This document shows, in pieces, positions 1 through 46,561 of a DNA stretch of 46,561 bases (position 1 is the stretch's first letter; each line of letters starts with the position of its first letter). The stretch covers positions 1-46,561 of the forward strand of contig JAYPJE010000002.1 in NCBI GenBank assembly GCA_038128265.1. Reading direction: 5' to 3'. A program made the position numbers and the translations under genes. Origin of the DNA: Gemmatimonadota bacterium. GTDB taxonomy: Bacteria > Latescibacterota > UBA2968 > UBA8231. The notes under the pieces are model-generated. The model saw nothing but the letters and a program-made list of their open reading frames with translations. It searched no databases and was not told where the DNA came from.

Positions 1-1
1 C

Positions 2-766
2 GATAGACAGGCCAATGGGATGCACCGAATGCACTTTGCCGGCGGGTGAGGCGGGCGCTTTGTGCACGGCAAACTGGCGCACGTGGAATTCAATAGTCTG
101 CTCTGCGCTGAGATTGTTGGCCAGATCCATATCGCCGTCGTGCAGCAGGCTTTGGGTGACCCGCAGATACTGGCCCTCGTCGCCGTGCAGCATAGTGATT
201 TGACAGAAATACAGCGCATACAGCCCATAGCCCAGCAGGCAGGTGCAGCCCAGCACGAGGGCCGTAGAGGCGCTGAGCGAGCGCGAAGATGAATCGTCTT
301 TTCCGTCTTGAATTGGGGGACGGTCTGTAGGCCAGTGTATGTAAGAGAGGAAAGCCAGCGCCAGCGCCCAGGTCGCATGCGGCGTCCACAGCAGGGTTAA
401 AATGGGAAGGAGCGCCGTCAGCGGAGACCATAAGGCGGCTAGGCGGACCAGACAGAGGAACAGGGCGAAGAGCGTAATGCGCTGCAGGCGCTCTTGCAGG
501 TAGATCGCACCCTCTGTGCTACCTCTGTGGAGGCGCGCGTAGCACAGCAGTAGGCTAAAAGTGCCAATAAGCCACGGTCCGAAGGGCCAGTCGCCCTGCC
601 AGCCGGTCGGGCTGATAACCAGCTCGAGCGCCTGAATGGCACCGGCCACCTGTACCTCAATGCCGGCGCAGAAAAACCAGGCGCAGAGCACGCTGACGGC
701 AAGGCAAAAGTCGAGCAAGAGGGGGCGCTGGGGATTGAGTCCGATGCGGGCGGCGATACTTCTCAT
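2..766 (-). CDS. Multi-pass membrane protein, probable GT-C-fold glycosyltransferase (partial, runs off the left edge)
   Basis: Hand translation from ATG at 766 (ATGA overlap with the dcd stop) is open to the window edge. It has several hydrophobic segments followed by HGDEGQYLRVTQSLLHDGDMDLANN, resembling the GDE..YL...SL..DGD loop of GT-C/PMT-like membrane proteins. Not in the ORF track. Confidence 0.65.
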   Translation of the reverse strand, partial: MRSIAARIGLNPQRPLLLDFCLAVSVLCAWFFCAGIEVQVAGAIQALELVISPTGWQGDWPFGPWLIGTFSLLLCYARLHRGSTEGAIYLQERLQRITLFALFLCLVRLAALWSPLTALLPILTLLWTPHATWALALAFLSYIHWPTDRPPIQDGKDDSSSRSLSASTALVLGCTCLLGYGLYALYFCQITMLHGDEGQYLRVTQSLLHDGDMDLANNLSAEQTIEFHVRQFAVHKAPASPAGKVHSVHPIGLSI

Positions 767-1308
767 AGAGGTCGCGTGCTCTCGGCGTCGAGGGCGATAC
801 GGCTGCCGGTTGCTTCGCGCTGACCCTGGTATTTGCCCCGGTAGGGGTTGGGGGTTGCCCGATCCATGCGCGCAAAGACGAGCTGGCAAATACGCCGGTC
901 GGCCTGCAGGCGGATTGGCAGGCGATTGGCGTTATACAGCTCCAGCGTGATGGTTCCCTCAAAACCGGGATCGACCCATCCAGCATTTTGTATAAAGAGG
1001 CCAACGCGCCCAATGGAAGAGCGCCCTTCGACAAAGGCCGTCACGTCGTCGGGCAGGCGAATGTACTCGCGCGTGGTGGCCAATAGGAAGGAGTTGGGGG
1101 GAATGATAATTTCGCGCTGGGTGATTTCTTCGTAGCGCACGTCCTCGTCGAGGCGAATTACGTCGAGGCGGTTCTCATCCACTTTGAGAAAGTGATCGCC
1201 GAGGCGCACGTCGATGGAGGCAGGCTGTATCTGCTCTGCTTCGAGCGGTTCGACAAGGAGTTCGCCGCTTTCGAGCATGGCCTTCAGCGTGATGTCGGAA
1301 AGAATCAT
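763..1308 (-). CDS. dcd: dCTP deaminase
   Basis: MILSD start, QPASIDVRLG, EGRSSIGRVGL, AGWVDPGFEGTITLEL, PYRGKYQGQ motifs. Start trimmed from the 1593 ORF to ATG 1308. Confidence 0.95.
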   Translation of the reverse strand: MILSDITLKAMLESGELLVEPLEAEQIQPASIDVRLGDHFLKVDENRLDVIRLDEDVRYEEITQREIIIPPNSFLLATTREYIRLPDDVTAFVEGRSSIGRVGLFIQNAGWVDPGFEGTITLELYNANRLPIRLQADRRICQLVFARMDRATPNPYRGKYQGQREATGSRIALDAESTRPL

Positions 1309-1340
1309 GCGCAGTGCTCGGATCTCTAGGGCCAGTGTGC

Positions 1341-2840
1341 CTACCAGGTGCGTGCCAGCTGGGCCAGCAGGCGCACGCCAAACCCAACGCCGCCTTTGCG
1401 CACGTAGTGACGATGCGCCTCGCTGGACGCCGTGCCGGCGATGTCGAGGTGGGCCCAGGGGTAGCCAGTGGCAAATTCGGCTAGCAGCGCCGCGGCCGTG
1501 CTGGCGCCGCCGGGTGGTCCTCCGGAATTTTTTACATCGGCGATATCGCCCTCTATTTGCTGGCGATATTCGGGCCACAGCGGCAGGCGCCACAGTCGCT
1601 CGTGCGTGTGCGCTCCCGCCTGCAGCAGTCGTTCAGCGAGGTCGTCGTCGTTGGCAAATAGACCGGCGGCATGGTGGCCGAGTGCGGTGACACAGGCCCC
1701 GGTCAGCGTGGCCAGATCGACGACGGCGGATGGCTTAAAGCGTTCTACGTAGCTCAGTGCATCGGCCAAAACAAGGCGTCCCTCGGCATCGGTGCTGAGA
1801 ATTTCAATGGTTTTTCCAGACAGCGTAGTAAGGGCATCGCCTGGTCGAAAGGCATTGCCGTCGGGCATGTTTTCCGCCGCTGCCACTACGCCGATAACGC
1901 GGCGCGGCAGGCCGAGTTCAGCCACCGCTTGCATGGCGCCAAAGACGGCGGCTGCACCCGCCATGTCCTTCTTCATAGATACAATGCCGCTCACGCTTTT
2001 AAGCGACAGGCCGCCGCTATCAAAGGTGATGCCCTTGCCGACAAAGACCAGCGGCTGCTCCCGCTTGCGCGCGTTGTACTCCATGCAGATAAAGCGCGGA
2101 GGATTGGAACTGCCCTGGCCAACGGCCAGCACGGCACCCATGCCGAGTTTGGCCATGGCCTTTTCATCGAGGATGCGCACTTTGATGGCGCTGTATTGCT
2201 GGGCCAGACGACGCGCCTGCTCTGCTAGGTAACGCGGCGTGACGGTATTGCCGGGGTGGTTGACCAAGTCGCGCGCAAAGGCCGTCGCTGAGGCTAACGC
2301 CAGTCCCGAACGCACGCCGCGGCGCACCGCGGCCAGTTTGTCCGCATCAAACTCGACGAGGGTGAGCTGTCGTAGCAAAGGCGTCTGGGGATCCGAGCGG
2401 TAATGCTCAAAGCGATAGAGTGCCAGGGCACTGGCTTCGGCCAGCGCCTGGGCTGCTTCCGCCGATTCGAGGCCGCCAGCACCGCCGCCGTGTAGGATGG
2501 TTGCGGCGCGCCGGCACCCTAACTTATCGAGCGCTATAGCGGCTTGCGCCGCGGCACGTCGAGCCGCTTCGGCGTCGAAAGAGGGCTGTGCGCCTAGGCC
2601 GACGACCAGCACGCGCGGTGCGGCGATCCGCCCTTGGCTATAGAGCAGCAGCGTCTCGCCGCTGGCGCCCTTAAAGTCACCTAGGTCAATGGCTGCACGG
2701 ATTTGTCCGCCGAGTGCGCGGTCTACGGCGGCCGTTGCTCCACCGGGGGCGCTGCCGGCAAACAGGTTGACGACGAGCGCATCGGCGCGCTGTTTTTGAA
2801 TTTCTCCCCGACGTACTGTAATTTTCATATTCGCTTGCAT
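1341..2840 (-). CDS. pepA: Leucyl aminopeptidase (M17)
   Basis: VGKGITFDSGG, MKKDMAGAA, STDAEGRLVLAD, DLATLTGA, HLDIAG motifs. Alternative start at 2828. Confidence 0.95.
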   Translation of the reverse strand: MQANMKITVRRGEIQKQRADALVVNLFAGSAPGGATAAVDRALGGQIRAAIDLGDFKGASGETLLLYSQGRIAAPRVLVVGLGAQPSFDAEAARRAAAQAAIALDKLGCRRAATILHGGGAGGLESAEAAQALAEASALALYRFEHYRSDPQTPLLRQLTLVEFDADKLAAVRRGVRSGLALASATAFARDLVNHPGNTVTPRYLAEQARRLAQQYSAIKVRILDEKAMAKLGMGAVLAVGQGSSNPPRFICMEYNARKREQPLVFVGKGITFDSGGLSLKSVSGIVSMKKDMAGAAAVFGAMQAVAELGLPRRVIGVVAAAENMPDGNAFRPGDALTTLSGKTIEILSTDAEGRLVLADALSYVERFKPSAVVDLATLTGACVTALGHHAAGLFANDDDLAERLLQAGAHTHERLWRLPLWPEYRQQIEGDIADVKNSGGPPGGASTAAALLAEFATGYPWAHLDIAGTASSEAHRHYVRKGGVGFGVRLLAQLARTW

Positions 2841-2851
2841 TTTCGCGCGAA

Positions 2852-2880
2852 AGTATAGATGGGGCCTCGCTTGCTGTCAA
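2852..2880 (-). promoter_or_regulatory. sigma70-type promoter for pepA-dcd-membrane protein
   Basis: Minus strand TTGACA-N17-TATACT just upstream of pepA. Confidence 0.7.
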
Positions 2881-2929
2881 GCTAAGGCCCTCTGTGCACG
2901 GACCCATTGTTGCATATATTCTCTCTGGT

Positions 2930-4306
2930 ATGAACGACCCTGTCTTAGAACAACTGAGCGCCTTTCTCAAGGCCGACCAACTGCTGACTTCGGCGGAAGA
3001 TCTGGACGTGTACTCCTTTGACGGAACGGCTCTTCTCCAGCAAAAGCCGCGGTGCGTCACCCTGCCGGAAAATAGCGCAGAAATAGGTCGCATTCTGCAG
3101 GTGGCCAACGCCGCTAACGTGCCCGTGGTCACACGGGGCTCGGGCACGGGCCTTGCCGGTGGATCGGTGCCGGTAGAAGGATGCATCGTACTCTGCCTCG
3201 TGCGCCTAAACCGCATTTTGGAACTCGATGCGAAAAATCTGGTCATGGTAGTTGAGCCCGGTGTGCTAACGCAGAAAATTGCCGACGAGGCGAATGCGGT
3301 AGGACTCTTTTATCCACCGGATCCCGGCTCGATCAAGATTTCCACAATTGGCGGTAACGTGGCTAACAATTCCGGCGGGCTGCGCGGTCTCAAGTACGGC
3401 GTCACCCGCGATTATATCATGGCGCTCGAAGTCGTTCTGGCCGATGGGCAGGTGCTGCAGACGGGCAGCAAATGCGTCAAAGACGTGGCTGGCTTTTCCC
3501 TGCGCGATCTATTTATTGGCTCGGAGGGCTGTCTGGGTGTGATTACCAAGATTACGCTTAAACTCATACCGCAGCCCGCCGCAAAAAAGACCATGCTGGC
3601 GCTCTTTGACAGCATGACTGCTGCCGCCGATACCATTTCGTCAATCATCGAAAACAAGATTATCCCCTGCACGCTGGAGTTTCTCGATCGGGTAACGGTT
3701 GAGTGCGTCGAGGGCCACGCCAAGATTGGCCTGCCCACCGACTGCGAGGCGCTGCTGCTGATGGAGGTCGATGGGCACTCTGCTGAGGTGGATGAGCAGG
3801 CCGAGCACATTGTGACGCTGGCCCGCGCCGGCGGCGCGCGCGAGGTGCGCCTGGCCGAGTCGGCCGAGGAGGCGCTCAAGCTGGCGTCGGCCAGGCGCAC
3901 GGCGTTTTCGGCGCTGGCTCGCCTGGCGCCAACGGTAGTCCTCGAAGACGTAACGGTGCCTCGCAGCGAATTGGCGCGTATGGTTGGACGCATCGACGAA
4001 GTGGGGCGCCGTCACGGGGTAAAGGTAGGCACCTTCGGCCATATGGGAGACGGCAATTTGCATCCGACTTTCCTGTGTGACGAACGCGATGAGGAGGAGA
4101 TGCAGCGCGTCGAACAGGCTATGCAGGAGGTCTTTGACTTCGCTATTGAACTTGGTGGTACTATTACCGGTGAGCACGGAGTAGGCCTGGCCAAAAAGCC
4201 CTTTTTACCGGCGCAGTTGGGCGACGTCGGCATGGCGATGCTGCGCCGGCTGAAAGACAGCTTTGATCCCAACGGGATCCTCAACCCGGGCAAGGTGTTC
4301 GATTGA
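2930..4306 (+). CDS. glcD: FAD-linked glycolate/lactate oxidase subunit
   Basis: RGSGTGLAGG, YPPDPGS, TIGGNVANNSGG, GSEGCLGVIT, GHMGDGNLH, ITGEHGVG, DPNGILNPGK motifs. Confidence 0.9.
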   Translation: MNDPVLEQLSAFLKADQLLTSAEDLDVYSFDGTALLQQKPRCVTLPENSAEIGRILQVANAANVPVVTRGSGTGLAGGSVPVEGCIVLCLVRLNRILELDAKNLVMVVEPGVLTQKIADEANAVGLFYPPDPGSIKISTIGGNVANNSGGLRGLKYGVTRDYIMALEVVLADGQVLQTGSKCVKDVAGFSLRDLFIGSEGCLGVITKITLKLIPQPAAKKTMLALFDSMTAAADTISSIIENKIIPCTLEFLDRVTVECVEGHAKIGLPTDCEALLLMEVDGHSAEVDEQAEHIVTLARAGGAREVRLAESAEEALKLASARRTAFSALARLAPTVVLEDVTVPRSELARMVGRIDEVGRRHGVKVGTFGHMGDGNLHPTFLCDERDEEEMQRVEQAMQEVFDFAIELGGTITGEHGVGLAKKPFLPAQLGDVGMAMLRRLKDSFDPNGILNPGKVFD

Positions 4307-5613
4307 GCGACGGCGAACTCAACTTGCTGCGCGACTTGGACTATTCCGTCGTGCAGCAGTGCATGCACTGCGGCATGTGTTTGCCGACCTGTCCTACCTA
4401 TGTCGAAACGCTAAACGAGCGCTCTTCGCCGCGCGGCCGCATCGCCATGATGCGCGCCGTTGCCGATGGTCGCCGAGAGCTGAGCGAGGCCTTTGCAGAG
4501 GAGATGTACTTTTGCCTGGGCTGCATGGCCTGTCAGACGGCCTGCCCGGCCGGCGTTAACTATGGCGAACTTTTCGAAAGCGCGCGTGCTGAGGTCGAGC
4601 GCCAGGGGCTGCTAGATACGCCCAAGCGTCGGCGCATTCGCCGCTGGACGCTGCGCTGGCTCTTTGCCGACCAGAGCCGCCTGCGTCGCGTCGCGCGATT
4701 GCTGCGGCTGTATCAGCGCAGCGGACTGGAGCGCCTCGTTCGCTCCGTCGGTCTGCTGCGACTCTTGCCCCGCTCGCTGCGCGAGTTGGAACCGCTGACG
4801 CCGCGCATCAGCCGTGCATTCACTGCCGAACACCATGCCCGTTCGACCGATCCTGCCGATGCGCGCTATACGGTGGCGCTGATCGGCGGCTGCGTGCAGG
4901 ACGTCGCCTTTGCCGAGACAAACGCCGACACCATATACGCGCTGCGGCAAAACGGCTGTCGCGTGTTGCTGCCCGCCGATCAGGTATGCTGCGGTTCGCT
5001 GCACGCGCACAACGGCGACCTCGAATCGGCCCAAGCGCTGGCGCGGCGCAATATCGACGCCTTTGCCCCCGAACAGATCGATGCCATCATCGTTAACGCC
5101 GGCGGCTGCGGTTCACACGTCAAGCACTACGACCACCTCCTACGTGACGACCCCGACTACGCCTCGCGCGCAGAGACGTGGAGCGCGAAAGTGCGGGACG
5201 TACACGAGTTCCTCGCCGAAATTGGCTTTCGCGCACCCACGGCTGGCGGAGGCGTCGGTGCGGTAACCTACCATGAGTCGTGCCACCTCAAACACGGCCA
5301 AGGCGTGTCGGACGCGCCGCGGCAGATTTTGCGCGCCATTCCCGACTTGGAGCTGGTTGAACTGGCCGAAGCGGATTGGTGCTGTGGCAGCGCCGGCATT
5401 TACAATATTACGCAGCCGGAGATGTCGATGCGCCTGCTCGATCGCAAGATGGGCAACGTGCGCGGCACGGGTGCACCCATCGTGGCTACGGGGAACCCAG
5501 GCTGTGCTATTCAACTGCAGCATGGCGGGCACCGCGAGGGCATAGATATTCAGGTGGTGCACCCCATTTCGCTGTTGGCAGGCGCCTATCGCGCCGAGGA
5601 GAACGTGTCGTGA
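4303..5613 (+). CDS. glcF: Glycolate oxidase Fe-S subunit (two 4Fe-4S motifs plus CCG domains)
   Basis: CMHCGMCLPTCP and CLGCMACQTACP ferredoxin motifs, CCGS twice, YHESCHL, NPGC. TTG start overlaps the glcD stop. Confidence 0.88.
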   Translation: MSDGELNLLRDLDYSVVQQCMHCGMCLPTCPTYVETLNERSSPRGRIAMMRAVADGRRELSEAFAEEMYFCLGCMACQTACPAGVNYGELFESARAEVERQGLLDTPKRRRIRRWTLRWLFADQSRLRRVARLLRLYQRSGLERLVRSVGLLRLLPRSLRELEPLTPRISRAFTAEHHARSTDPADARYTVALIGGCVQDVAFAETNADTIYALRQNGCRVLLPADQVCCGSLHAHNGDLESAQALARRNIDAFAPEQIDAIIVNAGGCGSHVKHYDHLLRDDPDYASRAETWSAKVRDVHEFLAEIGFRAPTAGGGVGAVTYHESCHLKHGQGVSDAPRQILRAIPDLELVELAEADWCCGSAGIYNITQPEMSMRLLDRKMGNVRGTGAPIVATGNPGCAIQLQHGGHREGIDIQVVHPISLLAGAYRAEENVS

Positions 5614-5954
5614 AACACTATGGATTGACGATCGACCTGAAGAACGATCCGGATCTGATTGCACAGTATAGAGAACACCATGCCAACCCGTGGCCCGAAC
5701 CGCTGCGCGGACTGCGCGAAATAGGAGTTCTCGATATGAAGATCTTTCTGCTCGGCACGCGCATGTTCATGTACATGACGACAGCGGATGAATTCGAGGC
5801 CGAACGCGACTTTCCCACCTACGTCGAACGCAACCCCAAAGCGGCCGAGTGGGATGCGCTGATGCGCACCTTTCAGCAGCAGGTTGCCGAAGCGAGGGAG
5901 GGCGAGTGGTGGGCGGAGATGGATATGGTTTTCGACTTACAGCTACACGTTTGA
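5610..5954 (+). CDS. L-rhamnose mutarotase family protein
   Basis: GTG start overlapping the glcF stop (GTGA). Y..HH...WPE, M.IF..GTRMFM, W..LM..FQ, WW.EM..VF pattern. Confidence 0.8.
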   Translation: MKHYGLTIDLKNDPDLIAQYREHHANPWPEPLRGLREIGVLDMKIFLLGTRMFMYMTTADEFEAERDFPTYVERNPKAAEWDALMRTFQQQVAEAREGEWWAEMDMVFDLQLHV

Positions 5955-6063
5955 CCGATGGAACAGATCGCACGGCAAGAGGGCGACCGCCGCTGTCGGC
6001 ACGTCATTGCCAAGCGCGTCATACACCACATAGCAGGTAGGGGATACTAAGAGAAAGGAGACC

Positions 6064-7242
6064 ATGCTCGCTGGAGACGATGTGCAGTTAAGCAAGCCAA
6101 CCCGCAGACCGCAAAATCCCTGCTTTTCCTCTGGGCCGTGTGCCAAGCGGCCGGGCTGGAATTTGGACGCGCTTGTCGCTGCTCCGCTGGGTCGCTCGCA
6201 CCGGGGCGCCCTCGGCAAGGCGCGGCTGGCCGAAGTCATCGAGCGCACGCGCGCTGTATTGGAGATTCCGGAAGACTACCGCATCGCCGTTGTGCCTGCT
6301 TCCGATACGGGTGCCGTGGAAATGTGTTTGTGGTCGTTGTTGGGGGAGCGCGGCGTCGATATCGCCGGCTGGGAGAGCTTTGGCAAGGGATGGGTTACCG
6401 ACGTCGTTAAACAGCTCAAGCTGGAAGATGTGCGCGTCTTTACCGCTGAATATGGCCAGCTACCGGACCTAGCGCAGTGGGACAGTCAACGCGATATCGT
6501 CTTTACGTGGAACGGCACGACCTCGGGCGTATGCGTGCCGAATGGAGATTGGATTGCCGATGACAGGCAGGGACTGACGATTTGCGATGCCACGTCGGGC
6601 GTGTTTGCCATGCAACTGCCCTGGGATAAGCTAGATGTAGTAACCTATTCGTGGCAAAAGGCGATGGGAGGCGAAGCGGCGCACGGTATGCTCGTGCTCA
6701 GTCCGCGCGCCGTGCACCGCTTGGAATCCTATGTGCCACCGTGGCCGCTGCCCAAACTCTTTCGCATGACCAAAGCCGGTAAATTGGACGAAGCCCTCTT
6801 TAAGGGCAGCACGATCAATACGCCTTCCATGCTCTGTGTGGAGGACGCGATAGACGGGCTGAAGTGGGCCGAATCTATTGGCGGACTGCCCGAGTTGGTT
6901 CGGCGTTCGCAAATTAATTTGGCCTGTTTGAGCGACTGGGTTGAGTCCAGCGATTGGGCGTCTTTTCTCGCCGAGGACAGCGCATGCCGTTCGAGCACGT
7001 CGATCTGTTTTACGATTGTCGACCCGTGGTACGGCCAGCTTTCTGGCCAGGAGCAGCGAGCGCGGGCTGGAGCGCTTGTCGATTTGCTAGAAGAGGAGGG
7101 CGTCGCCTACGATATCGGCGCCTACCGGGATGCGCCGCCGGGATTGCGTATATGGGGTGGTTCCACCGTGGAGTGCAGCGATATAGAAGCGCTATTGCCC
7201 TGGTTGGACTGGGCTTGGGGACAGGTGAAAGCAGCCGGGTAG
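6064..7242 (+). CDS. serC: Phosphoserine aminotransferase (Methanosarcina/alphaproteobacterial type)
   Basis: [43 protein letters not shown] (PLP lysine), [20 protein letters not shown] before ATG 6064. Confidence 0.93.
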
Positions 7243-7330
7243 ATGTGAGACATTGGATTGCAAAAGGCCATGGGCGTGCTCGGTTGTATATCGAGCACGC
7301 CCCTCGCTGCATACGGGATGGGGTATTGCG

Positions 7331-8317
7331 CTAGCTGGCCAGTTCGTAGGCGGCGAGCATGGTGTTGCCAATCTGGTCTAACGCCTGCTCCCAGGCTTCG
7401 TGCACCGCTTCGGTCCATGCGTCGCCAGCAAACTCTTCCATAACGCAGAGCAACGTGCCGCCAACCATGAGGTAATGGTTGGATTCGACGCCGTAAGACT
7501 GGTGGCGTTTGCCGAGCAAGGTGAGCGCAGAGTTGAGTTTTTCCGGTGAGCGCAGGTTGTTGACCGTTAGCACCAGCGCGTTTATGAGGTGTTTACGCTG
7601 CGCGTCCATATCGACGCTGGCAAAGAGTGGAACTACCTCCGGATAGTCTGCAAACAGCTTTTCGTAAAAGCGTTCTACAAGCGGTTCTGCGCTGGGTGCC
7701 AATAGGGCAAAACTCGATTCGAGTAGTCCTACGTTGAGCCCGTTTTCCCCCTGCGGTACCGACTCCTCTTCCTCTTCCTCGTCGTCCCGGCCGGTTCCCC
7801 ACAGCGTTTCTACTTCCTCTTCAAGGCCGCTGTCCCCCTCTAGCGTCGGCATAGAATCGGGTGGATCGGCTATGTCTGCGGTGCCGTCGGCCGCCGTGTT
7901 TGCGTCGGTCGACGGCCGTTCCTCTGTGTCGGTGCGGTCATCGGGCTCGGTTGCGGAGTGCGTATCGGGAGATGCCTCTTCTTTCCATTCGGGTGCGGGC
8001 TGATTCTGCTCGGCGATATGGGCCACGTCAAACGGAGAACTGGCCTGCGCGTCGCGCAGGAGGATGATGCGATCGCTGCCGCGCTGCCCGGCGTCTTCGA
8101 TTTGCCAACCGCTGCGCGCATATTCGCTTACAGCACGGCGGAAAAAGGCCTCGTTGACAAAGGCTCTGTGCTCGCCGTCGTGGGCGAGGACGATTTCTAG
8201 TGGATTAGTCCCATCGTAGCGGGTAAATACCTCTTGGTCAATCGCCTGCAGCTGCGTTTTCATCCACTGCAGCTCTTGTTCCGTAAGGGTTTTCACTTGG
8301 CGAGGCGTAACGGCCAT
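7331..8317 (-). CDS. Globin-domain protein: unknown N-terminal domain, acidic linker, C-terminal 3/3 globin
   Basis: ATG 8317 with AGGAG RBS. The C-terminal ~135 aa match flavohaemoglobin-type globin landmarks (RFY B10 Tyr, PLF CD1 Phe, Q at E7, GKRH proximal His, YGV...HY..VG..LL, AW). The middle is D/E/T/P-rich. Confidence 0.85.
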   Translation of the reverse strand: MAVTPRQVKTLTEQELQWMKTQLQAIDQEVFTRYDGTNPLEIVLAHDGEHRAFVNEAFFRRAVSEYARSGWQIEDAGQRGSDRIILLRDAQASSPFDVAHIAEQNQPAPEWKEEASPDTHSATEPDDRTDTEERPSTDANTAADGTADIADPPDSMPTLEGDSGLEEEVETLWGTGRDDEEEEEESVPQGENGLNVGLLESSFALLAPSAEPLVERFYEKLFADYPEVVPLFASVDMDAQRKHLINALVLTVNNLRSPEKLNSALTLLGKRHQSYGVESNHYLMVGGTLLCVMEEFAGDAWTEAVHEAWEQALDQIGNTMLAAYELAS

Positions 8318-8358
8318 GGGGGAGATCGCTCCTATATTAATACTAAGTGATACTAAGT

Positions 8359-8385
8359 ATATCGACCGCGGGGAAAAAAAGTTTA
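8359..8385 (-). promoter_or_regulatory. sigma28 (FliA)-type promoter of the globin fusion gene
   Basis: Minus strand TAAA-N15-GTCGATAT versus consensus TAAA-N15-GCCGATAA, directly downstream of an intrinsic terminator. Confidence 0.65.
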
Positions 8386-8411
8386 GGAGCTGATTGGGGA
8401 GTGACGTCGTC

Positions 8412-8450
8412 AAAAAAAGGCCCCATCCCGCGCTGCGGCGGAACGGGGCC
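8412..8450 (-). terminator. Rho-independent terminator after the sulfatase-like gene
   Basis: Minus strand GGCCCCGTTCCG...CGGGATGGGGCC followed by T7. Confidence 0.85.
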
Positions 8451-8476
8451 CGAATGGGGGTATGCAGTGTGCTGCC

Positions 8477-9892
8477 TCAGCGCTTTTTGGCAGCCGCCTT
8501 TTTCTTATTGCCCGCCTGCAGGCGATTCGCGGCGCCGACGGAGCCAATGTGCAGCGTGTCATAGGCCTGCTGAGATGATTCAAAAGGCCCTTCGTGCGTT
8601 TGGGCACCGTGCCACTGAAGGTTGGTATACATGGGATTGGGCGCATTGGTCGCCTTTTCGCGCTCGGCGATATGGGCCAGCATGCGCTCCTCCAGCATAG
8701 CGACAACGGCTTTTTCCCTATTGGCGAGGTTTTTCAGCTCGAGCGGGTCTTCGACTAAGTTGTAGAGTTCAACGCGCGGTTTAAAGTGAAAGTCGGGTTC
8801 GAGGGCAATCATCAGCTTCCACTGCGGCGTGCGCCATCCGTGTTTGCGCATCCAGGTGCATTCGGTGATGTAGAATTCGGAGTAGTTGGACGCGCGCTTG
8901 CCGGAGATGAGCGGCAGCAGCGACTGGCCGTCGAATTGGATATCCGCCTTGACGTTTAGCAACTGCAGGATTGTCGGCACGAGGTCCTGGTGCAGCGTCG
9001 TGCCCTTCACGCGCTGTCCGGCGGGGACTTTGCCGGGCAGGCGAATAATCAACGGCACATAGAGCGTGTTGTCATACATGCCGTGATGGTCGTACCAGCA
9101 ATCGTGCTCGTAGAGCGTTTCGCCGTGGTCGCCGTTGATGACGATCAGCGTATCGTCTTCCAAGCCGAGCTCGGAAACGCGCGTAATAAGGCGCTGAATA
9201 CAGGCATCCATATAGGCAATGGCGCCGTCGTACTGCGCATCGACGTAGTGTCGGTCGGTCACGCCCGGCGGCATCCAGTCTGCGAAGAAATCGCAAAACG
9301 GCTTGAAGTTAAAGACCGGCTGCATGGACTTGTTCTTGGGATCGAATTCATTGCCGCTGTAAAACATGCGTTCAAAGGGAGCCGGTGGTAGGTAGGGAGC
9401 GTGTGGGTCCATGTGGCGCAGAAAGAGGAAGAACGGCTTTTTCGACTTGGATAGGCGTTCGAGCTCGGGGATGGCCACTTTGTTGAGCTCTTCTGCTTTT
9501 GGGCTGCGACCGGCGGCCCAGGAACCCCAGCCAGGGTAGTCGAAGTAGCGGTCAAAGCCGCGCGAACTCGCATTGCCGCTGAAGCCGACGCAGGACGTAT
9601 TGTAGCCGTTCTTTTTTAATATTTCCGGCAGGGTGCGCACCTTTTTGGGCAAGCCTCCCCGGTGGCGCAGAGCGACAACCGAAGTCGAAAAGCAGTCGAG
9701 TCCGGTGAGCATGGAAGCATAGGCCGAAGTAGTTGGAATATGCGGAGAGTAATTTTGCTCAAAGAGCGTGCCGCCTTCGGCGAATCGATCGATGTGCGGA
9801 GTCGTCTGACGGTGATAGCCGTAGCAGCTCATATGGTCGGCGCGCAGGCTGTCGATGCCGAATAAAATAAGGTTTGTCTTTTTTGCGGGCAT
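8477..9892 (-). CDS. Sulfatase-like hydrolase (alkaline phosphatase superfamily, non-canonical nucleophile motif)
   Basis: NLILFGIDSLRADH, MDPHAPY, YDGAIAYMD, GDHGE, DHHGMY, ELYNL..DP.E..NL. The C/S-x-P-x-R motif is replaced by PTTSAYASMLTG. Confidence 0.85.
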   Translation of the reverse strand: MPAKKTNLILFGIDSLRADHMSCYGYHRQTTPHIDRFAEGGTLFEQNYSPHIPTTSAYASMLTGLDCFSTSVVALRHRGGLPKKVRTLPEILKKNGYNTSCVGFSGNASSRGFDRYFDYPGWGSWAAGRSPKAEELNKVAIPELERLSKSKKPFFLFLRHMDPHAPYLPPAPFERMFYSGNEFDPKNKSMQPVFNFKPFCDFFADWMPPGVTDRHYVDAQYDGAIAYMDACIQRLITRVSELGLEDDTLIVINGDHGETLYEHDCWYDHHGMYDNTLYVPLIIRLPGKVPAGQRVKGTTLHQDLVPTILQLLNVKADIQFDGQSLLPLISGKRASNYSEFYITECTWMRKHGWRTPQWKLMIALEPDFHFKPRVELYNLVEDPLELKNLANREKAVVAMLEERMLAHIAEREKATNAPNPMYTNLQWHGAQTHEGPFESSQQAYDTLHIGSVGAANRLQAGNKKKAAAKKR

Positions 9893-9931
9893 GCGTGTCC
9901 CCTTTGCATGGTGAAGTGTTGGGCTTGGGCA

Positions 9932-9960
9932 ATGCTAAAGCGAGAAGGATGTATCGTCAA
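9932..9960 (-). promoter_or_regulatory. sigma70-type promoter of the sulfatase-like gene
   Basis: Minus strand TTGACG-N17-TAGCAT about 40 nt upstream of ATG 9892. Confidence 0.6.
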
Positions 9961-10105
9961 GGGAAGACGATAGCCGATTGAAGCCCGATTGAAGCGGTGT
10001 GCTACATTGGTTAGATTTCGCCGGCGCTGGGTCGATGGTCGCGCGCGGTGTGCGAAAGAATCGATCGGCGCGACGCGATGTATTATCAGACGGGAGAACG
10101 CACAT

Positions 10106-11158
10106 ATGGGTAAAAAATTAAAGGTAGCTGTGCTGGGCGTAGGGGGGATCGCCGGGGCGCATATGCCCGGCTGGAAGGCATCTGAAGACGCCGAACTGGC
10201 TGCCGGCTGCGATGTCAACGGCGAGGTGCTGAGCAAGTGGGGTGCTGAGCACGGAGTCGACCGGCTCTACACCGATGTTGAAGCGCTGTGGGCCGATGAT
10301 GAAATCGATATCGTCGATATATGCACCCCTAATATGTACCACGCGCCGCTGAGCATTGGCGCATTGGATTCCGGCAAGCACGTGATCTGTGAAAAACCGC
10401 TGGCGCCAACGCCCGATGAGGTGCGCCAGATGATTGCCGCGCGCGACCGCTCGGGCAAACTGCTAATGACGGCGCAGAGCGTGCGCTTTTCCGGCAATGC
10501 GCGCGCCTTTAAAGAAGAAGTTGATGCGGGTGCGCTGGGCGAGGTCTATCACGCGCGCTGCTGGGCGCTGCGCCGAGCGGGCGTGCCGGTGGGGCCTGGC
10601 TTTATCCAAAAAAAGAACAGCGGCGGTGGTCCGTGTATTGACATCGGCGTGCACATGCTCGACTTGGCTCTGTGGCTAATGGGCAACCCCCAGCCGGTAT
10701 CGGTCAACGGCGTGTCCATCGCGCCGCTGGCCCACAGAGAGGGTGCATTTTCCGAATGGGGCCGCGCGCCCATTCCACCCGAATACGACGTCGAGGACTT
10801 TGCCGCCGGTTTTGTGCGCTTTGCCAACGGGGCGACGATGGTGTTGGAAATGAGTTGGATGCTGCATCACGGCGGATCGGAGACCGGCGTCTGGCTCTAC
10901 GGAAAGGACGGTGGAGGGCACTGGCCTTCGTGCGAGTTTTTCCAGAGCAATTACCAGACGCGACAGCACTACAATCGCACGCTCAAACTGCACGGCGATG
11001 GGTTGGGTTCGCACGCTGAAGAGTGCATCGCCTTCGCCCGGGCCATCGCGCAGGGCGAACCTTCGCCGGTTCCGGCAGAGCAGTCGCTGCAGGTTGTGCA
11101 GATTCTCGATGGAATTTATCGCAGCCAGGACACGGGATCGGAAGTGCGCCTCGACTGA
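10106..11158 (+). CDS. Gfo/Idh/MocA family oxidoreductase
   Basis: GxGxIA Rossmann motif, CTPN..H, HVICEKP, GGGPCIDIGVH. GGGAG RBS before ATG 10106. Confidence 0.92.
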   Translation: MGKKLKVAVLGVGGIAGAHMPGWKASEDAELAAGCDVNGEVLSKWGAEHGVDRLYTDVEALWADDEIDIVDICTPNMYHAPLSIGALDSGKHVICEKPLAPTPDEVRQMIAARDRSGKLLMTAQSVRFSGNARAFKEEVDAGALGEVYHARCWALRRAGVPVGPGFIQKKNSGGGPCIDIGVHMLDLALWLMGNPQPVSVNGVSIAPLAHREGAFSEWGRAPIPPEYDVEDFAAGFVRFANGATMVLEMSWMLHHGGSETGVWLYGKDGGGHWPSCEFFQSNYQTRQHYNRTLKLHGDGLGSHAEECIAFARAIAQGEPSPVPAEQSLQVVQILDGIYRSQDTGSEVRLD

Positions 11159-11181
11159 ATGGGTATAGCTTCGAGCAGTGG

Positions 11182-11214
11182 GAGGGCTGGTACGCGCGTG
11201 CCGGCCCTCTTTTT
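11182..11214 (+). terminator. Rho-independent terminator
   Basis: GAGGGCTGGTAC-GCGC-GTGCCGGCCCTC followed by T5. Confidence 0.8.
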
Positions 11215-11425
11215 GTACCCACTGGAGCCCTTCGTCTTGGGCCTCGTTTTGATGGTGTGAAAAGCGGATTAGAGGGGCACGATCAGAGGGCGGAGTTGGC
11301 TTCGGGAGGGTTTTTGAGTATAGATTAATAGAAATTTATTAAGCTGAAAAATAAATTTACCCTATGTAAGTGAATTAAAAATAGTATGTTATAAAACCGT
11401 CTTCGCGGGCGCGACACGAATCTGC

Positions 11426-11454
11426 TTGACTTATATACAAATGAACAGTATTAT
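11426..11454 (+). promoter_or_regulatory. Strong sigma70-type promoter with a possible repressor site in the spacer
   Basis: TTGACT-N17-TATTAT with an AT-rich upstream tract. The spacer contains TATAC-AAAT-GAACA. Confidence 0.75.
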
Positions 11455-11545
11455 TTTGTGCAGGTTTTGGCAATTGCTAATTTTTTAGAAAACGGGGAGC
11501 AGCTGGCCGGCAGTTAGCCTCCCTTTCACAGAGAGAGAAAACGCC

Positions 11546-11683
11546 ATGCAGCGATTGGTCCCATTGAGTATACAGACCGCATATCAGAGCGAAGACCTTC
11601 CGGCGACGGGCTGGCTGAGGGTGCTTACAGGTGCGCTGATGATCGTCGTCATGAGCTATCCCACCATTCGTTATCTGGCCTGA
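11546..11683 (+). CDS. Small hydrophobic protein, 45 aa (MQRLVPLSIQTAYQSEDLPATGWLRVLTGALMIVVMSYPTIRYLA)
   Basis: First ATG after the promoter, purine-rich upstream (AGAGAGAGAAA), one C-terminal hydrophobic stretch. Below the ORF-track cutoff. Confidence 0.45.
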   Translation: MQRLVPLSIQTAYQSEDLPATGWLRVLTGALMIVVMSYPTIRYLA

Positions 11684-11705
11684 TCTGGCGGGGAAACGAG
11701 CCAAT

Positions 11706-11885
11706 ATGTCATCTATAGAAAAGGAGCGGATTGAGCGGGCAGCCCGCATATACGCCAGCAATTTCGATGCAGGTCTGGCCTTGGGCATCGCCCCGGGCAG
11801 CTTTGGTCGCCTGTGTCGGCGCTACGGCATCGAGACGCCCCAGGCGCGTCGCCGCCGCCGTCGTGCCGAATGGAAGGCGCGGTAG
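11706..11885 (+). CDS. Small basic helix-turn-helix-like protein, 59 aa (MSSIEKERIERAARIYASNFDAGLALGIAPGSFGRLCRRYGIETPQARRRRRRAEWKAR)
   Basis: N..A..ALGI....F.RL.RRYGI resembles the Fis/NtrC-type HTH pattern. Arg-rich tail, GGGGA upstream. Confidence 0.7.
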   Translation: MSSIEKERIERAARIYASNFDAGLALGIAPGSFGRLCRRYGIETPQARRRRRRAEWKAR

Positions 11886-11961
11886 CCGCAAGCGTCCAGT
11901 GTGCAGAGGTTGGAATGAGTGATATAGGTTGGATAAAATACGCTAGGAAAAGGAGAGTGAT

Positions 11962-12402
11962 ATGTCGCGCGGCAGTGTAAATAAAGTCGTATTGGTCGGC
12001 AATCTCGGAGCCGATCCCGATGTTCGCTTTACGGCAAGTGGGACGCAGGTAGCCCATTTTAATTTGGCCACGAGCGAAAGCTGGCAGGACAAAAACGGCG
12101 AGCGTCAGGAGCGCACGGAATGGCATCGCATCGTCCTGTGGCGGCGGCTGGCCGAAATTGCTGCCCAGTATATCAAGAAGGGTAATAAGGTGTATATCGA
12201 AGGCAAGCTACAGACGCGCAGCTGGGATGATACCAACGGGCAAAAGCGCTACACGACGGAAATAGTCGCCCAGACGCTCGAGATGCTCGACAGCGCGAAT
12301 GGAGGGCCTGCCGACCTCGATTTGAGCTACGGCCGCGCCCACCAAACCGGGTCTGCCGGGATAAATAGCTCGCAGGGGGTGGGAGAAGATTTGCCGTTTT
12401 AG
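11962..12402 (+). CDS. ssb: Single-stranded DNA-binding protein
   Basis: [40 protein letters not shown]-terminal acidic DLPF tip. AAGGAG RBS. Confidence 0.97.
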
Positions 12403-12450
12403 ACCTGCGCTAAGCAGCCTTGACCGGTTGCTATTAGGGGTATTAGATTG

Positions 12451-12482
12451 GTCACGCTTCCACGAGGGAGCGTGACTTTTTT
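12451..12482 (+). terminator. Rho-independent terminator after ssb
   Basis: GTCACGCTTCC-ACGA-GGGAGCGTGAC followed by T6. Confidence 0.8.
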
Positions 12483-12502
12483 ATGCCTAATGGGAGGTAA
12501 CC

Positions 12503-13339
12503 ATGGCTTTCGAACTCAATGTCAAAGGTAAGTTCAAGGATCTAACGCCGAGCTATCGCGGCACCCGCTTTCAAGATGGGCGCCCCAAAGTCAACGACAA
12601 TATCCTCAAGCGCATGAAGAAGGTAACCGTTGAAGAGGCGTGGGGGGTACTGGCTGGAAAAGGGCATCACTTTCAGTTTGAGGGCAACTGGCTCAACCTG
12701 CATCCCGATCGGGTCGTGGTGGGGCGCGCCGTCACCTGCCGCTACGTGCCTCACCGGCCCGATTTGAACGATATTGTTCAGGCCGACGGCAAGCGCAAAA
12801 AATATATCGGGGGCCAGAACAGCTGGGTAATTGACTCCCTTGTCAAAGACGACGTGCTGGTTGTAGAGCTATTTGGCAAAATCGTTAAGGGCACGTTTAT
12901 CGGCGATAACCTCGGCACGGCTATCAGCGTCAATACCGGAGGCACCGGGGTTGTTATTGACGGCAGTATTCGCGACGATGAGCGCGTGCGCGATCTGCCC
13001 TTCAACGTGCTATGCCGCGGCACGCATCCGACGGCTATTGGCGAGGTGACTATGGCGGAGATGAACGGTCCCGTGCGGATTGGCAATACCACCTGTATGC
13101 CCGGCGATATTGTGTTGGCCAAGCAGGCTGGCGTCGTATTTATTCCGCCGCAGTATGCCAAGGAAGTAGTTGAGCAGTCGGAAAATGTGCGCCTGCGCGA
13201 CTACTGGGGTAAGAAGACCATTGCCGATGGTCGCTATACGCCGGGCGAGGTCGATCGCCGTTGGTCGGATAAAATGGAGAAAGAGTTCGCAAAGTGGAAA
13301 AAGGAAGTAGATATCAACGCCGTCTTTGACGAGCTGTAG
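12503..13339 (+). CDS. RraA/HMG-CHA aldolase family protein
   Basis: GRAVTCRYVP, GTFIGDNLG, GVVIDGSIRD, PGDIVL...GVVFIP motifs. GGGAGG RBS. Confidence 0.85.
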   Translation: MAFELNVKGKFKDLTPSYRGTRFQDGRPKVNDNILKRMKKVTVEEAWGVLAGKGHHFQFEGNWLNLHPDRVVVGRAVTCRYVPHRPDLNDIVQADGKRKKYIGGQNSWVIDSLVKDDVLVVELFGKIVKGTFIGDNLGTAISVNTGGTGVVIDGSIRDDERVRDLPFNVLCRGTHPTAIGEVTMAEMNGPVRIGNTTCMPGDIVLAKQAGVVFIPPQYAKEVVEQSENVRLRDYWGKKTIADGRYTPGEVDRRWSDKMEKEFAKWKKEVDINAVFDEL

Positions 13340-13374
13340 AGACGCATTTGACGGTTGGTTATAAAGGGGGTTGT

Positions 13375-13406
13375 CGAGGCCCGGAGACGGCGATCTCCGG
13401 GCCTCG
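13375..13406. repeat. Perfect 13-bp intergenic inverted repeat
   Basis: CGAGGCCCGGAGA-CGGCGA-TCTCCGGGCCTCG with no adjacent U-tract. Confidence 0.75.
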
Positions 13407-13545
13407 GTGCGTACTGGATAAAAAAACCAACTGCAGTGCGCAAAGAGATGGGGTGGGGGCCATGGCTTGCCCCAGATGCCTCGTGCGGCGCGTGTGTATC
13501 TGGTTATAGTGCAACAGCTGGTTTTCAATGCGAGAGGAAGCTGAA

Positions 13546-14592
13546 ATGAAAAAGTTGCGGATGGGCGTTGTTGGGTTGGGTATGGGGCGTGGGCACGCGC
13601 GAGGTTACTTGAACCACCCCCAGGCCGACCTGGTGGCCCTGTGTGATATGGATGGAGAAAAGCTGGCGCGTGAAGCCGGCGAAATGGGCGTCGAACAGAC
13701 CTATGAAGATGCAGGCGAGATGTTTGAAAAGGCCGACCTCGACGCCGTAAGCATTGCCGTGCCGAACAAACTACATGCCCCGCTGACCATCGCCGCGCTC
13801 AAGAGGGGTCTACACGTGCTGTGCGAAAAACCGATGGCGCGCACGGCCAAAGAGGCCGAACGCATGTTGGCAGCGGCGCGTGCGGCCAAAAAGAATTTGA
13901 TGATTAACTTTTCCTTTCGCTTTTCCGATATGAGCTACGCGCTGAAAGAGCAGGTTGATGCGGGGGTAGTGGGCGATATCTACTTTGGTCGCAGCGTGTG
14001 GCACCGCCGGCGCGGCATGCCCCGATTTGGTGGATGGTTTGGTATCAAAGAGATGTCGGGTGGGGGCCCGCTTATCGATCTGGGCGTTCACCGCCTCGAC
14101 CTCGCCCTATGGCTGATGGGTTACCCAGAACCGGTCGCCGTCAGCGGTTCGACATACGATCCGCTCGCGCGTGCCTTGGCCGAGAAGGAGGGCGCGTCAT
14201 ACGACGTGGAGGACTTGGCCTGTGGCCTGGTTAAATTTGCCAACGGTGCCACCCTAATCTTAGAGGCTAGTTGGGCGCTCAATATAAACGAGAACGAGCA
14301 TATGGTTACCTCGCTATACGGGACGCGGGGCGGACTGGTGCAGCGCAATGTCGGTGGGGGCTACGAGTTTGAAGCCGAGTTGTACACGGCAGAGGGCGAG
14401 AGCCATTTCACTAAGAGGCTAGATCGGCGCACGCAGCGCGCGCCCTCCTCGTACGGGGAATTTGTCGACAGTATTTTAGAGCGGCGACAGCCCATTGCTA
14501 CGGGTGAGCACGGACTAAAAGTGATGAAAATTCTCGATGGTATTTACAAAAGTGCGGCTACCGGGAGGGAAGTGCGCTACCGCTCGCACTAG
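13546..14592 (+). CDS. Gfo/Idh/MocA family oxidoreductase
   Basis: GVVGLGMG, AVPNKLH, HVLCEKP, GGGPLIDLGVH. GAGGA RBS before ATG 13546. Confidence 0.92.
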   Translation: MKKLRMGVVGLGMGRGHARGYLNHPQADLVALCDMDGEKLAREAGEMGVEQTYEDAGEMFEKADLDAVSIAVPNKLHAPLTIAALKRGLHVLCEKPMARTAKEAERMLAAARAAKKNLMINFSFRFSDMSYALKEQVDAGVVGDIYFGRSVWHRRRGMPRFGGWFGIKEMSGGGPLIDLGVHRLDLALWLMGYPEPVAVSGSTYDPLARALAEKEGASYDVEDLACGLVKFANGATLILEASWALNINENEHMVTSLYGTRGGLVQRNVGGGYEFEAELYTAEGESHFTKRLDRRTQRAPSSYGEFVDSILERRQPIATGEHGLKVMKILDGIYKSAATGREVRYRSH

Positions 14593-14643
14593 CGTTGGAG
14601 CGCCGTGCGAGCGGTGCATAAGACTGCGATGCTGTGATATACG

Positions 14644-15279
14644 CTACTTGTTGGGCTGTGGTGTCTCGCGCAGGTAGGGCTTGAGCACCGTAAAGCCCTT
14701 CGGTAGCTGCGCTCTGGCCTGTTCGTCGGAAAGAGCCGGCGAGACGATGCAATCGTCGCCGTCCTTCCAATTGGCGGGCGTGGCGACCGGGTATGTTGCC
14801 GATAGCTGCAGTGAATCGATGACGCGCAGGATTTCGTCGAAATTGCGCCCAGCTGAAGCCGGGTAGGTCAAGGTGAGCTTGACCTTCTTGTCTGGACCAA
14901 TGATAAATACGGAGCGCACGGTCATATTATCGAGTGCATTGGGATGGATCATATCGTATAGGGTAGCGATGGTGCGATCTGGATCGGCGAGCATGGGGAA
15001 GTTGACGCTCGTCTCTTGCGTCTCGTTGATATCGCTAATCCAGCCCATGTGGTCATCTAAGGAGTCAACGCTTAGACCGATGACCTTGACATTGCGCTTG
15101 TCGAAGTCGCCTTTGAGTTTGGCTACAGTGCCCAACTCGGTCGTGCAGACCGGCGTGTAGTCGGCTGGGTGGGAGAATAGCACGCCCCAGCTATTGCCGA
15201 GCCACTTGTGGAAAGAAATCGTCCCCTGTGTGCTCTCGGCTGTGAAATCGGGGGCTGTATCGCCAAGGCGAATGGCCAT
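14644..15279 (-). CDS. 1-Cys peroxiredoxin (Prx6)
   Basis: FSHPADYTPVCTTE, TVRSVFII, YPASAGRNFDE, ATPANW. AGGAG RBS before ATG 15279. Confidence 0.95.
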   Translation of the reverse strand: MAIRLGDTAPDFTAESTQGTISFHKWLGNSWGVLFSHPADYTPVCTTELGTVAKLKGDFDKRNVKVIGLSVDSLDDHMGWISDINETQETSVNFPMLADPDRTIATLYDMIHPNALDNMTVRSVFIIGPDKKVKLTLTYPASAGRNFDEILRVIDSLQLSATYPVATPANWKDGDDCIVSPALSDEQARAQLPKGFTVLKPYLRETPQPNK

Positions 15280-15420
15280 GGTGTGTGCTCCTATTGTATT
15301 GAGGTGTTGGTTGGTTCCCCTGTGCAAAAGCACATTTTTCAGACAACATAAAATATGAGTATTGCTCCCACTGTCAAAAAAACGGCCCCGTTGATGAGGG
15401 GTAGAAGAGGCTGGTACGCG

Positions 15421-16266
15421 ATGAGGTTGATGGTCTTTATGCTGTGTTGGATGGCCCTTCCAGCGAGCGCATGGTGGGGTAGTGGACACGCGGTCTTGTC
15501 CGAGGCTGCAGTGCGGGCGTTGCCCGACGAAATGCCCACTTTTTTTCGCGAAGATGCGCGCACAATCGCCGCTGCATCGATTGATGCCGACCTGCATAAA
15601 AACCGCGCTGTGCCCAATATCAACCAGACTGAGCGCACGGAGCACTTTATCGATATGGAGCTGCTCAAAGGGGCGGACCTGCCGGCTCAGCGCTATGCGT
15701 TTATCGCCCTTTGCTACAAAGTAGGCGTTGAGCCCGAGCGCGTGGGCTTGGTGCCCTATGCCCTAGCCGAGTGGACGGGGCGGCTGGCCGTGGCCTTTGC
15801 CGAGCATCGCAAGTGGCCCGACGATCCTGCGATACGAGCAAAGTGTCTAGTTTATGCGGGCTTTGTTGCCCACTACGCCCAGGATTTGACGCAGCCGCTG
15901 CATACGACCGTGCACTACGACGGAATAAAGCAGCCCGACGGCACGACGATTGGAAAGGGCATACACGAGTTGGTCGACTCGTCTGTCGAACGCCTAGCGT
16001 TGGATCCGGGCGAGTTGGCCCGAGGGATAGAGTTGGTCGAGCACGACTCGCTAATGGTGGCCATTGTCGCGGCGCTGAAGGAGAGCCATGCGCAGGTCGG
16101 TTTGATATACGACATCGGCGATGCCTGGGAGGACGTCGATGACGAGCGCATGCAGGCGGTGTGCCAAGAGCGCGCGCGCACGGCCGTTGCGCTGACGGGC
16201 TCGCTCTTTTTGACCGCTTGGCGCCGGTCGGACGGCATGTGGTTGCCCGGTTGGTTGGCGCGCTGA
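15421..16266 (+). CDS. Secreted S1/P1 nuclease / Zn-dependent phospholipase C-fold protein
   Basis: Signal peptide ending ASA, then WWGSGH. Metal-ligand motifs AD, HFID, HYAQDL.QPLH and IHELVD are present. Confidence 0.8.
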   Translation: MRLMVFMLCWMALPASAWWGSGHAVLSEAAVRALPDEMPTFFREDARTIAAASIDADLHKNRAVPNINQTERTEHFIDMELLKGADLPAQRYAFIALCYKVGVEPERVGLVPYALAEWTGRLAVAFAEHRKWPDDPAIRAKCLVYAGFVAHYAQDLTQPLHTTVHYDGIKQPDGTTIGKGIHELVDSSVERLALDPGELARGIELVEHDSLMVAIVAALKESHAQVGLIYDIGDAWEDVDDERMQAVCQERARTAVALTGSLFLTAWRRSDGMWLPGWLAR

Positions 16267-16283
16267 GCGGTTCTTCCCGTGCG

Positions 16284-17420
16284 CTAGAGCGTTAGGGAGA
16301 ATCCGTCGCGATCCTCTACGCCTTGTGCAAAAATTCGCTCTTCGATAGCAATGCCGGCTCCGGGCGTGTCGGGCACGATGAGTTTGCCATCGAGAACGCT
16401 CCAGCCGTCTTCGATGTAGCCCGGCATCTGTGCGGGCGCGGCTTCCAATAGGGCATAGTTGGGTATCGATGCGGCAAAGTGAGCGTGGTGATAGCGCTCG
16501 ATGTAACTGCCCCAGGTGTGCGGTGCACAGAGCACGTCCCACGCTTCCAAACGCGCAGCGGTCGCGCGCCACCAGGTCAGCCCGCTATAGCGGAAGTCGT
16601 GTTGGACCACGTCGATAAGACCGTTTTCCACGAGGTCAAAGAAGTAGGGCGGCGGCGCGAACTCGCCGTCGGCAACTAGCGTGTCCCAATCGTTCTCGAC
16701 GATATATTCTTTTAGCGCTTGGTTGAGTGGGCGGTCCTCGGCAAAGGGCTCTTCAAACCAGTAAATGCCGATGTCGGCGCACAGGTCCAAAAGGGCTTTG
16801 GCGCTGTTGAGCGTGTTGCCCATATTGGCGTCGATCATCACTTTGGCGCCGGGTTCGCAGGCCTGGCGCACGCTGCGAATGACGAGTGCGTCGCGCTGGA
16901 GGCCGGCTTCCGGTTCCATCCAACGCGCGCCGCGGCCGACTTTAACCTTGAAGTTTCTGTAGCCGCATTCCTGTCCGCTTTCGACCTCTTCGCGAAACAG
17001 CGCGACTGCTTCTTCGTCGCTTAACTCCAAATCATCTATGTAAATTGATGCGTCGTAGAGCTCGACCTGGCGCCTGCCGCGTGCCCCCAGCAGCCTGTAC
17101 AGCGGCAGGTGCATCAGTCGTGCGACCAGATCCCACAGCGGCAGGTCGACGGCGCGGCCGCCTGGCAGAGTGCCTTCGGGCAGGCGGAATAGCTCGCTGA
17201 TCGACGTGCCGAGCAGCGCTTCGGCAGCAGGGCGGTCGATATTCGACCAGCCGATGCCCCAGGCGCCGTTCGCCGCTTCGAGGCGCACGACGGAGTCGAC
17301 GATGCGGGATCCGTGCGTGGGAATGCGCGCGTTGTGGCCAATCGAGCGGGGGCGCGTGCCGCGTATAATTGACTTTTCGATGCGGACGATGCGTTCGTCT
17401 GGCGTAGTCTCTTCGCTCAT
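16284..17420 (-). CDS. Mandelate racemase/muconate lactonizing (enolase superfamily) protein
   Basis: DLPLWDL.AR...PLY.LLG, FKVKVG, MIDAN, WFEEP, DGE, PHTW, PGAGI. Confidence 0.88.
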   Translation of the reverse strand: MSEETTPDERIVRIEKSIIRGTRPRSIGHNARIPTHGSRIVDSVVRLEAANGAWGIGWSNIDRPAAEALLGTSISELFRLPEGTLPGGRAVDLPLWDLVARLMHLPLYRLLGARGRRQVELYDASIYIDDLELSDEEAVALFREEVESGQECGYRNFKVKVGRGARWMEPEAGLQRDALVIRSVRQACEPGAKVMIDANMGNTLNSAKALLDLCADIGIYWFEEPFAEDRPLNQALKEYIVENDWDTLVADGEFAPPPYFFDLVENGLIDVVQHDFRYSGLTWWRATAARLEAWDVLCAPHTWGSYIERYHHAHFAASIPNYALLEAAPAQMPGYIEDGWSVLDGKLIVPDTPGAGIAIEERIFAQGVEDRDGFSLTL

Positions 17421-17520
17421 GACCTGTTATTCCCTCTGTTCCGCTGCCACGCACCCGCCACCATGGCGTGGGGAGATGCCTTGGACGGGTGATCCATTGG
17501 CTTGGTTGGTATGCAATCGG

Positions 17521-19068
17521 CTACCGATCAAAGTCGCGCTCGGCGTTCCCACTGACTACGCGTGGCTCATACAGAGCGCCATCGGCTTCGACTAGCGCAC
17601 CGTCTCCACGCATGATTTGGTTGGGCGTAGAGCAGGAGACGCGGGCGGGAAATTGCGTTTTGAGCTCAGCCGTCTGGCGCGCGCGCAGATCGGCTGCTTC
17701 ATCAAAGCTGAAGTCTTCGAGCGCGGCCTGACGCAGCGCTGCTAACTCGTCTGGAACGGCGTCCCTCTCAAGCAGGTTGACCTGTTCATCGGGGTCGTTT
17801 TCTAGGTCAAACGCCAGGTCGCGGCAGCCGCGGAATGCCACGTACTTGTAGCGCCTGCCGCGCGCCATGCGGAACTCCGTGCCTTCGCCCCAGCGCGCCG
17901 CAAGAGATTCCGTTATAACGGCCGGTCGTAGGTTCAGCGCGTCGCATGCCTCGCCGCGCACGGCGGCACTCAGATCGATGCCGTCTAGCTCGGCGGGAGC
18001 GTTGGCGCTGGTCAACCCGCAAAGAGTGGGAAAGAGATCGGCCAGGCTGGTCGGGTCTTCGATCGCGCAGGCGGGCTGTCGTCCGTTTCGCTGCGCGGGT
18101 GTAGAGACGATAAAGGGCACGCGCGCGGAGGCTTCGTGCCATGTATTCTTCCAAAACAGGCCGTGCTCACCGGCCAGTTCGCCGTGGTCGGATGTGTAGA
18201 TAATCACGGTGTTATCGAGCAGTCCGTCGCGCTGCAAGAGCGCGAGAAAGTCGCCGATCATTTCGTCGAGAAAGTCGACACAGGCCGCATAGGCAGCGCG
18301 TGCTTTCATCATTTCCTCTTCCGCGATTTCTCCGCAGCGGAAGCCGGCGAAGGCGCCCTGTGTCATCGGGTGGTCGGCGCTGTCGCCGCTGCGCCGAACG
18401 CGCGGTGGAGTGATGCCGGTTGGGTAATAGCGGTCGAAAAAGCGCCGTGGCGCCGTGAGGGGAAAGTGCGGGCGGCTAAAGGATGCGTATAGCAGCCAGG
18501 GTTGCTGCGGAGCGGCGTGGCGCTGCTCGCGTAGCCAGGCGATGGATTCGCGCGCAACTACTTGCTCCTGCAGCATCGATTCGGGTATCTGACTCAGGCC
18601 GGCATCGGCCGTGCGCGATCGCATATCCATGCCGGGTCGAAGCGATTCGCTATACAGGTCGAGGGGGTCAAATTGGTGGGCGCAGGGACCGCCAAAATCG
18701 CCGTAGGGCCGATCGCGAAAGCCCGCCCTCTGGCGCGAGCCGCCCAAATGCATCTTGCCCACGGTGCAGGTTGCATAGCCGGCCGCTCCCAGTGCGTCGG
18801 CAAAAGTGGGAACGTCTGGGGGGAGTATGGAGCTGTTGCCCCAGGCGCCGCAGCGATGCGAGTGGCGGCCGCAGAGCATGGCGATGCGGCTCGGTGAGCA
18901 CAGCGGCATTTGGCAATAGGTCGTGGTAAAGTGCGTGCCTCTATCGGCGAGTGCGTCGAGTGTAGGTGTGCGGCAGGGCTCGCCGCCGTCTTGCGCAGAC
19001 CGGGCTGAGAGGAAGCGATAGGAGTGTTCATCGGACTGCAAGAGCAGGATATTGGGTCGCGAAGACAT
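17521..19068 (-). CDS. Sulfatase (Cys-type, choline-sulfatase-like)
   Basis: PNILLLQSDEH, PLCSPSR, GKMH, PHFP, YTSDHGE, GEHGLFWK. Confidence 0.92.
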   Translation of the reverse strand: MSSRPNILLLQSDEHSYRFLSARSAQDGGEPCRTPTLDALADRGTHFTTTYCQMPLCSPSRIAMLCGRHSHRCGAWGNSSILPPDVPTFADALGAAGYATCTVGKMHLGGSRQRAGFRDRPYGDFGGPCAHQFDPLDLYSESLRPGMDMRSRTADAGLSQIPESMLQEQVVARESIAWLREQRHAAPQQPWLLYASFSRPHFPLTAPRRFFDRYYPTGITPPRVRRSGDSADHPMTQGAFAGFRCGEIAEEEMMKARAAYAACVDFLDEMIGDFLALLQRDGLLDNTVIIYTSDHGELAGEHGLFWKNTWHEASARVPFIVSTPAQRNGRQPACAIEDPTSLADLFPTLCGLTSANAPAELDGIDLSAAVRGEACDALNLRPAVITESLAARWGEGTEFRMARGRRYKYVAFRGCRDLAFDLENDPDEQVNLLERDAVPDELAALRQAALEDFSFDEAADLRARQTAELKTQFPARVSCSTPNQIMRGDGALVEADGALYEPRVVSGNAERDFDR

Positions 19069-19252
19069 GAGGCATTCCTTTTGGGCTTTTGGACCCGTAA
19101 ACTATGCAATTTACGTCGCACCGGCTAATGGCCTCGGAGGGGAATGAATCGCCATTTAACCGCTTAATGGAGCGACTTATAATGCAAATGACGATTCATC
19201 TGGACCTGTTGCGCGGCGCGTGGCGCGAAGAGAGAAGAAGGCATAAAATTTT

Positions 19253-19302
19253 TTAAGTCTTTTAAAATTATGCCGATAGTGTATCTTGTGTAAGCCGATA
19301 GT
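19253..19302 (+). promoter_or_regulatory. sigma28 (FliA)-type promoter with a duplicated -10 element
   Basis: TTAAGTCT-N11-GCCGATAG (19253-19279) versus consensus TAAAGTTT-N11-GCCGATAA. A second GCCGATAGT copy lies 22 bp downstream. The site precedes a chemoreceptor gene. Confidence 0.75.
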
Positions 19303-19381
19303 CCAAAGTGCTGACTAGTGGCATACCTATTGCTATGATTACAGAGATGGGGAAGAATCCGCCTAAGGAGCGATAAAGGAT

Positions 19382-21007
19382 ATGTTTGGACGAAAAGCGA
19401 AAAAGGCAGCTAAGAAAGAGCGCAGCTATGAGAACGGGCGCATTTCCGTAAGCGATAAAGATATCGAAATGCGTTTGCGTTTCCAGGGACTGTCTGAGAG
19501 GGATCTCGGCGTCATTTTGACCTGGTCGTATGTGCTCAACCCGAAAATTGACTTACTCTGCGATCGCTTCTACGAGCACATCAGGAGCAATTCCGTAACG
19601 CAAGAATTTCTCAATCGCTTTACGACCGTTGACAAGCAGCGCCCGCTGTTGACGCGCTATATTATTTCAATGTTGGCCGGCGTTATCGACGATGACTACG
19701 TGGAGGCGCGCCGTCGCGTTGGTGCGCGTCACAACGATATCGATTTGGACTTCAACTGGTACATTTCGATGTATGAGGTCATCCGCAAAGTACTGGTCGA
19801 ACAAGTGCACGAGGCGGGGGCAACCGACGATGAGTTGAACACGTTCAAAGATGCGCTATCGCGCCTTATTCAGACGGATGTCGCTTTGGTTAGCAACGCG
19901 CTGACCCAGGCGCAGCGCGAATTGGGCAATATGGTCGAGAAGCAGCGCGACAGCGTCGTGCGCTTTTTTAACGACACGTCTGCGGTGCTGGCCAAAATGG
20001 CAGATCGAGATCTGTCGATGCGCATGGATGGCACCTACGAAGAAGAGTTCATGCAGGTGCGCGACGCGCTGAATAGCGCGTTGGATAACCTGGACGAAGG
20101 GCTGGCCCAGGTCTCCGTGAGCACCGATCAGATCTCTTCGGCTTCCGGGCAGATAAGCGACGGCAGCCAGTCGCTGGCGCAGGGGGCCACACAGCAGGCC
20201 TCTACGCTGGAAGAAGTTGCTTCCAGTCTCGAGGAAATCACCTCGATGTCCAAGCAAAATACGGCCAACTCCCAGCAGGCGCGCGCCATGGCTGAGGAAG
20301 CTGGGCGCAGCACGGACAAGGGCGTTGAGTCAATGAAGCGCCTGTCGCAGGCCATCGATCGCATAAAGAACTCCTCCGATGAAACGGCGCGCATCGTCAA
20401 GACCATTGACGAGATCGCCTTCCAGACCAACCTGCTGGCCCTGAACGCCGCCGTCGAAGCGGCGCGTGCAGGCGAGGCCGGGAAGGGCTTTGCCGTGGTT
20501 GCCGAAGAAGTGCGAAACCTGGCAATGCGCTCAGCCGAAGCGGCCAAGAATACCGCAGAGATGATTCAGGAGTCGGTGCAGAATGCCTCCGACGGCGTGG
20601 CGCTCAACTCAGAGGTGTTAGAAAACCTCGTGGAAATTAATAAGCAGGTGCAGCGCGTGGGCGAGGTTATGGCCGAGATCTCGGCAGCTTCCAGCCAGCA
20701 GGAGTCGGGCGTCGGGCAGATTAGCCAGGGCGTCGGGCAGCTCAACCAGCTGACCCAGCAGAACGCGGCCAACGCCGAAGAGTCAGCGGCCGCGTCCGAA
20801 GAGCTGTCGGCGCAGGCCGAAGAGATGCGCTCTCTGGTGCGCTCCTTCCGCCTCACCGAAATCATGGGGCAGCCTGCGCCACTGGCGCCTGCTCGCCGGG
20901 CCAGCCATGGCAAAAGCGCCGCGAAAAACGGTGCGGCTAGCGGGCGCAGTGCCGACGAGTTGATTCCGCTGAACGACGAAGACGAAGACGTGTTGAGCGA
21001 GTTTTAA
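19382..21007 (+). CDS. Globin-coupled methyl-accepting chemotaxis protein (HemAT-like, soluble)
   Basis: N-terminal sensor globin (RFYEHI, Y...R.RVG.RH..I.L...WY), HAMP-like segment, MCP hairpin [37 protein letters not shown]. No transmembrane helices. Confidence 0.93.
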
Positions 21008-21015
21008 GGCGCGTT

Positions 21016-21144
21016 ATGAGCAGCAGACAATACGCGATCCTACTCGCCCGCCTGGTGCACGCCGCGATAAAGGGCGTGAGCATCCTGGGCATCTTTATCG
21101 CCGTGGAATACAGCGATGCCTATTTTCAGGATGGGCTGCAGTAG
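21016..21144 (+). CDS. Small hydrophobic protein, 42 aa (MSSRQYAILLARLVHAAIKGVSILGIFIAVEYSDAYFQDGLQ)
   Basis: Starts 8 nt after the MCP stop and ends just before the terminator. Has a hydrophobic core but only a weak RBS. Confidence 0.4.
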   Translation: MSSRQYAILLARLVHAAIKGVSILGIFIAVEYSDAYFQDGLQ

Positions 21145-21166
21145 GGAAGCATAAGGGGAGTAACTG

Positions 21167-21201
21167 CGCGGGCACATCGTACGATGTGCCCGCGTTTTTT
21201 T
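21167..21201 (+). terminator. Rho-independent terminator (perfect 28-bp palindrome) between the convergent MCP and metH genes
   Basis: CGCGGGCACATCGT/ACGATGTGCCCGCG followed by T7. Confidence 0.88.
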
Positions 21202-21208
21202 GTCTGCG

Positions 21209-24200
21209 TTACTGCGGTGTGTATCCGAGATTGGGAGCCAGCCAGCGCTCGGTTTCCGCGACGGCGAGGCCCTTGCGCGCCGCGTAGTTTTCCACCTGGT
21301 CACGGGCTAGGAGGCCAACGGAGAAATAGCGCGCCTGCGCGTGTGAAAAGTAGAGGCCGGATACGGAGGCCGTAGGCCACATAGCGCAGGTTTCCGTCAG
21401 CCGCAGCGCGCTGCGTTGCTCCGCTTCAAGTAGCGCAAAGAGCGTTCGTTTCTCGCTGTGGTCTGGGCAGGCTGGATAGCCGGGGGCCGGGCGAATGCCG
21501 CGGTAGCGTTCGCGGATCAGGTCGTCCGTGCTCAGGCTGTCTTCCTGTTCGTAGCCCCACTCGCAGCGCGCGCGTTTGTGGATCATTTCGGCCAGTGCTT
21601 CGGCGAGGCGGTCGGCCAGGGCCTTTAGGAGAATGGCACTGTAGTCATCGCCGGCGCGTTCAAAGCGCTCTACGTGTGTTTCAATGCCGATGCCGGCGGT
21701 GAGGGCGAAAGCGCCGATATAGTCGGTTAGACCGCTGCTGCGCGGAGCGACAAAGTCGGCCAGCGCTAGCAGGGGTTGGTCGGGATCGCGCTTGGCCGCC
21801 TGTTGGCGCAGCGTGTGAAAGCGCACGGCTTCGCGCTGACGCGATTCGTCGGCATACACGACGATATCTTCGCCCTCGCCGTGAGCGGGGAAAAAGCCAT
21901 AGACGGCCTCCGCTTCAAGCCAGGATTCGTCGATAATGCGCGCGAGCATGGCCTGTGCATCGTCGAAGAGTTCGCGCGCCTGCGCACCGACGGTGGGGTC
22001 TTCGAGCAGGCGTGGATAGGCACCGCGCAGCTCCCAAGCGTGAAAAAACGGCGACCAATCGATATACTCTCGCAGCGAGTCTAGGTCGATGTGGCGCTCG
22101 TGGTGCAGGCCGGTAAAAGTGGGGGTAGGTGGGCTTTCTCCGCCCCAGTCAATCGCTAAGCGTTTTGTTTGCGCCTCGGCAAACGGGTGTAGCGGCCGCT
22201 CGCGCACGGCGTGCGCTGCGCGCTGCTGCTCCTGCTCACGGCTATTTTCCTCGACTAGCGCTTGGCGCTGCGTCTCGCTGAGAAACTGACGGACCACGCC
22301 GGGCGCACGCGATGCATCGGCCACGTGCAAAACCGGATGTTCGTAGGCGGGGGCAATTTTAACGGCCGTGTGGCGTCTGCTCGTGGTGGCTCCGCCAATG
22401 AGCAGGGGAATCGCCAGGTGTTGGCGCTGCATTTCGCGCGCCACGTGCACCATTTCGTCGAGCGAAGGGGTGATCAGGCCGCTGAGGCCGATCATATCGA
22501 CGTCCCGTTCGACGGCTGTGCGCAGAATCTGCTCGGCCGGCACCATGACGCCCAAGTCGATGATCTCGTAGTTGTTGCAAGCCAGCACGACGCCGACGAT
22601 GTTCTTGCCGATGTCGTGCACGTCCCCGCGCACCGTGGCCAGCAGCACTTTCCCGCGCGCGCGCGGGAAAGTGCCTTCGCCGGGCTCGTTTTCCATCAGT
22701 GGCTCCAAAATAGCGACGGCCTGTTTCATTACGCGCGCGCTCTTTACGACCTGCGGTAGAAACATTTTGCCGGCGCCAAAGAGCTCGCCAATGTGGTTCA
22801 TGCCGTCCATCAGCGGCCCCTCGATGATATCGAGTGGCTTGTCGTACTCCTCTATCGCTGCGGCCATATCTTCGTCTATATGCTCACTGCGGCCGTGCAG
22901 GAGGGCATAGCCCAGGCGCTCGCTCACAGACCCGCTGCGCCAGGACTGGTCGTCTTCTCGCTTCTTCCCCGCTCCGCGCACCGACTCGGCGTAATCGATA
23001 AGGCGTTCGGTGGCGTCTTTGCGCCGCATAAAGAGCACGTCCTCGACCCGCTCGCGCAGCGGTTCGGGGATGTCTTCGTATACGGTTAGCTGGCCGGCGT
23101 TGACAATGCCCATATCGAGGCCGCGCTGGATGGCGCGGTAGAGAAAAGCGGCGTGTATCGCTTCGCGGACGTAGTCGTTGCCCCGAAAGGAAAAGGAGAT
23201 ATTGCTGACGCCGCCGCTGATAAGCGCACCCGGGCAGGTTTCTTTGATCTGTCCCACCGCCTCTATAAAGTTTAGGGCGTAGGCGTCGTGTTCCTCCATG
23301 CCGGTAGCTACGGTGAGTATATTGGGATCGAAAATGATATCGCTGGCCGGCAGGCCGACCTCTTGAGTGAGGAGGCGGTAGGCGCGCTGGCAGATCCGCA
23401 CCTTGTCGTCTATTTCCGTGGCCTGACCCCTTTCGTCAAATGCCATGACGACGACGGCCGCGCCGTAGCGGCGACAGATGTGCGCCTGTTGCACAAAGGC
23501 TTTCTCGCCCTCTTTCAGGCTCAGCGAGTTGACGATGCCCTTGCCCTGCAGGCAGCGCAGGCCAGCCTCGATAACGGAGAACTTGGAGCTGTCGACCATA
23601 ATGGGCAGGCGGGCAATATCGGGTTCGGCGGCAATGCGGTTGATAAACGAGTGCATCGCCTCCTCCGAATCGATCAACCCCTCGTCCATATTGATGTCGA
23701 TGATATTGGCTCCACCCTCGACCTGCTGGCGCGCCACGTCCGTTGCCGCTTCGTAGTCGCCTTCCCTGATCAGGCGGGCAAAGCGGCGCGAACCGGTGAT
23801 ATTGGTGCGCTCGCCGACGAGGGTGAAATTGTCATCGGGGCCGATGGAGAAGGGATCAATGCCGCTGAAATGCGGATGGGCCTTGGGTTGGGGAGGCGTG
23901 CGTGGGGCGATATCGGCTACGGCCCGCGCGATGGCCTCGATGTGGTCGGGTGTGGTGCCACAGCAGCCGCCGATTAGGTTGATGAACCCCTCCTCGGCAT
24001 ATTGGCGCAGGCTGTGGGCTACTTCGTCGGGCCCTTGGTCGTACTGACCCATTTCGTTGGGGAGGCCCGCATTGAGATAGCAAGAGAAGGGCACGGGGGC
24101 GATCCGCGCCAGCTCTTCGATTGCCGGGCGCATCGCCTGTGGAGCCATGCCGCAGTTGATGCCGACGGCGGCCAGTGGCGCGTGCTCTATCGAATACCAG

Positions 24201-24898
24201 AAGGCCTCCGGAGTCTGGCCCGACAGCGTGCGGTAGCTCAGGTCGGAGAATGTGGCTGAGGCGATGAGGGGGATGCGGCGACCGCTGTCCTCAAAGTAGC
24301 GCTCTACGGCAAAGAGACACGCCTTGAGCGTTAATGTATCGAATACCGTTTCGGCCAGCAGGAGATCGACGCCGCCCTCGACGAGTCCGGCTATTTGCTG
24401 GTAATAGCCTGCTACAGCCTCTTCAAAGCGGTGCGTTCGGTAGCCGGGGCGGTTTACGTCGGGGGATAGGGAGAGCGTGATATTGGAAGGACCAAGCGCG
24501 CCGGCGACTAGGCGCGGTCTGTCCGGCGTAGAGAAGGCGTCAGCGGCTCGGCGCGCAATGTGCGCAGCGGCTCTGTTGATATCCGTTACCCGGTCTGCCA
24601 GCTGGTAGTCCTCGAGTGAAAATGGGTTGGCGTTAAAGGTATTGGTTTCGACGATATCGGCTCCGGCTTGCAGGTAGCCTCGGTGAATTTCCTCTATGAC
24701 ATGGGGCTGCGTGAGGCAAAGCAGATCGTTGCAGCCGCGCAGTTCGCCCGGGTGGTCCTGCATGAGTTGGCCGCGAAAATCGGCCTCGGACAGCTCGTAT
24801 GTCTGTATCATCGAGCCCATTGCCCCGTCGAGCACAAGGATGCGCTCGGCGAGGAGACGGTCCAGGTCGACGGAGCGTTGGGCGGTGGAATGGGTCAT
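21209..24898 (-). CDS. metH: Cobalamin-dependent methionine synthase
   Basis: [37 protein letters not shown] (B12-binding), [12 protein letters not shown]. 1229 aa with all four modules. Confidence 0.98.
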
Positions 24899-24966
24899 GC
24901 GCAGAGTGCCATTGTGATGGGGTGCGGTGAGATGTTCTAACTACGCAAATCAGCTGATAAATGTCA

Positions 24967-24986
24967 ATATCAAGATTTATTGATAT
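24967..24986. promoter_or_regulatory. 20-bp palindromic operator, SahR-like, abutting the metH -35
   Basis: ATATCAAG-ATTT-ATTGATAT. A minus-strand TTGACA occupies 24962-24967. Confidence 0.65.
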
Positions 24987-25067
24987 ATCGACGACTTGGC
25001 TGCAATGTGCAGGGGCAGGAGAATTTCCTATCTTAAAGCGCGAACTGTTAAACGTCGGAGTGTTGCC

Positions 25068-25667
25068 ATGGTCTACAAGAGCCTGTGTGCGGTTGCTCTC
25101 CTGTATTCGATCGCCGGGGCACAAACGCTAGAAATCGCTTTGCCAGAAGGGGATGCGGCCACCCTTCAGGTAGTGGCAGAGCGGGAAATAACCCTTTCCA
25201 TCCGCGCCGATTTGGCCGGTGCTGGCGGCGTTTCGGGTCTGGTATTTCACCTGGCGGTACCCGCAGGGGCCTTTGCTTTTGAGGCGCCTGCTCCCTTTCG
25301 CCAAGGGACGCTCTTTGCCGGAGCAACGGAATTTTCCAACGATGTGCTGCGCGGCGCGCAGGCCATCGGCGGCCCGCTGGGGATGGACGTATTGTCCTAT
25401 GCTCTGGTGGCAGGGCCTGGCTCGCAGCGCGGGCGCACGGGTCGTGGAGAAGTGGCTCGTCTGACCCTGCGTCCGCTGCGCACCGGTGCGGTGCCGGTCG
25501 CCTTTATACAGTCCCCAGCCTATCCGGGCAACGTCGTCTTGGACGATGGCCTTGGCGAGCGCTCCTTCCAGCGGATGCGGGGCATTGAGCTGTTTGTCGG
25601 CGACGGCGGCAGCGGCAAGCCGGCCATCGGCGATACGTGGGCGGCACTTAAACGGCAGTTTCAGTAG
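25068..25667 (+). CDS. Secreted cohesin-like beta-sandwich protein with a TW..LK C-terminal tail
   Basis: GGAG RBS and signal-peptide-like N-terminus. Alternating beta pattern with G.G.VA.L.L as seen in cohesin-like domains. Ends GKPAIGDTWAALKRQFQ. Confidence 0.65.
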   Translation: MVYKSLCAVALLYSIAGAQTLEIALPEGDAATLQVVAEREITLSIRADLAGAGGVSGLVFHLAVPAGAFAFEAPAPFRQGTLFAGATEFSNDVLRGAQAIGGPLGMDVLSYALVAGPGSQRGRTGRGEVARLTLRPLRTGAVPVAFIQSPAYPGNVVLDDGLGERSFQRMRGIELFVGDGGSGKPAIGDTWAALKRQFQ

Positions 25668-25688
25668 TCTATTGAGGAGATAGCATTC

Positions 25689-26207
25689 GTGCGACAGCGA
25701 CCCGATTGGAAAGTGTACTACATGAGCATTGCCATGGCCGTGCGCGCACGCGCCGACTGCACGGGCAATCGCGTCGGTGCCATTCTCGTGCAGAATGATC
25801 GCATTATCGCCACGGGATACAACGGGACGCCTCACGATATGCCCAACTGCAGTGCGGGGGGATGTCATCGCTGTGCGCACCGGGGGGCCTATGAGTCGGG
25901 CAAAGACTACGACCTGTGCATCTGCGTGCACGCAGAGCAAAATGCTCTGCTGTCGGCCGCGCGCTTTGGGATTGCCACGGAAGGGGCCGTTCTTTACTCG
26001 ACGATGCAGCCGTGCTTTGGTTGCACAAAGGAGATTATTCAGGCAAAAATCCGCGGCGTGTACTATTTGCACCCGTGGACCTATCCCGACGCGCAGCGCC
26101 AGCAGAGCTACGAAGAGTTGCTTTCCTATGTGCCCGACGGCGTGCTCGGGCTAGAGATAGACGACCCCGATGCCGCGTGGGCGGTATCCACGCTGCGCAC
26201 GAGCTAA
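25689..26207 (+). CDS. dCMP deaminase family protein
   Basis: RADC, VGA, TGYNG, HAEQNA, PCFGC zinc-deaminase motifs. GAGGAG RBS, GTG start. Confidence 0.92.
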   Translation: MRQRPDWKVYYMSIAMAVRARADCTGNRVGAILVQNDRIIATGYNGTPHDMPNCSAGGCHRCAHRGAYESGKDYDLCICVHAEQNALLSAARFGIATEGAVLYSTMQPCFGCTKEIIQAKIRGVYYLHPWTYPDAQRQQSYEELLSYVPDGVLGLEIDDPDAAWAVSTLRTS

Positions 26208-26269
26208 AGGCGGCATTTAGGTGCATTCGTCGCGGCGCTCTGCACGGTGTATGCAGGTGTAGCCTAATC

Positions 26270-26298
26270 TTGGTTAGTATCACCTTTTCCCCTATAAT
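26270..26298 (+). promoter_or_regulatory. sigma70-type promoter
   Basis: TTGGTT-N17-TATAAT upstream of the 26322 ORF. Confidence 0.55.
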
Positions 26299-26321
26299 TT
26301 GGTCTCTATTCCCACGGGGAG

Positions 26322-27836
26322 GTGGTTTTGCGGCACGCATGCAAAAGGCGGTCTAGGTGGAGTTGGTCCGTCGTTGGTCTGCTGATTCAGCTTTCGGTGC
26401 ATGGGGCATGGCCCGTAGATGTAGTGGTTGCGCCTGTGAAGCCGCAGGTCGATGGAGTCCTAGGGGAGTGGGGCGCTGCCCGAGCGATTGACATCGCGCC
26501 CGCAGGACGGGGCGTCGGTCTGCGCGGGGCATTTGACGGCATCGGAGATCACTGGGCATCGGTGCTGTTGATGTGGGACGCCGATTCGCTCTACATCGCC
26601 GCATCGGTCATAGACGACGTGCTCGATCGCCAGCCCATTGCTGCCGGTGACAACGCGTGGGACGGTCCGGGGGGCGAGCGCAAGGACAAGATGTTCTACT
26701 ACGACCATCTGAAGGTCTTTCTGCGCGGACCCGAGCAGCCGCTGGGTTTCAATATTTGGCTGGCACCCAATAGAGAGGACGGCCCGGTGCACGCCTGGGG
26801 CGGCCAGCAGCGCGGCGCGCCCAGCGCCGACCTACCCCTGCACTTAGCTTCGCAGTCGCATGGCGATACCTATAGCTACGAAATGGCGCTGCCCTGGGAG
26901 TGGCTGCGCATCGTGCCGCGCCCGGATATGGAGCTAGACGCCTTGTTCCTATTTCCCGACTCGGATATGCCCGACCTCGAGTTGCGCAAAAAAGTAGCCG
27001 AGAGCAACAAGTGGATTTGGTGGCAGGGCAAGGTTGTGCTGCGCGGAAAACCGCCGGGATTGCGCGATGTGCCTGCGTCGGATACCATCGCGGAAATCGT
27101 CCAGCAGCAGAGCGAAATCGTCGTGCCCAAGGTCGCTGTGCCGCCGCGCGAGAACGTCGCGTCTACGGATGGAGGCGGTGGCGTAGAGGCTGATGCGGCG
27201 GGCCGCAAAGAGCAGGGAGACGACCCACCGGCTGCATCCTCTGAGCCGGCTGAAGCGGTGGTATCAGAAGAGGCGGATGCAGTCGCCAATGAAGGCGTGG
27301 CTACCGCTCCGCCCATCGCCGAACTGCGTGCGCGTTTAAATCGCAATTTGCTCGGCCGCTCGGCCGTGTATTCGGCACCTGCCTGGGTGGTCGAGGTCGC
27401 CGGCGACGAGCTGACATCGGCTCAGATGGACTCGCTCTACTTTCGCTTCGGCGAGACGATCGAGCGCATATCGCGCGACAATATAAGTAGCCGCAGCGAC
27501 GGGCTTATAATGGACATGGCCGAGTACGCCGGCGTTTGGCGTGCCCAGGCGCGCTCATTTGTCAGGGCTATTCTCGGCGCGGTGCTGGCTGCCATCGATG
27601 GAGATGATGCGCAAATGGGCGCGGGCATTGCGCGGGCCGCCGCGCAGACCGAGATCGAGGAGAAGCGCGTGCGCGCTTTTGTGCGTAATCTGTGCCGCGA
27701 GGCGCTGAATGTCTATGAAAAAAACAGAGTAGTTGCTACGGGAGACCTAGTGGATAAGGCGCGACGTAAGGCCGGTATTGCTTCAGAGAAGCAACAGCCT
27801 TTGCTGGAGGCCCTCTTGGCGCAGTGGCGGCCGTGA
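26322..27836 (+). CDS. Exported protein: CBM9/DOMON-like domain, low-complexity linker, helical C-terminal domain
   Basis: Signal-like N-terminus. VDG.L.EW, WD..SLYIA..V.DD and YEMALPW are typical of CBM9-like domains. Start uncertain (GTG 26322 or TTG 26328). Confidence 0.65.
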   Translation: MVLRHACKRRSRWSWSVVGLLIQLSVHGAWPVDVVVAPVKPQVDGVLGEWGAARAIDIAPAGRGVGLRGAFDGIGDHWASVLLMWDADSLYIAASVIDDVLDRQPIAAGDNAWDGPGGERKDKMFYYDHLKVFLRGPEQPLGFNIWLAPNREDGPVHAWGGQQRGAPSADLPLHLASQSHGDTYSYEMALPWEWLRIVPRPDMELDALFLFPDSDMPDLELRKKVAESNKWIWWQGKVVLRGKPPGLRDVPASDTIAEIVQQQSEIVVPKVAVPPRENVASTDGGGGVEADAAGRKEQGDDPPAASSEPAEAVVSEEADAVANEGVATAPPIAELRARLNRNLLGRSAVYSAPAWVVEVAGDELTSAQMDSLYFRFGETIERISRDNISSRSDGLIMDMAEYAGVWRAQARSFVRAILGAVLAAIDGDDAQMGAGIARAAAQTEIEEKRVRAFVRNLCREALNVYEKNRVVATGDLVDKARRKAGIASEKQQPLLEALLAQWRP

Positions 27837-27884
27837 ATCCCTTCGCCTTATGTTCTGCGCTGTGCGCAGTGGATTGCATAGGAT

Positions 27885-27908
27885 GCCGCCCGCCCGTGGC
27901 GGCTTTTT
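27885..27908 (+). terminator. Probable Rho-independent terminator
   Basis: GCCGCC-N7-GGCGGC followed by T5. Confidence 0.6.
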
Positions 27909-27930
27909 CGTTTGTTGGGGAGAAGAGAGC

Positions 27931-28977
27931 ATGCCCACGTTTAGCAGTGAGTATCTACAGCGCTGTGCGGCGGCTATTTTCGCCGCTGCTGGCGCTCCGC
28001 CGGCGCGCGCCGACCAGGTAGCGGAACTGCTGGTCGCGGCCAATTTGGTCGGCCACGATTCACACGGCATTATACGCGTGCCCCAATACATCGCGACCAT
28101 AGAGCGCGGTGAAATCGATCCCAACGCAGAGATCGCCGTCGAGTCGGACACGGAGGCATCCGCTGTGCTCGATGGCAACTGGGGTTTTGGCCAAGTGGTC
28201 ATGAGTGAGGCGGCAGCCATGGCCGTTGAGAAAGCATCGCGCTGTGGGGTGGCCGCGCTTACCGTGCGCAACGCCAACCATATCGGCCGTCTCGGCAGCT
28301 ATGTAGAGGATGTCGCCCGTCAGGGCATGGTGGCGCTGCTCTTTGCCAATATGCACGGTGGAGGAGCCTGCGTCGTGCCGTGGGGTGGGCGCGAGCGCCG
28401 CTTGGGCACCAACCCGCTGGCGGCTGGGCTGCCCCGTCCCGATGCCGATCCCATCGTGTTGGATATGACGACCAGCGTCGTGGCCGAGGGCAAGGTTCGG
28501 GTACAGCGCAACCGCGGCGAGGCCGTTCCCGAGGGGTGGATTATCGATGCGGAGGGGCAGCCGTCGACCGATCCCGATGCATTCTATGGTTCGCCGCGGG
28601 GGGGGATCCTGCCCTTTGGCGGTGCGGCGGGTCACAAGGGATATGGGCTGGGCGTTATTGTCGAAATCCTTGGCGGCGCTCTAAGCGCAGCTGGCTGTGC
28701 GGGCACAGGGGCGCGCAACGGTAACGGCGTGCTGCTGCTGGTCGTTGATATCGAGCGCTTTGTGCCCATGGACAGTTATCTGAGCGAAGTCGGTCAGCTA
28801 GTCGAGTTTATAAAATCGTCTCCGCTTGCTCCCGGATTTAGCGAGATCCTCGTTCCGGGCGAAATTGAATCGCGTCAGCGCGCGCTGCGCCGGGATAGCA
28901 TCGAAGTGGACGGGCAAACGTGGTCCGAGGTCGTAGAATGCGCCGGGCGACTAGGCGTCGAGCTACCGGCACCATGA
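27931..28977 (+). CDS. Ldh_2 (malate/L-lactate/sulfolactate dehydrogenase) family oxidoreductase
   Basis: GHDSHG..R, DGNWGFGQ, NHIGRLG, GTNPL, DMTTS, GHKGYGL, PGE. Confidence 0.9.
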   Translation: MPTFSSEYLQRCAAAIFAAAGAPPARADQVAELLVAANLVGHDSHGIIRVPQYIATIERGEIDPNAEIAVESDTEASAVLDGNWGFGQVVMSEAAAMAVEKASRCGVAALTVRNANHIGRLGSYVEDVARQGMVALLFANMHGGGACVVPWGGRERRLGTNPLAAGLPRPDADPIVLDMTTSVVAEGKVRVQRNRGEAVPEGWIIDAEGQPSTDPDAFYGSPRGGILPFGGAAGHKGYGLGVIVEILGGALSAAGCAGTGARNGNGVLLLVVDIERFVPMDSYLSEVGQLVEFIKSSPLAPGFSEILVPGEIESRQRALRRDSIEVDGQTWSEVVECAGRLGVELPAP

Positions 28978-30065
28978 GCGACGTTGCCCGCACGGTGGCC
29001 CTACTCAAGGGGGGCGTAGATGAGGGCGTGCATCCCGGCGGACAGCTCTACGTGCAGCAAGGCGATGCGGTCGTGGCCGATCTGGCCGTGGGCGATGTAG
29101 AAACCGAATCGCTGATGTGCTGGTTTTCTGCGACCAAGCCCCTGGCGGCGGTCGCCATTGCCCAGCTTTGGGAGCGCGGTGCGCTGGCTCTCGACGACTG
29201 CGTGCATCGCCACATACCCGAATTTGCCGCGCGTGAAAAGGGAGAGATTACGCTGCGTCACCTGCTCACGCACACCGGCGGTTTTCGTTCGCGCATCGAT
29301 CTGGAGCAAGGCGACCTTTCCTGGCAAGAAGCCGTGGTGCGAGTCTGTGATGCGCGCAAGGAACGCAGCTGGCCGGTGGGGCGCAAAGCCGGTTATCACA
29401 TCGCCTCCTCTTGGTATGCGCTGGCCGAAGTGGTGCGGCGCATTGACGGCCGGTCGTTTGATCGCTACGTGCGCGAAGAAATCTTTAAGCCGTTAGGCAT
29501 GGACGATTGTTGGATCGCCATGCCGGAAGAGTGCTACCGCGCCTACGGAGAGCGCGTGGCAGAAGTCTATTCCACGGAGGGCGGTGCGACGCAGATAGAG
29601 GCATACTACGCGGGCGCCGCGGCAGCGGCACGCTGCGTGCCCGGTGCTAGTGGTCGTGGTCCCGCGCGCCAACTGGCCCGGCTGTATGTCGCGCTGCTCG
29701 GAGGCGGCGTGCTCAATGGGCAGCGCATCCTTTCCGCACAGGCCGTCGAGGCGCTGGTAGCGCGCCAGCGCACGGGCCTGTACGACCATACGTTTAAACA
29801 TCGGATGGACTGGGGATTGGGCTTTGTAATCAACTCGGCGATGTATGGAATTGACACCGTTCCCTACGGCTACGGGCGTCACGCTGGGTGGCGCACCTTC
29901 GGCCACAGCGGCCAGCAAACCTCCGCAGCCTTTGCCGATCCCGAAGCGGGTCTGGTCGTCGCGCTGGTTGTAAACGGCATGCCCGGAGCGGCGAAACACC
30001 ACCGTCGCTTTCTCGATGTGCTCAGCGCACTCTACGTAGACCTGGGACTCGTCACAGGCGAATAA
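28974..30065 (+). CDS. Serine hydrolase, beta-lactamase-like esterase family
   Basis: SATK (SxxK), LLTHTGG, GYH, FGHSG. ATGA overlap with the upstream gene. Confidence 0.88.
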   Translation: MSDVARTVALLKGGVDEGVHPGGQLYVQQGDAVVADLAVGDVETESLMCWFSATKPLAAVAIAQLWERGALALDDCVHRHIPEFAAREKGEITLRHLLTHTGGFRSRIDLEQGDLSWQEAVVRVCDARKERSWPVGRKAGYHIASSWYALAEVVRRIDGRSFDRYVREEIFKPLGMDDCWIAMPEECYRAYGERVAEVYSTEGGATQIEAYYAGAAAAARCVPGASGRGPARQLARLYVALLGGGVLNGQRILSAQAVEALVARQRTGLYDHTFKHRMDWGLGFVINSAMYGIDTVPYGYGRHAGWRTFGHSGQQTSAAFADPEAGLVVALVVNGMPGAAKHHRRFLDVLSALYVDLGLVTGE

Positions 30066-30196
30066 GTTCGGCCATGACGAGGCTACATGCGTGCGCGCAA
30101 AGCGCTGTCGGCTGCGTGCGTTCTTTGTCGTAAAACGGCCTTTTCGCTACATTTCCCCAAAGCAGAGCACTACGTCGAAGGAGAAAAAAGAGCGAT

Positions 30197-31831
30197 ATGA
30201 ACGCAGCAGATCTCTTTGTTAGGGCGCTAGAAGCCGAAGGCGTAGAATACATTTTTGGCATTCCCGGCGAGGAGAACTTAGACCTGCTAGAAGCGCTGCG
30301 TCATTCGCAGCAGATACGGCTCGTTCTTACCCGCCACGAGCAGGCCGCCGGCTTTATGGCGGCTACCTATGGACGTCTCACCGGTAAGACCGGCGTGTGT
30401 TTGGCAACGCTGGGGCCCGGCGCTACCAACTTTGTTACGGCAGCGGCCTATGCACAGCTGGGGGCCATGCCGATGTTGATGATAACGGGTCAAAAGCCCA
30501 TCAAATCGAGTAAGCAGGGTCAGTTTCAAATTGTCGACGTCGTTGAAATGATGCGCCCGCTTACCAAATTTACTCGGCAGATCGTCAGCGGTGCCAACAT
30601 CCCATCGCGGGTGCGCGAGGCGTTTCGCCTAGCCGAAGAGGAGCGCCCGGGAGCCGTGCACCTTGAACTGCCGGAAGATATTGCGCGCGAGGCGGTCGAC
30701 GGGCCGCTTTTTCCGCGCGATCGCGTGCGCCGTCCCATTCCCGAGGAAAAGGCAATTGCGCGTGCAGCGGCGATGATTGAAGAGGCGCGACACCCGCTGC
30801 TACTAATTGGCGCGGCGGCCAATCGCAAGCGCACTTCAAAGATGCTGCAGCACTTCGTGCAGGACACGGGCATTCCCTTTTTTACGACTCAGATGGGCAA
30901 GGGCGTTATTGACGAACGCCATCCGCTCTTTCTCGGCAATGCCGCTCTTTCCGATAACGATCGCCTGCACTGCGCCATCGCGCGCGCAGATTTGATTATC
31001 AACGTCGGTCACGACGTCGTCGAAAAGCCGCCCTTCTTTATGGAGGGAGACGAACTGCGCGTAATTCACATTAATTTCTCTTCGGCTTCTGTCGATCCCG
31101 TCTACTTTCCCCAGCTGGAAGTAATCGGCGACATCGGCAACAGTATATGGCAGCTTATGTTGCGCATCGACCCACAGGCACACTGGGACTTTTCCTACTT
31201 TGAAAAGGTCAAGGCGTGGATCGACGATGGACGCGAGTTGGGCGTAAATGACAGCTCCTTTCCCGTGCTGCCGCAGCGCCTAGTGGCCGACGTGCGCCGC
31301 GCGATGCCCGACGATGGCATTATCTGTTTAGACAACGGCGTGTACAAGATATGGTTTGCGCTCAACTACCGGGCCCATGCCAACAACACCGTGCTGCTCG
31401 ACAATGCCTTAGCGACGATGGGCGCCGGCTTACCTTCGGCTATTGCGGCTCGCTTGGTCTATCCCGATACCCGCGTTATGGCCGTCTGCGGCGACGGCGG
31501 TTTTATGATGAACTCGCAGGAATTGGAGACGGCCGTGCGCCTGGGTATAGATTTGGTGGTGTTGGTGCTCAATGACAATGCCTTTGGCATGATCAAGTGG
31601 AAGCAAGCGGCTATGGGATTGGAAAAATGGGGCCTTGACTACGGGAACCCCGATTTTGTCAGGTATGCGGAGAGCTACGGCGCGCACGGTCACCGCGTGC
31701 AGTCGGTCGACGACCTGCTGCCGACGCTGCATGCCTGCCTGGAGCAGCCCGGCGTGCATTTGGTCGAAGTGCCGATGGACTATGCGGGCAACAACAAGTT
31801 GCTTGACCGCGGTCTGGTGTGTCCGGAATAG
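30197..31831 (+). CDS. TPP-dependent acetolactate synthase large subunit-like protein
   Basis: FGIPGEEN, TRHEQAAGFMA, TLGPGATN, GDGGFMMN..EL, NDNAFGMI. No adjacent regulatory small subunit. Confidence 0.9.
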   Translation: MNAADLFVRALEAEGVEYIFGIPGEENLDLLEALRHSQQIRLVLTRHEQAAGFMAATYGRLTGKTGVCLATLGPGATNFVTAAAYAQLGAMPMLMITGQKPIKSSKQGQFQIVDVVEMMRPLTKFTRQIVSGANIPSRVREAFRLAEEERPGAVHLELPEDIAREAVDGPLFPRDRVRRPIPEEKAIARAAAMIEEARHPLLLIGAAANRKRTSKMLQHFVQDTGIPFFTTQMGKGVIDERHPLFLGNAALSDNDRLHCAIARADLIINVGHDVVEKPPFFMEGDELRVIHINFSSASVDPVYFPQLEVIGDIGNSIWQLMLRIDPQAHWDFSYFEKVKAWIDDGRELGVNDSSFPVLPQRLVADVRRAMPDDGIICLDNGVYKIWFALNYRAHANNTVLLDNALATMGAGLPSAIAARLVYPDTRVMAVCGDGGFMMNSQELETAVRLGIDLVVLVLNDNAFGMIKWKQAAMGLEKWGLDYGNPDFVRYAESYGAHGHRVQSVDDLLPTLHACLEQPGVHLVEVPMDYAGNNKLLDRGLVCPE

Positions 31832-31842
31832 AAGACGGTTCA

Positions 31843-33207
31843 ATGGGTAAGAGAGCGGTGGTTATCGGGGGAGATGCGGCGGGAATGAGCGCGGCGGCGC
31901 AGATGCGGCGAGCGGCTCCCCAGTTAGAGGTCGTGGTTTTTGAAAAGAGCGCACATGTATCGTATGCGGCCTGCGGCATGCCGTATTATATCGCCGGCGA
32001 TATCGCCTCGCACGAAGACCTATTGGCGCTCAAACCCGATGAAGTGGTACAGCGCGGCATCGATGCGCGCTGCCAGCACGAAGTGTGTGAAATCCGCCCG
32101 GGCGCGCGCGCGGTGGTCGGACGCACCCGCGATGGACGTTCTTTTAGCGAGCACTACGACTATCTAGTACTGGCCACGGGCGGCGCCGCGCGGCGTCCGC
32201 CGTGGGCAAGTAAGGGATTGGATGGGGTTTGTACGCTGCGGACGCTCGAAGACGGCATTGCGCTCCGCGCCTTTATCGAACAGCGCCGCCCGCGCCATGC
32301 CGTTGTCGTTGGCACCGGCTTTATCGGGTTGGAAATGGTCGAAGCCTTTGCCCGCTGCGGTTTGGACGTCACCCTTATAGGACGCTCGCAGCACCTGCTA
32401 GGACAGTTTGACCGCGCCTTTGCCGCACCTGTTTTTGACGCGCTAAACCACTGTGGCGTCTCGCTCCACCTGGGCGCGGAGGTGCGCGCAATAGAAGGTG
32501 TCGACGGACGCGTGACGGGCGTCGTAAGCGATGCGGGACGCCACGCGGCCGACCTCGTTCTCGTGGCTACGGGGCTGCGGCCCAGCGGCGAATTGGCGCG
32601 CGCTGCCGGACTGAGCGTGGGAACGAGCGGTGCCATCGCCGTCGACGAGCGCATGCAAACAGATCGGCCTGGGATCTGGGCAGCTGGTGATTGCATCGAG
32701 GTAAAACACATTGTCAGCGGCGAAAAAGTCTTTGCGCCCCTGGCGCTGACGGCCAATCGCACCGGCCGCATTGCCGGCGATCAAATCGGCGCGCATGCGG
32801 TCGGTCGGGCTTCGCATCAGCGCTTTCGCGGCACGGCAGGTACGGCGATAACCAAGGTCTTTGACTATGCGTTGGCACACACCGGACTCTCGCTGGCCGA
32901 GGCGACGCGCGCCGGATTTGATGCGGTCGAATTCGAACGCACCAGCCGCTCGCGGGCAGGATACTATCCGGGATCCAAACCGCTAAAAGTTCGCATTGTC
33001 GTCGAGCGGCGCACGCGACGACTGCTCGGGGCGCAGATGCTGGGTGAAGAAGGGGTCGTAGGGCGTATCGATGCGCTGGCAACGGCCCTATTTGCGCGCA
33101 TGAGCGTAGACGATGTCCACCACCTAGATCTGGCCTATGCACCGCCTTTTGGGCCGGTATACGACGCGATAATCGATGTGTGCGGCCGGGCCGCTCTCGA
33201 ACTGTAG
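31843..33207 (+). CDS. CoA-disulfide reductase / NADH oxidase family flavoprotein
   Basis: GGDAAGMSAA, SYAACG (redox Cys), GTGFIGLE, AAGDC, YAPPF. Confidence 0.9.
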   Translation: MGKRAVVIGGDAAGMSAAAQMRRAAPQLEVVVFEKSAHVSYAACGMPYYIAGDIASHEDLLALKPDEVVQRGIDARCQHEVCEIRPGARAVVGRTRDGRSFSEHYDYLVLATGGAARRPPWASKGLDGVCTLRTLEDGIALRAFIEQRRPRHAVVVGTGFIGLEMVEAFARCGLDVTLIGRSQHLLGQFDRAFAAPVFDALNHCGVSLHLGAEVRAIEGVDGRVTGVVSDAGRHAADLVLVATGLRPSGELARAAGLSVGTSGAIAVDERMQTDRPGIWAAGDCIEVKHIVSGEKVFAPLALTANRTGRIAGDQIGAHAVGRASHQRFRGTAGTAITKVFDYALAHTGLSLAEATRAGFDAVEFERTSRSRAGYYPGSKPLKVRIVVERRTRRLLGAQMLGEEGVVGRIDALATALFARMSVDDVHHLDLAYAPPFGPVYDAIIDVCGRAALEL

Positions 33208-33210
33208 CGC

Positions 33211-34143
33211 ATGCGGGACGCAACGGAGGGACTGGTTCAGATCGCCGGCAATGCCGTGCTCGACGTGCTAGTCAGCGGCGCCGAGGATATCGCTGCGGGG
33301 GGCCATACCTGGGGCAACAACGTGCAGCAGCTGCAGCGCCCAATCGACGCGGCACTCGGTGGCTGTGGTGCGGCTGCGGCCTACGTGTTGGGCGCGCTGG
33401 GCCAGCAGGTGATGTTGAATACAAATATCGGCGGCGATTGCTGGGGCGATATGCTGCGCGCCTGGTTGGAGAGCGTCGAAGTCGAAGTCGGCGGGCTGCA
33501 GGCAGGTGCCACGGCCGTCCACGTTATTGCTCTCGATGGGACCGGTCGGCGGCGCTCACATTACTACATGGGTGAAAAGGTAGACTGGCACGCCTCCTTG
33601 GAAATGGCGGTGCCACAGATCTTTTTTGCTGCCGGCTATGGAGCGGTTGGGGCGGAAGACGTCGCCGAGCTAAAGGCCGTCTTTGCCGCCCTGCGCGCAC
33701 GAGGGGCTGCGATTGCCTTGGACGTGAGTCCGTGGTTTGTAGGGCGTGCGTCGGCGAGCGATATGCTGGCCCTCTGGCGCGAGGTCGACTACCTAATTGG
33801 CACGGAGGACGAACTGGCGGCTTGGCAAGAGGCCGACGGGGTAGAGGACCTAGCCGAGCGCGTGCTCGACAGAGGCGTCGAATGCGTCGTCGTCAAACGG
33901 GGGGAAGAGGGCGCCTACTATGCCGCGCGCGACGGGGAGCAGGGACATGCTCGGGTCGAGGCGCTAGCCGACGTCAATAGCGTTGGGGCGGGCGATAGCT
34001 TTAACGGTCGGCTGCTCTACGGGCTATGTCGCCAGGAATCGCTATCGGTTGCCGTGCAGGCGGCAGCGGATCTGGCCACGCGTGCCGTCCGCTTGGGGCG
34101 TGGGGCGCTGGGCGCAGTGGAAAACAATAGGAGGACTGCATGA
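33211..34143 (+). CDS. PfkB family carbohydrate kinase
   Basis: GGCG...A, G.D..G, VVKRG.EG, SVGAGDSF. Confidence 0.88.
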   Translation: MRDATEGLVQIAGNAVLDVLVSGAEDIAAGGHTWGNNVQQLQRPIDAALGGCGAAAAYVLGALGQQVMLNTNIGGDCWGDMLRAWLESVEVEVGGLQAGATAVHVIALDGTGRRRSHYYMGEKVDWHASLEMAVPQIFFAAGYGAVGAEDVAELKAVFAALRARGAAIALDVSPWFVGRASASDMLALWREVDYLIGTEDELAAWQEADGVEDLAERVLDRGVECVVVKRGEEGAYYAARDGEQGHARVEALADVNSVGAGDSFNGRLLYGLCRQESLSVAVQAAADLATRAVRLGRGALGAVENNRRTA

Positions 34144-35630
34144 GAGACAGACCCAATGTGCTGGTTATTATGAGCGATCAGCAAAAGGCCACGGCCAGCC
34201 ACCTATACGGCAATAGTTTTTGCCATACGCCATCAATGCAGCGCTTGGCCGACGACGGGGTGCTCTACGAAAATGCCATCACGCCACATCCCCTGTGCAT
34301 GCCGGCGCGCGTCTCGTTTTGGACCTCGCAATTTCCCCATATGCACGGCGGTCGGCGCAACGAGACACCGATGCCGGCTGGGGCTGAGCACGCGTGGAAC
34401 ATATGGAAAGACGCCGGATACGCGACGGGGTTGATCGGCAAGAATCACTGTTTTGTGCGCGAAGAAGATCGCCAGCTGTTTGACGTGTGGAATGCATTTA
34501 CGCACGGCGGCCAGAGCGAAGGGCCGACTACCTGGGGGATGGAGTGGTTTCGCCCGCAAGAGGGGCGCCAACGCGTGGCAGAGGCGGTGCGCGCCATGCA
34601 GCCACAGACGCCTAGCTTTGCCTATGGGTCAAACGATTTACCGCTCGAAGACCATTCCACCGGCCTGATCGCAGGGCAGACCGTGCGCTTTTTAGAAAAG
34701 TATCAGCACGAACCCTTTGCCCTATGGGTTTCTCTGCCCGACCCGCACGAACCCTGGATGGCTCCGAGACAGTATACTTCGATGTTTTCGCGCGATTCGA
34801 TCGAGCTGCCGCCGCAGCGCGACGACGAGTTCAGCGACGGAACCGCGCCCGAGCGCAACCGTGTGCTGCACAATATGCTCAGCTGGCGCGAGGACGATCT
34901 CGACGATGTCTACGGCGTTATGGGCGCCTACTACGGCATGGTGCGCTTTCTGGACGACGGGGTCGGACAAATCCTCGATGCGCTCGAGCGGTTGGAGCTG
35001 CGCGATGATACAATCGTCGTATTTTGCTCGGACCACGGCGATTTTATGGGTGAGCACGGCATGACCTGTAAGGGAGGCGTATTCTACGATTGCCTGACCC
35101 GCGTGCCCCTTATTGTTTCCTGGCCAGGCCACATACCCAGCGGCGTGCGCGACAGCAGCATGGCCAATCTGATCGATGTCGTGCCGACCTTGCTGCAGCT
35201 GCAGGGATTGGAAGTGCCGCGCGCTATGTGCGGCCAGGGGCTGCCCGCTGCCACCGATGCAACCCCGCGCGACGCGACGTTCTCCGAGTACGGCAGCGGA
35301 GGGGCCGCTTTTACGCAGGCCGATTTAGAGCGCCTGCCTAAGCCTTGGGGGCGCCGCGCGCTGATCCGTTCACTGCGCTGGCGCGAAGCGGAGGGCCGTC
35401 GCAAAATGGTGCGCACGCAGCAGTGGAAATACGTGCGCGACCCGATGGGCGATCGCGATGAATTATACGATCTCCATGCCGATCCGTGGGAGCTCTACAA
35501 CGTCGTCGACAGGGAAGAACACGCGGGCGTGCTGGCCGAAATGCGGCTGCGGTTGGCCGATTGGAGTATGGAGACAGAGGACAGTCCCCCCGTGCCGCTG
35601 CCCGAAGACGAACACTATCAGTTTGAATAA
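34140..35630 (+). CDS. Sulfatase (Cys-type)
   Basis: PNVLVIMSDQ, PLCMPAR, GKNH, DPHEP, SDHGDFMGEHG, ELYDL..DPWE. ATGA overlap with the pfkB-family gene. Confidence 0.92.
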   Translation: MRDRPNVLVIMSDQQKATASHLYGNSFCHTPSMQRLADDGVLYENAITPHPLCMPARVSFWTSQFPHMHGGRRNETPMPAGAEHAWNIWKDAGYATGLIGKNHCFVREEDRQLFDVWNAFTHGGQSEGPTTWGMEWFRPQEGRQRVAEAVRAMQPQTPSFAYGSNDLPLEDHSTGLIAGQTVRFLEKYQHEPFALWVSLPDPHEPWMAPRQYTSMFSRDSIELPPQRDDEFSDGTAPERNRVLHNMLSWREDDLDDVYGVMGAYYGMVRFLDDGVGQILDALERLELRDDTIVVFCSDHGDFMGEHGMTCKGGVFYDCLTRVPLIVSWPGHIPSGVRDSSMANLIDVVPTLLQLQGLEVPRAMCGQGLPAATDATPRDATFSEYGSGGAAFTQADLERLPKPWGRRALIRSLRWREAEGRRKMVRTQQWKYVRDPMGDRDELYDLHADPWELYNVVDREEHAGVLAEMRLRLADWSMETEDSPPVPLPEDEHYQFE

Positions 35631-35689
35631 AAGACGATTAGGGGGCGCGATGCGCAGTGCGCCGAATCTACCTATGAGGAGAGAGCTGT

Positions 35690-36268
35690 ATGAGCAATCC
35701 GATTATCATGATTCTCGGTTGGCGCTCCGGCACGTCCAGCCTGACTAAAAAGCTCTACGAAGAGGGCTTTCCGATTACCCCACCGTTGGATATGCGTCCG
35801 ATGGAGGGACACCAGCCGGAAGGTCACTACGAAAACCAACAGGTTTACCAGATTAACGAAGCGCTGCTCAAGCACTTTCAAATGTCGGTTTTTCAACCGG
35901 GCTTGCTGCCTTTTGTGAACGCCGACGTGGTGGAAAAGTGGCTACTTGACCATCCCGAACCCGTTATTATCAAAGACCCGCGTCTGGCCTTTACGTGGTC
36001 GGTGTGGACTTCTTCAACGCAGCGCCCGTGCATATTTGTGTGGACGGACCGCGAGACGACATCTCAGGTTGCTTCTATCGTGCGCTGGTATAAGGTGCCC
36101 GAGGGAGCGGCCCAGGCCTGCGTGCGCATGCACGACCTCTGTGCGCGCCTGGCCTGTAAGGAGTATCGCTCGTTAATACTCGATTTGCTCGACCCCGAGC
36201 GCGCCGATAAGGCCATGGCCTTTATCGCAGAGTTTGTTCCGCCCGGCCAGCGCCCACCGGCTGAGTAG
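35690..36268 (+). CDS. Sulfotransferase-like P-loop protein
   Basis: G.RSGTS.L PAPS-binding-like loop, P.GHYE, IKDPR. GAGGAG RBS. Confidence 0.7.
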   Translation: MSNPIIMILGWRSGTSSLTKKLYEEGFPITPPLDMRPMEGHQPEGHYENQQVYQINEALLKHFQMSVFQPGLLPFVNADVVEKWLLDHPEPVIIKDPRLAFTWSVWTSSTQRPCIFVWTDRETTSQVASIVRWYKVPEGAAQACVRMHDLCARLACKEYRSLILDLLDPERADKAMAFIAEFVPPGQRPPAE

Positions 36269-36323
36269 GTTGAGGCCGCCGTGCGCCTGCTGTTTTCTGC
36301 GCGGTTCTACCGCGTAAAAGGGC

Positions 36324-36353
36324 TTGACATGCTCGCCGTCCAGCCGATACCTT
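36324..36353 (+). promoter_or_regulatory. sigma70-type promoter of the thrS leader
   Basis: TTGACA-N18-TACCTT. Confidence 0.6.
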
Positions 36354-36390
36354 TGAACAGGCTGTCAACGTTATTTTGAGGTGTATTCAG

Positions 36391-36525
36391 ATGTCTCTAC
36401 GAGTTTCGGTCGTGTCTGTCCAAGTGCGCGCTGTCTATGCCTTTGCGGCCGCTGAAACGTCTGCACTTACGGCGACCGCTGCGTCGACTACGCGCGCCCA
36501 TAGGGCGGTGGAGCATCCGGTTTAA
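36391..36525 (+). CDS. Thr-rich leader peptide, 44 aa (MSLRVSVVSVQVRAVYAFAAAETSALTATAASTTRAHRAVEHPV)
   Basis: GAGGTG RBS 7 nt before the ATG. All 5 Thr codons cluster in codons 23-34. The stop lies 23 nt before a terminator upstream of thrS. Confidence 0.8.
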   Translation: MSLRVSVVSVQVRAVYAFAAAETSALTATAASTTRAHRAVEHPV

Positions 36526-36548
36526 ACCGAATCGATCGAGTGCTAATT

Positions 36549-36582
36549 ACCCACTGCCGCACTGCGGGCAGTGGGTTTTTTC
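36549..36582 (+). terminator. Attenuator terminator in the thrS leader
   Basis: ACCCACTGCC...GGCAGTGGGT 10-bp stem plus T7. Its 5' arm can alternatively pair with GGCGGTGG at 36504-36511. Confidence 0.9.
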
Positions 36583-36603
36583 ATGTCTGCTGAGGAGAGC
36601 ATC

Positions 36604-38595
36604 ATGCTGATTAGAGTGCCCGCAGGGGAGGTCATAGAACACGAGGGTGGAGGTGCGCTAAAAGACATCCTCGTCGAAAGGGATAAGGGCTTATTAAAGG
36701 AGTATATCGCCGCTAAAATGGGCGGCGAACGCGTTGACTTTCACACCCAGCTAGCGGCCGATGCCGAGGTAGAGTTAATCGCGTGGGACGATCCAGAAGC
36801 GGCATGGATCTATCGCCACAGCCTCTCGCACGTGCTGGCTCAGGCCGTTCTGCGGCTCTTTCCGGATGCAAAGCTGGCGATTGGGCCGGCGATTGAAGAT
36901 GGTTTCTACTACGATTTTGATGTCGAACAGCCTTTTACGCCGGAAGACCTAACCCAAATCGAAAGGGAGATGAAGCGGGTCATAAAGCAGAACCACAAAT
37001 TTGAGCGCGTAGACGTATCGCGCGCAGACGCTGTGGAAATGATCGCCGGAGCACCCTATAAAATGGAGATCCTCCAGGATCTCGAAGATGGTCAGCAGCT
37101 GTCCTTCTATAGGGACGGCGAATTTGTCGACCTGTGTCGAGGGCCGCACATGCTGGGCACGGGGCAGGTTAAGCACTTTAAACTGCTCTCGGTGGCCGGA
37201 GCCTACTGGCGCGGCGACGAGAAGCGCAAGATGCTGCAGCGCATCTACGGCACGGCGTTTGCAACGCGTGAGGCGCTCGACGCGCACGTGAAGATGTTGG
37301 AGGAAGCCAAAAAGCGCGACCATCGGGTATTGGGCCGGCAGCTGCGCCTCTTTCACATCGATGAGGAAGTGGGGCAGGGACTGATTCTATGGACGCCCAA
37401 CGGAGCCGTCGTGCGCAACGAATTGCAAACCTTCATATCGGCCGAGCTGCGTCGACAGGGCTATAGCCAGGTGTTTACACCCCATATTGGCAAGCTCGAC
37501 CTCTACCGCACGAGCGGCCACTTCCCCTACTACCAGGAGAGCCAGTACCCGCCGCTGATCGACCACGACCACATGCAGGGTCTGGCTGACGAGGGCTGTT
37601 CCTGCGGCGAGCTATCCAACCAAATGCGCGCGGGCGATATCGACGGCTATCTGCTCAAACCGATGAACTGTCCGCACCACATCAAGATTTTCGCATCGCA
37701 GATGCACAGTTATCGCGACCTGCCGGTGCGCCTGGCCGAGTTTGGTACGGTCTACCGCTGGGAGCAGTCGGGCGAATTGGGGGGCATGACGCGCGTGCGC
37801 GGCTTTACCCAAGACGATGCGCATCTGTTTTGCACCGAAGATCAGGTGGCCGGCGAACTGCTCGGTTGCTTAGAGCTGGTAAAAATCATCTTTGGCACGC
37901 TCGGCATGGAGGACTACCGCGTGCGCGTCGGGCTGCGCGATCCCGATAGCAGCAAGTACGTCGGCGATCCGGCCAAGTGGGACCGGGCTGAGGAAGCCTG
38001 CCGGCAGGCGGCCCAAAGTCTGGGCGTCGCCTTCAGTGAAGAAGCCGGTGAAGCCGCTTTTTACGGTCCCAAAATCGACTTTGTCGTCAAAGACGTCGTT
38101 GGGCGCGAATGGCAGCTCGGCACGGTGCAGGTCGACTACAACCTGCCCGAGCGCTTTGATTTGCAATACGTCGATGCCGAGGGCAAGGCGCAGCGCCCGG
38201 TGATGATTCACCGCGCGCCCTTTGGTTCGATGGAGCGCTTTGTCGGCGTGCTGATAGAGCACTTTGCCGGTGCGTTCCCCGTGTGGCTAGCGCCGGTGCA
38301 GGCAGTGGTGTTGCCGATCGCCGAACGCCACGCCGAATATGCCGAAGGAGTCTACCAGCAGCTGCGCGCTGCCGGGCTGCGCGTCGAACTCGATGCGGCT
38401 AACGAAACCCTCAACAAGCGCATTCGCCAGGCGCAGACGCGCAAGGTGCCCTACATGTTTATCGCCGGTGACCGCGAAGTGGAAGAGGGGCAGGTTTCCG
38501 TGCGCCTGCGTTCAGGGGACAATCTCGATCCGCTCAGTGCGGCACAGGCCGTTGAACTGCTGCGCGACAAGGTGGCCGAAAAGGCGCTTCTCTAG
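36604..38595 (+). CDS. thrS: Threonine--tRNA ligase
   Basis: RHSLSH editing motif, DLCRGPH, KPMNCP, RVRGFTQDDAH, AFYGPKID, IHRA. GAGGAG RBS supports the start at 36604. Confidence 0.98.
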   Translation: MLIRVPAGEVIEHEGGGALKDILVERDKGLLKEYIAAKMGGERVDFHTQLAADAEVELIAWDDPEAAWIYRHSLSHVLAQAVLRLFPDAKLAIGPAIEDGFYYDFDVEQPFTPEDLTQIEREMKRVIKQNHKFERVDVSRADAVEMIAGAPYKMEILQDLEDGQQLSFYRDGEFVDLCRGPHMLGTGQVKHFKLLSVAGAYWRGDEKRKMLQRIYGTAFATREALDAHVKMLEEAKKRDHRVLGRQLRLFHIDEEVGQGLILWTPNGAVVRNELQTFISAELRRQGYSQVFTPHIGKLDLYRTSGHFPYYQESQYPPLIDHDHMQGLADEGCSCGELSNQMRAGDIDGYLLKPMNCPHHIKIFASQMHSYRDLPVRLAEFGTVYRWEQSGELGGMTRVRGFTQDDAHLFCTEDQVAGELLGCLELVKIIFGTLGMEDYRVRVGLRDPDSSKYVGDPAKWDRAEEACRQAAQSLGVAFSEEAGEAAFYGPKIDFVVKDVVGREWQLGTVQVDYNLPERFDLQYVDAEGKAQRPVMIHRAPFGSMERFVGVLIEHFAGAFPVWLAPVQAVVLPIAERHAEYAEGVYQQLRAAGLRVELDAANETLNKRIRQAQTRKVPYMFIAGDREVEEGQVSVRLRSGDNLDPLSAAQAVELLRDKVAEKALL

Positions 38596-38608
38596 GGAGA
38601 AGCGGCGC

Positions 38609-39442
38609 CTACCGCGCCGTGCTTCCCGTCGTTTTAGCGCGTCCCCAGGTCTGTCCCTCAACCGCCGAGGGCAGCGCTATGCCCGGGCCGTCGTCGTCGC
38701 CCCCGTCGGTTGTAAACTCGGCCCATACGGGACGCCGCTGCGAAATGCCTTCGACTGCCTGCGCGTCTTCGCTGTGCTGGTCAAAAAAATCGACCCCGTG
38801 CACTCCGGTAAATTCGCGCGTGAGGGCGTCCACTAGGTAGATATTGGCGCTGGCGCCGCTCCCATCGAGGGCGACGGGAACGTCCAACGGGAGTGCGTTG
38901 CGTAGCGGGGCGGGGCTGGGGGTGGGTTCGGCCAGCGAGGTAAAGAGGAGTATATCGCCTTCTTCGGGCAGGCGTTGGAGCATGTCTTGGTAGGCCTGTT
39001 CCAACTCGGTCGCTGCGCTGGCGGCCGGTGCACGGGTTTGGTAGTTGAGGGCGACAAAGTCGAAGTCGCCAGCGCGAAACGCAGCGTAGACCGGACGGCG
39101 TTCGGCACCGATGTCGAGAAACGAGCCCGGCGCCAGGATCTGCACGCGCCGGTCGCGCCAGGCAAAGGCATAGCGCGTCTCGTCGGCAGCGGAGGGCTGT
39201 GACGGCAGCACCTTAAAAAAGTCGCCGCGGCGAAAGAGAATGGCCAGCAGTTGGTCGGCTGCAGCTAGGTCGCGTAGGTCTTGAATCGCCGCAAAGTCGT
39301 ACTGTTGTATGATGTCGGCTACCCCCTCTAAGTCGGAGTTCAGCGACAGCTCGCTGGCGTGGAAAGAGGTGACGCGCAGGGGTTGAGCCGTCGCCGATAA
39401 GGCCGACAGGAGCAGGGCCAAGCAGCAGATGCCACCATTCAT
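38609..39442 (-). CDS. Secreted DNase I/EEP-fold protein with degenerate active site and TWG..K C-terminal tail
   Basis: Signal peptide ending ATA-Q. EEP landmarks: LRVTSF, ADIIQQYD..AIQD, RYAFAW, R.PV.A.F, IS...PVWAEF. Ends PSAVEGQTWGRAKTTGSTAR. Confidence 0.75.
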   Translation of the reverse strand: MNGGICCLALLLSALSATAQPLRVTSFHASELSLNSDLEGVADIIQQYDFAAIQDLRDLAAADQLLAILFRRGDFFKVLPSQPSAADETRYAFAWRDRRVQILAPGSFLDIGAERRPVYAAFRAGDFDFVALNYQTRAPAASAATELEQAYQDMLQRLPEEGDILLFTSLAEPTPSPAPLRNALPLDVPVALDGSGASANIYLVDALTREFTGVHGVDFFDQHSEDAQAVEGISQRRPVWAEFTTDGGDDDGPGIALPSAVEGQTWGRAKTTGSTAR

Positions 39443-39463
39443 AGATCTCTTGCCTTTCTCTAC

Positions 39464-40183
39464 ATGGGATTCTTTAAAAAGATAAACTATATCGCGGGTA
39501 TTTTCTGGCATTTTCGCTACTATGCGCTCTGTGCTGCCCTCGCCCTAGTGTTTTGGGAAACGTCCTTTATAAAACCTTTTCGCTTTTTTGTCGTTCTCGT
39601 GCACGAGGTTAACCATGCTGCCGCTGCTCTGCTGAGCGGAGGGGAGGTAGTGGAAATGCGCACCCATTGGAACGAATCGGGCCATACGCTGACGCGGGGC
39701 GGCTTTTTTCCCCTTATTAGCGCAGCCGGCTATGTCGGTTCGGCTCTGTGGGGTGCGTTGCTCATCTATACCAGCCTCTATCCACAGGCCCAGCGCCTAG
39801 CGCTGCTGATCGTAGGCGCAGTATGCATGGGAATGACAATGAAATACACGCCGCTGGGCGGCCTTGATTTTTTTATCGGCATCGGCGGCGGGTTTGTGCT
39901 GATGGCCATGGCGATCAAATCGCAGCAGGCGGCGCGGGTGGGGTCGGTATGGATGGGCATTATGCTCTGCCTATACAGCCTGCATGACTTTCGAACGGAC
40001 CTACTCTACGTGCCCGAACGCACCGATGCCGGTATTTTGGCCGTATATCTGGGCATGCCGCCGGAAACGGCCTTCTTCCTTGCCTATCCCATTGCATTTA
40101 GCTGGGTGCTCTTCTCGCTTTCGGTCATGTACCGCGCGCTGCGTGCGCTCGTGCGCGACGAGGGGCGTCGGCGCAGCATATAA
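39464..40183 (+). CDS. M50B-like intramembrane metallopeptidase
   Basis: VHEVNHA (HExxH), GG, SAAGY.G, TDA..LA. Multiple transmembrane segments. Confidence 0.85.
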   Translation: MGFFKKINYIAGIFWHFRYYALCAALALVFWETSFIKPFRFFVVLVHEVNHAAAALLSGGEVVEMRTHWNESGHTLTRGGFFPLISAAGYVGSALWGALLIYTSLYPQAQRLALLIVGAVCMGMTMKYTPLGGLDFFIGIGGGFVLMAMAIKSQQAARVGSVWMGIMLCLYSLHDFRTDLLYVPERTDAGILAVYLGMPPETAFFLAYPIAFSWVLFSLSVMYRALRALVRDEGRRRSI

Positions 40184-40308
40184 GAGGGGACGACGTTGAA
40201 AGGGCAAAGGCGATAGGCTAATTTAAACAGACCTGCTCGGTTCGTTGTAGCCCAGTAGAGCGGGACCTTGCCTAAGCACATACGGGATTTTTTACGGAGA
40301 TATCTTCA

Positions 40309-42078
40309 ATGAGAATGAGTCAACTGTTTAGCACGACGCTGCGCGAAATCAGCGCCGACGCCGAAGTCGCTAGCCATCAGCTGCTGCTGCGCGCCGGTTA
40401 TATACGCCAGCTAGCCAGCGGAATTTTTAGCTATTTGCCGCTGGCGCAGCGCGCCCTGGGAAAGATCGAACACATTATTCGCGACGAGATGGATGCAATT
40501 GGCGGACAGGAGATCACTATGCCGGTCGTGCATCCTGCTGAAATATGGCAGCGCACGGGGCGCTACTACGCCATCGGCAGCGAGATGAGCCGATTTAAGG
40601 ACAAGAACGAGCGCGATATGGTGCTGGCCATGACGCACGAGGAAGTAGTTGCCGATCTAGTCAGCCGAGAGATCAAGAGCTATCGGCAGCTGCCCCAGCT
40701 CGTCTATCAACTGCAGACCAAGTGGCGCGACGATCCGCGGCCGCGCTCAGGGCTAATTCGCGTGCGCGAGTTCACGATGAAGGACAGCTACAGTCTTGAC
40801 GCAGACTGGGAGGGGCTGGAAAAACAGTACCGCGCCCACTACCAGGCCTATTTCAATATCTTTCGCCGCTGCGGCATTGACGCCATTGCCGTGGCCTCCG
40901 ATACGGGTATGATGGGCGGCAAAGTTGCGCATGAATACATGTATTTGACGCCGATTGGCGAGGACACGCTGCTGCTGTGCGATGGCTGCGGTTATTCGGC
41001 CAATCGGCAGATTGCCACCTTTAAGCGTGCGGCCGTTGCGGCCGAAGACGCGCTGGATATGGAAAAGGTCGCCACGCCCAATGCCGAAACAATCGAAGAG
41101 CTGGCCCAGTTCCTCGATATCGAGGCGAGCCGCACGGCCAAAGCCGTTTTTATGATGGCTACCGTAGGCGAGGGCGAAGAGCAAAAAGACCAGTTTGTGC
41201 TGGCGGTGATTCGCGGCGATATGGAGGTCAACGAAACCAAGCTGGCCAATGCGGTCGGCGCGCGCGAGATGTGGCCGGCCAATGCCGAGGAAATCGCCTC
41301 CGTAGGCGCGGTGCCCGGCTATGGCTCGCCGCTGGGCGTGCAGGGGGCATTGGTGGTTGTCGACGCGTCCATCGCCGATTCGCCAAATCTGGTCGCTGGC
41401 GCCAACGAGGGGGGCTATCACGTGCGCAATGTCAACTGCGGTCGCGACTATACACCGGATATAACGACGGATATTGCTGCGGCGGGGGAGGGGGATGGCT
41501 GTCCCCGCTGTGGACAGGCGATGCGCACGTCGCGCGGTGTAGAAGTTGGCAATATTTTCCAGCTCGGCACCAAGTATACCGAGGCGCTGGGCGGTGAGTT
41601 TCTCGATGCCAACGGCAAGTCTCAGCCGGTGATTATGGGTTCCTATGGAATTGGCGTCGGCCGTCTGCTGGCCTGCGTGGCAGAAGAGCACCACGACGAT
41701 GGTGGACTGATATGGCCGATATCTGTCGCGCCCTTTGGGGTGATGATCACGCTGCTGGCCAAGGGCGAAGGGGAAGCGCAGACGGTAGCGGAGAAGATCT
41801 ATGCGGATCTGAATGCGCGTGGCTTGGAAGTGCTGCTAGACGATCGGCGCGAAAATCCCGGCGTCAAATTTAACGACGCTGATCTGCTGGGCATACCCGT
41901 GCGTTTAACGGTGGGCGACCGCGGGCTGAAAAACGGCGTTGTAGAATTCAAACTACGCGGCGAAAGCGAACGCAGTGAAGTGGCTGTTGAAGCGGCTGTC
42001 GAGCACACCGTTGAAGCCGTTCGGCAATTGGAAGCCGAACTAGCGCAGCGCGTTGTCGAGGTAGAATACAAGGAGTAA
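40309..42078 (+). CDS. proS: Proline--tRNA ligase (bacterial type with editing insertion)
   Basis: SHQLLLRAG, THEE, RDDPRPR.GLIRVREF.MKD.YS, EVGNIFQLGTKY, MGSYGIGVGR, GVKFNDADLLG. Confidence 0.98.
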   Translation: MRMSQLFSTTLREISADAEVASHQLLLRAGYIRQLASGIFSYLPLAQRALGKIEHIIRDEMDAIGGQEITMPVVHPAEIWQRTGRYYAIGSEMSRFKDKNERDMVLAMTHEEVVADLVSREIKSYRQLPQLVYQLQTKWRDDPRPRSGLIRVREFTMKDSYSLDADWEGLEKQYRAHYQAYFNIFRRCGIDAIAVASDTGMMGGKVAHEYMYLTPIGEDTLLLCDGCGYSANRQIATFKRAAVAAEDALDMEKVATPNAETIEELAQFLDIEASRTAKAVFMMATVGEGEEQKDQFVLAVIRGDMEVNETKLANAVGAREMWPANAEEIASVGAVPGYGSPLGVQGALVVVDASIADSPNLVAGANEGGYHVRNVNCGRDYTPDITTDIAAAGEGDGCPRCGQAMRTSRGVEVGNIFQLGTKYTEALGGEFLDANGKSQPVIMGSYGIGVGRLLACVAEEHHDDGGLIWPISVAPFGVMITLLAKGEGEAQTVAEKIYADLNARGLEVLLDDRRENPGVKFNDADLLGIPVRLTVGDRGLKNGVVEFKLRGESERSEVAVEAAVEHTVEAVRQLEAELAQRVVEVEYKE

Positions 42079-42717
42079 ATGATGCCAATCGTGCGCAGTG
42101 AATCAGAGCGGATGCCGGCTTGGTGTCAGATGCGGCACTACGATATTGTGCGCTTAGAGCCGGGACAGCATCGCGAGTATCAGCGCAGCGGTGTGATGGA
42201 GAAGCTTATTGTTGGCCAGGGAAGCGGAACGCTGCGCGTTGGCGATGATGCAGTCGCCGTCGAAGGAGGGGCCAATATAGACATCGGTCTCGGCGATGCG
42301 CCCTTTGCCGTCCTGTCGGTAGAGCAGCCGATGGTGCTGGTGCGGATGTGCGGTGAATGGGGGAATGAGTGCGGTGGGTCGGGCCTGTTTCGCGGTGAAC
42401 ACTCGGATGCACCGCAGGACAAAGGCGATGCCGTAGACTACGAGAAGTGCACCAACTTCGACAGCCACTACCACGACTGTGACGAGTATTGGATACTATA
42501 CGAGGGCCGGGCCTCCGTCGTTACAGAAGGGCAGATGCACGACGTTGGTCCGGGCGATTGCGTGGCGACGGGCATGGGTTTTCACCACGACATAGCACGC
42601 GTGTATGAGCCCGTACGCGCCGTCTACTTTGAAACTACGCTCGAAGGTGAAAAACGACGTGGACATCTATGGGACCACACGCATGGAATCGCTCGGCCCC
42701 GCCTCGACCGCGTGTAA
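42079..42717 (+). CDS. Cupin-domain protein
   Basis: HYHDCDEYW and GDCV...G..HD cupin motifs. AAGGAG RBS within the 3' end of proS. Confidence 0.8.
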   Translation: MMPIVRSESERMPAWCQMRHYDIVRLEPGQHREYQRSGVMEKLIVGQGSGTLRVGDDAVAVEGGANIDIGLGDAPFAVLSVEQPMVLVRMCGEWGNECGGSGLFRGEHSDAPQDKGDAVDYEKCTNFDSHYHDCDEYWILYEGRASVVTEGQMHDVGPGDCVATGMGFHHDIARVYEPVRAVYFETTLEGEKRRGHLWDHTHGIARPRLDRV

Positions 42718-42749
42718 ATGGCTTTTAAGCACCGGCCGCCCCAGTTCTT

Positions 42750-43448
42750 CTACTGTTCCCACTCTTCTTCTGGCACAATCGCAATGTCCTGCGGTTCGTA
42801 GCCGATGACGCGTTTGCCGTGTTCCATATCGTAGAGCGGCCAGTTGCTTCCCGAAACGCCAAAGACGACTTCGTAGCCCACGCCGGGATGCGTGATGGCG
42901 CATTCGAATACGCGCACGCAGTCGCCGTGGCTCAGATGGTGGGGGTGTTCGGGTAGATCGCGTTCGCCGTTAAAGTTGCCAATGCGCACGCAGACGATTT
43001 CCATATCGTATTTTTGCACGTAGGAGTAGGCTAACGACTCGCCAAAGACCTTGCTGATGGTATAGTGGCCAACGGGACGTGGAACCATATCAGCCGTGCG
43101 CGTTAGCCGTTTGGGGTAGGGGCTCAGGACGCCGGCTCGACTGGCGTAGGCGATGCGCTTGACGCCGAGTATGCGCGCAGCTTCAAAGACGTGGTAGGTT
43201 CCAATGAAATTGCTCTGTAAGAGCGCATCCCAGTCGTCGCCTCCAGGCAGGCCGCCGAGGTGTACGACGGCATCCATGCCCTCGACCGCGCGCTGGACTG
43301 CGGCAAAGTCGTTCAGGTCAGAGACCACTTGGTCGTCGAGATCGGGTATGGCGACGCGGTCGTGGCCGCGCACGCTGTGGTTTTTTTGCAGTCCACGCAC
43401 GACGTGCTGACCTACGAGTCCGGCAGCGCCGGTGACTAAAACGCGCAT
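42750..43448 (-). CDS. NAD-dependent epimerase/dehydratase (uronate dehydrogenase-like SDR)
   Basis: TGAAGLVG, VHLGG, N..GT, YTISK (YxxxK), VRIG. Confidence 0.88.
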   Translation of the reverse strand: MRVLVTGAAGLVGQHVVRGLQKNHSVRGHDRVAIPDLDDQVVSDLNDFAAVQRAVEGMDAVVHLGGLPGGDDWDALLQSNFIGTYHVFEAARILGVKRIAYASRAGVLSPYPKRLTRTADMVPRPVGHYTISKVFGESLAYSYVQKYDMEIVCVRIGNFNGERDLPEHPHHLSHGDCVRVFECAITHPGVGYEVVFGVSGSNWPLYDMEHGKRVIGYEPQDIAIVPEEEWEQ

Positions 43449-43470
43449 AGTATGTTCTCCTTTAAAATGC

Positions 43471-44649
43471 TCATGCGGGATGCAGTACGAGCAGCGGGGC
43501 TTCCGCTGGACAGCCTAGGCGAAAGGGCAGCCAATGCCCTAGGCCTGAGGTTGTGTAGAGTTGGCTGGTTCCCCGGCGATACCGCCCCCAAATATAGCGA
43601 TCGGGCAGCAGCGAGTCGAAGAGGCTGCGGCCGCCGAGGCCAAGTTGGAAGCCGTGCGTATGTCCGGCCAGAGTCAAGTTGGTGCCGAGGGGGGCGGCGT
43701 AGTCGAGAGCCTGTGGCCGATGGCTGAGCAATAAGCTAAAGCTGCCGGCGGGCACTCCATCCATGGCCCGTTCGACCGAAGAGCGCAGATAGGCGTGCGA
43801 TTCCGGGCTGTTCAAGTAGCGCGGGTCGTCGGCCGCTGCAATGTATAGGCTGGTACCGTCGACGTCTATTGATCGCCCCTCACTAACTAAGAGCGGCAGC
43901 GTCGTCTGTGCAAAGAGGCGCCGCACTCGGCGTATGCCGCGGTGATACTCGTGGTTGCCCAGCGAACAGTAGGCACCCAGCGGTGTCGGAAAGGATTCGA
44001 GCAGGCGCAGCGTGTCCAGATAGTATGGCATGTGGTCGCACAAATCGCCGGTGATGAGCAACAGGTCCGGTTGTAGCGCCTCGCTGCGCAAGAGAATCTC
44101 TTCTAGGTCGCTCAGGCTGACGTAGGGACCTATGTGGATATCGCTAATGTGTAGAATGCGCAGTCCGTATAGTGGACGGGGCAGGTCGGTAAATCGAAGG
44201 TCGATCTGAGGCATGGCAACAGCAGCCCCAGCGCGTGCCAGGCCCCATGTGGTGCCGACCGATCCAACTGCGGGAACGGCGAGGAGCGCGCGATTTAAAA
44301 AGGCTCGACGTGCCGGAGAGGGCGGGGGCATGAGGTGCTGCCATAACGGGCGTGCCAGCAGGAATGGAGCGGCCGTGAGGAGGGCGATGAGTAGGCTGCC
44401 GAGGTAGAGGAATAGGGCGACTAGCACACTCCAGCCAACGATTTGCGCACCGTAAAGTGGGGTGGTGCGTCCGACGATCCACAGCCCGACGCTGATAAGG
44501 GCAATCGGTAGCTGTCCATAGAGCGCGTAGCGGAGCCAGCGCTGCGCCCACCAGCTTTTGTAGAGCGAGCGCAGCAGGGCTACGTCGAGGGCAAATACGA
44601 GTGCGTAGAGACCGCAAAAGGTCAGAACAAAGCGCATGGCCGCTGACAT
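43471..44649 (-). CDS. Membrane-anchored metallophosphoesterase (YkuE-like)
   Basis: N-terminal transmembrane segments, RRAFL, SDIH, TGD..D, GNHE, LSH.P, GHTHG. Start uncertain (44637, 44649 or 44682). Confidence 0.9.
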   Translation of the reverse strand: MSAAMRFVLTFCGLYALVFALDVALLRSLYKSWWAQRWLRYALYGQLPIALISVGLWIVGRTTPLYGAQIVGWSVLVALFLYLGSLLIALLTAAPFLLARPLWQHLMPPPSPARRAFLNRALLAVPAVGSVGTTWGLARAGAAVAMPQIDLRFTDLPRPLYGLRILHISDIHIGPYVSLSDLEEILLRSEALQPDLLLITGDLCDHMPYYLDTLRLLESFPTPLGAYCSLGNHEYHRGIRRVRRLFAQTTLPLLVSEGRSIDVDGTSLYIAAADDPRYLNSPESHAYLRSSVERAMDGVPAGSFSLLLSHRPQALDYAAPLGTNLTLAGHTHGFQLGLGGRSLFDSLLPDRYIWGRYRRGTSQLYTTSGLGHWLPFRLGCPAEAPLLVLHPA

Positions 44650-44886
44650 CGGGTTGTTGGAGGGGAGATGGCCAATGATCAAGGGGCGTCTGCCACTTCG
44701 TATAGGGTAGGCATAATCACACCGATGGCAAGAGCGAATGCAGTTCGAGAGTCCGTAAACCGATTTGCCGGGTTTTTTAGAGTCGGAGTATTTTCGTATT
44801 TTATAATGCTGATTTGTATACGCACCAGTAAGATGTCCACCTAGCTGCAGGTGTGCCGCAGAGGCACGTTCGATCAGTATAGATAC

Positions 44887-46561
44887 ATGAGCTCAGATAC
44901 GCGCGGAGAACAGGGCGAAGAGGAGGCACTACACGATCTCGAGGTGCTCAGAGAATCAAAGAGCACCGAAGGGATCGATGCGTTTGCCGACCTAGGTGCA
45001 TTGGGCTCGGTAGAGGATACGCTGCACATTTCTGCCGATGGACTCGTCGCGCGCCTGTGGCGTATTGATGCCGGCTCGACGCGTGCCGATATCGATGCGC
45101 TGCTGCAGCGCAATGGCGTATCGGAAGGTATTGACGAGGCGGTGCTTGAGCGCGCATTAGTCAACGCGCAGCGCGGTCAGGTCCAGATTGGGCTAGTCGT
45201 AGCGCGTGGAAAACCTGCCGGCATCATTGCGCCGGCGCGTGCGATCTACCACCCTAGCTTGGAGGGTGAAGAGGCGCATTTCGCGATCCTCCTTCGGAGT
45301 TTGCAGGAGTCCTCTCCGCAAGATGTGCTTGATGGCAATATTGAAGCGGTTGTCGTCGCGCCTGAAGTTGTGTTGGCCGAGTGGCAGCGGGCGCGCTATC
45401 GGCCGGGTCTCACCGTGCGCGGACAGCCCTTTTACCCGCCGGTGGCTGCAAAACCGGCATTTCTCCTGGGAAACGGGACGCACAAGAGCGAAGACGGCAA
45501 ACAGTGCCTCAGCTCGCACTACGGATATGCCGGAATAGTCGATGGACGCATTTGCGTCGTTCCACCGCTCTGGTTTGCTCCGGACCGTTCAGAAGTACAC
45601 TTGGTGCACCTGCAGACAAAGTTCGTAGAGCCCCCACCAAGCCGACAAGACCTGTTGGACGTGTTGCGCGCAGCGGGTATCGAGCGCGGCATTGATATGG
45701 TTGCCGTGGACGAGGCTTGTCGGCGGATTGCCGAAAAGGAGCAGCCCTTCTCACTCTGCCTGGCGCGCTCTATTCTGGCTGAGCTGGCGCTTGAATCGGA
45801 GATTCGCTACACCTTTAATCGGCTGTATCTGCTGAGTTGGAATCAGTGGCGCGGCTTGTTGAACAGCGAAAATTTGGCTCAGATACGCGAATCGCTCGAA
45901 CTGCTGCTGCGCGATGAGGAACTGTGCTGTCCGCTCAAACGGCGCGGAGACCTGCTGGGAGAAAAGGTGGATGAGACAGACGCCGACGGTGAGTGGGGCG
46001 AGGTCGGGCGACACGTAGCAACGAGCGTTGATGGCCTGTCTGCCAAGTCTGATATCGTCGGGTATGTGTGCCTGCGGGGTGAGCGCCTCGAAGTGATGCC
46101 GCCTATATGGGTTGCTCCCGATGCCAGTGCGGCGTACTTCATCAACTTGCCTCAGGGCGATGAGCCCTATTACCCGCAGATCGGTGAGATCCGAGAAGCG
46201 CTCGATCTGGCTGGTGTTACGCACGGGTTTCGCGAGAGTGACTGGCTGGCTGCGCTGGATGCTTTGGCCATCGGTCAGGAACTGCCTCCGCTTATTCCGA
46301 TTGCTCTGGCCAGCCCGCCTGGAGAGAGCCGTGATGCTGCCTTTGAGTGGGCGATCGATATAGAGGGGAATCGCGTTGGCAAGATTCTCGAAGACGGGTC
46401 GATTGACTTTCGGCAGCGCAGTCGTGCACCGGCTGTCTCCGAGGGCGACCTGATCGGAACATTTTCTCCGCAAAGTGCCGGCGTGCCAGGCCGCGATGTG
46501 ACGGGGCGCGATATTCCGGCGATGCGACCTCAGCGAATCGATGTAATCGCGGGTGCACACG
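44887..46561 (+). CDS. FapA (DUF342) flagellar assembly family protein with repeated N-terminal modules (partial, runs off the right edge)
   Basis: Hand translation is open from ATG 44887 to the edge. Contains ISADGL.A.L, L...GV..GID, VARGKP, DGSIDFRQ, V..GDLIG, G.PGRDVTG..IP. Not in the ORF track. Confidence 0.85.
   Translation, partial: MSSDTRGEQGEEEALHDLEVLRESKSTEGIDAFADLGALGSVEDTLHISADGLVARLWRIDAGSTRADIDALLQRNGVSEGIDEAVLERALVNAQRGQVQIGLVVARGKPAGIIAPARAIYHPSLEGEEAHFAILLRSLQESSPQDVLDGNIEAVVVAPEVVLAEWQRARYRPGLTVRGQPFYPPVAAKPAFLLGNGTHKSEDGKQCLSSHYGYAGIVDGRICVVPPLWFAPDRSEVHLVHLQTKFVEPPPSRQDLLDVLRAAGIERGIDMVAVDEACRRIAEKEQPFSLCLARSILAELALESEIRYTFNRLYLLSWNQWRGLLNSENLAQIRESLELLLRDEELCCPLKRRGDLLGEKVDETDADGEWGEVGRHVATSVDGLSAKSDIVGYVCLRGERLEVMPPIWVAPDASAAYFINLPQGDEPYYPQIGEIREALDLAGVTHGFRESDWLAALDALAIGQELPPLIPIALASPPGESRDAAFEWAIDIEGNRVGKILEDGSIDFRQRSRAPAVSEGDLIGTFSPQSAGVPGRDVTGRDIPAMRPQRIDVIAGAH

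Follow-up and report, generated by a model that had tools for sequence, protein, structure and literature searches.

The thrS leader and its predicted alternative hairpins

We examined the region upstream of thrS in a 46,561-nucleotide stretch of contig JAYPJE010000002.1 (the window), in which all features described here lie on the forward strand. The thrS gene (36604–38595) encodes a threonine–tRNA ligase of 663 amino acids, based on the match of its product to the NCBIfam model TIGR00418 (score 705.8 bits, cut-off 383.65). Its start codon is the ATG at 36604, corrected here from 36605, downstream of a Shine-Dalgarno sequence GAGGAG (36592–36597) that is kept in relatives. Another in-frame ATG, at 36583, was rejected as a conserved start because its frame reads into a TAG in one relative (L005).

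The leader begins with a putative sigma-70-type promoter (36324–36353), read from the sequence as a −35 element TTGACA (36324–36329) and a −10 element TACCTT (36348–36353) separated by an 18-nt spacer. A consensus promoter scan returned no promoter-like sites and left this one uncalled; an equivalent TTGACA-N17/18-(G)ATACNTT lies upstream in the thrS leaders of relatives. A Shine-Dalgarno sequence GAGGTG (36378–36383) ends 7 nt before the ATG (36391) of a small upstream open reading frame (uORF; 36391–36525), for which we propose the name thrS leader peptide. The uORF has 44 codons plus TAA, with the translation MSLRVSVVSVQVRAVYAFAAAETSALTATAASTTRAHRAVEHPV. Five of its codons, numbers 23, 27, 29, 33 and 34, specify Thr and fall within a stretch of 12 (36457–36492), these being ACG at 36457, ACG at 36469, ACC at 36475, ACT at 36487 and ACG at 36490; this cluster is the candidate sensor. 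It is followed by segment 2 (36503–36516), the predicted 5' strand of an antiterminator, which consists of GGGCGGTGG plus AGCAT (36512–36516), has its core GGCGGTGG at 36504–36511, and mimics the 3' arm of the terminator. The uORF stop codon TAA (36523–36525) lies 7–12 nt beyond the end of segment 2, a geometry in which a ribosome at the stop would cover segment 2. Further downstream are GTGCT (36540–36544), the partner of AGCAT; segment 3 (36549–36558; ACCCACTGCC), which is common to antiterminator and terminator and contains the part complementary to segment 2, CCACTGCC (36551–36558); and segment 4 (36567–36582; GGCAGTGGGT), made up of the terminator 3' arm and its T6 tract. The terminator stem (36549–36576) has 10 pairs, 7 of them G-C, then T6, with a calculated stability of −20.4 kcal/mol. 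Promoter, ribosome-binding site, uORF, Thr codons, terminator (36549–36582) and the pairing segments, including a segment 1 (ACCGCT, 36475–36480), all lie where the original prediction had placed them.

We compared the window leader with shuffled sequences. None of 100 dinucleotide shuffles contained 5 Thr codons in 12, and none of 200 had a duplex as strong as that between segments 2 and 3 (2:3; −15.2 kcal/mol). Elsewhere within the uORF the counts of Ala and Val (6 in 12 for each) exceed that of Thr, and the Thr signal in the window itself is moderate. The 4-kb region contained 4 terminator-like sites against 3.9 expected from shuffles; with no excess in the count, the weight of the terminator rests on its strength, place and conservation.

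Folding of the nascent RNA supported the pairing of segment 2 with the terminator 5' arm that had been proposed. Once the 5' arm was transcribed, segment 2 paired with 36551–36558 at a probability of about 0.99, and the antiterminator hairpin was calculated at −22.4 kcal/mol compared to −20.4 kcal/mol for the terminator. Masks representing a ribosome were then applied: for a mask placed at 4 of the 5 Thr codons, 7–8 of the 8 2:3 pairs formed, and with the stop masked (−15 to +14 nt) the terminator folded. Folding with masks was also performed on the leaders of four relatives (L001, L002, L005 and L006). In the full-length leader at equilibrium the terminator always won, with or without stall masks, indicating that the switch must be kinetic and that full-length equilibrium folds are uninformative for it. 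The whole leader had a minimum free energy no better than that of shuffles (z = −0.39). A protector stem between segments 1 and 2 (36475–36480 with 36504–36509), also part of the original prediction, did not hold up: the predictions did not include it among the pairings of segment 2, and we saw no conserved equivalent. Before segment 3 emerges, segment 2 instead paired with either a 4–5 bp local stem (36495/96–99) or far-upstream bases, each at a probability of about 0.45–0.5.

A search for RNA sequencing runs covering 35700–38600 listed none. The features above suggest the following mechanism. Transcription would start from the promoter near 36324–36353, and the 44-codon leader would be translated while RNA polymerase advances. 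When Thr-tRNA is plentiful, the ribosome would reach the stop codon (TAA, 36523) and cover segment 2 (36503–36516) with its footprint, allowing the terminator (36549–36576) and its U6 tract to form and transcription to end before thrS. When Thr-tRNA is scarce, the ribosome would stall at the Thr codons (36457–36492), upstream of segment 2, which could then pair with 36551–36558, extended by AGCAU/GUGCU; the terminator would not form and thrS would be transcribed. In the absence of a protector the modelled switch looks two-state, with 2:3 pairing as the default and the terminator forming only with a ribosome at the stop over segment 2. Unlike in trpL, no protector stem is convincing here, so read-through would be the probable fate of untranslated leaders. 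The scaffold may represent a compact two-state attenuator design that dispenses with a protector stem.

Conservation among thrS leaders of the family

To examine conservation of the leader, we turned to related genomes. The thrS gene was present in 40 of the 41 relatives of a first set and in 75 of 76 genomes of the family, and upstream DNA was examined for all 75 of these. A terminator with a stability of −9 kcal/mol or better, lying no more than 170 nt away, was found upstream of thrS in 69 of the 75, and the hairpin accompanies thrS across 16 genera. An automatic caller of segment 2 and uORFs misplaced segment 2 or the terminator at several loci (e.g. L003, L028, L147, L158 and L173), and for this reason a frame-free Thr-window statistic was used, counting Thr in uORFs that end 0–90 nt before the terminator. 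A density of 5 or more Thr per 12 codons was found in 45 of the 69 leaders, as opposed to 1.3% of 6,900 shuffles, and in 46 Thr ranked first among the amino acids, alone or in a tie. Grouped by genus, some member reached 5 or more Thr in 12 in 7 of 16 and 4 or more in 9 of 16, the remaining 7 having 3 or fewer. At 16 hand-defined loci orthologous uORFs of 24–51 codons were present, with more in further genera, and 12 of these 16 were preceded by a Shine-Dalgarno sequence of the GGAG/GAGG type (judged by eye in the 15 nt before the starts). The stop codon lay 2–12 nt after segment 2 in relatives, or directly before it. Several genera also shared a conserved S-A-P-S-T stretch beside the Thr codons.

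Variation within one genus (g14) is informative as to what is maintained. The largest Thr cluster of its leaders ranged from 3 to 12 Thr codons, and the 31 species encoded it by 24 different DNA sequences, which differed in length by whole codons and also by synonymous changes (usage ACT 85, ACC 68, ACG 60, ACA 7). Variation by whole codons and synonymous changes points to selection acting on the translated Thr codons. From the sequences compared, the attenuator design does not appear to be universal in the family: of species in the same genus as the window, two (L003 and L004) keep the scaffold and have no Thr cluster and two (L008 and L014) have no scaffold at all, and at four loci (L024, L180, L181 and L183) the hairpin directly follows the promoter with no uORF.

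We analyzed both hairpins for covariation in 34 leaders. The terminator helix was paired in 97.1% of cases and contained 4 compensatory pairs with changes on both sides; its covariation score of 0.292, as compared to 0.176 in shuffles, was reached by none of 500 shuffles. The core of its 5' arm, CCCRCYGYCG, was invariant or nearly so, and its loop varied in length and sequence. Segment 2 had the consensus TCGGCGGTGGA. In an uncurated MAFFT alignment, 87.4% of the antiterminator 2:3 cells were paired in register compared to 27–71% when the strands were slid. Changes on both sides were found in only 1 of the 8 2:3 pairs (AU 11, GU 11, GC 9); in genus g6, CCCATCGTCG is paired with GACGATGG. Shuffle p-values for the 2:3 duplex of individual sequences ranged from 0.005 to 0.8. 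We also compared the duplex energies of native and foreign terminator 5' arms among 24 representatives, taken from 70 leaders in which both the conserved motif of the arm and a 3' arm to match it were found; the diagonal interaction of −0.35 kcal/mol was not significant (permutation p = 0.11). The similarity between arms is too great for this comparison, and in GC-rich leaders duplexes arise spuriously. The covariation peculiar to 2:3 is thus weak. The alignment of related upstream regions put forward in the original prediction bears out the conserved Thr-cluster uORF and covariation in the terminator, gives weak covariation for the antiterminator, and shows no conserved 1:2 stem. The reading frame across segment 2 differs between leaders, being CGA CGG TGG (RRW) in an ileS leader and ACG GTG GAC (TVD) in the thrS leader of genus g18, indicating that it is conserved as RNA and not as peptide.

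Related leaders upstream of other genes

We built two covariance models, R1 and R2, from these leaders and found that they matched at more than 100 places in the class, of which 34 loci were examined. Matches preceded glnS (in this same genome) and ileS, valS, leuS-like, alaS, aspS, lysS/asd, metG, hisI, ilvB and cysH genes elsewhere in the class, gene names being based on NCBIfam. For most of these other genes, the leader peptide was enriched in the matching amino acid. Enrichment was found for Ile in the ileS leader (7 of 10 residues), Val in a valS leader (7 of 10, genome G005), Ala in the alaS leader (8 of 10), Leu in the leuS-like leader (6 of 10), His in the leader of the hisI operon (5 of 10), Asn in the aspS leader (4 of 10) and Val in the ilvB leader (5–6 of 10); the glnS, cysH and metG leaders contained QQQRQQ, CSCCC and MCMM, respectively, and the asd leader both Thr and Lys. 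No clear amino-acid bias was seen in the leaders of valS in G009, lysS in G021, and ABC and MFS genes. In most scaffold leaders the stop codon preceded the conserved CC core in the 5' arm of the terminator by 25–36 nt. Some matches were discarded as ordinary terminators after convergent genes: one in G000 (C5:90439–90555), one in G001 (C71), and L208, L210 and L217. In the window, the 125-nt spacer upstream of proS (40309–42078) contained no leader with a uORF and terminator.

We also considered whether a chain of complementarity starting from the Thr codons could dictate the sequence of the stem. This was rejected because the same stem also goes with His, Ile, Met and other leaders. Judged by its sequence, the thrS element is a member of a homologous scaffold of predicted attenuators, composed of TCGGCGGTGGA and the CCCRCYGYCG terminator, in which the sensor codons vary by gene. 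We lean toward a broader view, in which much of the gene set for aminoacyl-tRNA synthetases and amino-acid biosynthesis in a class of this uncultured phylum would be under the control of one homologous, modular leader-peptide attenuator. The cassette (TCGGCGGTGGA ... CCCRCYGYCG hairpin) would be conserved, often in tandem copies, and the codon cluster would be the sole specificity element, repeatedly exchanged among Thr, Ile, Val, Leu, Ala, Asn/Asp, Lys, Gln, Met, His and Cys. Such a system would amount to a counterpart of the T-box regulon that is read by ribosomes, evolving by duplication and the swapping of sensor codons.

Interpretation and relation to known systems

Based on the conservation within the family of the Thr-rich uORF, the antiterminator and the terminator, and on the presence of the same scaffold with other cognate codon clusters before other genes, we consider it probable (about 85%) that the thrS leader works as a transcription attenuator of the ribosome-mediated, leader-peptide kind and ties thrS transcription to how much charged tRNA-Thr is available.

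A potential concern is whether the leader senses general translation stress, or a residue other than Thr (Ser or Ala, for example), so that any slowing of the ribosome would raise thrS transcription. The richness of the window uORF in Ala, Val and Ser, the S-A-P-S-T stretch conserved beside the Thr codons and the 7 genera with 3 or fewer Thr in 12 are in keeping with this possibility. We nonetheless regard it as unlikely given the enrichment of Thr across genera, with runs of up to 12 in g14, and given that the enriched residue of the sister leaders tracks the downstream gene. Slightly less likely again is that segment 2 and the hairpin constitute a protein or tRNA site, serving autoregulation by ThrRS, an antiterminator protein or T-box-like contact with uncharged tRNA, with the uORF being incidental. 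The stem CCCRCYGYCG is unusually conserved for a terminator, the hairpin is kept at the four loci that have no uORF, and segment 2 has a GGUGGA that we take to be loosely similar to the T-box sequence. However, the scaffold precedes genes of at least 10 different functions, which makes ThrRS-specific binding unlikely; the terminator loop varies, and uORFs with Shine-Dalgarno sequences and cognate codon clusters are conserved. A T-box in place of an attenuator had also been foreseen as an alternative to be looked for, and no Rfam family, including the Thr_leader RF00506 and the T-box RF00230, matched in 35600–37200 at E values up to 10, nor was there any Rfam match at 14 related loci at E values up to 0.1. 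The least probable explanation is a chance ORF without any switch, next to an ordinary terminator that either belongs to the upstream gene or serves as a stabilising hairpin at the 5' end; ordinary terminators do account for some model matches (G000 C5, G001 C71, L208 and L210) and the regional site count is not above shuffles, but the hairpin lies 280 nt past the stop of the upstream gene and downstream of a conserved promoter, goes with thrS across 16 genera, and is accompanied by Thr enrichment and a placement of segment 2 far above shuffles.

The textbook forms of thrS control are the tRNA-mimic operator of E. coli and the T-box of Bacillota. In the E. coli operator, a mimic of the tRNA-Thr anticodon arm, ThrRS binds next to the Shine-Dalgarno sequence and represses translation. 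The leader described here is likewise a cis-acting 5' RNA on the same gene, but its sole hairpin near the Shine-Dalgarno sequence is the terminator, which has a variable loop and is also found before unrelated genes; hairpins of the E. coli type, resembling an anticodon arm and flanking the thrS Shine-Dalgarno sequence, were not encountered at the window leader. With the T-box regulon (RF00230) it shares the reuse of one terminator/antiterminator scaffold with a small exchangeable specificity element. In the T-box this element is a specifier codon read by uncharged tRNA, whereas here it would be translated codons read by the ribosome, and a variable coding stretch precedes segment 2 where the T-box has stem I with its specifier loop.

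A closer likeness is to pheM-pheST of E. coli, where a leader ORF rich in the cognate codon and alternative terminator and antiterminator hairpins control transcription of the matching synthetase gene. The system in the window differs from it in the amino acid and gene (Thr and thrS), in having no sequence similarity and no evident protector, and in a scaffold common to many genes. E. coli thrL controls biosynthesis genes (thrABC) and also senses Ile. It resembles the present leader in its use of Thr codon clusters as sensor with an intrinsic terminator downstream; here the regulated gene is a synthetase, and RF00506 gave no match at the E values stated above.

Leader-peptide attenuation of thrS and other synthetase genes has been predicted outside Proteobacteria, in Streptomyces. 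A 'thrL' leader upstream of thrS was proposed in Streptomyces lividans TK24 (PMC8079986, Table 4), with 18 codons, 2 of them Thr, and according to its authors no clear U-rich terminator; for trpS and leuS of Streptomyces, attenuators responding to Trp and Leu have been predicted (PMC1262725). The S. lividans leader has no sequence relation to those described here, and no scaffold common to the Streptomyces leaders was reported. Attenuation of amino-acid and aminoacyl-tRNA operons was surveyed by Lopatovskaya et al. 2010 (Mol Biol 44:128), as cited in PMC4833913, and that survey may contain earlier thrS predictions. The route as such is thus not unprecedented for thrS; the original prediction stands as regards Thr-sensing, ribosome-mediated attenuation of the gene. 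Our literature searches returned no description of this scaffold or of the lineage.

If the attenuator operates as proposed, it would add a third, well-conserved route of thrS control, in a phylum that has no cultured model. The reuse of the cassette with varied sensor codons before about a dozen kinds of gene would amount to a natural series of swap experiments on how specificity is gained, and the covariance models offer a means of annotating amino-acid regulons in genomes assembled from metagenomes. The Asn-rich leaders before aspS hint at tRNA-dependent synthesis of Asn.

Organization of the thrS leader and its predicted switch

The thrS upstream region contains, in order on the forward strand, a putative promoter (TTGACA at 36324-29 and TACCTT at 36348-53, spacer 18 nt), the Shine-Dalgarno sequence GAGGTG (36378-83), a 44-codon leader ORF (uORF; ATG at 36391, TAA at 36523-25) encoding the peptide MSLRVSVVSVQVRAVYAFAAAETSALTATAASTTRAHRAVEHPV, a 10-bp terminator hairpin with 7 G-C pairs (36549-36576), followed by T6, and the thrS Shine-Dalgarno sequence GAGGAG (36592-97). 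This layout matches the original prediction, including the five Thr codons of the uORF (codons 23, 27, 29, 33, and 34), except for the thrS start, which lies at 36604 rather than one base further downstream; the gene matches NCBIfam TIGR00418 at 705.8 bits (cut-off 383.65). The promoter was not called by a consensus promoter scan; sequence comparison found the same boxes upstream in relatives. A T-box had been named as an alternative explanation of the region; neither it nor any leader family matched when 35600-37200 was searched against Rfam at E up to 10, and the sole row was a chance snoRNA-like match. The encoded ThrRS (36604-38592) contains 18 Thr in 663 residues (2.7%, compared with 4.2% in crude long ORFs of the window), a mild depletion that would make synthesis of the enzyme easier when Thr-tRNA is scarce. 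The proS gene (589 aa, 40309-42078) lies 1.7 kb downstream of thrS, and its 125-nt upstream spacer (40184-40308) contains no uORF/terminator leader.

Segment 2 (36503-11, GGGCGGTGG) mimics the terminator 3' arm. When the nascent RNA was folded as far as the terminator loop, the terminator 5' arm (segment 3) paired with segment 2 at a probability of approximately 0.99, in agreement with the antiterminator (2:3) originally proposed. The antiterminator hairpin (36500-36560) has a predicted energy of -22.4 kcal/mol compared with -20.4 kcal/mol for the terminator, and 2:3 pairing is also the minimum-energy nascent fold in four related leaders (L001, L002, L005, and L006). The full-length leader RNA always adopts the terminator fold at equilibrium, from which it follows that the choice between folds would have to be made co-transcriptionally. 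Stalling was modeled on the window leader with a 30-nt ribosome mask. The expected outcome was obtained with the mask over the uORF stop codon, where the terminator folds, and with the mask on Thr codon 23, 27, 33, or 34, where 7-8 of the 8 2:3 pairs form, but not with the mask on codon 29, where the minimum-energy fold differs from 2:3. The uORF stop in relatives is located 2-12 nt after segment 2 or immediately before it, so that a ribosome finishing the leader would sit on segment 2; in most leaders the stop is 25-36 nt upstream of the conserved CC core of the terminator 5' arm.

A protector stem (1:2) between segment 1 (36475-80) and 36504-09 had also been proposed, and this part of the model was not borne out. 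The stem is absent from the predicted partners of segment 2, which before segment 3 emerges is split between a local stem of 4-5 bp (36495/96-99) and bases near the uORF start (each approximately 0.45-0.5), and no conserved protector stem was seen in the thrS leaders. Given these two results, our reading of the folds is a two-state attenuator, in which antitermination would be the default and termination would require a ribosome at the leader end, over segment 2.

Conservation and turnover of the leader within the family

For the window leader, none of 100 dinucleotide shuffles gave a uORF with five Thr in 12 codons and a stop a short way upstream of the terminator, and none of 200 shuffles equalled the duplex of segment 2 with the terminator 5' arm. 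Comparison across the GTDB family makes a stronger sequence-based argument against chance. Of its 76 genomes, 75 contain thrS, and 450 nt upstream was read for all 75; a hairpin of -9 kcal/mol or below with a T-run lies within 170 nt of thrS in 69, and among the remaining six, L011 shows by eye a long hairpin whose U-tract is imperfect. As a frame-free statistic, 12-codon windows were slid along every ORF ending 0-90 nt before the terminator, and the maximum number of Thr was taken. At least five Thr were found in 45 of the 69 leaders compared with 1.3% of 6,900 shuffled leaders, and at least six in 38 of 69 compared with 0.2%; the Thr-cluster uORF is thus conserved in related thrS upstream regions. 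In 46 of the 69, no other residue ranks above Thr. Because the genomes are kin, the leaders cannot be counted as independent. Among the 16 genera, at least one member reaches five or more Thr per 12 codons in 7, and four or more in 9.

Among the clearest cases is genus g14 (peptide e.g. MISAMLTVASAHSLSGLPSGPTATTTTTTTTTTMCAG), in which the CGACGG directly after the TAG stop pairs with the terminator 5' arm. Others are genus g18 (MSREKTTADGASRRETTTTPGTTTPVTGTRDRHPTVDPPG, read by eye from L120), L010 (MAFPTTTTTTRTTAAILSGAMVDY), and L028, in which 12 of 40 codons encode Thr. The largest Thr cluster in g14 varies from 3 to 12 Thr codons, changing in length by whole codons, and takes 24 different nucleotide forms across 31 species, with ACT, ACC, and ACG used freely. 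Such whole-codon length change and synonymous variety is what selection on translated codons would predict.

Helix statistics were calculated on a MAFFT alignment of 34 leaders. The terminator helix (3:4) is well supported by covariation: it is 97.1% paired (29-54% in slid controls), four pairs have changed on both sides (33 cells), and its score of 0.292 (0.176 in shuffles) was equalled in 0 of 500 shuffles. For the 2:3 helix, in-register pairing amounts to 87.4% compared with 27-71% when slid, only one pair has both-sided changes, and the score is 0.263 (0.230 in shuffles), which 16 of 500 shuffles reached; in a swap test, native arms did not differ significantly from foreign ones (p = 0.11). 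The case for this helix comes from conserved complementarity, from its position, and from individual instances (in genus g6, for example, CCCATCGTCG with GACGATGG), not from statistics. Covariation analysis accordingly favored 3:4 and found little both-sided change in 2:3; no conserved equivalent of 1:2 was seen in the leaders. Overall, the folds and comparisons support the leader-peptide interpretation in its core, a predicted Thr-sensing, ribosome-mediated attenuation of thrS, and not in its 1:2 stem.

Two species of the window's genus (L003 and L004) keep promoter, segment 2, and terminator with no Thr cluster, and two others (L008 and L014) have an unrelated AT-rich leader before thrS. Genus g7 and G044 have no such leader, and in three g13 species and G017 (L024, L180, L181, and L183) the hairpin lies straight behind the promoter without a uORF. 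Turnover of the element is rapid, and for a few copies constitutive expression or another kind of regulation is possible. A different conserved leader is found upstream of thrS in genus g19 of family f2 (L015-L018), with a strong TTGACA/TATAAT promoter, a 12-codon ORF that is not Thr-rich (MSAGEIAHRTVP, by eye), and a GC hairpin with T7 immediately next to the thrS ATG.

The same scaffold before other genes

At E up to 1e-3, a covariance model (R1) built on the 3' half of thrS leaders had matches in 52 of the 76 genomes of the family. In a phylum sample of 151 genomes at E up to 1e-4, it matched 35 of 63 genomes in family f1, 23 of 30 in f2, 2 of 2 in f3, 19 of 19 in f4, and 0 of 36 in the ten other families. 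Many matches lie away from thrS, and 34 such loci were fetched; downstream genes were named by NCBIfam, several from N-terminal fragments scoring under the full-length cut-off, and leader peptides were read by script, or by eye where marked. A second model from a mixed alignment (R2) gave between 2 and 5 matches in each of five genomes. Both models are probably too insensitive to list the full regulon, and the window's genome is 84% complete, its assembly being without ileS, valS, and asd of the G005 type. Segment 2 is translated in differing frames, as RRW in ileS leaders and as TVD or AVE in thrS leaders, and is therefore conserved as RNA. No Rfam family matched 14 non-thrS scaffold loci at E up to 0.1. 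Four R1/R2 matches were rejected as plain terminators behind convergent genes.

Loci L201/L219, L224, and L223 (G005), L204, L205, L215, L207, L202, L203, L209, L211, L212, and L218 carry same-scaffold leaders with cognate codon clusters before ileS, valS, asd, aspS, alaS, lysS, a leuS-like gene, and cysH, with tandem pairs at ileS, valS, asd, and aspS. In G005, of the window's genus, the pairs read ...SIIIEII... and ...ISIIIEIIAAIIAI... (ileS), ...VVVV... and MDMAFVMVVSVVDVVDVVGVV... (valS), and ...KRKNNNKR... and ...TTTKKTKKDNN... (asd). Other leaders precede asd-lysS in genus g13 (...KSKPNTKRDNNKR...), lysS-aspS in G011 (...DNNLLKRKNNSKR...), alaS in G041 (MAARAARAAVAAAAG...), cysH in G024 (...TCSCCCT...), and a broken-frame gene in G011 (...LGLLLLTGELLGL...) that we take, by eye, to be LeuRS-like. 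Asn codons abound in the tandem aspS leaders of G009 and G082 (first copies by eye), as would be expected if a non-discriminating AspRS feeds tRNA-dependent Asn synthesis. In families f2, f3, and f4 of the same bacterial class (L189-L200), leaders precede metG (f4, Met-containing, ...PMCMMSS...), the hisI operon (f2 and f4, His-rich, ...AHTAHRHTHH...), ilvB (f3, two tandem Leu/Val-rich leaders), and a 351-aa ThrRS (f2, L200, Thr/His-rich) consisting of the catalytic core without N-terminal domains. No clear residue bias was seen in leaders before valS (G009), lysS (G021), hisI (G025), an ABC ATPase, and an MFS gene.

The window's own genome has a second predicted attenuator on this scaffold outside the window (L222, C8:698-824). 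A gene for a glutamine--tRNA ligase/YqeY fusion (NF011291, 721.6 bits) is preceded there by the leader MPIRQQQRQQEPLPLSVGG (C8:698-757) and by a terminator with the sequence GCCCGCTGCCGACTCCGCGCAGCGGG-T5; its GlnRS reads ...PEPNAYMTIGNAKA... at what is presumably the place of the HIGH motif, and glnS of G001 (L221) has a leader of the same design.

Relation to known leader-peptide systems

Among synthetase operons, pheST is the classical example of control by leader-peptide attenuation, and known controls of thrS are a tRNA-mimic operator and the T-box. Taken by itself, the proposed thrS attenuator belongs to a kind of control already known. The new element, to judge from the sequences, would be one homologous cassette reused across about a dozen gene types with its sensor codons exchanged, and this makes the system worth a bench test. 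Our literature search found no description of this scaffold, nor of leader-peptide attenuators in this phylum. Attenuators were predicted earlier for trpS and leuS in Streptomyces (PMC1262725), and other papers describe leaders for alaS, thrS, trpS, and leuS from S. lividans RNA-seq (PMC8079986) and His leaders before hisS paralogues in bacilli (PMC2965389). The S. lividans thrS leader differs in having 2 Thr and no clear terminator (PMC8079986).

A compact Thr-run leader unrelated to the window scaffold lies approximately 180 nt upstream of thrS in six records titled Phycisphaerales (marine) or uncultured bacterium (L052, L055, L059, L069, L081, and L101). Downstream of the Thr-run (example peptide MSQKTTTTTTTTSPD, by eye) come GGCGGCTGG and a terminator of the form GCCCGGCC...GGGCG-T5, and the sequence suggests a separate, independent case of thrS attenuation by Thr.
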